Assembly: GCA_021432655.1 (NCBI GenBank) | Contig: MU271217.1 | Location: 19,930 to 61,167, forward strand | Length of the DNA stretch: 41,238 nt | Source: Atractiella rhizophila | Taxonomy: Eukaryota | Reading direction: 5' to 3' | Shown here: positions 1-41,238 of the stretch, in pieces | Layout of the letters: every line of letters begins with the position of its first letter | Position numbering within the stretch: the stretch's first letter is position 1 | The notes under the pieces: generated by a model | Seen by the model: the letters and a program-made list of their open reading frames with translations, nothing else | Databases searched by the model: none | What the model was told of the DNA's origin: nothing | Translations under genes and position numbers: made by a program

Positions 1-398
1 GAACGCCTTGATGAAGCTCCCATAGACGAGAGGAGCAGTCTTGCAGAACGTGGCAAAGGAGTAAATTGCCAGTAGAGCGTTGTGGGCGACGATGATGGAG
101 CGAGGAATGTGGAAGGATGGAGTGCATGGACGGGAGCGATTGAAATAGGAGACGGTGAGGAGGTAGACAGTTGCAAAAAGGACGGGAGTCAGCGGATGGA
201 GGGTCCTATAGTCAGGCAAGAAATTAGGTCGTTTCTTGAATTTAGGGAGCAAAGAACATACCACTCTAATAAAGGATGCGGCGCACCGTCCCCGTTCCTG
301 TTAACGAGTCCAAAGATGTCTGGGTACTCGATTGACCAGACCTTGTTGTGCCAGAGGTATCTAGCGATTCGGGAGTCGCTGGAGAATACGGTGTCCAT
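1..398 (-). CDS. 5' part of ELO/GNS1/SUR4-family fatty acid elongase, copy A (continues beyond window start)
   Basis: ATG at 398 (MDTVFSSDSR...HPLLEW), then a GTATGT...TAG intron, then TLHPLTPV...HNALLAIYSF, matching copy B. Confidence 0.85.
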
Positions 399-1656
399 CT
401 TGTTCAGACTCGAAAGAGGGAGAGTTGAGATGGGATGGGTGGAAAGAGGTGCTCGTGGCAAGCGAGAATGCCTTCGGAAGCAGCCTTTTGAAGAGCCATC
501 CTCCCCAACGAAGAGCTCTCCCCAAACAAATTTTTGACACGCCAACGGAGACGCGTGACAAAATAATCGTGATTACCGGTAAGTAACCGCCAGTAACCGA
601 CCGGGATTTGAAAAGACTAACTCTTCCGCCCGACGGAACTGGTGCAAACAACAAAAATTGCTCCACAATCAGTAATTAATCAGTGTTCCTGTGATTATGC
701 GACGGGGAAGGGTTGAAGAGATTGCCGTGGAAGACGCAACGGACGATTGGAACGTGCGTGATTTACGATTTGTTGGTGGATTGGCCTGAACAGTCAAAAA
801 TCAACAAATGGACTTGTGAGCTCCTGTGCTTTCAAGCTCACCGTGCGAATGAGAGTACACTGGCGTTGTTATCATGCTTGGGCTCGACTGTTCTACACAC
901 AACGGTCCTCTTGAGGCCGCAAAGATATTGCTTGCGCATGAACCTCAGCCAGCCTCGTCCCTGCTCCATAATTTGAACTCAAAAACACGAAGATATACCA
1001 CCGTCAGATCTTCAACCTCCTCGCTCCCTGCACATCACATCCCTGAGACCAACGACGTGGTCTTGAATATTAAAAGTTGAGGAGCAGCCGTCTTCACTTT
1101 CTATGGACGTCCGACTCTGACGAAGGCCTTCGTGGTGCTGTCAGCTGATCTTTTTGTGTGCCTTGTCAGGTAATTTAGACAGAGCAGACTGTTAATTGTT
1201 GCAATCCATTCTCAATTGGTTGGCCCTGCAGCGAGCAGTGTTCGAGCGTACTGCGATCTGAATTTGAAGCAGCACCTGAGTTCTGAGGGCAGCGGCGCAA
1301 AGGCACGCTTTCATCCACTGTTCTTTGCGCAACCTACTTCGAAGAATGTAAAGCGGAATGTGCCCCAATTTCGGGTATGCAAACACGTCGCGACGCCAGA
1401 CTAACGTCACCACTTTTCTGCACAGCCGAAGGTTTGCCCATAACCTTTATAAAAAGCACTCATTCACTTGTTATTCCTCGCTCTTGCCTTTCTTTCCAAT
1501 CCAATCTGCTAAAGGTCTGAAGGACTTTGATCGACTGATTCGACGCTCAGCAACAGGACGCTTGGATTTCTTCAGGGCTGAGTTCTTCGCTGAACTCTCC
1601 CTTTTTCCTTCCTTCAACTTCTCTACGATCTACGATCTTGCCTACGATCCATCACG

Positions 1657-1946
1657 ATGCCTCTCCCTCCACGCTCTATCATCCAGACAGCTCATTTCTC
1701 ACCCTCGGCGCTCTCCGCCAAAACCACCTTCTGCCCTTCCTGCCAAATCCTGTCTCTTCCTCCAACAAAGGTGTCCGGTCCTTGTCCTTCGCACAATGCA
1801 GTTGTCCTCCACGTCGCCTCGTATTGTCAGCCATTCGGACACGACGTCTGTGCTGGCGTTGGGATCGATTATGGACACATTGAGAGTGGAAGGAACTGCG
1901 CTTACGTCGTGCCGACGGAAGTGGTCACTGGAGGAACTAGGAATGG
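1657..1946 (+). CDS. 5' part of RNase H-fold protein, copy A (cut by gap)
   Basis: Open frame MPLPPRS...FCPSC...VVLHVASYC...AGVGIDYG...RNCAYVVP running into the Ns; paralogous to 4672-5638. Confidence 0.7.
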
Positions 1947-2130
1947 NNNNNNNNNNNNNNNNNNNNNNNNNNNNNNNNNNNNNNNNNNNNNNNNNNNNNN
2001 NNNNNNNNNNNNNNNNNNNNNNNNNNNNNNNNNNNNNNNNNNNNNNNNNNNNNNNNNNNNNNNNNNNNNNNNNNNNNNNNNNNNNNNNNNNNNNNNNNNN
2101 NNNNNNNNNNNNNNNNNNNNNNNNNNNNNN
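1947..2130. other. Assembly gap (184 N)
   Basis: Run of n. Confidence 1.
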
Positions 2131-2254
2131 TTGGCGCATCATAACCGTCGTCCCACATCTGCAACTTTTCGTTCATACCCTATTAAAACAACCCGAAAGC
2201 ACACGAAGAACCCCAAGCACGACCGAACCAACCGAACCACCATCTTCCATCCAT

Positions 2255-3409
2255 CTAATCCACCTTGACGCTCTTCGGCGCATGTCGCCTCCCCCTCTTC
2301 GTGTACGACTTAATGAAGAAATTCGAGAAGAGGACGGTGAGAGGAGTGAGGTAAGCGAGGTTGAGGACGGTCGCTAGCTTCTGTCCGTCGCTTGCGAGAC
2401 ATTGGCGACGCCTGATACTTGGTCTGACACTTCGCCGAGGGGGATGCGGATGAAGAGGTAGGAGGCGGCTGTTCCCGAAGCCGACAAGGAATTGGCTACA
2501 TGATTGAAAAGCAGGTCAGCCAGTGAGAAAACGGTAGGAGTAAAAGCACGCACGTGATTTGCATCGTCGTTAAACTGCGTTTGAGAACTAATGGCACGTT
2601 GACTTTCATCGTCGAAAGTGCGTAATAGGTGTACATGACTATGCCATTTTATAAGGAGGCGAAAGTGGGAGAGAGAGAAAACATACTGGTGTGGATGAAG
2701 CTGTTGAACACGCAGAAAATCCAACTGGAAACGCTGCAAACCTGAGAGCCGCCCACATTGTGATGATGGCTCCGGCGTGATGATATTCTTGCAACACATG
2801 TGCTTTCTTTCCCTTGACGAGAATGATGATGGTATCTACCAGACAATCAATCAATGAGGGGCAGGAAGGAAAAGGAAAAGAACATACCGATGACCTCATA
2901 GTATTTCGAGAGGTAAAATACGTAACTCCAATTATTCAATCCCTCCGCCCAAATCCTCCCATCCATATCGCAGTACGTCCTTACGAACCCCTGGGATCCG
3001 TGATACCAGAACGCCTTGATGAAGCTCCCATAGACGAGAGGAGCAGTCTTGCAGAACGTGGCAAAGGAGTAAATTGCCAGTAGAGCGTTGTGGGCGACGA
3101 TGAGGGAGCGAGGAATGTGGAAGGATGGAGTGCATGGACGGGAGCGATTGAAATAGGAGACGGTGAGGAGGTAGACAGTTGCAAAAAGGACCGGAGTGAG
3201 CGGATGGAGAGTCCTGGATTCAGGCAAGACATAAGGTCGCTTCTTTAACATAAACAGTAATGAAGGACATACCACTCCAATAACGGATGCGGCGCACCGT
3301 CCCCGTTCCTGTTAACGAGTCCGAAGATGTCTGGGTACTCGATTGACCAGACTTTGTTGTGCCAGAGGTATCTAGCGATTCGGGAGTCGCTGGAGAATAC
3401 GGCGTCCAT
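2255..3409 (-). CDS. ELO/GNS1/SUR4-family fatty acid elongase, 5 exons, with apparent single-base frameshifts (pseudogene or sequencing error)
   Basis: Spliced motifs FYLSKYYEVI|DTIIILVKGK...LQEYHHAGA, WIFCVFNSFIHT|MYTYYALS...LTTMQIT|QFLVG...AASYLF, LNLAYLTPLTVLFSNFFIKSY...KVD*. ATG at 3409, stop at 2255-2257. Frame breaks near 2724 and 2474. Confidence 0.9.
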
Positions 3410-4960
3410 CTTGTTCAGACTCGAAAGAGGGAGAGTTGAGATGGGATGGGTGGAAAGAGATGCTCGTGGCAAGCGAGAGTGCCTTCGGAAGCAGCCTTTT
3501 GAAGGGAGCCATCCTCCCCAACGAAGAGCTCTCCCCAAACAAATTTTTGACACGCCACGGAGACGCGTGACAAAATAATCGTGATTACCGGCAAGTAACC
3601 GCCAGTAACCGACCGGGATTTGAAAAGAGTAATTATTCCGCCCGACGGAACCGCTGCAAACAACAAAAATTGCTCCACAATCAGTAATTAATCAGTGTTC
3701 CTGTGATTACCTGCAACGGGTTGAAGAGATTGCCGGGGAAGGCGCAACGGAGACGTTTGGAACGTGCGTGATTTACGATTTGTTGGTGGATTGGCCTGAA
3801 CACTCAAAAACAACAAATCGTCTTTGTAAGCTCCTGTGGTTTTAAGCTCACCGTGGAATGAGTGCATACTGGCGCTGTTATCATGCTTCGGTTCGACTGT
3901 TCTATACACAACGATCCTCTTGAGACCGCAAAGATATTGCTTGCGCTTGAACCTCAGCCAGAGCGTCGTCCCTGCTCGTAAACTGAACTCAAAAACAGGA
4001 AGATATACCAACACTCAGATCTTCAGGCTCCTCTCTACGCACATCACATCGTTGAGACCAACGGCGTGGTCTTGAATACCAGAAGTTGAGGACCATCCGT
4101 CTTTACTTTCTATGGAATGTGACTCTGACGAAGGCCTTCATGGTTCTGTCAGCTGATTCTTTTTGGGTGTCTTCTCCATGTAATTTAGACAGAGCAGCAG
4201 ACTGTTAATTGTTGCAATCCATTCTCAATTGGTTCGCCCTGCAGCGAGCAGTGTTTTAGCTTACTGCGATCGGAATTTGAAGCAGCACCTGAGTTCTGAG
4301 GGGCAGCGGCGCAAAGACACGCTTTCATCCATTGTTCTTTGCGCGACCTACTGCAAAGAATGGAAAGCTGAAGGTGCCCCAATTTCGGGTGTGCAAACAC
4401 GTCGCGACGCCAGACTCACGTCACCACTTTTGTGCACAGCCGAAGGTTTGCCCATAAACTTTATAAAAACCACTCATTCACTTGTTATTCCTCGCTCTTG
4501 CCTTTCTTTCCAAACCAATCTGAAAAAGGTCTGAAGGACTTTTGATCGACTGATTCGACGCTCAGCAACAGGACGCTTGGATTTCTTCAGGGCTGAGTTC
4601 TTCGCTGAACTCTCCCTTTTTCCTTCCTTCAACTTCTCTACGATCTACGATCTTACCTACGATCCATCACGATGCCTCTCCCTCCACGCTCTATCATCCA
4701 GACAGCTCATTTCTCGCCCTCGGCACTCTCCGCCAAACCACCTTCTGCCCTTCCTGCCAAATCCTATCTCTTCCTCCAACGAAGGTGTCCGGTCCCTGTC
4801 CTTCGCACAATGCAGTTGTCCTCCACGTTGCCTCGTATTGTCAGCCATTCGGACACGACGTCTGCGCTGGCGTTGGGATCGATTATGGACACATTGAGAG
4901 TGGAAGGAACTGCGCTTACGTCGTGCCGACGGAAGTGGTCACTGGAGGAACTAGGAATGG
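3009..4960. repeat. Copy B of the duplicated block
   Basis: Colinear with 1-1946. Confidence 0.97.
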
Positions 4961-5638
4961 GAGACAGACGGAGAGGAGCGTGGAGGTTTGGGGAGTGTTG
5001 AAGGCGGTGGAGAAGGGGAGGGAGTTGGCGGTTAATTCGTTGAGGTTCGTCCTCCCTCTCTCTTCTTTTTTGGTTATCTGTAGGCAAGCGCTGATATCAT
5101 GTCATGGAACAGGGAAATGGACCGCGCAAAGGTGCCAGGACGTATTCGCAGCTTTGCGGGTCAGATCGGATCCTCATGGGAAGAAGAGGGATACAAACAC
5201 TCCTTTTCCTACTCAGTACCTACGAACGTGAAGGAGATTGTGATCCTCACCTCCTCCCTCTACTTCCTCGACGGCATCATGCTCTCCCCCGACTCCAAGC
5301 CGTGGAGCGGGACCAGGCCGTCCTACCTTTCCAGCAGCGCGACAAAGAATGATGGGAAGCAAAGGAAGCTGAGAGGTCGCAAATACACCTTCTCTGGGAC
5401 CTTGCCCGCACCTCAGGCTAGGATCATAACGTCCCACAAGCCGTCTTCGTCGTGGTTCAGGAAACGAACGTACCCGGCGGCGGTGGATTGGGATCTCTTT
5501 AAAGCGGTGGAGAGGACGATCGCGGAGTGTAATAAGAAGGGAGTCCTCGTGTCATTTGTGAGAGTCAAGAAAGAGGGGAGGAAGAGTCCTGCGTGGACTG
5601 GAGCGAGGATGGCGGCGGCGAGGGGAGGAAGAGATTAA
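4672..5638 (+). CDS. RNase HI-like (Dikarya-type) fold protein, probably catalytically degenerate; frameshifted in this copy
   Basis: The motif series VVLHVASYC / AGVGIDYG / RN / QTERSVEVWGVLKAVE / IVILTSSLYFLDGI / DWDLFKAVE / VSFVRVK parallels RNase H1 (VYTDGxC / AGxGVxFG / RN / QTNQRAEL / IxTDSxY / NxDL / VxFxHV). Intron at ~5046-5082. 1-nt deletion near 4736 relative to copy A. Confidence 0.7.
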
Positions 5639-7397
5639 TTGAAGGAGCGGAATGTTGGACGTTGGACGCAGGAAGGTTGGTAGAGGTGAAGACGGGAGAA
5701 GAGGGGATGGTGAAGACATTGGATTTCAAGTCGGTCGGTAGTTAGTCGTATGTTGGTCATACTCTCGATTTAAAAGTGCGTTATTCTCTAGTTTCCTCTC
5801 TTGACTCATTGTCGTCGGAGCAGCCGAACCCAATACTGCTCGAAAAAAATCGGAAAACACTTTCCACTTTCTTGCGAAACAGCAGATGTGGAAGGCTTAC
5901 AACGTCTCGATCTCACGTTGTTGTATTCTTTCTTCTCCCTCTCCTCTTCCTTGAACCAAATAAACGATCGGTAAGTCTGCTACGATACGATGTCTCGGAT
6001 TTTCGAAAATCTAAAGATCTAAAAAACCGGATAATCTTGTAGGTGCTTTGACAACCCAGTCCTACCTTGAACCTGACACGATTTCTGTGTAAAAGGACAA
6101 CAAAGATATCGTGCCTTTCTCTGCCTCACCCTTACTTCCTCCATGGAATGGTTGGATGATTAAATCGAGTGTCGTTCGTTCATTTACTCCCGTTGGATCC
6201 TGCAATGGAGAGTTGTTGTAGCATGAATGTGTCCTCACGTAAACTTATCAATTAATGAGAGCGTGACATGTGCCATAGTAAGGGTTTCAGATTTTATTAC
6301 ACTTCCTTTCCATCCATCTGTTCGCTCGTCCAGATACGGATGCTGCCGGGATGCAGTCCTCTATGTCGGCCAATGCTTCGTTAAAGTCAAACCTCTCCTC
6401 CATATTGAACGCTAAGCAGGGATTAACTGGGGTAAACAATTAACTAAATGCAGAATATATTGTTCTCTCTCTCGTCCAATATGTTTCATATTTCCACTTC
6501 CCCAAGGTTCACACCGTCATCTTTGTCTCCTTAATGCGTCGAGATGGCACACCAGAAACGGATTGAGCAACGAGTGGTGCATGTGGGATAACACAGATTT
6601 TGAAGAGCGAACTACTCGTATGAAAATATGTATATCTTTCCTCTGCCAAGCCAAGTACGCAATGCCACTTCATTTTATAGACAGTCATACAATGTAATAC
6701 GTTTTTGGCATCATTGATGAAGGTAGCGCATAAAATAATGGGATAATGGAAGCCTTGCAAAAAATTCAAAATTAAGGAACGAAGGAAGGCCTAAGCTTCA
6801 ACCTCGCTATGCTGTATTCTCTCTCTCGTCCCCTTACGTGCGAGACGATACACCTCATTCACTTGCACATACGTTTCCTACTATTTCTGCTGGCAAGACA
6901 CAGAAATGGTGCAGTAGCGGATGGCATCAAAACAAGGTTGCCCGTATTCACATCAATTTTATTTCGATCACATACACAACACCGTTCCCAGCTCCACAGC
7001 ATACAGATTTTCCCGCTTACAATTCTAAACAATTCCCAATCATTTAAAGCAATAAAAATGGTTGCCCAAATCCTTCCTTAGTATTTCTGCTCCACTTCTT
7101 GCTTCCCTATCTCTTTGTCCATTCCCTCCATCTCTTCGAGTACACAGCATTCGTTCGCAACAGGTGGAAGAGATGGAAGTGAATACTCGGATCTAACAAA
7201 TCATTGGATCATGACCATATACATGTCGCTGGCGAGCACAGAATAAACACATATACAAAGTGCAAAACAAGTTCCTGTCACTGTTCCGGAGCCGAAAACT
7301 TTGTTTCTTGCTGCACAAAAAATCAAGACCGCCATCTTGAGCGCACGTCAATTTCCAAGCACAGAATCTCTTTAAAACTCCATCAATTATCCCTATC

Positions 7398-9380
7398 ATG
7401 GCCTCTATAGAACACCGCAAGAACACTTATAAGAACAAAGGCGTTTTCAAGCAAGATGAACTGAGGAGGAGGCGCGAAGAGCAGCAGGTGGAAATCAGAC
7501 GTCAGAAACGTGAAGAATCTGTGGCCAAGAGGAGAAATTTGGCAGATGTGGGTGATGATATGGGAGATAGCGACGATGAGGCTGTTGCCACAGTGTGAGC
7601 ACCTTTCGATTCGCGATTGGGCGAGATGGGTTTACGGAATGATCGGAGCAGCTTGGACGCCCATCTTCAGGAACAACTTCCTCAAATGGTCCATTCTATT
7701 TTCTCCGACTCTGTCGAAGCTCAATTGGATGCGGCTACCAAATTTCGAAAGATCCTGTCGAAGGAGAGGAACCCACCGATCGATAAAGTCATCGAAATCG
7801 GCGTGATCGAACGGATGGGTGAGTGCGCATTTTGCCCGTTGTGAACAATGAAATTGAGACGTCGGTCTAGTTGAGCTGCTCCGTAGCCCACACTCTATGA
7901 TCCAGGTCCGTACTTCGTGTAGATGTGCCTCTAGATTTTTATGTACCTGTGCTTCTAGTTCGAATGCGCCTGGGGGGTTACCAACGTTGCTTCCGTGCGT
8001 TCATCACATCCTTTACTCTTTGCCTGCACTAATGTTAAATTTTAGGGAACATCCGAGCACACCCAAGTAGTCATTGCAGCTGGTGCTGTTCCAGTCTTCA
8101 TCGAACTTCTTTCTTCACCGGTGCTCGACGTACGTGAGCAAGCAGTTTGGGCACTTGGGAACATTGCAGGAGATAGCCCTAAATGTCGAGACTATGTCCT
8201 TCAAGCTGGCGCTCTGCGTCCCTTATTGGCTCTTCTCAACGAGGGCCACAAATTGACCATGCTGAGGAATGCTACTTGGACCTTGAGCAATTTTTGTCGA
8301 GGAAGGAACCCGCAACCAGATTGGGAATTGGTGCGTTTTCTTCCGTGTTCAGACGTTTGGATGAGTACTCAGAGTATTGCGTTAGATCTCACCCGCGCTT
8401 CAGACCCTGACCAAATTGATTTATTCGTTCGATGACGAAGTCTTGATCGATGCTTGTTGGGCAATCTCCTATCTTTCGGACGGGTCCAACGACAAGATTC
8501 AGGCTGTCATTGATAGCGGAGTCACCAGACGGCTAGTTGAACTGTTGATGTATGGTTTTCGCCTAGGTCGCCAACCATCACGCTGACTCTGATGGAACAG
8601 GCATAACTCGACGAGCGTCCAGACTCCCGCTTTGAGGTCGATCGGAAATGTTGTCACCGGTGACGATCTCCAGACGCAAGTTGTCATTACCTCCGGCGCC
8701 CTTCCTGCTCTTCTCCACCTGCTTTCTTCTCCCAAAGATGCGATACGGAAGGAAGCGTGTTGGACGATCAGCAATGTCACTGCCGGTTCACCAGTCCAGA
8801 TTCAAGCCGTCATTGACGCTAACCTCATTCCCCCACTTCTAAACATACTCCAAAATGCGGACTTCAAGACCCGCAAGGAGGCTTGCTGGGCTATCTCCAA
8901 CGCCACTTCTGGAGGCCTGCAAGAACCAAACCAGATCCGCTACCTCGTTTCTCAAGGTTGTATCAAGCCTCTCTGTGATCTCTTGAAGAGCATGGACAAT
9001 AAAGTCATCCAGGTTGCGTTGGACGGACTTGAGAATATCCTTAAAGTCGGAGAGCTTGATAAAGAGCAGAACGGCGGAGTCAATCAATACTCCATCTTTG
9101 TTGAGGAGGCTGGCGGAATGGTCACCATCCACAATCTCCAGCATCATGAGAACGTGGAGATCTACAAGAAATGCTTTTTCATTATGGATAAATACTTCGT
9201 ACGCATTCTTTTCTGTGAGCTGAAACCGTTGTTGACGGATACGAACCCCAGCCTGATGATGACGATCAACAAACCGGAATCGATGCTGGACAAGCCGATC
9301 CCTCTGGTGCCTTTGCCTTCCAATCCGACGTCGCTGCTCCTAGTGGCGGTTTCAGTTTCGGAGGAAACCAAATGGAATGA
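7398..9380 (+). CDS. SRP1: Importin subunit alpha (karyopherin alpha), ~8 exons
   Basis: IBB domain (YKNKG...[25 protein letters not shown]). ARM repeats ([46 protein letters not shown]). Last exon ...[11 protein letters not shown] ends at 9380. Confidence 0.97.
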
Positions 9381-10553
9381 GCAAATCCCACTTCCCTTAC
9401 GATTCCGAAATGAAATCACGACTGTCGCACCTCGTCGTCCCCCCGCTACCGACTACATATCTATTCCACAATCCCGTCTGGTCTCGGCCCACCTTTTGCC
9501 TCTACTTTCTTGTACCACTTTGTCTCTTTCAACTGTCGTTTTGGAGCCCTAGATCAAACAATTTGGGCATGATTTGACCATTTAAAAGAACCCGAAGGAA
9601 TTAAATCCTTGAATCGGGACATGAATTTTTCTGTACCAAGGTATATCCCCTGACATGTTTCCTCCCTTACATTTTGCAATGATTGATTGAGGTTTCCTTC
9701 TTCAAATCGCAATTAGCATCAGTCTCCTTTTAACTTTCGAGCTATCAGTTTACGAGAATCCTGTTATCACACATGCCTGAAGGGCACACAACATTTGTAG
9801 CCGAATCAATCAAATGAAGTTACCTCCTCTTTCCAGTATCTTTCTCAAGATTATGTCCATCCAAGCTTCTATGATACACAGGTCAAATCCATAGGAACAA
9901 AGTCTGCATTTGAGCTTCATGCTTTTCACCCTTCACCTTTCCAATTGTGGACGAATGCTTCGAGTTCTTGACCCAACTTCTGCCATCCACAAATCATAGA
10001 GTTCTGTTATCTATCATTTCCGAGGGTCCGGTGCAAGGCGATCCCAGCCTGAATACGAGAGTGAAATGTAATTGTGATGTTGGGCTGAACCTCCATAGCA
10101 CTGAAGTACTTCTCAGAGGTAAGCATGGCATGGACAAAGTGTTAAGAACAAGAAAGGTGAACCAAGATGACAATCGCCATCCAACATCGTCTGTGCTGCG
10201 CAAATACTCACCACTTTTGCTGCTGCTCACTTCTCTGCCTCACCAAATCCGGCTAAATTCAAGATTGCTACGGACCAGTTGAAACAACTAAGATCATACC
10301 GTAAAGAACTTGTTCTCAAGTGGAAAAAAATTGGGTAAGTAGACAAATGTCATGGTTTGGCTTCTGGAAGTGTACCTAACCCTTAGTTATCACAATCGTG
10401 GTCTCATCTACACTAGTTATCATCTTTATATCTCGAATATTATACTTCGAGCCACTACTTTATCGAATTCTCCAATGGCCTGCAATTATCGTCAACCTCT
10501 TCTCACTGCTTCACCTTAGCTGACAACGCTTCGGATCATAGAATCTCTAGGAT

Positions 10554-10988
10554 ATGACACAGCTCGCTGTTCGTGAACTCACACTCGTTATTCACGTCAT
10601 GGGGAATTACCCAAACAGGAGTTGTTTCCCTATTATTACTTGGACGAGTTCCTTTGTCTCTACAACAAGTTTAAGGAATATCGTCATCCATCTAACGACA
10701 ACGTTCCATTACCCAGTCGCCTCACATAACGTATTTTTGACAGAACTCGAAGCTCTTGGCATCCAACTTCATAATCTCATCTTCTTTAATTTCGAATACA
10801 TTGGGAGTTTCGCATGGTTTAGGATACTCCGTGATTTGCATTGTCTTCATCTTTACCTCTGGGAAGGAGGACAGGCATTGCCGTCCTGGAACCTCTCCCT
10901 CAAGATGTTAATGACGTTTGGGAATTTCAAAGCTATCTGCTCACTTTGGAGAGCGAATCAGGAGTTGTCCCGATTCCACAGCAAATGA
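10554..10988 (+). other. Leucine-rich ORF fragment, possibly a remnant of an F-box/LRR-like gene
   Basis: LxxLxL-like periodicity (LRNIVIHL, LRDLHCLHLYL). No clear start or family motif. Confidence 0.25.
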
Positions 10989-11815
10989 GTCGAGGCTCCT
11001 GGTGTATACAACTTACAACGCAGGCTAGCAAGCCTTGCATATCTAGATTACCGCCAGAACTGCTGCATTCCGTCTTATCGATCTGTTTCGAAGGTGAGAA
11101 GGGGACCTCCCAGAATCGAAGCTTTGCGATGCCTCATCTTCGGAAAGGATGGTGGAAGGGCATAGATGTGAGGTACCGATTGGTTTGCCGCGAATGGAGG
11201 GACTACGCGAAAACTTTTGAGACGGAACCTCTCACGGGGACTGAGAAGCAAAGGTCGTTACAGCAGAACGGCAATTTTTACCGTTCGCATTGGACCGAAT
11301 TACGGTATAGGATAACCGATGCTCGAGATCAGATTGATCTACCAAGCCTCTTCAGCCACCTTAAAAATGTCCAACAGATCAGATTTGTAGACCTCATATA
11401 TCCCGCATGAGATCACAACAGGTCTATCTTGTTGTCGTTAGCCTATTTGCGTACGCTTGAAACTATCAAATTGCGAGGTTGGGATGAACAACGAGTCCTG
11501 CAGTTTTTATCGTGCTCGAAGTCCGTTCATACCTTGAAACAACTCTTATTGATTGACATCGATTCTCCCATCTCCCCCAAGACCATCAATCCTACTAAAC
11601 CGGAAGCGGAGCTGAATCTTGCTCTGTTGGAACTAAAGGGTGGAAGTCAACACTTCATGTGCTTAGTCCTAGGCCCGCTCATTCGTAGAGCCAATATATT
11701 AAGCTTAACTCCCCAACACCATGGAAGTAGGTCACTGTATGGTACACACATCAACCGCATCTTAGAAACTGACGGTGGAAACGAGAGAAATAAACCTTCC
11801 CTGATGCCAAGTTAA
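10985..11815 (+). pseudogene. F-box/LRR-like protein with in-frame premature TGA
   Basis: ISRLPPELLHSVLSIC...YRLVCREWRDYA is F-box-like. TGA at 11408-11410, then the same frame continues with LRTLETIKL, LKQLLLIDI to 11815. Confidence 0.6.
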
Positions 11816-14571
11816 CCTCTGGGTTGTGCAGACTTAGCCAATCATACGACCCAGAATCATGTCGACTGTCCAGCTTCAACTCCGCCACAGCGAATTACAA
11901 AGGACTTCGTGGAATGGGCGGCGACCGAAATGCACAAATGGAAGCGACAGAATGGATGAAACCCCCCTGATTGAGGGATCCGTCGAGATTGTAAACGGGC
12001 ACAGGGGAAGGAAATGGAGTGAAGCGTACAAAATATGCAAAAACTTTGAATCTCGAAGAAACTCTGAACGAAGTAGTTGCTCCGCGGATCGACGAGCACC
12101 GATACTGGCAGAGTCGAGCAGATGGGACTACTAGGGTGACGGAAAGCGATCGCTGAGATCTACGTTTTAAAAAATGACAAGGCCGATGAAGTACAGAAGA
12201 AAAGTAAACGAACCTTGTCAGTACATGGTTTGCCACATAAAGCGCAAACATGGTCTCCTAACATGGACTAAACGCAATTGTTGCACCCAGATGGGGAGTC
12301 ATGTATGGAAGAAGGGAAATATGTCGCAAAGCGGCCCCCTGTCAGAACTAATTTTACATGCATGAAAATGAATTGCAAGTCGGCGATGGGCACACGCCTT
12401 TCACCCATAGCCGTCGCAAAAATCCACTCCCAGAGCCGATGATTGAGCAGACGCTTGTAATCAACGACCGCTAGGTACGATAACGCACACATCTACTGAC
12501 CGGCTTGTTCGACGAGGATCGAAAGTCGAAGAATCATTCTCCTGGTACACGAAGTGATCGACTGCTCCTCGCAGCATGAAGCAACTTTGCATACCTTCCT
12601 CCCTAACTGTCACGATCATGTGACATCTTCGACAACGACCCGGTGCTCAACGCCGTGAAGTCCACCTCCATGATCGTCGGGCTCATTGGCTTCATGAGGT
12701 TCCCAAGCGGCAATGGGTGACAAAGCAGCGCTCGGTCAATACAGTGGCAGTCCGCTGATGTCCATCTGTATCGTCAAGTATGAGTCAGCCATCTGTGCTG
12801 AACGTCGATTTTGGAATCCATCGTCGCCGATGAGATGCCCCGAAACAAGCTGGAAGACGCGAACCAGTCTGCGTCAATTCCCCGAAAGAACAATCATCCT
12901 CTCTCACCTCTTCCAAGGGACTTGGGGAAATCTCCTTGTGAGGATCACGGGAAGGAGTGAAATCAGGATTCCGAAAAGCCAACGACGTTTGAAGAAAAAC
13001 CTGAGCGCCTCATAGTGCTCAAAGTCCGCCCTTGAATTATGAAAGGACGGCTTCAAAATGGAGCATGTAGGACCGATAAAGGTTCTATGAGCCCAATCTG
13101 TTGCAGGGAAGAAAGTTGGAGGTTGCGCAATAAGGTAGTCGTCAGTTTAGCAAAAACGCCATCTGAACTCCGACAAAAATTGCTCCAACAAAATCTGTTC
13201 CTCATATTCGCACAAGGCCATTGCGGCGAACAGTATCCCAAAGGCGAATCCTCCGAAGCCGACTCCCTCTTTCATATATGATAGAGTAAATAACATTGCT
13301 TCGACTTTTCTGAGGGGAACTGTACAGGGACCGCTCACACATGTAGACGTAAAGCGCGCTAGAAGAGAATAGGAAGGACGCCGAGCTAGGCACTCCTTTG
13401 AAAATAGACCACGTAGACAAGCCTGAAATCCTGCAGAAGGACGACACTCGTGCATTTTGAGGTATAGAGGGGAGAAGAACTAGTTTGGGGTATTGGGCAT
13501 ACAGTGTCGAACGAGAAAAATCTGGTTTGAGACGAAGGTCCCACTGTCTCTAGGAGGAGGCAGTCTCGAGTACGAAACAAAACAACCAAATTGAGGAGAG
13601 TAGCTGTTCTAGACGTAGGACCTCAGTTGAAAAAAATCGTACACATTTTGGGAGGTGTGCGCAACCTGCTGAATGAAACTGGTCTACAAGATCTTGAATT
13701 CGATTGCCTGTGAACTGCGCAAAGTCAGTACCCAAGTAAACTCTGGTGACCAAAACTTTGGAACATCATGTCTAAACCACGAATGCGTTCTACTGCAGAA
13801 GCCTAGGCCATTCGCTACGGATCCATATCTGCGCACGGAATCACCGTCTAGCTCTTTTAAGAGATGTCAAATGAGAGAAAGTGTCGAATGTTAGGAGTGA
13901 CGACTATGTGAGGTCGCACGAAAGCCGATCGCGTCCATCGTATCAAGACCATCCCGACTGGCACCAAGAGCATGAGACTCACATGCTATCCTGCACATCT
14001 GAACTAATAGTGACACAGTATGACAATGCCAATGCTGTCTGAGGGCCTGACATACGGATCCAAAACAATCGGCATGGAGAACCGAAGCCCCTAGAGAATG
14101 GGGGACTGCAAATGATGCCTTGGAAGAAAAGACAGCGCTCGATTTGGACCACCTGGTGCTTTCTGCTCGTCAGTGGAAATCAACGAGACTACCATTCAGT
14201 CGAAACGAATGCGCAGAAGTCGTGCGGTATCGTAGGCGCAAGAAAGACGAAGAGGAAAACGGTGCGTTTCCTTTTCCGCAATTAGACCAGTCTCACAACC
14301 ATACGCCTTTGTCGGATAGTTGGGAAGCAGCTAGAGTGCGACGAAAGACGTGCACGACCTCGCCTGCGATCAAGAAGAGGGAGAAGAAGAACTTGCAGTG
14401 CTAATGAGGATACCATCAGAAGTATACTTGAACCGGCCAATGTGCGCGTCAACTCACCGACGTAGGCAGTGCTGTGATAACGGAAGCAATCCTGATTTCA
14501 CCAGTCCACCAGGCTCATGCACTTCCATCTCTAATACCGCAGCTCCCACAACAACTTCAACCTTCACACTC

Positions 14572-17230
14572 TCAAAAGCTTGTGGCTGGTCCAAATCGTT
14601 GCACATGGGTAGGAAGATGAAGTAGAAGATGGAATTTGCGTTTGTTAAACCATTGGGGAGACAGGAGGGCAGTTTTGTTTAGAAAATGATGGATCACAGT
14701 CTCAAGTTCATGGCAATACTGACCTATATCAGAAATCGATGGACGCCATACTAGCCGACACAAGCGACCCAAAGCAACCCAAGCATCCAGTTGAAGCTGT
14801 GAAACAAGATCATGAAGCGCAAAAATAGCAAGTTGAGCTATTATACGGAAGTCTGTGCCAACCAAGCTCTGAGCATATTGCACCAGAGTTTCACCTCGTG
14901 GAGAGGAACATCCAAGTCCGTTCGGGTCAGCAGCAGAGAGTCTCTCAGCGACAAGAGTTTTCTGGCCTTCAGACAACCCATTAATACTCTCTCGCCAGAA
15001 ATACTTGACAAAGCCAAGCAAAATACCATGAAGAATCTCGAAAGGGGTATCTTGATGACAATCAAAAGCATGCAGGTCAAACAAGGGATTGTAGTGCCAT
15101 TTTCTAGCCTGCTGTTCATCTAGACAAGTTTTTAAGTGGGTCCGAATTTCATCTGCATTTGCTTTAGCATCTTCCATTGATTCCGCCAGCTGAAGAAGTT
15201 CTTCTATGAAGTGAGAAACAACAGGGTCTCGTATCCCTGATTTACGCTGCGCATTCGTTATCCGAGTTTTAGAACGAAGATCGGCAGCCATTTGATGAAT
15301 CTCCTGCACCTTGCACTTTGTTTCCTGCATACATCTCGCTTCACCAGTCTGCATAAAATTGGTTATCCCAGCTCCAGTAAGTTGATCACCTTTCTTCTCC
15401 TCACCAACTTTGCACACTCGACAGAACTTCAGGCTTGCTCCTAATGATGGAGAGCAGGAGCAAGCCTCCCCTTGCATAGGATTATCACCCTCAAAGACAA
15501 TTGCAATTGGCCGAAGCAGTAACTCTTCATCCATGACATTGTCATAAGAAATGATTCCCTTGGACCAGTAATCATTGAGTTGCTCAACAACGCCTTCCAG
15601 CAATTCAGTTGCAGAGACATTATTTGAGGTGCCAATGAAGTGGATGTTGAACTCTTGTTGTTGGAGCTGATGCGGCAGGCCAGCAAGGGTCATTAATGCT
15701 GAAATATGCTTATTCCATCGTTTGGATACATTGCCCGAGCTATCATCGTAATAAAGCACCAAAGGAATATTAAGAACTCTCCGTCCTTGGGCAAAATCAC
15801 GAAGAGGATTGGTGAGAGGCATGTTGATGGAGCATAGTTGGCCATCTCGAGTACATTGTGAGATATAAGGGGGAATGAGTGCCGACCTTGATAAGATGCT
15901 AGTGATATTGGCTTCAAACATAGAGACAGGCAATTCTTCTTCATCTTCTGAAATGATCCATCCTCCAGGTTGACCATTCTCGTGCAGGTAAGATCCACGA
16001 GCATAAAGACTTCTTGACTCAGCATGCAGGAACCATCGGAATGGCATGAAGTAATGACCATCCTCTAACTGAACAGCCTCGTTGACAAAGAATAAAGATC
16101 CCTTGACATGTACAGAGGGCGAGAGAAATTGAGCATCAAGCTCTTGTGCCCACTTTGATGACTGCCACATCTCCTGAACTGCTTTGCTGCTGTCTTCTGA
16201 AATGAAGATGCTTCCGAACAAGTGGATTGGCGACCTCCTGTGAAATGATCTTGCCAATGTCATTGAGGTGATAGATGTTACTCTTATGGGTTGTATTCTG
16301 AAGTGTTTGTGGACCAATGTTTTCCTCTTGAAACTGTTGGTGCAACTTGTTCAACCGTGCCTTTGATGGAAGCTTTGGAGGCGGGAGTCCTTTTGCAGAG
16401 CATAACTCTGGAATAATCCACCACAGAAGTTGCCGTAGGGTCTCTGAAATATGATGCCGAGGCAGATTCAATAGAAGATCAGCTAAAGCTTCCTCAAGAG
16501 TCTTGTACGGAAACCAATCACTTGCCGAAGTTTGTGTCAGAAAGGATTCCAAGTCCATATCAGGCTGATCTAGCTGGTTCATCAGGCGGTCCTTCAGGCC
16601 AAGCATCTTCTCTAAAAAAGCTTGATCACATTCTTCCTCAGTCTGTTCTGCCCAAAGTTCCTGCCATGCTTGCTGAGTACACATTTCTCCATCATGCTCA
16701 TTGCTAAAACCAGGATTATCTTCTGGCGGCCATGCAGAAAATACCATCTCATGCATCAGCTGCTGTAATGAAGGTGGGAGAGGATTTGTCCAAACTCACC
16801 GTGCTTGAAGAGAAGCGTGATGTGATGTTGGTTAGGTAAAATCAATGTCATCTGGTCCAAGATTAAATGGTGTCTGAGATTGGCATTCAGCATTATTCAG
16901 ATTTGCTGGCTGTGCAAACAAGCGATTTGGACGATATATTGGCTCAAATTGAAGTCTTAGAGTTGAAGGAGAAGCGTTTGTGGCAGGCTCAGAAGCATCA
17001 GAAGTAGAGATAAGATGAGCATTGTTCCGGTGCTGGTTTGAATTGGCATGCCGTAAGCAGGGATGGTTTTCTTTATTAGAAAAAGCTATTGGGCAAATAC
17101 GACAGTGAAATCGGTTGTCTTTCCACTGGAAATGGGTATAGATCTCCTCAAACGATTTAAAGCAACTCCCTTTAAATGAATTCAGGCATGGTGTTTTCAG
17201 TATTACAACATTGACAATAAGATCTCTCAC
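14572..17230 (-). pseudogene. Basidiomycete DNA transposase-like gene (CMC/EnSpm/Plavaka-like; DDxSGNxSKxWNKH family), disrupted and 3'-truncated
   Basis: N-terminal C2H2 finger CRIC...H.....H; WFPY...DLLLNLPR; NIYHLNDI...ANPLVRKHLHF; PLVLYYDDSSGNVSKRWNKH; GDNPMQ; FCRVC; DTPFEILHGILLGFVKYFW; KFHLLLHL...RFGPA. In-frame TAA at 16832, frameshift near 16198, abrupt end after RFGPA. Confidence 0.8.
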
Positions 17231-17900
17231 CAGAAGCCATAATACTGTCCTTTTGATATCTCTTGTATTAATAAATGTTCTTCACCAATGATCCTGTTTT
17301 GTCCAAAGATCAGTCCGTTGATTGATGGTATTGATGACTTTGCACTTTGCACAGGCTTCATGGTGACAATTATTCACCACCACACACCACGTACCACCAT
17401 CCTTTTCTAATTCTTGTGCAGTATCAAGTATCAACACAACATCAATGGCCAATCCCTTCTTGAATGCATCTCCAATCAACACGGTTTGTTTCGTAACTTC
17501 AACCTCTCCGCATCTACCACAATCAGCTGCTCCAAGTTCTCTCCCCTCTTCCCAGAATTTGCATGTACAGCAACTCCATACAACACCTTGCAGTACTCCA
17601 GGTTCACGCAACACATCTCCAAGTCCTTCTCTCACAATGGCCCCACCATCTCTGGACTCAGTTTTGTGTACTGTATCTGCGGTTGAAGAGTGAGCAACAT
17701 GTTTTCTCCTTTGAGCGTAAATGCTTGACCTTGTTTTGGGCAAATCTGTGAGCAGTTTGGACTTCACCACACCCACTCAAAATGATGTGTCCGCAACTGC
17801 CCTTCCCACCAGACCAATTCTCCCCCTGCACTTCCCTTCCTTCCATTATCATTTACTCCACTGCCATCTTCCTCACTGTCCAGTGGGCCTCTTTTGCCAT

Positions 17901-17986
17901 CACACCTCGCGCAATTCATTGTGAACAAGCCGGCAGTGCGGACACACCTCGCGCAATTCATTGTGAACAAGCCGGCAGTGCGGACA
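17901..17986. repeat. Perfect tandem duplication, 42 bp x 2
   Basis: cacacctcgcgcaattcattgtgaacaagccggcagtgcgga at 17901 and 17943. Confidence 0.97.
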
Positions 17987-18883
17987 GCAGATTACAGTGG
18001 TATTGAGAGGTTTTCAGGTGTGCGTTGCGGTTTTGATGGACTGAGACCCGGTGGTGTTGGACCAAGGGCTGTCTGTCAATGGTAGACGGCCCGTTGCATA
18101 ACCAGAAAATGCAAGGGGTGCCTGGATTAGTTTGTGAGAAGAGTCTCAACACTTACGAGCTGTGCTGGCGTGGGTCAGGCTGATGCGGTTGAGCAAGAGA
18201 TGGCAAACCGGGTAACTTTGATTGAGTTACGAAACCTCCTTCAAGATGTCGTCGATATGCAAACTAGTGGATACAAAGTGTCTGATAATCTCTCAGTATG
18301 CCCCTCTATTCTTTCGTAGACCTTGCTCGTTTCGCTGTGTAGTCACAATTCTATGCCATGGCTCATGCATACATCTTGAATCCAGGTACAGTGTCATTCA
18401 AAGTGGCTCACTCGAAGCTCATGGCAAGCCACTTTGTCTACCTCCAGCTGATTTTCTTACTGAACTAACATTAGGCTGTGGTTAAGTCTCCTGCCTTCAA
18501 GCATATCCTGGCAATTCTCAAGGACAATGCCATTGTGATGAAATTAGTCGGAAGAGATGTACAGCGCCGCTGTACAAAGGCACGTAATGCCATCAAAAAA
18601 TAGGTGGGTTGTGCTTCACTTCTGGCTGTTTTGAGCATTTGATAACAGATCAAGGATTCTATCGAAGAGATGCAGCATATTCAAGACCTAACCAACTATT
18701 TACATCGGTTCAAGCTGGGAACTTACACAAACACTCGCATCTCAGAGTCAGAAATGATGCTTGTCTCAATGCTTGTAAGTTATGTCTGCCCGTCCAATGT
18801 CAGTGATAACGAGAACCTGTCAGGGTTCGAGCCCCTGATATACCTTAAGTACAGACCAAGATGGGTGTAAACACCCATCATTA

Positions 18884-18977
18884 GCTCTTTTAGTTCAGTT
18901 GGTTAGCTGTTGGTCTGTAGCCATTCTGACAGAATGATGGGTTACGTGGGTCGTTGGTTCGAATCCCAGTCCCAGCG
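18884..18977 (+). promoter_or_regulatory. tRNA-Tyr(GTA)-derived Pol III internal promoter (A box 18891-18902, B box 18956-18966)
   Basis: TAGTTCAGTTGG...CTGTAG...GGTCGTTGGTTCGAATCC resembles eukaryotic tRNA-Tyr (TAGCTCAGTTGG...CTGTAG[intron]...GGTCGCTGGTTCGAATCC). Acceptor and anticodon stems do not close. Confidence 0.8.
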
Positions 18978-19123
18978 GCTTACAGCTCCCTGGCCCCCGG
19001 TCCAGGAGTGGTGACCCTGTAGGGGGGTTACGGAGCTGGGGGGTCAGCTACTTAAGTTAACTTTGTTCTGTTGTATTCTGTTGTGTTCTGTTGTGTGGCT
19101 GCTTGTCCTGTGCATCTAGAGAA

Positions 19124-19207
19124 GAGTAAGACCCAAAAGGGGCTGTCCTAGCAGCCATAGGCTGTGAGTAAGACCCAAAAGGGGCTGTCCTAGCAGCCAT
19201 AGGCTGT
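19124..19207. repeat. Perfect tandem duplication, 42 bp x 2, inside the TRIM
   Basis: gagtaagacccaaaaggggctgtcctagcagccataggctgt at 19124 and 19166, plus a partial third copy. Confidence 0.97.
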
Positions 19208-21457
19208 GAGTCAGACCAGAAAGCACACAGACACAAAGATACAAAGAACAAGGGGGGTGATGTCAGGGTTCGAGCCCCTGATATACCTTAAGTACAGACC
19301 AAGATGGGTGTAAACACCCATCATTAGCTCTTTTAGTTCAGTTGGTTAGCTGTTGGTCTGTAGCCATTCTGACAGAACCTAGCGCCGGTTTGTCAAATTT
19401 GACCTTGAACTAGAAAGTCAAGGGAAGAAAGTTATAGTCAAGCCAACGACAGGTCCAGCATCGAAGAAGCGGAAGCAAGCGCGCCGAGCACGCAGACGAA
19501 TTGAACGAAGATGATGAAGCAGAAAACCTTTCATGCTGGGATGCACTGGATCAGGAGCTTCTTACCTTGGCAAAGCTCTCACATGCGGAACGATTCACGT
19601 ATGCCAAGGCCCATCTCAGTATTAAACTGCTCACACTGGTGTTTGGGGAATAGGAAAGCCAGCCAGGTATATGCCGAAGACCTCAATCTGTACAACAGTC
19701 CTCCAGAAAGCGAGACGACGAAATCTCACCGTGCCTTCCACGCATACTTCACTGCAATCCTGCCTCAAATTCTTGCTGCTGGGAACATGGTACAGGCAGG
19801 GGGGCAGGGTTACTAGGGGAATGGGAATGGAGTGAGGTGGTGACATGAGCCAGATGACGGAGGCCCGGCAGGCAGAAGGTGTTATGTTCTTTTTAATGAT
19901 GCGGTCAGTCATATGCTTTTGTTTCGTTTTCTTTGCTCTATCCTGCTATTTCAATCGAATTTAATACCTTTCTTCATTGTATACCCAACTGTCGAGGGGA
20001 GAGGAAGGAGGAGCAGCAAATGCGCCGACCGACACTGGTCATGAAACAGCCGGCTTAGAACCGAAAACCACGTTTTTTTCGGCTGCTATCAGCAGCCTCC
20101 AGTCGATCCCCCTGGGATTCAAATTAGATTCATTAAACGAGTCGCCGGGGAGTCGTCCGGAGGGACGCACGATAGGAGTAACTACATCGAACTCGTTTTC
20201 GAGTCCCTAGAGACGGCAAACGGAGCTGCGCCGGGACTCTCTGCTTCACAGTCCTGACGGAGCTCCCCTGGATTCCGTACCCAACCTGCCGTGTACTCTT
20301 TGAAGCGCTGGCGCAAAATCATGAAGGCAGTCGGCTTATATAAAGCGAAGACATGACCCTTCTCATCCTTCAAGGCCCAGAGCTACTTCACTACCATCTG
20401 TCGATTGCACAAGAACTCTCAAACTATCGATATGGAAACTTCCTCCAGAATTAACCAGTGGAACTTTGTTGTAAGTTCTCTCGCCTTGTTTCAGTTATCC
20501 GTCAGAAGCTGCTTTTCGAAGGAAAAAAGGGAACATACGTACATTATTGAGGTGAATGGCAACGAACATGTCGTCCCTGAAGAGATGGTGTTGGAGTTTC
20601 TAGCTAGATTGCTCGCTTGTACGCATTTTCGCTTTATTCCTATCTGGTAGCAGACATTGAAGGCGGCGCGTAGGCATCATTTGAAACAGCTTCTACGGTT
20701 GAGGTGGAAAACGGTGAGTACACTTGCCCTGGTTGAACTTTGAAAACTAACATTCTCATTTCTTCCAAGATGCACGTGACGGGTTCGATGTTTCGCCACC
20801 ACTTCGACTACCTTCCTCTCTACTTCCAAGCAACAGTTTCTTTCACTCTCTGTGATCAAAGTCTGCCTTTGTGTACACCTATATGTGTAGTCTGCCCTAA
20901 CTCTGTTTGAAACAGCGAGAACAAGACATAACTTAACCTCTCCTGCCTCTGCGTCTCCCTTTATGTCTTAGAAACTTGGATTAGCACACTCCTAATAAAT
21001 GTCACGTAAAAGAGGAGAGAAGAGAGCCGGTGCCAAACCAATCGATGGGGCCGTGTACAAATAATAGCGCGAATTGGATCGGACACTATACTATCGCAGA
21101 CTGCGACAATAGACTAGTTACCTCATGCCTGAACGTTCTGAACAGTGATAACTGATCAAAATGCATCTGGTTCTTCCTCAAGCGTCCTCTTGCTACAGTA
21201 TCGTCGTTCGCACGAGCGTCAACTTAGAAAAAGTGAGTCATCGTCACTGGGTATGGTCCAGCAACTTTCTTTCCATGATACTTGCCCTCATACACAAGAA
21301 ACAATCCCCAGGAGTGAATAGCAAACTATTCAAAAGTGATTTGCACCTTTGTAGAAGCGCATATGTCCGATATCAGCGTCGAGAGTAACAACGTGGATTA
21401 CAGTAGCGTTACATCATTTCGATTAAATTCACACAATTTCGCCACGCCGGCATCAGC

Positions 21458-22930
21458 CTAAGTCGCAGAAGCGGACAACAGAGAAGACTTTGCCAAATCG
21501 GCATATCTGCCTTTACGATCTTTATCAATCTCCTGCAACCTGGTCAGCAGCTCTCCACACTCCCTCATCACGCCCTCCGTATCTTGTGTATTCAACCCCT
21601 GCAAATCTGCTAGTTTGAGGCGACACCGGACGAGGGCGTCCATGCACCCTATGTCATCTCTTCAGATCGCATTGAAAGTAACGGGGGCGGGACGCACAGC
21701 GAGTATCAGGCTCGAACTCATAGAGCTCCTCCACGTTCTTCACCTCCCTTTTTAAAACAGGAAGGAATGACACAGCGCCTGCTTCCTCTGCGAAACCGAG
21801 GAGCCATCGGTGGTAGAACCAGGCGGATTGGATGGAAGGGTCGGTCCAAAGAACCTTCAGGACCAGTTCGAATTCTGTAGATGAGTCAGTTAGATGACGT
21901 GAACCATGAGGTGGAGAAAAACTGGAGCAATGTACCAGTATCAACTGCCTTAGCCCGTTCTGAGGACGTCAAGGACCACTGCGACTCGTTGACGAGTTTA
22001 GCAAACATTTTAGTCCTTTGATCCGCATAAGCTTAAACTGAAGTAGAAGAATAACGCAAAGAAACAAGCACCGATAATGCCACGCAGAATAGTTTCCTAG
22101 ATCTTTCGAGATCTTGGCTCTCGTAAACTCCATTTCTCCCTCAGTCGTCACTCTCGGAAGTTCTGGCGCAGCGAGGGGGCGGGAATCTTTGTCGAAGGCA
22201 TCTGGACGTAAAGCGAAGAGGATGCGTGTCACGTATCGCCGGTAGTCCCAGACGTGAACTGATTCTCTCGGAAGTCAACTCTTCGATAGGCACGAGAACA
22301 GGGGAATGGGGGGCGACGCACAGTTCCGTGCATCTGCGTTCAGAAGCATCTCGATCTGTCCCAACTCCTTACCCCAATCTGGAAACGGCATGTTCTCCAG
22401 CACCCACTTCCTGTAATCCCACACGCAATACACCTTCGGGTTCTGTGCTAAGGCCGCTGTCGTGAGGTGGACCTCTTGCTTATACACCGTTTGCCGGGTG
22501 GGTAAGTCCCTACAAGCTTTATTCAGCCGTCACCCTCACCAAAGAAAGAGATCTGGAACGAACGCATCTCGCAAGATATCGGTGATGATCAACCGTCGAC
22601 TGTTCCAGCAGGTCTGAAAATCCGGATTCTTGGTCAACAGTTTGGTCGTGACATTGAGTGAATCAGTCGAGAAGTCCTTATCTTTCCTCTATCCGCAAAA
22701 AGGCAAAGTTGTATCAGGGATTGTGGAGAAACGACTTGAGTGGAGACGACAAACTCGTTGATTGAAATCCGATAAAAGTGCCTGGTACTCCTCAACGGCT
22801 TTCAGTTCTTTCTCCCGCTTTGCCTTTGCTACGCTTTCGGGGTCTTTGGGTTCGCGAGTACGCTTTACTCCGTGCTGGAAAGCACTCAGTGTTATGGGTG
22901 AGGTTGGGAAATCGAAGGGAGACAAACCAT
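21458..22930 (-). CDS. BET4: Rab geranylgeranyltransferase (type II) alpha subunit, multi-exon
   Basis: ATG-only first coding exon, then HGVKR. PPTA repeats: NPDFQTCWNSRR, NPKVYCVWDYRKWVL, DARN|FHVWDYRR, GNYSAWHYR, DPSIQSAWFYHRWLL. C-terminal LQEIDKDRKGRYAD. Confidence 0.93.
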
Positions 22931-23157
22931 GATGAGTTCAAGGTTCAGTAAGGATTGTTAGGATTTCACAGATTGGCCAGAGATCGTGCAACTACAACTC
23001 CTTTCCACTCTAACACTATCCGGTAATTCTTCCCCGCGACTAAGGTTGGCTCCGGTTAGAGCGGCTATTACCCGGCATTCGCTCCACTGGCAGAAAAATA
23101 TAACTTATCGCTTTGCTTTCGCTTGATCCACCTCACGACACAGCACGAACCGTGAAC

Positions 23158-24410
23158 ATGGCGTCTGGGGCCGCTTCTTCCTCAACGCCCCCAACCGGCA
23201 CCTTGTATGCTTTTCCAGAGCCTGTCGATTTGCACACCGAAGACGGGTCATTCCCGTCAAAAGGCTATCTGTTCCACAAGAGGGAGCTGCCAATAAAAGT
23301 TCGTTGTTCCTCTTTTAATTTTATTGCAAAGAATACTTACCAACCATTCCACTCCTAACAAGAACGTCATCGTCATTGCCCCGGCCTCAGGTGTTCCAGC
23401 ACGCTTCTACTTCGACTTTGCGACGTATGTAATAACTTCGTTCTCTAACGAACACTCGAAATATTGACAACATGTGCTTTGCATTGAAGGTACCTCGCTT
23501 CATACGGCCATCCCACCTTCGTCTTCTCCTTCCGATACATCGGCGACTCCTTCCCACCGGGCGTCAACCTCAAATCGAAAAGCGCACGCGTCGAGGCTCT
23601 CAAAGCTGCACCTGAAGTCGACATCGTCCATCAGTGGGCTAACGACGCGAAAGCGGCGAGCGATTTTGTCTATGGACGGTTCAGGGGTGAGGAACTGGTG
23701 TGGCTAGGACACAGCAACGGGGGTACGATATTGTCTCTTCCAATTCATGTTCACTCACTCCCGTAATGTGGTATTCGAAAGGGAACGTATTCACGATCCT
23801 CCCCGCGATATATTGGTCTCGCTTCTCCCGCGCACTCTTCGTCAGTTGCTGGAACCCGAGCTGCCGCTTCATGTCCGCTCGACACGATCCGACCACTTCG
23901 TTACCTCCTGAGACGCTTGAAGAGGCGACTGCACGCGTTGGAGGGATATTGGATTGGTGTCGCGCGCTCGGTTACCTGCCTGGACCCGAGCTCACCGTCG
24001 GGGAGGAGATGACGCTTGGTGTGGCGGAGGATTGGTGGGGAGGGATGTTGACGGAAGATTACATCTGGTCGAAGGCTGGATTGCCGGATGCTATTTCTGG
24101 TTATTCTGTTCCTACCATGACGGTGGTGTACACGGACGATACCTTTCTCGGTTCTATTGAGCCTATAAGGAAGGGGCAGATGCCTCATCTCCCTTTTGCG
24201 AGGATGTACGGCCGGTATGTGAACCCGGAGAAGATGGGATGGGGAGAGGTGGGACATATGAATTCGTTTAGAAAGAAGGGACGTGGAAGGACAGGAGAGG
24301 GTGGATTGTGGGAGTTTTATAGGATGTGGCTGGCGGAGGGCAAGATTAGAGAGAGAGTGGCAGAAGTAGAGTGGTACCATGGTCCTCCAGAGATCAAGCC
24401 GAAGTTGTAG
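23158..24410 (+). CDS. Alpha/beta hydrolase (COG4757-like), 4 exons
   Basis: VIAPASGVPARFYFDFAT|YLASYG...FSFRYIGDS; nucleophile elbow GHSNGG; YTDD; GWGEVGHMNSF (candidate catalytic His). Confidence 0.85.
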
Positions 24411-24520
24411 TTCTGCCGCAACCAAATATGAAGAATCGCTTGCAGTTTGCAAGCGAGATTGTACTCGACTATGGTACAAGTTCCGTCATCGCTTATGAGA
24501 GGTACGTCTCCTTTGGAGAC

Positions 24521-26873
24521 TTATGTGGACTTCATATCAAGGTCTGTCCACCAACTTTGAGAGAATGCGGATGTCAGAAGTACAACAGACGCACCTTCCA
24601 GATCTTTTGAGTCTCTCATCTTAGCATCATCAGCCGCAGGTGATCCCTCGTGTTCATTCTCCATCCTGTCTGCCTCCTCCTCTCCCCTTCGTTCCTGCCC
24701 AACCTGAGCATTCGCGCGCTTCTCCCTCGTCCACAGCCACTGGGTCACACCGGCAATGATACTGAGAGAGAAGTTAATCAGTACATCAGAGGCGACAAGG
24801 ATGGCAGCGCACAGGGAAACGACTGCGATAGGAATCGTGACTATCATCCCTTTGTGATACTTCGGTGCTGAGGTTACAGGCCAGAAGATAAGAATCCACC
24901 AAGCTGTCACAGCGTTGCTCCACATGTTCTATTTCACGTCAATTCTACATTAGACTTTTGTGTTGTCTAACATAGACGAGGCAATGGACTAACCATAGAG
25001 AATAGAGTAACTGAGCGAATAGCAGTTAGTAACCATTAAGAGAAGAGAGGTGGAGGACACACAAGCGCGCTCTTGATCCGTTCGACAAACCTCGTTCGCC
25101 CTTCAAATCATTCTTTCAGTTTCTTCTTTGCTTTCATAAAGAGAGGGCGAATAAATACCAAGCGAAATTGCTGCCCTGTCCCGCATATCCAATCCCTCCC
25201 AAATCTACCGCCTCGTCTCAGCTCCCCCACACTGAACAACACAAAGAATAAAGCGTACAAAATGCAGTGAACTCTGTCCAAGACAACCATCAGCATCAGC
25301 ATCACATTCTCGGACGAGGAATGGTGAAGGATGAGGACGAACTGAGCCAGAGGGGTATATCCCAGACAAGCAAGAGGATGGAAGTAAAGACCAAGCTGAC
25401 GCTCATGAAGATGTTGACCTTCCACCTCTTCCCCCACAGGTCGGTCCCTATTCCACAGAGGATGGTGGTGAAGATGGCGACGGCTGTCAATCCGAGAGCA
25501 TAGTAGGAATTCTTAGACACAGAATACTATATCGCACACCACGCATCATGCACAAATAAACGGTCAGCAAAGAGCATGCATGAGAGAGAGGGAGAGAGGG
25601 AGGAAGACTCACGAGACCCGTGCTCTTAAGCCAAATGGGCATGATTCCATTCACTCCATACGCCTCCAACTGACTCGTGAACACGAAGAGGAGGGAGAAA
25701 CAAATATACCTCCACCCAAAGAATATCCTCCTCAACTCTCCCAATTCGAACTTGGAGTGCGGACGCGGAGGGATGCGGGAGACGGCCAGTTCGCGCTCTT
25801 CGGTGGTGAGCCAGAAGTTTCTGGTCTTTGCTGGCGTGTTGGGGAAGACTGAGAATCCGTAGAGGGCTGTCCATTCATCCATCCATCTGACTATGAGTTT
25901 TTCTTGTTAATTTGGAGGGAAGAGGACGAACCGATGGTCATGGCGATGACGCCGTCGACGATGAACGTCCACCTCCACCCGCTCCTTCCGTCTCTCCCAT
26001 TCAGACCGTCGTATATCGCGCCTTGCAGGATGCCAGAGAAGAGACTGCCCATCTGCGCTGAACAAGCAAACAAACCGCTTCCTGTCGTCCCCATCAGCAA
26101 CATCCAAAGCCATGACGGACACTGGAATAGTTTTGAAGGCAGAGAGGGACACACGTTTGCCTAGTTCAGTGTCCAAGTACCAGCTTCCGAGGAGGTAGTG
26201 TGAACCTGAGAAGGTGGAGGACTCGACGAGGGCTTGCAGGAACCTATGTTGGAACAAGTGTTGGAACGAATGGTTTGCTGTCTTGGTGGGAGAAAGGGAA
26301 GGGAGGGAAGGCGTACCGGACGGCATATACTTGCTCCACGGTGTGCACGGCAGAGAGACAACAGGACATGGCACCCCACAACCTATCATCCGAGTCAGAC
26401 AACCTTTTTTCTCAAGCTGAGCCAGTTTGAAACGTACAGGCACATCGTGGGGAAGTAGTATCTGTTCGACATCAGCTATATCACCACAGAGGTATTAACA
26501 GGAAGGAGAAAGAGAAGCGCACCTCGGTGGAAGGTACTGAACCGCGAAACTATGAGGGATCTGTCCGACTGTATAACCGACCGTGAAGACGGTATTGGCG
26601 AGAGTGAAGTCGTTCCCCTTGAACCCTACCTCCTCCTTCATTCCAGAGACGTAGGCGAAGGAGAGGTTTGTCCTGTTCAGGTAGTTTGACCAGTACACTT
26701 CATGCGTCCACGCAATTTTCTCAATTTTTCAATTCTTGACGAGGAAAGAAGGACAGACTGAGGCAGAGGAAGGAGAGGACGAAAAAGTCCACTTTAAACA
26801 ACAGTTTCTTCTCCGCATGTGAGGCTGGGGAGGCGCCTAGAAGAAGGTCGCGCGCTTTGGACAGGAATGCCAT
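24521..26873 (-). CDS. MFS transporter, ACS/allantoate-pantothenate (Fen2/Liz1-like) family, multi-exon
   Basis: EKKLLFKVDFFVLS; NYLNRTNLSFAYVSGMKE; RFLQALVESSTFSGSHYLLGSWY..ELGKR; GLNGRDGRSGWRWTFIVDG; FPNTP...FWLTTEER; APKYHKG. Confidence 0.92.
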
Positions 26874-27318
26874 GGTCGTAATCGTATACGTATACGCCTG
26901 GCTGACACTTCCTGGCTAAAGGAGAACGTCAATGGAGAAAGAGTTTGAAAATGTGGGCTGACAGTTCTATAAAGAATCCAATGCCTTATCAGCAGCAGCC
27001 TTCTTAGCGTCCAGCTTAATATGTTACAGCTTTATCTATCTCCCGAGGCCCCACTCTGGTGGTTGCTCTTGCGACTGCTGGACGGCTATACCTCCAAAAG
27101 AAGAACGCCGCCGATCAATCGCTCCGACAGAACAACTGTATTTTACCGCATTCGACGCACGGAGTTGTCAAATTCTGAAATTGTTTTGATTTTGATCTGA
27201 TAATCGCATAAGCACCATTCCTTCCTTATCCACCTCGACCACATCCTCCATCCTCTCCTCCTTCAGGAGAACCATCTACGCCACCCGTCCATACTTCACT
27301 GGCATCAAGCTCAGAGCA

Positions 27319-29597
27319 ATGGCCACCGCACCTGTCTTGCCCGACAGGTTTGCAAGCGTCGCAAGGGATTTTAGGAGTATGTCTTCTTCTCGCAATTCTA
27401 TACCTTTCAAATTTACTGTGAATTGATGTATTATCATCGACCCAATATCACATTACTTCCGTTGCTCGCCCGAGATGAGATGGGCGAGCACTTGATTTAT
27501 TTCTATTTTACTTCGAGTCACTGGAAGTCGTAGCAGTCTTAGAGGCAGAAATTCCTCTCCTGCTCCCGAAGGCAAAGATTGTGTCTCAATGGAGCAGGTG
27601 GCAATAATAGCTTTGCACCAAATCGACGTAATAGTTTACAAGATCAATATATTCATCCATTGTGCTTACCTACTTGACCATTCTCGTACTCTAGAGGATT
27701 CTACCTGTTAGCTGCGAAACTCGAATTGTCCACATGCTTCCTAAGAATGCCAGAATTTTTCTATTTCTCAACGTTGTGCATTGCAAGAAAATTCCATGCC
27801 AGAGGCAATACAAGGAGATTACAAAAGAATAGCGTCGATAGTGCGTTATCAATCGTTGCTCGGACAAGAGGGTCGTTCAACAAGTTTACTGTTTTCGACG
27901 TTCCAACAATACCATTCCTTCATCCTGTTTGTAGGGCTAACTGACATTCTCTCTCAAAACGAAAACTCAAAAAGGCGACACCATAACCGCCCCTCTCGAC
28001 TCTTGGTTCACCCTCATGTCCCAATCCACGCGAGGTGACGACGTGTACGAAGACGATGGGACAACCAGCGCGCTACAGAAGAGGGTGGCTGAGCTGACGG
28101 GGAAGGAGGACGCGTTGTTCTTGGTCAGTGGAACCATGTCTAATCAGGTCGCACTCAGGACTTGGCTGAATCAACCGCCTGTATGTCCCTTCCTTTCTCG
28201 CTTTTCCCCCTTTCTCCAAACTTTTCTTTTCCTCTATTTTGAACCGTCTGGATGGAGTTAATGGTCTCTCATCTAGCATTCGGTCCTGTTGGATTCTAGG
28301 GCTCACGTTTATGTTAATGAAGGTGCGCGATTCTGATCCCTCCCCAGCATTCCCACTTCGCCCCACCGACCATCCGATCAGTCTTTATGGACCCGAATAA
28401 GCATTAACATTGAACGAATCTAGCCGGAGGATTAGCCGCCATCTCTCAAGCTCAAGCGACCCCTCTCATCCCTTCCAACCTCCACCACCTGACCTGGGAC
28501 GACGACATCGCCCCCGCCTTGATCCATGGTTTGTGTCCCTCCCTGACTTACTCGCCCTGTTGGGGAAAAGAGAAGCTGAGAACGTAAATGTGAGCAGGAA
28601 CTAACATTCACACGTGCCCGACCCGCGTCGTCTCGCTCGAGAACACCCTGAATGGAATGGTATTTCCGCAGGACGAAATCGTCAGGATCAGAAGGGAGCT
28701 GGATGCGATCAATGAGGAGAGGAAGAGGAAGGAGAGCGACGAGTGTCAGATCGTCTTGCATTGCGATGGCGCAAGGATCATCGAGGTCGCTGCTAAGGTT
28801 GGTACTTTTCTGCTCCTCTCTCTACCTCTATCAATACCTGTCTCTCATCGATATTGGCGTGTAGACGGGCAAGAGCCTTAAAGAGCTCTGTGAGCCTTTC
28901 GACTCTGTCTCCATATGTTTCTCCAAAGGCCTCGGCGCACCAATCGGATCGTAAGCCTCTTCCTCTCAAACAAACGGCACCTTTGCTCAGCCAGGAGAAA
29001 AACAGAGTGCTCGTGGGTCCCAAACGCTTCATCACCCGTGCGCGGTGGTTCCGAAAAATGGTCGGCGGGGGAATCAGACAATGTGGACCGCTCACCGCCC
29101 TCCTCTCCAACTCCCTCGACGAGGTCGTCCCGCACCTTCCTCGCGTGCACGCCCTCGCTCATTTCCTCGCTTCACGGCTCTCCCAGTTGGGCGTCACCCT
29201 CTTGTTGCCCGTCGAGACCAACATGGTGTTCATTGACACTTCCCCACTTGGTTTTTCTGTCTTTGACCTCCAAAACAGAGCCAAGGAACTTAAACGACCT
29301 GTCATCCTTAGAGGAGGAAGGGTCGTGCTTCATTGGCAGATCTCGGATGAGGCGGTGGCCGATGTCGTAGCGTTGGTGAAGACGATGAAGGCTGAGAAAC
29401 TAGAAGGTCATGCTTCGAATGGAGTCAACGGTGTCAATGGGGTCGATGGATTAACGGAGAAGGAGGTTAAGAACAGGAGGTTCCTTGATGGAGATTGGAC
29501 TGCTATGGCGGATAACCAAAAGCAGAAGAAGGAGCTGCCACATGTCGAGAAGGCGACGATCAAGGATTTGAAGAAAGATCCTTACACTTCAGTATAA
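27319..29597 (+). CDS. GLY1: Low-specificity L-threonine aldolase (PLP-dependent), multi-exon
   Basis: DFRS|DTIT; GDDVY; GKEDALFLVSGTMSNQVAL; SLENTLNG; HCDGARI; DSVSICFSKGLGAPIGS (PLP lysine); RKMVGGGIRQ; VETNMVF. Confidence 0.93.
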
Positions 29598-30488
29598 CAT
29601 GTAGACATTCATCATCTGATGAAGAAGAAATGGATATAGACCTGGATTGTAGAACTTACAAAGTTAAACCTCATGTGTTTGCTCGCATCCATGTCAATGG
29701 TCAATGGAACGGGTTCAAGGTCGGAAGAGCTGAAGTAAGAACACAAGTGATTTGCATAGGACTATACACCTTTGACTTCAGGCAATATACGGCATGGGGA
29801 GAGTTCAAGCTTCCACTTTAACAGGTCCAACAAGGCAAAGCAAGCAGAAAATTCAACCAATCAGACTCAATCAGATCGTCAAGGCGCAATCCCAAAAACC
29901 AACGGATGGGAAGAGACAGTGTTTGAAAGGCAAGAGGAGCTATGGGGACATTGAAGGGAACGGATTACAAAGGTGTATCAACTACTTGTTTTCGCTTGAC
30001 AGTCAAAACGAATTTCAAAGTTGTTATCCTGATGGAACCAGGGTGGTAGAAATCGCGCCGTGGATGAGACTGATTGATTGAATTGGAAGAGGAGAGGAGT
30101 TGTGATACCCGATTGATGGACGGATGGATGAACGGAGGAGAGAAAATCCGAAGCCCAACGAAACAGAAAAAAGATGAGTTTTGAAAACAATCCAGAATCC
30201 AAACAGGAAAGGAGGAAGGGGAGAGGAGAAATATCAGATGACGAAGTATCGTCCATCCGTCACATCACGATTTGTCAGACCTTGGACGCCAGAGATGAAA
30301 AGCAACCGAGTCGCCTTACCATAAACATGATGCAGCAGACTTGGATGTAGACAGTAAGAGTAGTGCAAAAGAGCATCTCGACGCGACAACAGTTAGCCAG
30401 GCAGGCTATCCGCTCCCTCCATTCCCACTAGATCCAATGCTCACGTTAGTGAACAGGACCTTGATGAGAATAATGGAGTTGAATCGGC

Positions 30489-32196
30489 CTACGCTATCCT
30501 CTTCTTGCTCTTCGCCATCTCCTTCTTCAACGCCGCTCCATCCAACGGTTTCAACAGCTCGAATGCGCATAGCAGATCTTCTGAAACCGACATCACGGCT
30601 CCGAAGTTGTCGAACTCGCCACAGTAGTTCGGTGCGCTGAAGATGGTCACCAGCGTTCTTTCGTTCCAGAACTCGTATCCTGCAACACCGCATGCATCAA
30701 CGTCGATAAATATTTGGGAAGGAAACAGAGCTCACCATCTTCAACAACCATGTGTGCTCGGCAGATGAGGTCAAAGTCGTACCTCTGCAGGAACTCTCCA
30801 ATCACAATCTTGCCAAAGCAATAGCTGACTCCTCTCTCATTGTCCTCCCAATCATACGCCGTATCGGACGGATCGCTCCACAGCAAATCGTTGAGCAGAC
30901 CATAATCAGGCACGTCTGTGGGACGGCCGATCCGCCTGATGTCGTCCATGGAGGAGAGGGAGGGTGAGAGGCCACCGTGCACGCAGAAGATCTTGGAGGC
31001 GACGATGGCGCAGATGGGGAGAGTGTTGAAGACGTCTATGAACGCTTTCCAGATCTTGAGGTTACACCGACGCTTACATTCGTCGTAGAACCCATACACT
31101 CGAGTCACGTTTGCGCATTCGTGGTTTCCCCCTTTACACCCAGCATCAACTCTCAATGTCCATGTGAAAAGTGATGGTGAAAGTACGTACGGAGCAGGAA
31201 GAAGTTCTCCGGATACTTGATCTTGTAGCAGAGGAGGAGAAGGATGGTCTCCAAACTCATTTTCCCTCTATCGACATAGTCGCCAAGGAAGAGGTAATTG
31301 CTCTCCGGCGGCCATCCGCACATCTCGAACAACCTGACCAAGTCAGCGTATTGGCCATGCACATCCCCCACAATCTTTACCGGTGGGCTCAATTCGAGCA
31401 GGGTGGGTTGAGAGAGGAGGACCTCCCGACTTGCGGAGCAGATGGCGAGGATCTCTGAGTTCTTGAGGGGCGGAGATTTGGATGTAGACTTGAGGAGGGA
31501 GGATGAAGAACTGAGCGAAGTGGAGTTGGAGAGCGTGGTGAGAGAAGTGTTGAGTAACCGAGTGATGAGGGAATCGATGTCGAAACTTTGTGGGCCAGTA
31601 CCCGCACTGTCATCGGTACCCTTTCTGCCTCCAGTTGGCCCAGCACCACTACCATTGCCCATTCCACTCTCCTTGGTCTCCGTCCTCCCCAACTTCTTCG
31701 CCCCACCTCTCGCCCCGCCTTCGTCCAAAACCTGGGGTAGGGGATTCGATAGAATGGTCGTGGTAGTGGGTATATCAGGCTGTCTACCGCTCCCTTGCGA
31801 GCTTGGTAAAGAATGCTGAGACGCCGAAGGAGTTCCAGTCGATGCTCCACTCGGAGCGCCGCCAGTCGTACCCGTCGATGTGGTCGTCGTCGTGCTCTGA
31901 CTGCCGCTCCGCCCCTCAGGAGGAGGGGAACCTCCGGTCCTTGTGCGTTTTGAGGACTTGGAGGATGTGGAAGCGCCTTTGTCTTTGCCGTTTGAGGCGG
32001 AGGGAGCGAAGTTGGTGCTGGAGTTGTTGGGCTGGGAATAGGAGGTCGCAGCATGGGTGGTGTCGGCTGAATCGTCACCGACTGGGGCTTGAGCGGATCC
32101 ACCATTAATGAAGTCGTCGACGGTAGCAGTGTTCTTCTTCGCCTGCTTCTCCTTCTTGGAAGAAGAGGACATGGCGGAACGGAGAGACTTCAACAT
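30489..32196 (-). CDS. PPZ1: PP1-related Ser/Thr protein phosphatase, PPZ type, with long S/T/G-rich N-terminus
   Basis: [84 protein letters not shown]. Stop at 30489-30491. The start codon choice is uncertain. Confidence 0.88.
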
Positions 32197-35100
32197 CTCG
32201 TCTCTTCTCTCTTGCTGACAGGAACGATAGGGAGATGGCCGATGTCGTCTTCCCACCCAACAATCCAATTAACACCACTTCCCAAGTGTAACACACAACA
32301 GAAAATAATAAACGCACAATCTAAGCTCAAAGCCAACAAGCAATTGTTGCTCAAGTCCCAATCTTGTTCGTTAGCGACTGTCAGGACCTTCCAACACCAA
32401 TCTAACCTTTTGATGGCGGAATTCGTAAGCGGTCAGTTTCTGTAACGCAACGAGGGAGCTTAAGTGCTGGAATGCTGGCTGGTATGGATCAGGTGCTGTA
32501 TTGGTTCGTGGCGGTTCTGTTCTCGCTGGCGTGCGGAAGCCGTAGTGCGCCTTGGCTTGATGAGCGTTGATGACAAAGCTGAGAGGCTTCCAAGTCACGC
32601 GAGCTCAAGCACGAGCCAGCTCAATGAATGAGTTCAAAGCGTTCAGAATTTAATAAAGCGGACAGAATTCTAACTATCGACGTCTTATCATAATCATTGC
32701 ATTTATCACTGCATCCCGAGCTCTCAATCCACAACATTCGACATTGAACCACCGAAACTACCGTGTCGACAATTGTCTGAGTCTTCGATATCCTGTTGCT
32801 CCAGTTGCTCTAATCGCTCTCGTTTGAATGAGTCGTCTGCACCGTGGACGTGGCTACGTCTTATGAACGTAGGGACGCGGATTGAAACCATCTCCCTGCT
32901 GCAAAAAAAACAAGTTAGCTCCTCGCACGTTTCTGAATAGCCGACAGCAAAGTCAAAGTAGAATCAGTTCTGGCCTTATTCCGAGGTCATCAACATCCAC
33001 CCTCGCTCATGATATCCAGAACGCAGGCTGATCCGAAGATAGGCGGTTTTGAAAACCGTAGAGACGTTCTGGGTGGACTAGGCATCCATTCATTCCATCG
33101 TGGATCATCCTATTCTAGCGAGACAATGGAAATTAACAACTCACCTGTATATTACGCTTTGAGCCCAATCCGGGATCAGTCATCTTGCTCTATGCCTTGG
33201 AGGTCCACTCGTAATGCGCGATGCAATGCTATCCTGGTTCATGGCAAGCAATTGATGGAAAGAGCGAAACAAATACTCTTTCTAACCCAATTTGAAATAT
33301 TCAGAATCCGCAATGGACCTTTCATTCTCCACCTGAGAATAAGAAAAGGAAGCTTTCGAAACCTTCACCAAGTACGCGCCTTTCTAAATGGGGGAAATTT
33401 GGTAATGCAAATGTGTTCCCACACGCATCCTGCTCAGAGGGACACTTAGACGTATCCCCATGAAGGCAAAACACAGAACGGTGAAACCAAGACGTTTGTC
33501 TCGCAAGGTGAGAGACATTCAACTTGTGTTGTTCAAAAATCAATGAATAAACATATAAAGCAACCTCGTTCTTCCAACCTAACCAGCATCGTGATGAAGA
33601 AAGGCACGGCGCACCAAACGTTCAGCTGCTTTAGTTGTAAAAGCGGAGCATTGACTGGAATAGAAACAATTTCTCGCAAACCGTTCTCCCTGCAGCCCGC
33701 TTTGGACAGGACTGAGTACGATATTGGCAAAGGAGGTGCACTGTTGACGCTGGGGCATATTGGTCCAGGAGAAAATGATGGCCACGTGACCGAGAGTGCG
33801 AGACCTAAACACAAGGAGTAGCTCTAGAACACGCTGGAAGGGTAATTTTCGAGTAAATAGAGTACTTCGAAAATAAAGGGAAGCAAAGGTGTCAGATTTT
33901 GGGTAGCGTGTTCCCTGGTCCGGTTACTGACCGGCAATCCCGACCCCAAAAACCCAAAACAACGACGATTACGATTGCTGCTCGACTTGAACTGTGCGAC
34001 ATGGTGCCTCCCGCTTCGATAGTCCATGGAGGACAGCATACGAGTTTGAGCAAGCTCATGCTCTCGGCGCTTTCTGCGGTCGCGCAAACTAAGCCGAGGA
34101 CGATTGGGATTGCCGGAGAGCGGGAAGGAGAGGGGAGGAGGAGGGCTAGTGTGGCTGTTAGTGAGTCTTCATTGCCGTTTAGGAGAGATGTGGTGGTCTA
34201 TGCTCTTGCGCGAAGAGGTTGAGCGAATTACTTGCTTCCTGCGCTACAAGACTGTTGTTGGCATCTGAGTAACCTACCCGCGGACTGTTTATGCACCTCC
34301 CTGGCTGACATCTTTGTGACGATATTCACGAAATCTTTTGTGTTCGTGTCGGCCTTTAACACAGCATTACCTTGGCCCGTATGAATCCAAGAACCCAAAC
34401 AGTAAAGGACGAGTTATTGTTCTGCGAACCCAACGTCTTTAGTCTTATTCTCTGTTTTGCAAGGTTCATGCTTGAAAAGGGGAGGAAAGCTTTTCTGTGA
34501 TAAGCTTGATTCAGTGACGGCTTCGAGCTGCTTCCTGTAACGTGCTGTGAGCATCATGTGCCTTGCAATGCCGTGCACATGCCACATAAGTTAGGAGGCT
34601 TGAGCACCATCACAGCGACAGAAGGATGCAGAACGACTATCTTTTCTGCTGCTTTCTTCAATTACTCTAATGAGAATTTGGCATGAAAATGCAGGGGCCC
34701 ATCCAATGATTCTCTCAATCCAGCCTATCAACAACTGCTAACTATCCATTATCAGTCGTTCGAATACGGCCTTCGAGCCCTCCACCATCGCCCACTGTTT
34801 CGACCTTCTATGCTACACCGTCTGGCACGACCTCACGGTCACGGAGAGAGAGCTGGTCGCCATCTCGACGACCCGTACACCTTGATCCCAACCTACATCC
34901 CTCTATTGGCGACGCCACACATCTTTTAGCTCCCAGTGCATCTTCTTCGAGCCTCCGGTCATCCGTTGAGGAACCATTGACAGATAGACTCCAAAAGTTC
35001 TTTGAACAGGATTGGGTGAAGAATGGGACACCAGAGATTATGTATATCAAAAGAGCAACAAGGTCTGCCCGTTTTGTTGTTCCCTCCGACTGCGACCAAT

Positions 35101-35572
35101 GTTTGTTGTGTTTGGTGGACGATAGGTCGAGCGATAGATGGTCTTCACACCTCGTAGGTCTTCAATTCAATACCGAACGAAAGCTGACCCTGGGCGAGTA
35201 GGCATTTCCTGGTCAGTTTTTCCCCATCGCAATTAGCAAATTCTGACTCTATGAGATAGGTGGACGTCAGGTATGAGTCTATCGTCTGTCGAAAGAGCAA
35301 ATGCCAAACTGTGCTTAACAGGAACCTGATGATGAGTCTCCTATGTATACTGTCCGTCACCACCACCCCTTTTAGTTGTCAGCCAATTGACTGTCTTTTA
35401 GGCCATGCGCGAAACTTGGGAAGAAGGTATTTAACTAACCATTCCCCTACCCACTCCTGGCTGATGAGAGTCTATTTGCGAAGTTGGCATCGACCTTGCG
35501 GAGAGAGAATTTCTTCACATCGGCGGCCTAGACGACCGAGAGATCACGACGAGTCTAGGGAAGAGGTTGCTC

Positions 35573-36619
35573 ATGGTTCTCAGCCCTTTTGGTTCGAAGC
35601 TTTTCATCCCTGCCCTACTTGTTGCTAACGTCCACGCTGCCAGTCTTCCTCCAAACGTCGCCGGAGTCCCCCCATCCCGATCTTCAACCTTCGGAAGTGG
35701 CATCTGCTCATTGGATACCCATCAACTTCCTCACTGGGCCAGACGTAAAATGGGGCGATGTCGTCGTAGATATCAGCTCGAGGTATTGCAGTCTGCTCGC
35801 ACGGTCATATAATTTTTCTGAACGGATTGATAGGCTAGCACCTAAGTCTCCCTTTGCGAGAAGCTTGTTGAAGTGGGTTGTAGGCTCCATGAAGTTCAAG
35901 TGAGCATTACGTTCCATTCTGATAGCTGCTGCCTATAATTGTGAGACGAAGCTGATGATACCGTAGAGCCATTCTCCTTCCGAATAATCCCATTGTATCC
36001 GACCACCCTTCACATTCACAGCGAGGAGATCTAGAGCTCAAGCTTTGGGGTCTCACACTCGGCATGACTTTGGATCTGTTCTTCGCAAACGGAATGTACC
36101 ATAATCTCTCCCCAGCTACATACCCCTTCTATATCTCTGCCCCCTCCTCACAGAATGAATACGACTACGAGAAGGTTCATATGCGCACCCTCCCACCGAT
36201 TATGGAGGCGAGCATGACGAGCATATTCCCGAAATTTTCACATCCTGATGTGAACGCATTGATCTGGCTCTTTGGCTGGAGGTATCGAAGGTTTGTTCTA
36301 CACCTTTCCGTCCCACCAGGCGTCAGGATTGTTGATCCAATTCGGTGACAATAGTTTGGTTCGGTCTTGGAGCATACGCATGAAAGCCGACCGCGAAGAA
36401 AAGATCAAAAGGTCACACTCTCAAGACAGAATTGAGAGCGCGGTGGCTGTAACGGGAGACAGTCGCGTCAATTGGGCAGGCATGGCATTGGGCAGCTTTT
36501 ACTCATCCGTCCGCAAGGCTCTCATTGCAGCTATTGTACTGCGTTCAACAGTGATACTCGGCGGCTTTGCAACGGTGATTTGGTGGATCAAGAGGAGGAA
36601 GCAGAGGAGACTGGCGTAG
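35573..36619 (+). pseudogene. Hypothetical secreted/type-I membrane protein with frame disruptions
   Basis: Signal-like KLFIPALLVANVHA-A; intron at ~35900-35966; C-terminal hydrophobic segment followed by KRRKQRR. The pieces lie in different frames. Confidence 0.4.
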
Positions 36620-37057
36620 AAAGTTGAAGCCTTGGGCTGGTCTCACTTGCTCGATGTTAAAAAGGTGTCTTTAACTCCACCGTGTATACGCAGATTTATT
36701 ACTATGTTTGGTATGGATAGATGAAAGCATTGGAGAAGTTCAACAAAACATCTATGGCAGCGACTCTCAGACAGTATTCAAGGGCGTTCAGTGACAACAG
36801 CATTTCCCTACGGAAAAAACAGAGCACTCAAAACTGAAGAACAAATCGGTAGCGTGAGGTACTTGGAGTGCTATACGATGTAACGCACAGATCAACTTGA
36901 ACACAAACGAAATTGCTGACTTATGTTGGATGTGTTCGGTATGACCAGAAACGATCATCGTGAACTTTTCTTTCGTCACAAATCATGACCTAGACATTGA
37001 AGTCTGTAGAAATGCCTTGTTAGATAGTCCGAGAGACAGGGACGAAAGTACGAACCA

Positions 37058-37564
37058 TTACAGACCCATGCTCCTCAACTCATCATGGAAATTCCTCAAT
37101 CTCTCCTCTCGCTGAATCACTTTCTTCCTTTTTCGTTCTGCTTTTTCGTTGTATGCTGGGGGGAGATCTCCGACCCTCGGTGGGAAGAGGAAAGACTCGA
37201 AGGACATGCGCTCTTCTGGAGTCAAAGGACGGTCCGACCGAGGCGAAGGAGGATCGTTGAACTCGGTTGTTTCGCGGGCAACGGTCTGACCAGACTGACG
37301 GAGTAATTCGCTGAAAGGAGTTATGGAAGGATGGGCTGCGCGTCGTGTTCGTTTGAAGATTTTGAATTTTGAAGCGGCTTTTCGAAATTTTGAGGGTCGT
37401 GACGGGGAGTCTTCCATTCTCAGCGAAAAAGATGAGAAAGAGGATGAAACAGATGAGGACAATGACGATGAGGTGGATGAGGACAGGAAAGAGGTCGTAA
37501 CAGGAGCGTAATGCATGCTTCCGAGAGGTGAGAATTGACCTGTCGAATCAGGGTGGAAGAGCAT
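37058..37564 (-). CDS. Hypothetical 168-aa Ser-rich/basic protein
   Basis: Uninterrupted ORF with an upstream CATATAAAAG box near 37610 on the minus strand. Contains LPPAY (PY-like). No family recognised. Confidence 0.5.
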   Translation of the reverse strand: MLFHPDSTGQFSPLGSMHYAPVTTSFLSSSTSSSLSSSVSSSFSSFSLRMEDSPSRPSKFRKAASKFKIFKRTRRAAHPSITPFSELLRQSGQTVARETTEFNDPPSPRSDRPLTPEERMSFESFLFPPRVGDLPPAYNEKAERKRKKVIQREERLRNFHDELRSMGL

Positions 37565-37718
37565 GCTCGTGAGTTGGTTATGGGGAAACCGCCTTCATCA
37601 GCGCCTCTTTTATATGCGTTGACATAGGTGACTGGGATCCACGGACATCACCGCTGAATGCGTCGAAGCGAAGACGTTGCCCTCGAAGTTAAAATCTTCA
37701 CCCAAACAACCATCCCAA

Positions 37719-38837
37719 AACTGAAAAATGTCATTTTTCTCACACGGTAGGTTCAGCACGCCCAAAGACGCGTCCTGCCGCATCGGATTACAGTTCTATC
37801 ACACGAAATCTCTAGGTGACGCGCGTGAAAATCATAAAACTGGAATCAACACCTTCGGCACAAAACCTTTTCTCCCTTTGTCTTCCCCCAACATGGGGAT
37901 CGAGGTTTCGTTTGGACGTGTTATTGGGCGAGCACGTCCTGTCTGCACGGTTGCGAAAGGTGCACACGGTGAACTGCATTCATCGGGATTGATATGCATT
38001 ACTGAAAATCAACGCCAAATGTGGCTGAGGGCAAGAGGTGAGAGGAGTAGGCGGTTACGTAACAGACCGCTGCTTCTCTGTGTTTATCAAATTTATCAAA
38101 GCTTGAGCTCAGACAGTTGCATAGATTGCAGCTACTAGAACGAGAGAAAAATGCATGTGGTAGAGCTTTTGGGACGAGAAAATCATTGGTCAATAGTACG
38201 AAAGTGTCATTTGCGCTCGAAAATGGGGATTCTGGGTTAATATGCGCATAGCGTGAGCATAGATCCTTCCTTTCATGCACAGACTGCATCTGATCTCCAC
38301 TTGGGCTAGGACTTCAGGGTCCTGTCCCCAGGAAGCAACTCAGTTGTTTATCGGAGGTGTCACAGAGTTTCTTTCATCACTAAATCGTTCTTGATTGGTA
38401 CGGAGGTACTGGTCCCATCATCCTCGTTCATGAACGGCCTCGACAAGTTGACAACCACATTATCTGTGTGCTAGCCAACGGTAGCTATGCAAACGCCTCC
38501 TAGTTCTAAGAAAGCTCTTCAGCAACTATCGAAAATTGAGAAGCTCGTGACAATGTCTCGACCCAGATTAGGTTTATAAATTGACAATCATCGAAATAGT
38601 ATTTCTCGGTCCATAAAGTATCGCGGATGATTCTTTGGAGCGACTAGCCCTGAAGGTCGTGAGCAAAACCCACAGATTGTCCAGCTTCGATCGAAGCGCA
38701 AGCGGAAGAGGCACGAATATCAGCGGAGACTGTGGAATGTCTTTTATTCATTCTAAATGAGCATCCAATTGCAACGGTTCAGCTCTGGGTTCAGCTACCA
38801 TCCACTCCGAATAAGGAGGAAGGCACCAGCTCACAGG
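37719..38837. repeat. Copy 1 of a >=1.1-kb direct repeat
   Basis: aactgaaaaatgtcatttttctcacacgg...caccagctcacagg recurs at 40123-41238 with scattered substitutions and small indels. Confidence 0.97.
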
Positions 38838-40122
38838 TAGCCCATCTTCAGATCTGTTGATTCACGCAGCAATAGAGCAGCAGTAAAACCCTTCCTTTGT
38901 CCCTATCTCTCTCCTCCAGAACCCAACCAGCAAAGACCATTGAATCTGGCACACCTGGTCTTACACTTTCATTTTGTCTTTGTCCGTTTCGCCAGCGATT
39001 ATGAAATGTAGGGTTAGGACTTGGTATCCCAATCCTGATCTTTGTTATTGACAGTACGGAGTGTTACGTTCTCAGTCTTTCTCACTTGCTTTCACGCATA
39101 TATCTTTTAATACTTCAGAGAGTGCGTGCCACCTCCGCCCCAGTCTCTCTTCAAACTCACAACTCTGGAATAATGAGCGGCCTTGTGAGTTTCTCTTTTG
39201 TGAGAAACAGAGCTACCGAGTTGTTTGTCGCTTCGTTAGGCTGATATTGAAGAGGAATTGTCTATTCCCGCTTTGGCATAGAGTCTCGCGACGTGATGGG
39301 ATGGTTCCCGGATGTTTACGACGACCTTGAGGGTAGAATCGAGCATCATTTCCTTAACCATTTGCCAGAATTTCTAGTAAACATTGCACATTTCTTTCGC
39401 TCGATTGCATTCTCACAACTCGCCTTGGAATCGAAATGTGATGGTACATTTACTTTCGTTTCAGAAGAGTCGGTCACAGGTTGGGTGAGGATCCAATACT
39501 CACTCGGCCGTATTTTGAGATTTCAAAGCAACTTCTTTCTTATTCTGATCAAGCTACGAATTTCGACACTCTTTCTAACGAGAAAGTACGAAATTTTGTA
39601 ATATACTAAAAAAAAGCGCGCAAAAAGTCCACTGCCAATTGCGACAATAAGCGTGTTCCCCCTTCCCAACCTCACGTCTTACAAAATCACTCTGCAAGAA
39701 GACATAGTACGATCACGATGTCTGATCGTGTTCTGGAACCACTGCAAAGCCCTTTGCCTTTCCCACAGGAACACACGAACTACGATATATCGACAGCTCC
39801 TCAGTCCCCTGAGGAGACATCACGTTAAATAGCTGCGAAAGAACTTGTCCACCTTGAGCCATCCTCAGTTCTGCGCCAATCCTCGATCTTCACGTTCACG
39901 TTCTACTGATCATCCACAGCGTCGCAATTCTTCTTAATGGTGTTTCGTCCTCTTCTGTTGAGACACGAATCTGTCTGGAGCAAAGTCCACTCCTCGCTCA
40001 ATGAGCGAAGTTCTGCCTGCTGAGGAGAGTATAAGTGGGCTGGGATGGATAAACTGCGTGTGCGCGAAGGAAATGGTGGAAAGAGAGGCAGGAGATAAGT
40101 ATAGAATGGGAGAATGGCGCGT

Positions 40123-41238
40123 AACTGAAAAATGTCATTTTTCTCACACGGTAGGTTCAGCACGCCCAAAGACGCGTCCTGCCGCATCGGATTACAGTTC
40201 TATCACACGAAATCTCTCGGTGACGCGCGTGAAAATCATAAAACTGGAATCAACACCTTCGGCACAAAACCTTCTCTCCCTTTGTCTTCCCCCAACATGG
40301 GGATCGAGGTTTCGTTTGGACGTGTTATTGGGCGAGCACGTCCTGTCTGCACGGTTGCGAAAGTGCACACGGTGAACTGCATTCATCGGGATTGATATGC
40401 ATTACTGAAAAATCAACGCCAAGTGTGGCTGAGGGCAAGAGGTGAGAGGAGTGGGTGGGTTACGTAACGGACCACTGCTTCTTTATGTTTATCAAATTTA
40501 TCAAAGCTTGAGCTCAGACAGTTGCATATACGATTGCAGCTACTAGAACGATGAGAAAAATGCATGTTGTAGAACTTTTGGGACGAGAAAATCATTGGTC
40601 AATGGTACGAAAGTGTCATTTGCGCTCGAAAATTGAAATTCTGGGTTAATATGCGCATAGATCCTTCCTTTCATGCACAGACTGCATCTGATCTCCACTT
40701 GGGCTAGGACTTCAGGGTCCTGCCACCAGGAAGCAACTCAGCTGTTTATCGGAGGTGTCACAGAGTTTCTTTCATCGCTAAATCGGTCTTGATTGGTATG
40801 GAGGTACTTGTCCCATCATCCTCGTTCATGAACGGCCTCGACAAGTTGACAACCACATTATCTGTGTGCTAGCCAACGGTAGCTATGCAAACCCCTCCTG
40901 GTTCTAAGAAAGCTCTTCAGCACCTGTCGAAAATTGAGAAGCTCGTGACAATGTCTCGACCCAGATTAGGTTTATAAAATGGCAATCATCGAAATAGTAT
41001 TTCTCGGTCCATAAAGGATCGCGGATGATTCTTTGGAGCGACTAGCCCTGAAGGTCGTGAGCAAAACCCACAGATTGTCCAGCTTCGATCGAAGCGCAAG
41101 CGGAAGAGGCACAAATATCAGCGGAGACTGTGGAATGTCTTTCATTCATTCTAAATGAGCATCCAATTGCAACGGTTCAGCTCTGGGTTCAGCTACCATC
41201 CACTCCGAATAATGACGAGGAAGGCACCAGCTCACAGG
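40123..41238. repeat. Copy 2 of the direct repeat (runs off window end)
   Basis: Colinear with 37719-38837; start-to-start offset 2404 bp. Confidence 0.97.

Follow-up and report, generated by a model that had tools for sequence, protein, structure and literature searches.

In the root-associated fungus Atractiella rhizophila we found a 557-base, non-coding element that is a young LTR retrotransposon of the TRIM type and that, judging from the pairing between its LTR and its primer-binding site (PBS), probably primes its own reverse transcription in the manner of Tf1. The element occupies positions 18818-19374 of the whole stretch of DNA that was analysed (41,238 nucleotides, hereafter the window; Table 1). 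In its fullest form, our reading is of a TRIM that joins this self-primer, made from the first ten bases of the transcript, to a split Pol III promoter with its A box in U5 and its B box behind the PBS. We assign this joint reading a probability of roughly one in three, and we weigh its two parts separately below.

A young, non-coding LTR element

The element is bounded by direct repeats (18818-18934 and 19261-19377) that are 100% identical, within which the LTR proper takes up 114 bp from TG to CA. The excess of three bases (GAA) is a chance match between the PBS side and the target-site duplication (TSD). The identical LTRs, the GAACC TSD and the polypurine tract (PPT) had all been described in a first-pass annotation of this DNA and were found as described. 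The internal part measures 329 bp, and an ORF scan detected no + strand ATG reading frame of at least 30 aa anywhere in the element. Short TG..CA LTRs, a TSD, evidence of insertion, sequences in the PBS and PPT positions and the lack of gag and pol identify the element as a TRIM, which would rely on the proteins of an autonomous element. Its putative RNA of 462 nt is predicted to be strongly structured (fold z -4.12).

Table 1. Features of the element and its borders, in window coordinates.
Feature	Positions	Strand	Remarks
5' target-site duplication GAACC	18813..18817	+	same five bases follow the 3' LTR
5' LTR	18818..18931	+	114 bp, TGTCAG...CTGACA; 100% identity to 19261-19374
T-arm-like hairpin	18818..18840	+	5' end of LTR; 8-bp stem, 7-nt loop TTCGAGC; seen in folds
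B-box consensus GGTTCGAGCCC	18824-18834	+	motif match inside the hairpin at the LTR 5' end
TATA-like word GATATACC	18837..18844	+	about 34 nt upstream of the putative RNA start; inferred function
Hairpin GATGGGTG-UAAA-CACCCATC	18860..18879	+	inverted repeat; 3' arm overlaps the self-primer
Candidate self-primer ACCCATCATT	18873..18882	+	putative first RNA bases, start of R; exact complement of 18933-18942
T4 run	18888..18891	+	longest T run in the element; repeated at 19331-19334
A-box/D-loop-like word TAGTTCAGTTGGTTAG	18891..18906	+	sequence reading; D stem lost
Small TGG/CCA hairpin, loop TCTGTAG	18911..18923	+	'anticodon-like loop' of the first-pass annotation; accepted by no tRNA model
Primer-binding site AATGATGGGT	18933..18942	+	begins 2 nt after the LTR; pairs with own LTR
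12-bp hairpin	18946..18983	+	from fold; loop carries perfect B box GGTTCGAATCC (18956-18966)
Three tandem TTCTGTTGTR units	19066..19095	+	long-range pairing in fold with CA/GA-rich stretch at about 19222-19250
Exact 42-nt tandem duplication	19124..19207	+	private to this copy
Polypurine tract AAAGAACAAGGGGGG	19243..19257	+	followed by TGA, then the 3' LTR
3' LTR	19261..19374	+	114 bp, 100% identity to 5' LTR
3' target-site duplication GAACC	19375..19379	+	sequence reading

The insertion is polymorphic. A contig from X1, a public DNA run, links 18811 to 19374 with a single GAACC and represents either an empty allele or a paralogue. Other X1 contigs end in several distinct loose ends at each LTR border, marking further copies with other flanks, and the X1 copies are near-identical among themselves. 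Contigs of runs X1, X3 and X5 hold the internal part in a 523/524-nt version, with one 42-nt unit and nine bases that are absent from the present copy. Summed X1 contig depth, which is not a copy number, is about 10x higher over the LTR than over the internal part. By blastn the 41-kb window contains no further copy; an exact scan for four words of the element gave 0 matches in metagenome, prokaryote genome and viral contigs, and an index search returned no look-alike window, either by sequence or among relatives.

RNA libraries contain the element. Contigs of X4 and X5, RNA runs from two studies, span 18916-19292 without the flanks of this locus, and those of X3, which is probably also an RNA run because a spliced GT..AG joint lies nearby, span 18903-19297. 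All of the run evidence takes the form of assembled contigs (X1, X3, X4 and X5), and these are cut at repeats, so the lack of 18818-18915 and 19293-19374 from the X4 and X5 contigs has no bearing on where the RNA ends. The element sits about 60 nt upstream of the transcript-contig start of a + strand gene, which it may influence.

Probable priming from the element's own transcript

The first-pass annotation had mentioned a PBS next to the LTR end. The site is the complement of the element's own LTR rather than of a tRNA, and the possibility of self-priming had been missed. Chance complementarity of 10 nt arose in 2 of 20000 LTR shuffles and at 0 of 1077 control positions (p about 1e-4). The minimum-free-energy fold of 18873-18990 closes on the duplex between primer and PBS (-39.1 kcal/mol, z -2.83), and the hairpin at 18860-18879, just upstream and overlapping the primer, folds at -13.5 kcal/mol (z -5.15), a value equalled by 0 of 200 shuffles.

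These features suggest a mechanism in which the RNA would start at or near 18873 and its first ten bases (ACCCAUCAUU) would fold back onto the PBS, two bases past U5. RNase H supplied by a helper would cut the fold-back duplex, and the cut end would prime minus-strand synthesis. The same ten bases recur in the 3' copy of R, where they would be masked by pairing with the U3 arm of the hairpin at 18860-18879, leaving the 5' copy as the only one able to prime. The position of the primer places the putative RNA start about 18 nt ahead of an A-box-like word.

Among known elements, Tf1, Tf2 and Tj1 are described as self-priming, and the same is predicted of Tcn1-clade and TAR elements (PMC4600332, PMC6317226, in the sections consulted); in the literature searched we found no description of a self-primed TRIM. 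The element resembles these systems (the Tf1/sushi group, the Tcn1 clade and the Copia TAR lineage) in that the PBS after U5 complements its own LTR at the presumed RNA start, in having no PBS for a tRNA 3' end, and in its 5-bp TSD. It differs in being a 557-bp non-coding passenger whose primer cleavage and priming are predicted, whereas Tf1-type elements are autonomous, protein-coding and transcribed by Pol II. Unlike theirs, its ten-base primer precedes the A-box-like word, at the place that a tRNA gene gives to its 5' leader and acceptor arm.

Priming by a fragment of a host tRNA, either an anticodon loop or a half-tRNA as in most fungal Helenus, would make the element one of Helenus/Copia type and the complementarity to its own LTR a coincidence. 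Fungal Helenus elements do combine a 5-bp TSD with a PBS that pairs with tRNA anticodon loops (PMC10886601), and by eye GGTTACGTGGGT at 18940-18951 shares 7 of 12 positions with ggttatgagccc, a common PBS of Helenus, while ends of the form TGTCAG...TCTGACA and a PPT ending in GGGGGTG recur in consensus sequences of Pucciniales Helenus. This look-alike is nevertheless a poor one and lies 8 nt from the LTR, whereas complementarity with the LTR, at the canonical PBS position, runs for 10 nt without a mismatch (p about 1e-4). The word aatgatgggt also has 0 occurrences in the Helenus sequence supplement as searched, where words split between lines would be missed. We consider priming by a tRNA fragment quite improbable.

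tRNA-like motifs and the source of the transcript

Words that the first-pass annotation had taken for parts of a split tRNA gene are present where it placed them: TAGTTCAGTTGG (18891-18902), CTGTAG (18915-18920) and GGTCGTTGGTTCGAATCC (18949-18966). Its proposal that they descend from a tRNA-Tyr, with the LTR end and PBS standing in the place of the intron, found no support. ARAGORN reported 0 tRNA genes in the window, and again 0 with introns of 0-200 nt, in both default and -ps modes, and Rfam gave no match to RF00005 at E<=10 over 18600-19600. Read directly, the cloverleaf is broken, with 1/4 pairs in the D stem, 3/5 in the T stem and 3/7 in the acceptor. The five weak Rfam matches in that interval, to other families (mir-651 at E 0.012, STnc400, mir-9033, osmY and RNase P), fall far below gathering scores and were dismissed as noise, as were the ARAGORN -ps80 calls over the element, a setting that yields 106 calls window-wide with introns and 25 without.

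The B box is statistically unusual. Its consensus, GGTTCGANNCC, has three matches in the 41 kb, all on the + strand and all within the element (the internal site and the two LTR copies of the perfect T-arm-like hairpin), compared with an expectation of 0.30 per window, and 0 of 100 shuffles reached three. For this reason a split type-2 Pol III promoter is a live hypothesis. A loose A-box pattern, TRGYNNANNNGG, matches at 24 places in the window; hits of this kind are common, and we discarded them as evidence. The textbook A box is TRGCNNAGTGG, from which the A-box-like word of the element differs in having T in place of C and one additional base. The D-loop 12-mer TCAGTTGGTTAG occurs three times in the Helenus sequence supplement (PMC10886601), and the two occurrences viewed lie in tRNA-like parts of LTRs.

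The A-box-like word starts 18 nt and the internal B box 83 nt after the putative RNA start, with a gap of 53 nt between the boxes. In order, strand and spacing the boxes are consistent with a type-2 promoter, and the start from which they are measured comes from separate evidence, the primer. Within the LTR the B box precedes the A box, the two lying 57 nt apart, and A is followed by B only across the border between LTR and internal part.

From these motifs we tentatively propose, at a little less than an even chance, that the RNA of the element is made by Pol III from internal boxes derived from a tRNA gene, with a start near 18873. The A-box-like word in U5 and the perfect B box in the leader would together drive Pol III from that start, with the TATA-like word about 34 nt upstream of it. 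Both boxes would lie within the transcript and so be inherited through reverse transcription, and they would stand in the order A-then-B only where the 5' LTR adjoins the internal part. Pol III promoters have precedent among LTR elements in Helenus and Ajax (PMC10886601) and in Cassandra (PMC7215508).

Several observations count against Pol III. Neither ARAGORN nor Rfam recognizes a tRNA, and the cloverleaf stems are broken. Of the split promoter put forward in the first-pass annotation, the A-box-like word, the 53-nt gap and the perfect, rare internal B box stand, but the model offers no explanation for a second and better T-arm/B box, which that annotation had overlooked and which lies ahead of the A box, at the 5' end of the LTR. 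The TATA-like word suits Pol II equally. Because T4 occurs 15-18 nt after the putative start and the first run of T5 or more lies 516 nt past the element, there is no clear Pol III terminator that would give a defined R. It had also been pointed out that the + strand of the element has no run of five or more T; this is correct, T4 being the longest, but 901 of 1599 windows of 557 nt from the same sequence likewise lack such a run, and we discarded the observation as uninformative.

The chief rival is a TRIM primed in the same way and transcribed by Pol II from a U3 of 55 nt, with the TATA-like word at 18837-18844 and a start near 18873. Its LTR would be inherited from, or shared with, an autonomous helper, and the tRNA-like pieces would be relics of an old tRNA or SINE, or modules of RNA structure, rather than a promoter. 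This account, which we also hold at somewhat below even odds and which stands nearly even with Pol III, draws on much of the evidence just given: the TATA-like word that precedes the primer by about 34 nt, the destroyed cloverleaf, the T4 just after the start with no terminator inside the element, and the one B box in U3, which would be unable to act with the A box. The self-primed elements described to date are transcribed by Pol II (PMC4600332, in the part consulted), and 'not a few' Repbase LTRs contain partial tRNA-like sequence according to Kojima (PMC10886601). The roughly tenfold excess of LTR over internal depth in X1 could reflect a large number of solo LTRs or the presence of other elements with this LTR. 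Against Pol II transcription, two independent perfect B boxes occur in the 443 unique bases of the element and none elsewhere in the 41 kb, which is hard to obtain through decay alone; the distance between the inferred start and the A box is that of Pol III genes; and no autonomous element with the same LTR was seen within the window.

The B box at the LTR 5' end is given a role if the LTR represents a tRNA-like unit in circularly permuted form, in which the A box and the T-arm become contiguous only at LTR-LTR junctions (two-LTR circles or tandem arrays), where a Pol III unit would be active or where the LTR would have arisen. Across such a junction the A box and the B box of the LTR 5' end start 47 nt apart, near the spacing of tRNA genes, and the T-arm there is perfect, with a 5-bp stem and the loop TTCGAGC. 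Cassandra (PMC7215508) and LTR-11_DR (PMC10886601) are known to form tandem arrays of LTR and internal part. On the computed junction, however, ARAGORN at default found 0 genes, its lone -ps call ('Ser cga') uses the hairpin as an anticodon arm and is thus a different parse, the acceptor forms only 4/7 pairs, and neither the window nor the contigs viewed contain abutting LTRs. We consider a permuted unit, too, quite improbable.

Relation to Helenus and other non-autonomous elements

The first-pass annotation had named a Helenus family with a tRNA-like promoter, and this family is indeed in print: Helenus (TRIMp3) of fungi has a published size of 311-1263 bp (Kojima 2024, PMC10886601). Our element is likewise a short, non-coding LTR element of a basidiomycete, of a size within this range, with a 5-bp TSD and with A-box and B-box words like those of a tRNA gene on the sense strand; by eye, its LTR ends and PPT end are in the same style as those of some Pucciniales families. 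We regard it as a TRIM that is self-primed and akin in kind to Helenus/TRIMp3.

The differences concern both promoter and primer. As described in the consulted sections of PMC10886601 and in its sequence supplement, Helenus keeps its whole tRNA-like unit (A, B and a T run, in that order) within the LTR, and tRNAscan-SE often detects it, while no tRNA is detectable in our element, whose LTR has B upstream of A and which attains A-then-B only with the internal B box. To this extent the first-pass annotation was right that a split layout departs from the described family. Host tRNAs are the partners of the Helenus PBS, in which Kojima detected no complementarity to the LTR, whereas the PBS of the element pairs with its own LTR; that all published fungal Helenus elements carry a tRNA-type PBS (PMC10886601, as far as consulted) counts against our reading. 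Our comparison with the Helenus consensus sequences was by eye and by word search: of four words from the element, none matched in a comparable context in the supplement as searched and three had 0 occurrences, the single occurrence of ACCCATCATT lying inside the unrelated LTR of Helenus-3_PCor and not at a PBS. For Helenus itself, Pol III transcription has not been validated (PMC10886601, in the sections consulted).

Cassandra, a plant TRIM, has a 5S rRNA promoter and a terminator both within each LTR, derives from 5S rather than from a tRNA, and uses a PBS of tRNA-iMet type (TGGTATCAGAGC); it is the only such group with reported transcripts (PMC7215508, in the part consulted). tRNA-derived SINEs (SINE2) resemble our element in retaining A and B boxes within a decayed cloverleaf, and in being non-coding passengers of a retroelement; they differ in using LINE machinery and in having no LTRs, PBS or PPT.

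Cassandra, Helenus and Ajax, which lack autonomy and have Pol III promoters, make up a class of LTR elements that was named recently. If the split promoter is real, only the complete element would be active, never a solo or 3' LTR, and the silence of solo LTRs would have a built-in reason. Together with the self-primer, such a promoter would make both a host Pol II promoter and a tRNA primer dispensable, and if a promoter that spans the LTR border and a primer supplied by the element's own transcript both work, they would show the limits of a retroelement's independence from the signals of host and helper. The question is directly testable in an element that is small, young, multi-copy and present in RNA libraries. 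Should the tRNA-like boxes prove mere relics, the element would still be an example of a self-primed TRIM.

Structure, polymorphism and surroundings of the TRIM

The first-pass annotation described a young TRIM, and this description stands: the two 114-bp LTRs are identical, GAACC occurs on both sides of the pair, a PPT is present, and the 329-bp internal part contains no plus-strand ATG ORF of at least 30 aa. Antisense ORFs within the element are limited to two short ones, of 47 and 37 aa. The 42-nt duplication in the internal part is private to the window's copy, because internal-part contigs from three public sequencing runs (X1, X3 and X5) carry a single unit; the X1 contig additionally has nine bases absent from the window copy, and the single-unit version common to the three runs is 523-524 nt long. 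Another exact 42-nt tandem duplication, equal in length and unrelated in sequence, lies at 17901-17984, 1.2 kb from that of the TRIM, and each of the two could be real or an artefact of assembly or polishing.

Features of the element (window coordinates)
Feature	Position	Strand	Description
5' LTR	18818-18931	+	114 bp; starts TGTCAG, ends CTGACA
3' LTR	19261-19374	+	114 bp; every base as in the 5' LTR
TSD GAACC	18813-18817 and 19375-19379	+	on both sides of the LTR pair
PPT AAAGAACAAGGGGGG	19243-19257	+	three bases upstream of the 3' LTR
Tandem duplication	19124-19207	+	exact, 42 nt; one unit only in X1, X3 and X5 contigs
Internal B box	18956-18966	+	site of the first-pass annotation; in the loop of a 12-bp hairpin (predicted fold)
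Second B box	LTR bases 7-17, both LTRs	+	two of the three consensus matches; missed by the first-pass annotation

No second copy was found within the 41-kb window. Among 24 public runs listed, 20 contain part of the element, 12 of them recorded as RNA; contigs from four (X1, X3, X4 and X5) were compared with the window in detail. In X1, a DNA-type run, a single contig joins 18811 to 19374, giving an empty site with one GAACC, and both LTR borders are abutted by several differing loose ends, so other insertion sites exist. This is a genuine TRIM, young and polymorphic. Summed contig depth in X1 is about ten times higher over the LTR than over the internal part, which is not a copy number and fits many solo LTRs or other elements using the same LTR. 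The 5' flank (18400-18800) is matched by several X1 contigs that show up to 15 differences from the window in 177 bases; it is repeated or present as diverged haplotypes, and the empty site could accordingly be allelic or paralogous.

The surrounding DNA is ordinary gene space, with Pfam matches to an importin-alpha-like Arm-repeat ORF, a PP1-type phosphatase and a beta-eliminating lyase fragment. A chain of long minus-strand open frames (592, 219, 149 and 164 aa) at 14572-17776 probably represents a single gene interrupted by introns, with no family assigned by Pfam at E<=0.01; the long minus-strand ORFs closest to the TRIM end at 17776. The window also contains direct duplications of 1-2000 and 3009-5000 (spacing about 3.0 kb, 87-100% identity in blocks, with 184 N at 1947-2130 inside) and of 37719-38553 and 40123-40951 (spacing about 2.4 kb, 94-99% identity).

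Promoter-box motifs and tRNA-like pieces

The A-box-like, anticodon-like and B-box words from which a tRNA-Tyr-derived promoter had been proposed are all in place. Within the 41 kb, the B-box consensus GGTTCGANNCC is matched three times, each time on the plus strand and in the element, against 0.30 expected, and none of 100 shuffles reaches three. The LTR site mimics a T arm perfectly (stem CAGGG/CCCTG, loop TTCGAGC), and its stem extends to 8 bp in predicted folds. Matches to the loose A-box pattern are frequent (24 in the window); within the A-box region TAGTTCAGTTGGTTAG, the 12-mer TCAGTTGGTTAG is shared with published LTRs of Helenus, TRIMs with tRNA-derived sequence in the LTR (Kojima 2024, PMC10886601). 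It occurs three times in the sequence supplement, and the two passages compared lie in tRNA-like parts of the LTRs. The tRNA-like boxes are real at the motif level, and their promoter role is putative.

A tRNA was not recovered. ARAGORN called none in the window, and none with introns up to 200 nt at default and -ps thresholds; calls appeared only at -ps80, a setting that yields 106 in 41 kb, and were discarded as noise. An Rfam search of 18600-19600, taking in the region from A to B box, returned no tRNA match at E<=10. Cloverleaf pairing, assessed by reading, is 1/4 in the D stem, 3/5 in the T stem and 3/7 in the acceptor. Tyrosine identity is not borne out, its sole basis being a GTA triplet within a loop of 7 nt on a 3-bp stem; this loop can be read otherwise than as an anticodon, and might be an acceptor-end remnant left by internal deletion. 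The reported lack of T5 runs on the plus strand holds within the element and is uninformative, since 901 of 1599 557-nt windows of the same sequence also lack one. Judged by its motifs, the element does hold tRNA-gene-derived pieces, or pieces selected to resemble them, which together make no tRNA.

Candidate self-priming and the transcribing polymerase

The PBS AATGATGGGT (18933-18942), two bases past the 5' LTR, is the exact 10-nt complement of ACCCATCATT in the LTR (18873-18882). Complements of at least 10 nt arose at the PBS position in 2 of 20000 LTR shuffles; among 1077 control positions spread over the window none reached this length, the best being a single complement of 9 nt. In the MFE fold of 18873-18990 (-39.1 kcal/mol, z -2.83), primer and PBS form the closing duplex. 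At the sequence level, an LTR-complementary PBS is the layout of Tf1-type self-priming, in which the first bases of the RNA fold back onto the PBS, are cut off and act as primer; the mechanism has been demonstrated for Tf1 and put forward for Tj1 (PMC4600332), and for chromoviruses of the Tcn1 clade and Copia elements of the TAR lineage it is a prediction (PMC6317226). The layout would therefore put the RNA start at or near 18873. Such a start fits a TATA-like GATATACC about 34 nt upstream, and also the position of the candidate primer as the 3' arm of a strong hairpin at 18860-18879 (-13.5 kcal/mol, z -5.15). The hairpin's 5' arm lies in U3, so masking would be confined to the 3' copy of the primer, which likewise fits this start. 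Folding of the entire predicted RNA (18873-19334) gives strong structure (z -4.12). The literature searched on self-priming LTR and non-autonomous fungal elements gave no description of a self-primed TRIM; a bivalve TRIM paper mentions self-priming as a possibility only. Self-priming, as a candidate mechanism, is the best-supported new point.

Contigs from root RNA-seq (X4) and a soil metatranscriptome (X5), from two studies, span 18916-19292 without the flanks of the locus. X3, whose run type is unrecorded, is probably RNA because its contig carries a GT..AG joint skipping 55 nt at 19598-19654; it covers 18903-19297 of the element. The internal part, with PBS, B box, PPT and the first 3' LTR bases, is thus present in RNA libraries. 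RNA-run contigs are cut at repeats, so their edges carry no information on RNA start, end or strand. Downstream, an X3 contig covers 19431-19598 and 19654-19800 with the 55-nt GT..AG piece spliced out; cover of this spliced plus-strand transcript begins some 60 nt beyond the TRIM, so that the TRIM sits in the promoter or leader region of the transcript.

Counted from the primer-inferred start, the A-box-like word lies at 18 nt and the internal B box at 83 nt, with 53 nt between them, as in the type-2 promoter of tRNA genes that have an intron or a long variable arm. The two boxes would thus be transcribed and kept through reverse transcription, and the A-then-B order would exist only in the 5' LTR plus internal part. 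The split Pol III promoter proposed earlier is thus coherent in start-to-box spacing and box order, but has no detectable tRNA fold and no T5+ terminator nearby, the first such run lying 516 nt beyond the element. A T4 run 15-18 nt past the inferred start and the unexplained U3 B box also speak against Pol III. We put the probability that Pol III makes the element's RNA from internal tRNA-like boxes at roughly 0.4, with transcription by Pol II, which the TATA-like word suits equally well, nearly as probable. A tRNA-like unit formed across an LTR-LTR junction would have tRNA-like spacing, 47 nt from A box to U3 B box; ARAGORN reads no tRNA in that arrangement, and we therefore keep it as a minor rival.

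Relation to Helenus and Cassandra

Fungal Helenus families have TSDs of 5 bp, and their PBSs are complementary to anticodon loops or 3' ends of tRNAs; they are apparently mobilised by Copia elements, and Pol III transcription is proposed for them, not validated. In Agaricomycete members the LTR measures 209-247 bp and the internal part 51-85 bp (PMC10886601, Table S1). The Helenus consensus sequences examined hold A box, B box and short T run all together inside the LTR, whereas the A-then-B order of our element spans the LTR/internal border; LTR-PBS complementarity is stated there as not found, whereas our element's PBS is complementary to its own LTR (PMC10886601). By eye, LTRs bounded by TGTCAG...TCTGACA and a PPT finishing in GGGGGTG recur in some Pucciniales Helenus, which hints at a Copia-type helper. 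The LTR end GTAGCCATTCTGACA (18915-18931) also resembles, by eye and unaligned, those of Helenus-9_PSt and Helenus-6_PTrit, where the tRNA-like unit finishes with its 3' acceptor end, ...GGAGCCA, after which come a T run and CTGACA (PMC10886601). None of four element-specific words occurs in a comparable context in the part of the Helenus sequence supplement that was searched, three being absent (line-split words would escape) and ACCCATCATT occurring once, within an unrelated LTR. In Cassandra, each LTR holds both promoter and terminator of 5S origin, and the PBS is of the tRNA-iMet type (PMC7215508), in contrast to the tRNA-like boxes and LTR-complementary PBS seen here.

The element accordingly behaves like a TRIMp3 (Helenus) candidate in which several Helenus features are lacking or uncertain and putative self-priming is added.

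Follow-up and report, generated by a model that had tools for sequence, protein, structure and literature searches.

The first nucleotides of an LTR retrotransposon RNA can serve as its own primer, as described for Tf1, in which, according to the extracts of the published account used here, the first 11 nt pair with the PBS (primer-binding site) and RNase H cuts between nucleotides 11 and 12 (PMC7175516). The same extracts record a proposal of self-priming for Tcn1 of the basidiomycete Cryptococcus (PMC7175516), and equivalent proposals appear in excerpts on Tj1 (PMC4600332) and on the relatives of Tf1 and sushi as well as the TAR Copia lineage of plants (PMC6317226). The Tf1/sushi-related clades include marY1 and Tcn1 in the excerpted text of the latter paper (PMC6317226), and chromovirus clades of basidiomycetes are listed in an extract of PMC2864245.

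A second group of relevant elements is formed by Helenus (Kojima 2024, Biology 13:119, PMC10886601), described in the excerpted text of that paper as TRIMs whose LTR contains a Pol III promoter derived from a tRNA; together with Cassandra and Ajax, they make up the class TRIMp3. Helenus is reported there from Pucciniales and a few Agaricomycetes, with target-site duplications (TSDs) of 5 bp in fungi, and the fungal families were given tRNA primers and mobilization by Copia elements on the basis of PBS assignment and of similarity to Copia families. As far as these excerpts go, complementarity between the tRNA-like part of the LTR and the PBS was sought in Helenus and none was found, and Pol III transcription is stated to be unvalidated.

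In this study, we describe an element of the Helenus kind in which the sequence that follows the 5' LTR complements the LTR itself. It lies in a stretch of 41,238 nt, referred to below as the window, whose numbering is used throughout. Tf1-like self-priming of this 557-bp TRIM is in our judgment the best reading of the locus, with a probability of about 0.45. Elements of this class are already on record; neither the self-priming variant nor the split promoter is described in the literature searched, and full-text searches of that literature returned no description of a self-primed TRIM or of a self-primed LTR element of the Pol III type. The original prediction, in which self-priming was first put forward for this locus, overlooked the published element class, and also a 9-bp hairpin competing for the same 10-mer and a second 10-bp repeat, both of which are described below.

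Results

A 557-bp element of the Helenus kind

The element at 18818-19374 is a 557-bp non-coding, non-autonomous LTR retrotransposon, namely a TRIM of the Helenus/TRIMp3 kind, from a basidiomycete fungus. It consists of two 114-bp LTRs with TG..CA ends, identical at 114/114 positions, and of a 329-bp internal region, its total length being under ~1.3 kb, and it is devoid of any ORF. The components of the TRIM architecture, that is, short LTRs, an internal PBS and polypurine tract (PPT) and the non-coding character, are all present within the 557 bp. The main parts are the following:

18813-18817, unstranded: left copy of the TSD, GAACC (seen in the sequence and in an empty-site contig of sequencing run X1)
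18818-18931, plus strand: 5' LTR of 114 bp, identical to the 3' LTR and ending with CA at 18931
19124-19207, plus strand: a 42-bp unit of the internal region in two perfect tandem copies (seen in the sequence; different in other copies of the element)
19243-19257, plus strand: polypurine tract AAAGAACAAGGGGGG, with TGA between it and the 3' LTR (seen in the sequence)
19261-19374, plus strand: 3' LTR, matching the 5' LTR over its whole length
19375-19379, unstranded: right copy of the TSD, GAACC (same evidence as for the left copy)

The PPT ends 3 nt upstream of the 3' LTR, and its G-run is one base shorter in one X1 contig. Besides the two LTRs, no further copy of the element was found in the 41,238-nt window, and a Pfam scan for a helper element gave 0/56 ORFs of the window with a match to an RT or integrase family.

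Within the published material excerpted, the likeness to Helenus and TRIMp3 extends to the short non-coding LTR structure with PBS, PPT and box A/B motifs, to the 5-bp TSD and to the occurrence in Basidiomycota, and some Helenus families also have LTRs with the same tgtcag.. or ..ctgaca ends, as well as a PPT ending in gggggtg. The TGTCAG..CTGACA ends do not indicate a Tf1-like helper, given that Helenus LTRs in this material also begin with tgtcagg or end with ctgaca; in the families with those LTR ends, the internal parts open with a PBS class that Kojima assigns to tRNA-iMet's anticodon loop. Because these families with the iMet-type PBS share the same ends, neither the LTR ends nor the PPT can tell a Copia from a Gypsy helper on the excerpted data. 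Unlike the Helenus families in the same excerpts, the LTR described here has only box A and an upstream B-like T-arm, the canonical box B being internal, and a T4 run precedes box A, whereas in Helenus it comes after the tRNA-like part. Finally, the PBS of the present element fits no tRNA class of the published families compared; the stretch of LTR to which it is complementary lies just before the tRNA-like part.

A ten-base match between the LTR and the primer-binding site

The original prediction held that no TGG-initial PBS follows the 5' LTR and that the 10 nt at 18933-18942 are instead the exact reverse complement of 18873-18882 within the LTR. Both statements are borne out: the first TGG is found at 18939, 7 nt beyond the LTR end, and the two 10-mers, AATGATGGGT and ACCCATCATT, are present in the sequence as exact 10-bp reverse complements of each other.

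18873-18882, plus strand: candidate self-primer ACCCATCATT, the predicted first 10 nt of the transcript (from sequence, shuffles and folding)
18933-18942, plus strand: candidate primer-binding site AATGATGGGT, 1 nt past the LTR (from sequence and shuffles)

The pairing is not extendable on either side, with 18872 C facing 18943 T and 18883 A facing 18932 G. Complements of at least 10 nt starting no more than 6 nt after the LTR arose in 5/20000 shuffles when both parts were shuffled and in 16/20000 when the LTR alone was. The 10-bp complementarity between LTR and PBS is confirmed and non-random. The ACCCATCATT 10-mer recurs in the 3' LTR at 19316-19325. In the contigs of the four runs compared (X1, X3, X5 and X6), neither 10-mer shows another letter at the 5% reporting threshold; this invariance carries no weight, because the copies of the element are near-identical throughout.

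The arrangement is like that of Tf1-type elements, in which, in the extracts cited above, the post-LTR sequence complements the LTR at the presumed start of the RNA, the duplex is of ~10-11 bp and there is no tRNA-type PBS. Those elements are autonomous, transcribed by Pol II and at least 5 kb long, whereas the present one is non-coding, has Pol III-type boxes and would form a duplex of 10 bp rather than 11. By descent it does not belong to the Tf1/sushi chromoviruses, whose Gag-PR-RT-RH-IN and chromodomain are absent here, and it could at most be a parasite of such an element.

A hairpin straddling the end of the LTR had also been claimed:

18922-18936, plus strand: hairpin CATTCTG-A-CAGAATG across the LTR end, overlapping the PBS by 4 nt

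In the window, CATTCTG (18922-18928) does pair with CAGAATG (18930-18936), and to this extent the claim stands. However, position 18925 is C in most of the LTR depth of X1 (1103/1438) and in the X5 RNA contig; the CATTCT/AGAATG hairpin is weakened, because this C breaks a pair in most copies. GalEa Copia elements offer a partial parallel, in that their PBS position is taken up by a hairpin-forming sequence touching the last LTR base instead of a tRNA complement (PMC5445492). In GalEa, which is found in Pezizomycotina, this sequence is a palindrome of 9 bp in which the last A of the LTR is incorporated (PMC5445492), whereas here the post-LTR sequence is not palindromic and most copies have a disrupted junction hairpin.

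Candidate promoter boxes divided between LTR and internal region

The motifs that may direct transcription of the element, together with their surroundings, are these:

18820-18838, plus strand: T-arm-like hairpin with the B-box-like motif GGTTCGAGCCC at 18824-18834 (from motif scan, folding and inverted repeats)
18838-18842, plus strand: ATATA, 31-35 nt upstream of the predicted start (from the sequence; putative function)
18888-18891, plus strand: TTTT, a putative terminator
18891-18902, plus strand: box A-like motif TAGTTCAGTTGG (from motif scan)
18956-18966, plus strand: canonical box B GGTTCGAATCC, 25 nt past the LTR end and thus internal (from motif scan)

Box A is thus within the LTR, with a B-like motif upstream of it, and the canonical box B is outside. 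With box A in the LTR and box B in the internal region, a putative A-then-B promoter would exist only at the 5' LTR. Runs of at least four T on the plus strand of the element are limited to 18888-18891 and its copy at 19331-19334. The motif GGTTCGANNCC has three matches in the 41-kb window, all of them within the element, against 0.30 expected.

The original prediction placed the start of transcription near 18873, and the features on which it relied are found at the distances given: 18873 is a purine (A) located 18 nt before box A, and ATATA lies 31-35 nt upstream of it. The 10-mer is in register with this predicted start, which falls 11 nt before the +1 of the tRNA-like part.

With its default settings, ARAGORN detected no tRNA anywhere in the window, and a search of Rfam yielded none at E values up to 10. 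Models obtained with ARAGORN at low thresholds (Val(GAC) at 18898-18977, a minus-strand Thr(TGT) and others) were poor and mutually conflicting, and we judged them to be hairpin artefacts. Since the finders return nothing at default settings and only poor, conflicting cloverleaves below them, the tRNA-like part is regarded as degenerate. The minus-strand Thr(TGT) cloverleaf, at 18818-18885, is composed of both perfect hairpins of this region, and on the plus strand the first of these has the form of a canonical T-arm. Release of the 11-nt leader by RNase P, which would then act as primer, was considered and rejected: its 11th base, 18883, mismatches 18932, and the tRNA-like acceptor keeps just 3/7 pairs.

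Cassandra, a plant TRIM that uses a tRNA primer, resembles the element in having the promoter of a small-RNA gene in its LTR. This promoter is derived from 5S rRNA and not from tRNA, and Cassandra is found in plants.

Competing helices in the LTR and folding of the RNA

Apart from the 10-bp match to the PBS, the LTR contains further perfect helices:

18850-18859, plus strand: TACAGACCAA, the left arm in a second perfect inverted repeat of 10 bp, with its partner at 18910-18919 (from inverted-repeat search)
18860-18879, plus strand: perfect 9-bp hairpin GATGGGTGT-AA-ACACCCATC, whose right arm shares 7 nt with the candidate self-primer
18910-18919, plus strand: right arm TTGGTCTGTA, pairing with 18850-18859 in the second repeat; it would be located in U5 (from inverted-repeat search)

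Altogether, three perfect inverted repeats of at least 9 nt are found in 18818-18945; among 3000 shuffles, at least two such repeats were obtained in none (0/3000) and one in 74 (74/3000). The LTR as a whole thus consists of helices, among which the 10-bp LTR/PBS pair is not unique. The fold of the 5' LTR RNA has z = -3.88, with 0/200 shuffles as good, and that of 18873-18945 has z = -2.13. The second 10-bp repeat is stacked on the 9-bp hairpin, and its arms in the 3' LTR are 19293-19302 and 19353-19362. As arms of this repeat would be at opposite ends of an R-U5...U3-R RNA, the repeat could circularize it.

Folding calculations indicate that the pairing of the 10-mer depends on where the RNA begins. 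With a 5' end anywhere between 18865 and 18873, the fold-back onto the PBS dominates, 9/10 pairs having probabilities of 0.7-1.0 and the terminal pair of ~0.5, in agreement with the fold-back originally proposed for an RNA with its 5' end near 18873. With 5' ends from 18874 onwards the fold-back is weaker, and with a 5' end at or before 18860 the local 9-bp hairpin wins and the fold-back probability is 0.

The primer-binding site and tRNA primers

A PBS directed to the 3' end of a tRNA must begin with TGG, and one that pairs with an intact anticodon loop needs the complements of U33 and of purine 37, five bases apart. Acceptor ends that are rich in A:U pairs and carry a C as discriminator are unusual for cytosolic tRNAs. 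From tRNA architecture, the TGG at 18939, taken as the start of a PBS, would imply precisely an A:U-rich acceptor end and discriminator C, and by reading of the sequence no window that complements an anticodon loop (U33, purine 37) is present in the first 20 nt after the LTR.

The candidate PBS AATGATGGGT was also compared with five PBS openings taken from Kojima's DataS1 (ggttatgag.., cgattaacag.., gatttacag.., cattatcag.. and tggtagc..), a selection from the published fungal data, and matches none of these five. Six motifs of the element were sought in DataS1 and yielded four matches, three in LTRs and one in an internal region, none of them at a PBS. Tf1-like self-priming is held to be the best reading because the PBS matches none of the five openings compared and cannot complement an intact anticodon loop.

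Other copies, an empty site and RNA contigs

Parts of the interval 18600-19600 are contained in 24 sequencing runs, of which 13 are recorded as RNA, mostly metatranscriptomes of soil, root and rhizosphere; copies were compared in four runs (X1, X3, X5 and X6), in all cases as assembled contigs. One contig of X1 joins 18811 to 19374 and skips 562 bases, corresponding to the element plus one TSD copy (557 + 5). X1 matches the flanks without difference, and the depth of the empty-site contig is 318 vs 357 for the flanks. The empty site implies that the insertion is polymorphic and recent and, as the two LTRs are also identical, the element is young and mobile. Even if self-priming does not hold, 18818-19374 represents a new Helenus-like family, recently active in a soil- or root-associated basidiomycete and with an LTR unusually rich in helices.

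Depth in X1 is ~2000-6000 over the LTR vs ~300 over the internal part, and loose ends at 18817/18818 and 19372-19374 run into other flanks, so that solo LTRs or other carriers of the LTR must exist. One DNA contig of the same run follows the LTR up to 19322 (equivalent to 18879, the end of the hairpin) and then, where the tRNA-like part would be expected, runs on for 124 unrelated bases; it may represent an LTR variant or a relative without box A. In X1, X3 and X6, 18 other letters take the place of the internal positions 19115-19165, and a 9-nt insertion is found in X5; the family is therefore in circulation in several internal forms.

The RNA runs X5 and X6, which come from two studies, provide contigs extending from 18916/18926 to 19262/19292, in which the internal part and the edges of the LTRs are assembled, the LTR core is without cover and the flanks are absent. 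These contigs hint at transcription of the element. The contig ends (18903, 18916 and 18926 on one side, 19262-19297 on the other) are close between DNA and RNA runs, and 18926 adjoins the variable position 18925; we take them as assembly break points, not readable as ends of the RNA.

A scan of metagenomes with the pattern of the B-like motif followed by box A returned one locus, a bacterial tRNA gene cluster matched by chance. The 20-nt LTR hairpin was found at six loci of the prokaryote genomes scanned, all in Rhodobacteraceae and unrelated, and the viral contigs scanned gave no match.

Discussion

The self-priming interpretation of the element is coherent and plausible. Transcription, by Pol III or by Pol II, would start at or near A18873, the candidate promoter consisting of the LTR-borne box A and of the canonical box B a short way into the internal region. 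The first 10 nt of the RNA would then fold back on the complementary 10 nt that begin 1 nt past the LTR, the RT/RNase H of a helper element would cut the RNA after the duplex, as in Tf1, and the freed 3' end would prime minus-strand DNA, copying U5 and the remaining part of R. Termination by Pol III at 19331-19334, the single T4 run in the 3' LTR, would give an R of ~19 nt (18873-18891). At the 3' end of such an RNA, the other copy of the 10-mer would be concealed by the U3 hairpin (19303-19322), and the 10-nt complement between U5 and U3 (18910-18919 with 19293-19302) could bring the RNA ends together for strand transfer. Carried to its conclusion, this scheme would make the element a self-contained Pol III retro-replicon of 460 nt, that is, a Helenus-type TRIM without tRNA priming, with the 11-nt 5' leader of the tRNA-like unit as primer, an A/B promoter split in such a way that only the 5' LTR could fire, a 19-nt R set by the T4 run, a masked 3' copy of the primer and an RNA circularized through U5 and U3. 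In this form, it would be the first non-autonomous Pol III-driven element with Tf1-like priming, and a parasite of a self-priming helper and not of a Copia element primed by tRNA halves, as inferred by Kojima for other fungal Helenus in the excerpted text. We consider the complete scheme doubtful.

Self-priming has its weak points. The T4 run situated 16-19 nt after the predicted start could terminate Pol III transcripts early, and R is short, with ~9 nt left for strand transfer once the primer is removed. The LTR contains other perfect helices of equal length, and the 10-bp helix may be structural instead of a primer duplex; moreover, the TGG at 18939 could begin a tRNA-type PBS of an unusual kind. 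Published fungal Helenus elements, in the excerpted data, use tRNA primers and are mobilized by Copia according to Kojima's assignments, and some of their PPTs end in gggggtg, as here.

Several of these points are shared by the reading in which a host tRNA or tRNA fragment is the primer, either at a PBS beginning with the TGG at 18939 or as a cleaved tRNA pairing within 18932-18955, the fold-back being then one among several structural helices of the RNA, involved in packaging, dimerization or leader folding. In the excerpts of Kojima's work, tRNA primers were assigned to the Helenus families discussed, those of fungi use tRNA halves like their Copia helpers and have TSDs of 5 bp, as the element has, and the PPT end resembles that of several families; the two other perfect helices of 9-10 bp in the LTR, unconnected to the PBS, point in the same direction. 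Even so, we regard priming by a host tRNA as rather unlikely: the PBS is unlike all five openings compared from the published fungal data, its first 20 nt hold no standard complement of an anticodon loop, and a PBS at 18939 would require the A:U-rich acceptor end and discriminator C mentioned above and would lie 7 nt past the LTR, whereas the published internal sequences compared open with the PBS at offset 0-1.

The complementarity might also act as a conformational switch or in trans, through pairing with the R copy of the 3' LTR (19316-19325) or with a second RNA for cyclization or dimerization, priming being achieved by another route. The presence of the same 10-mer in the 3' LTR, the existence of a second complement between U5 and U3, and the two alternative helices that share 7 nt of the 10-mer, of which the 5' end of the RNA decides the one that forms, are all compatible with such a role. 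Ty1 uses 5'-3' complementary sequences and serves as a parallel. Nevertheless, a helix at the PBS position with that role alone is without precedent, and transposition would be impossible for an element lacking a primer site, whereas the insertion of the present one is recent, which leaves a switch or trans pairing distinctly improbable. There is, lastly, the view of the pairing as a relic or chance by-product of the origin of the LTR, from a tRNA or SINE and by internal duplications, with no present function. It draws on the heptamer GATGGGT, which occurs at both 18860 and 18936 and is common to the PBS 10-mer and the left arm of the hairpin, as well as on the degenerate tRNA-like part, in which no tRNA is recognized at default settings. 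The shuffle tests oppose chance, and the pairing is located exactly at the PBS site of an element that has recently transposed; a functionless relic is accordingly highly improbable.

Should Tf1-like self-priming be correct, a Pol III promoter and a tRNA-free primer, two unusual solutions among LTR elements, would be united in a single 557-bp element. This would mean that TRIMp3 elements can switch the type of helper. From a practical point of view, it would provide a very small substrate, wholly free of coding sequence, on which the cis requirements of self-primed reverse transcription could be dissected, and would draw attention to a class of elements missed by PBS-based annotation tools that seek tRNA complements.

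Surroundings of the element in the window

The window encodes fragments of importin-alpha and of a PP1-type phosphatase. For the importin fragment, the named matches checked at an identity of at least 80%, among the 120 relatives listed, bear basidiomycete names (among them Wallemia, Lyophyllum, Rhizoctonia, Microbotryum, Melampsora and Mycena). Immediately downstream of the element, a hairpin-forming stretch at 19377-19454 matches a microRNA precursor family below threshold (25.9 bits vs a gathering score of 106), which is most likely due to chance. About 830 bp upstream of the element, at 17901-17984, a 42-bp unit is present in two perfect tandem copies and has no sequence relationship to the 42-bp repeat of the element's internal region. 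Further upstream, at 14575-16795 on the minus strand, a 592-aa open frame without Pfam match adjoins a frame with a weak MADF-like match (E = 0.0085), and the region of this frame may be the remnant of a DNA transposon.

Larger repeats are present towards both ends of the window. Positions 1-1946 and 3009-4960 form a ~2-kb tandem duplication with a spacing of 3.0 kb and 87-100% identity per block, and an ORF fragment of the ELO (GNS1/SUR4) family (2850-3311, minus strand) is located between the two copies, overlapping the start of the second. Direct repeats of ~830 bp occur at the other end (37719-38553 and 40123-40951), spaced 2.4 kb apart with an identity of 94-99%; either a gene duplication or the termini of a further repeat element could account for them.
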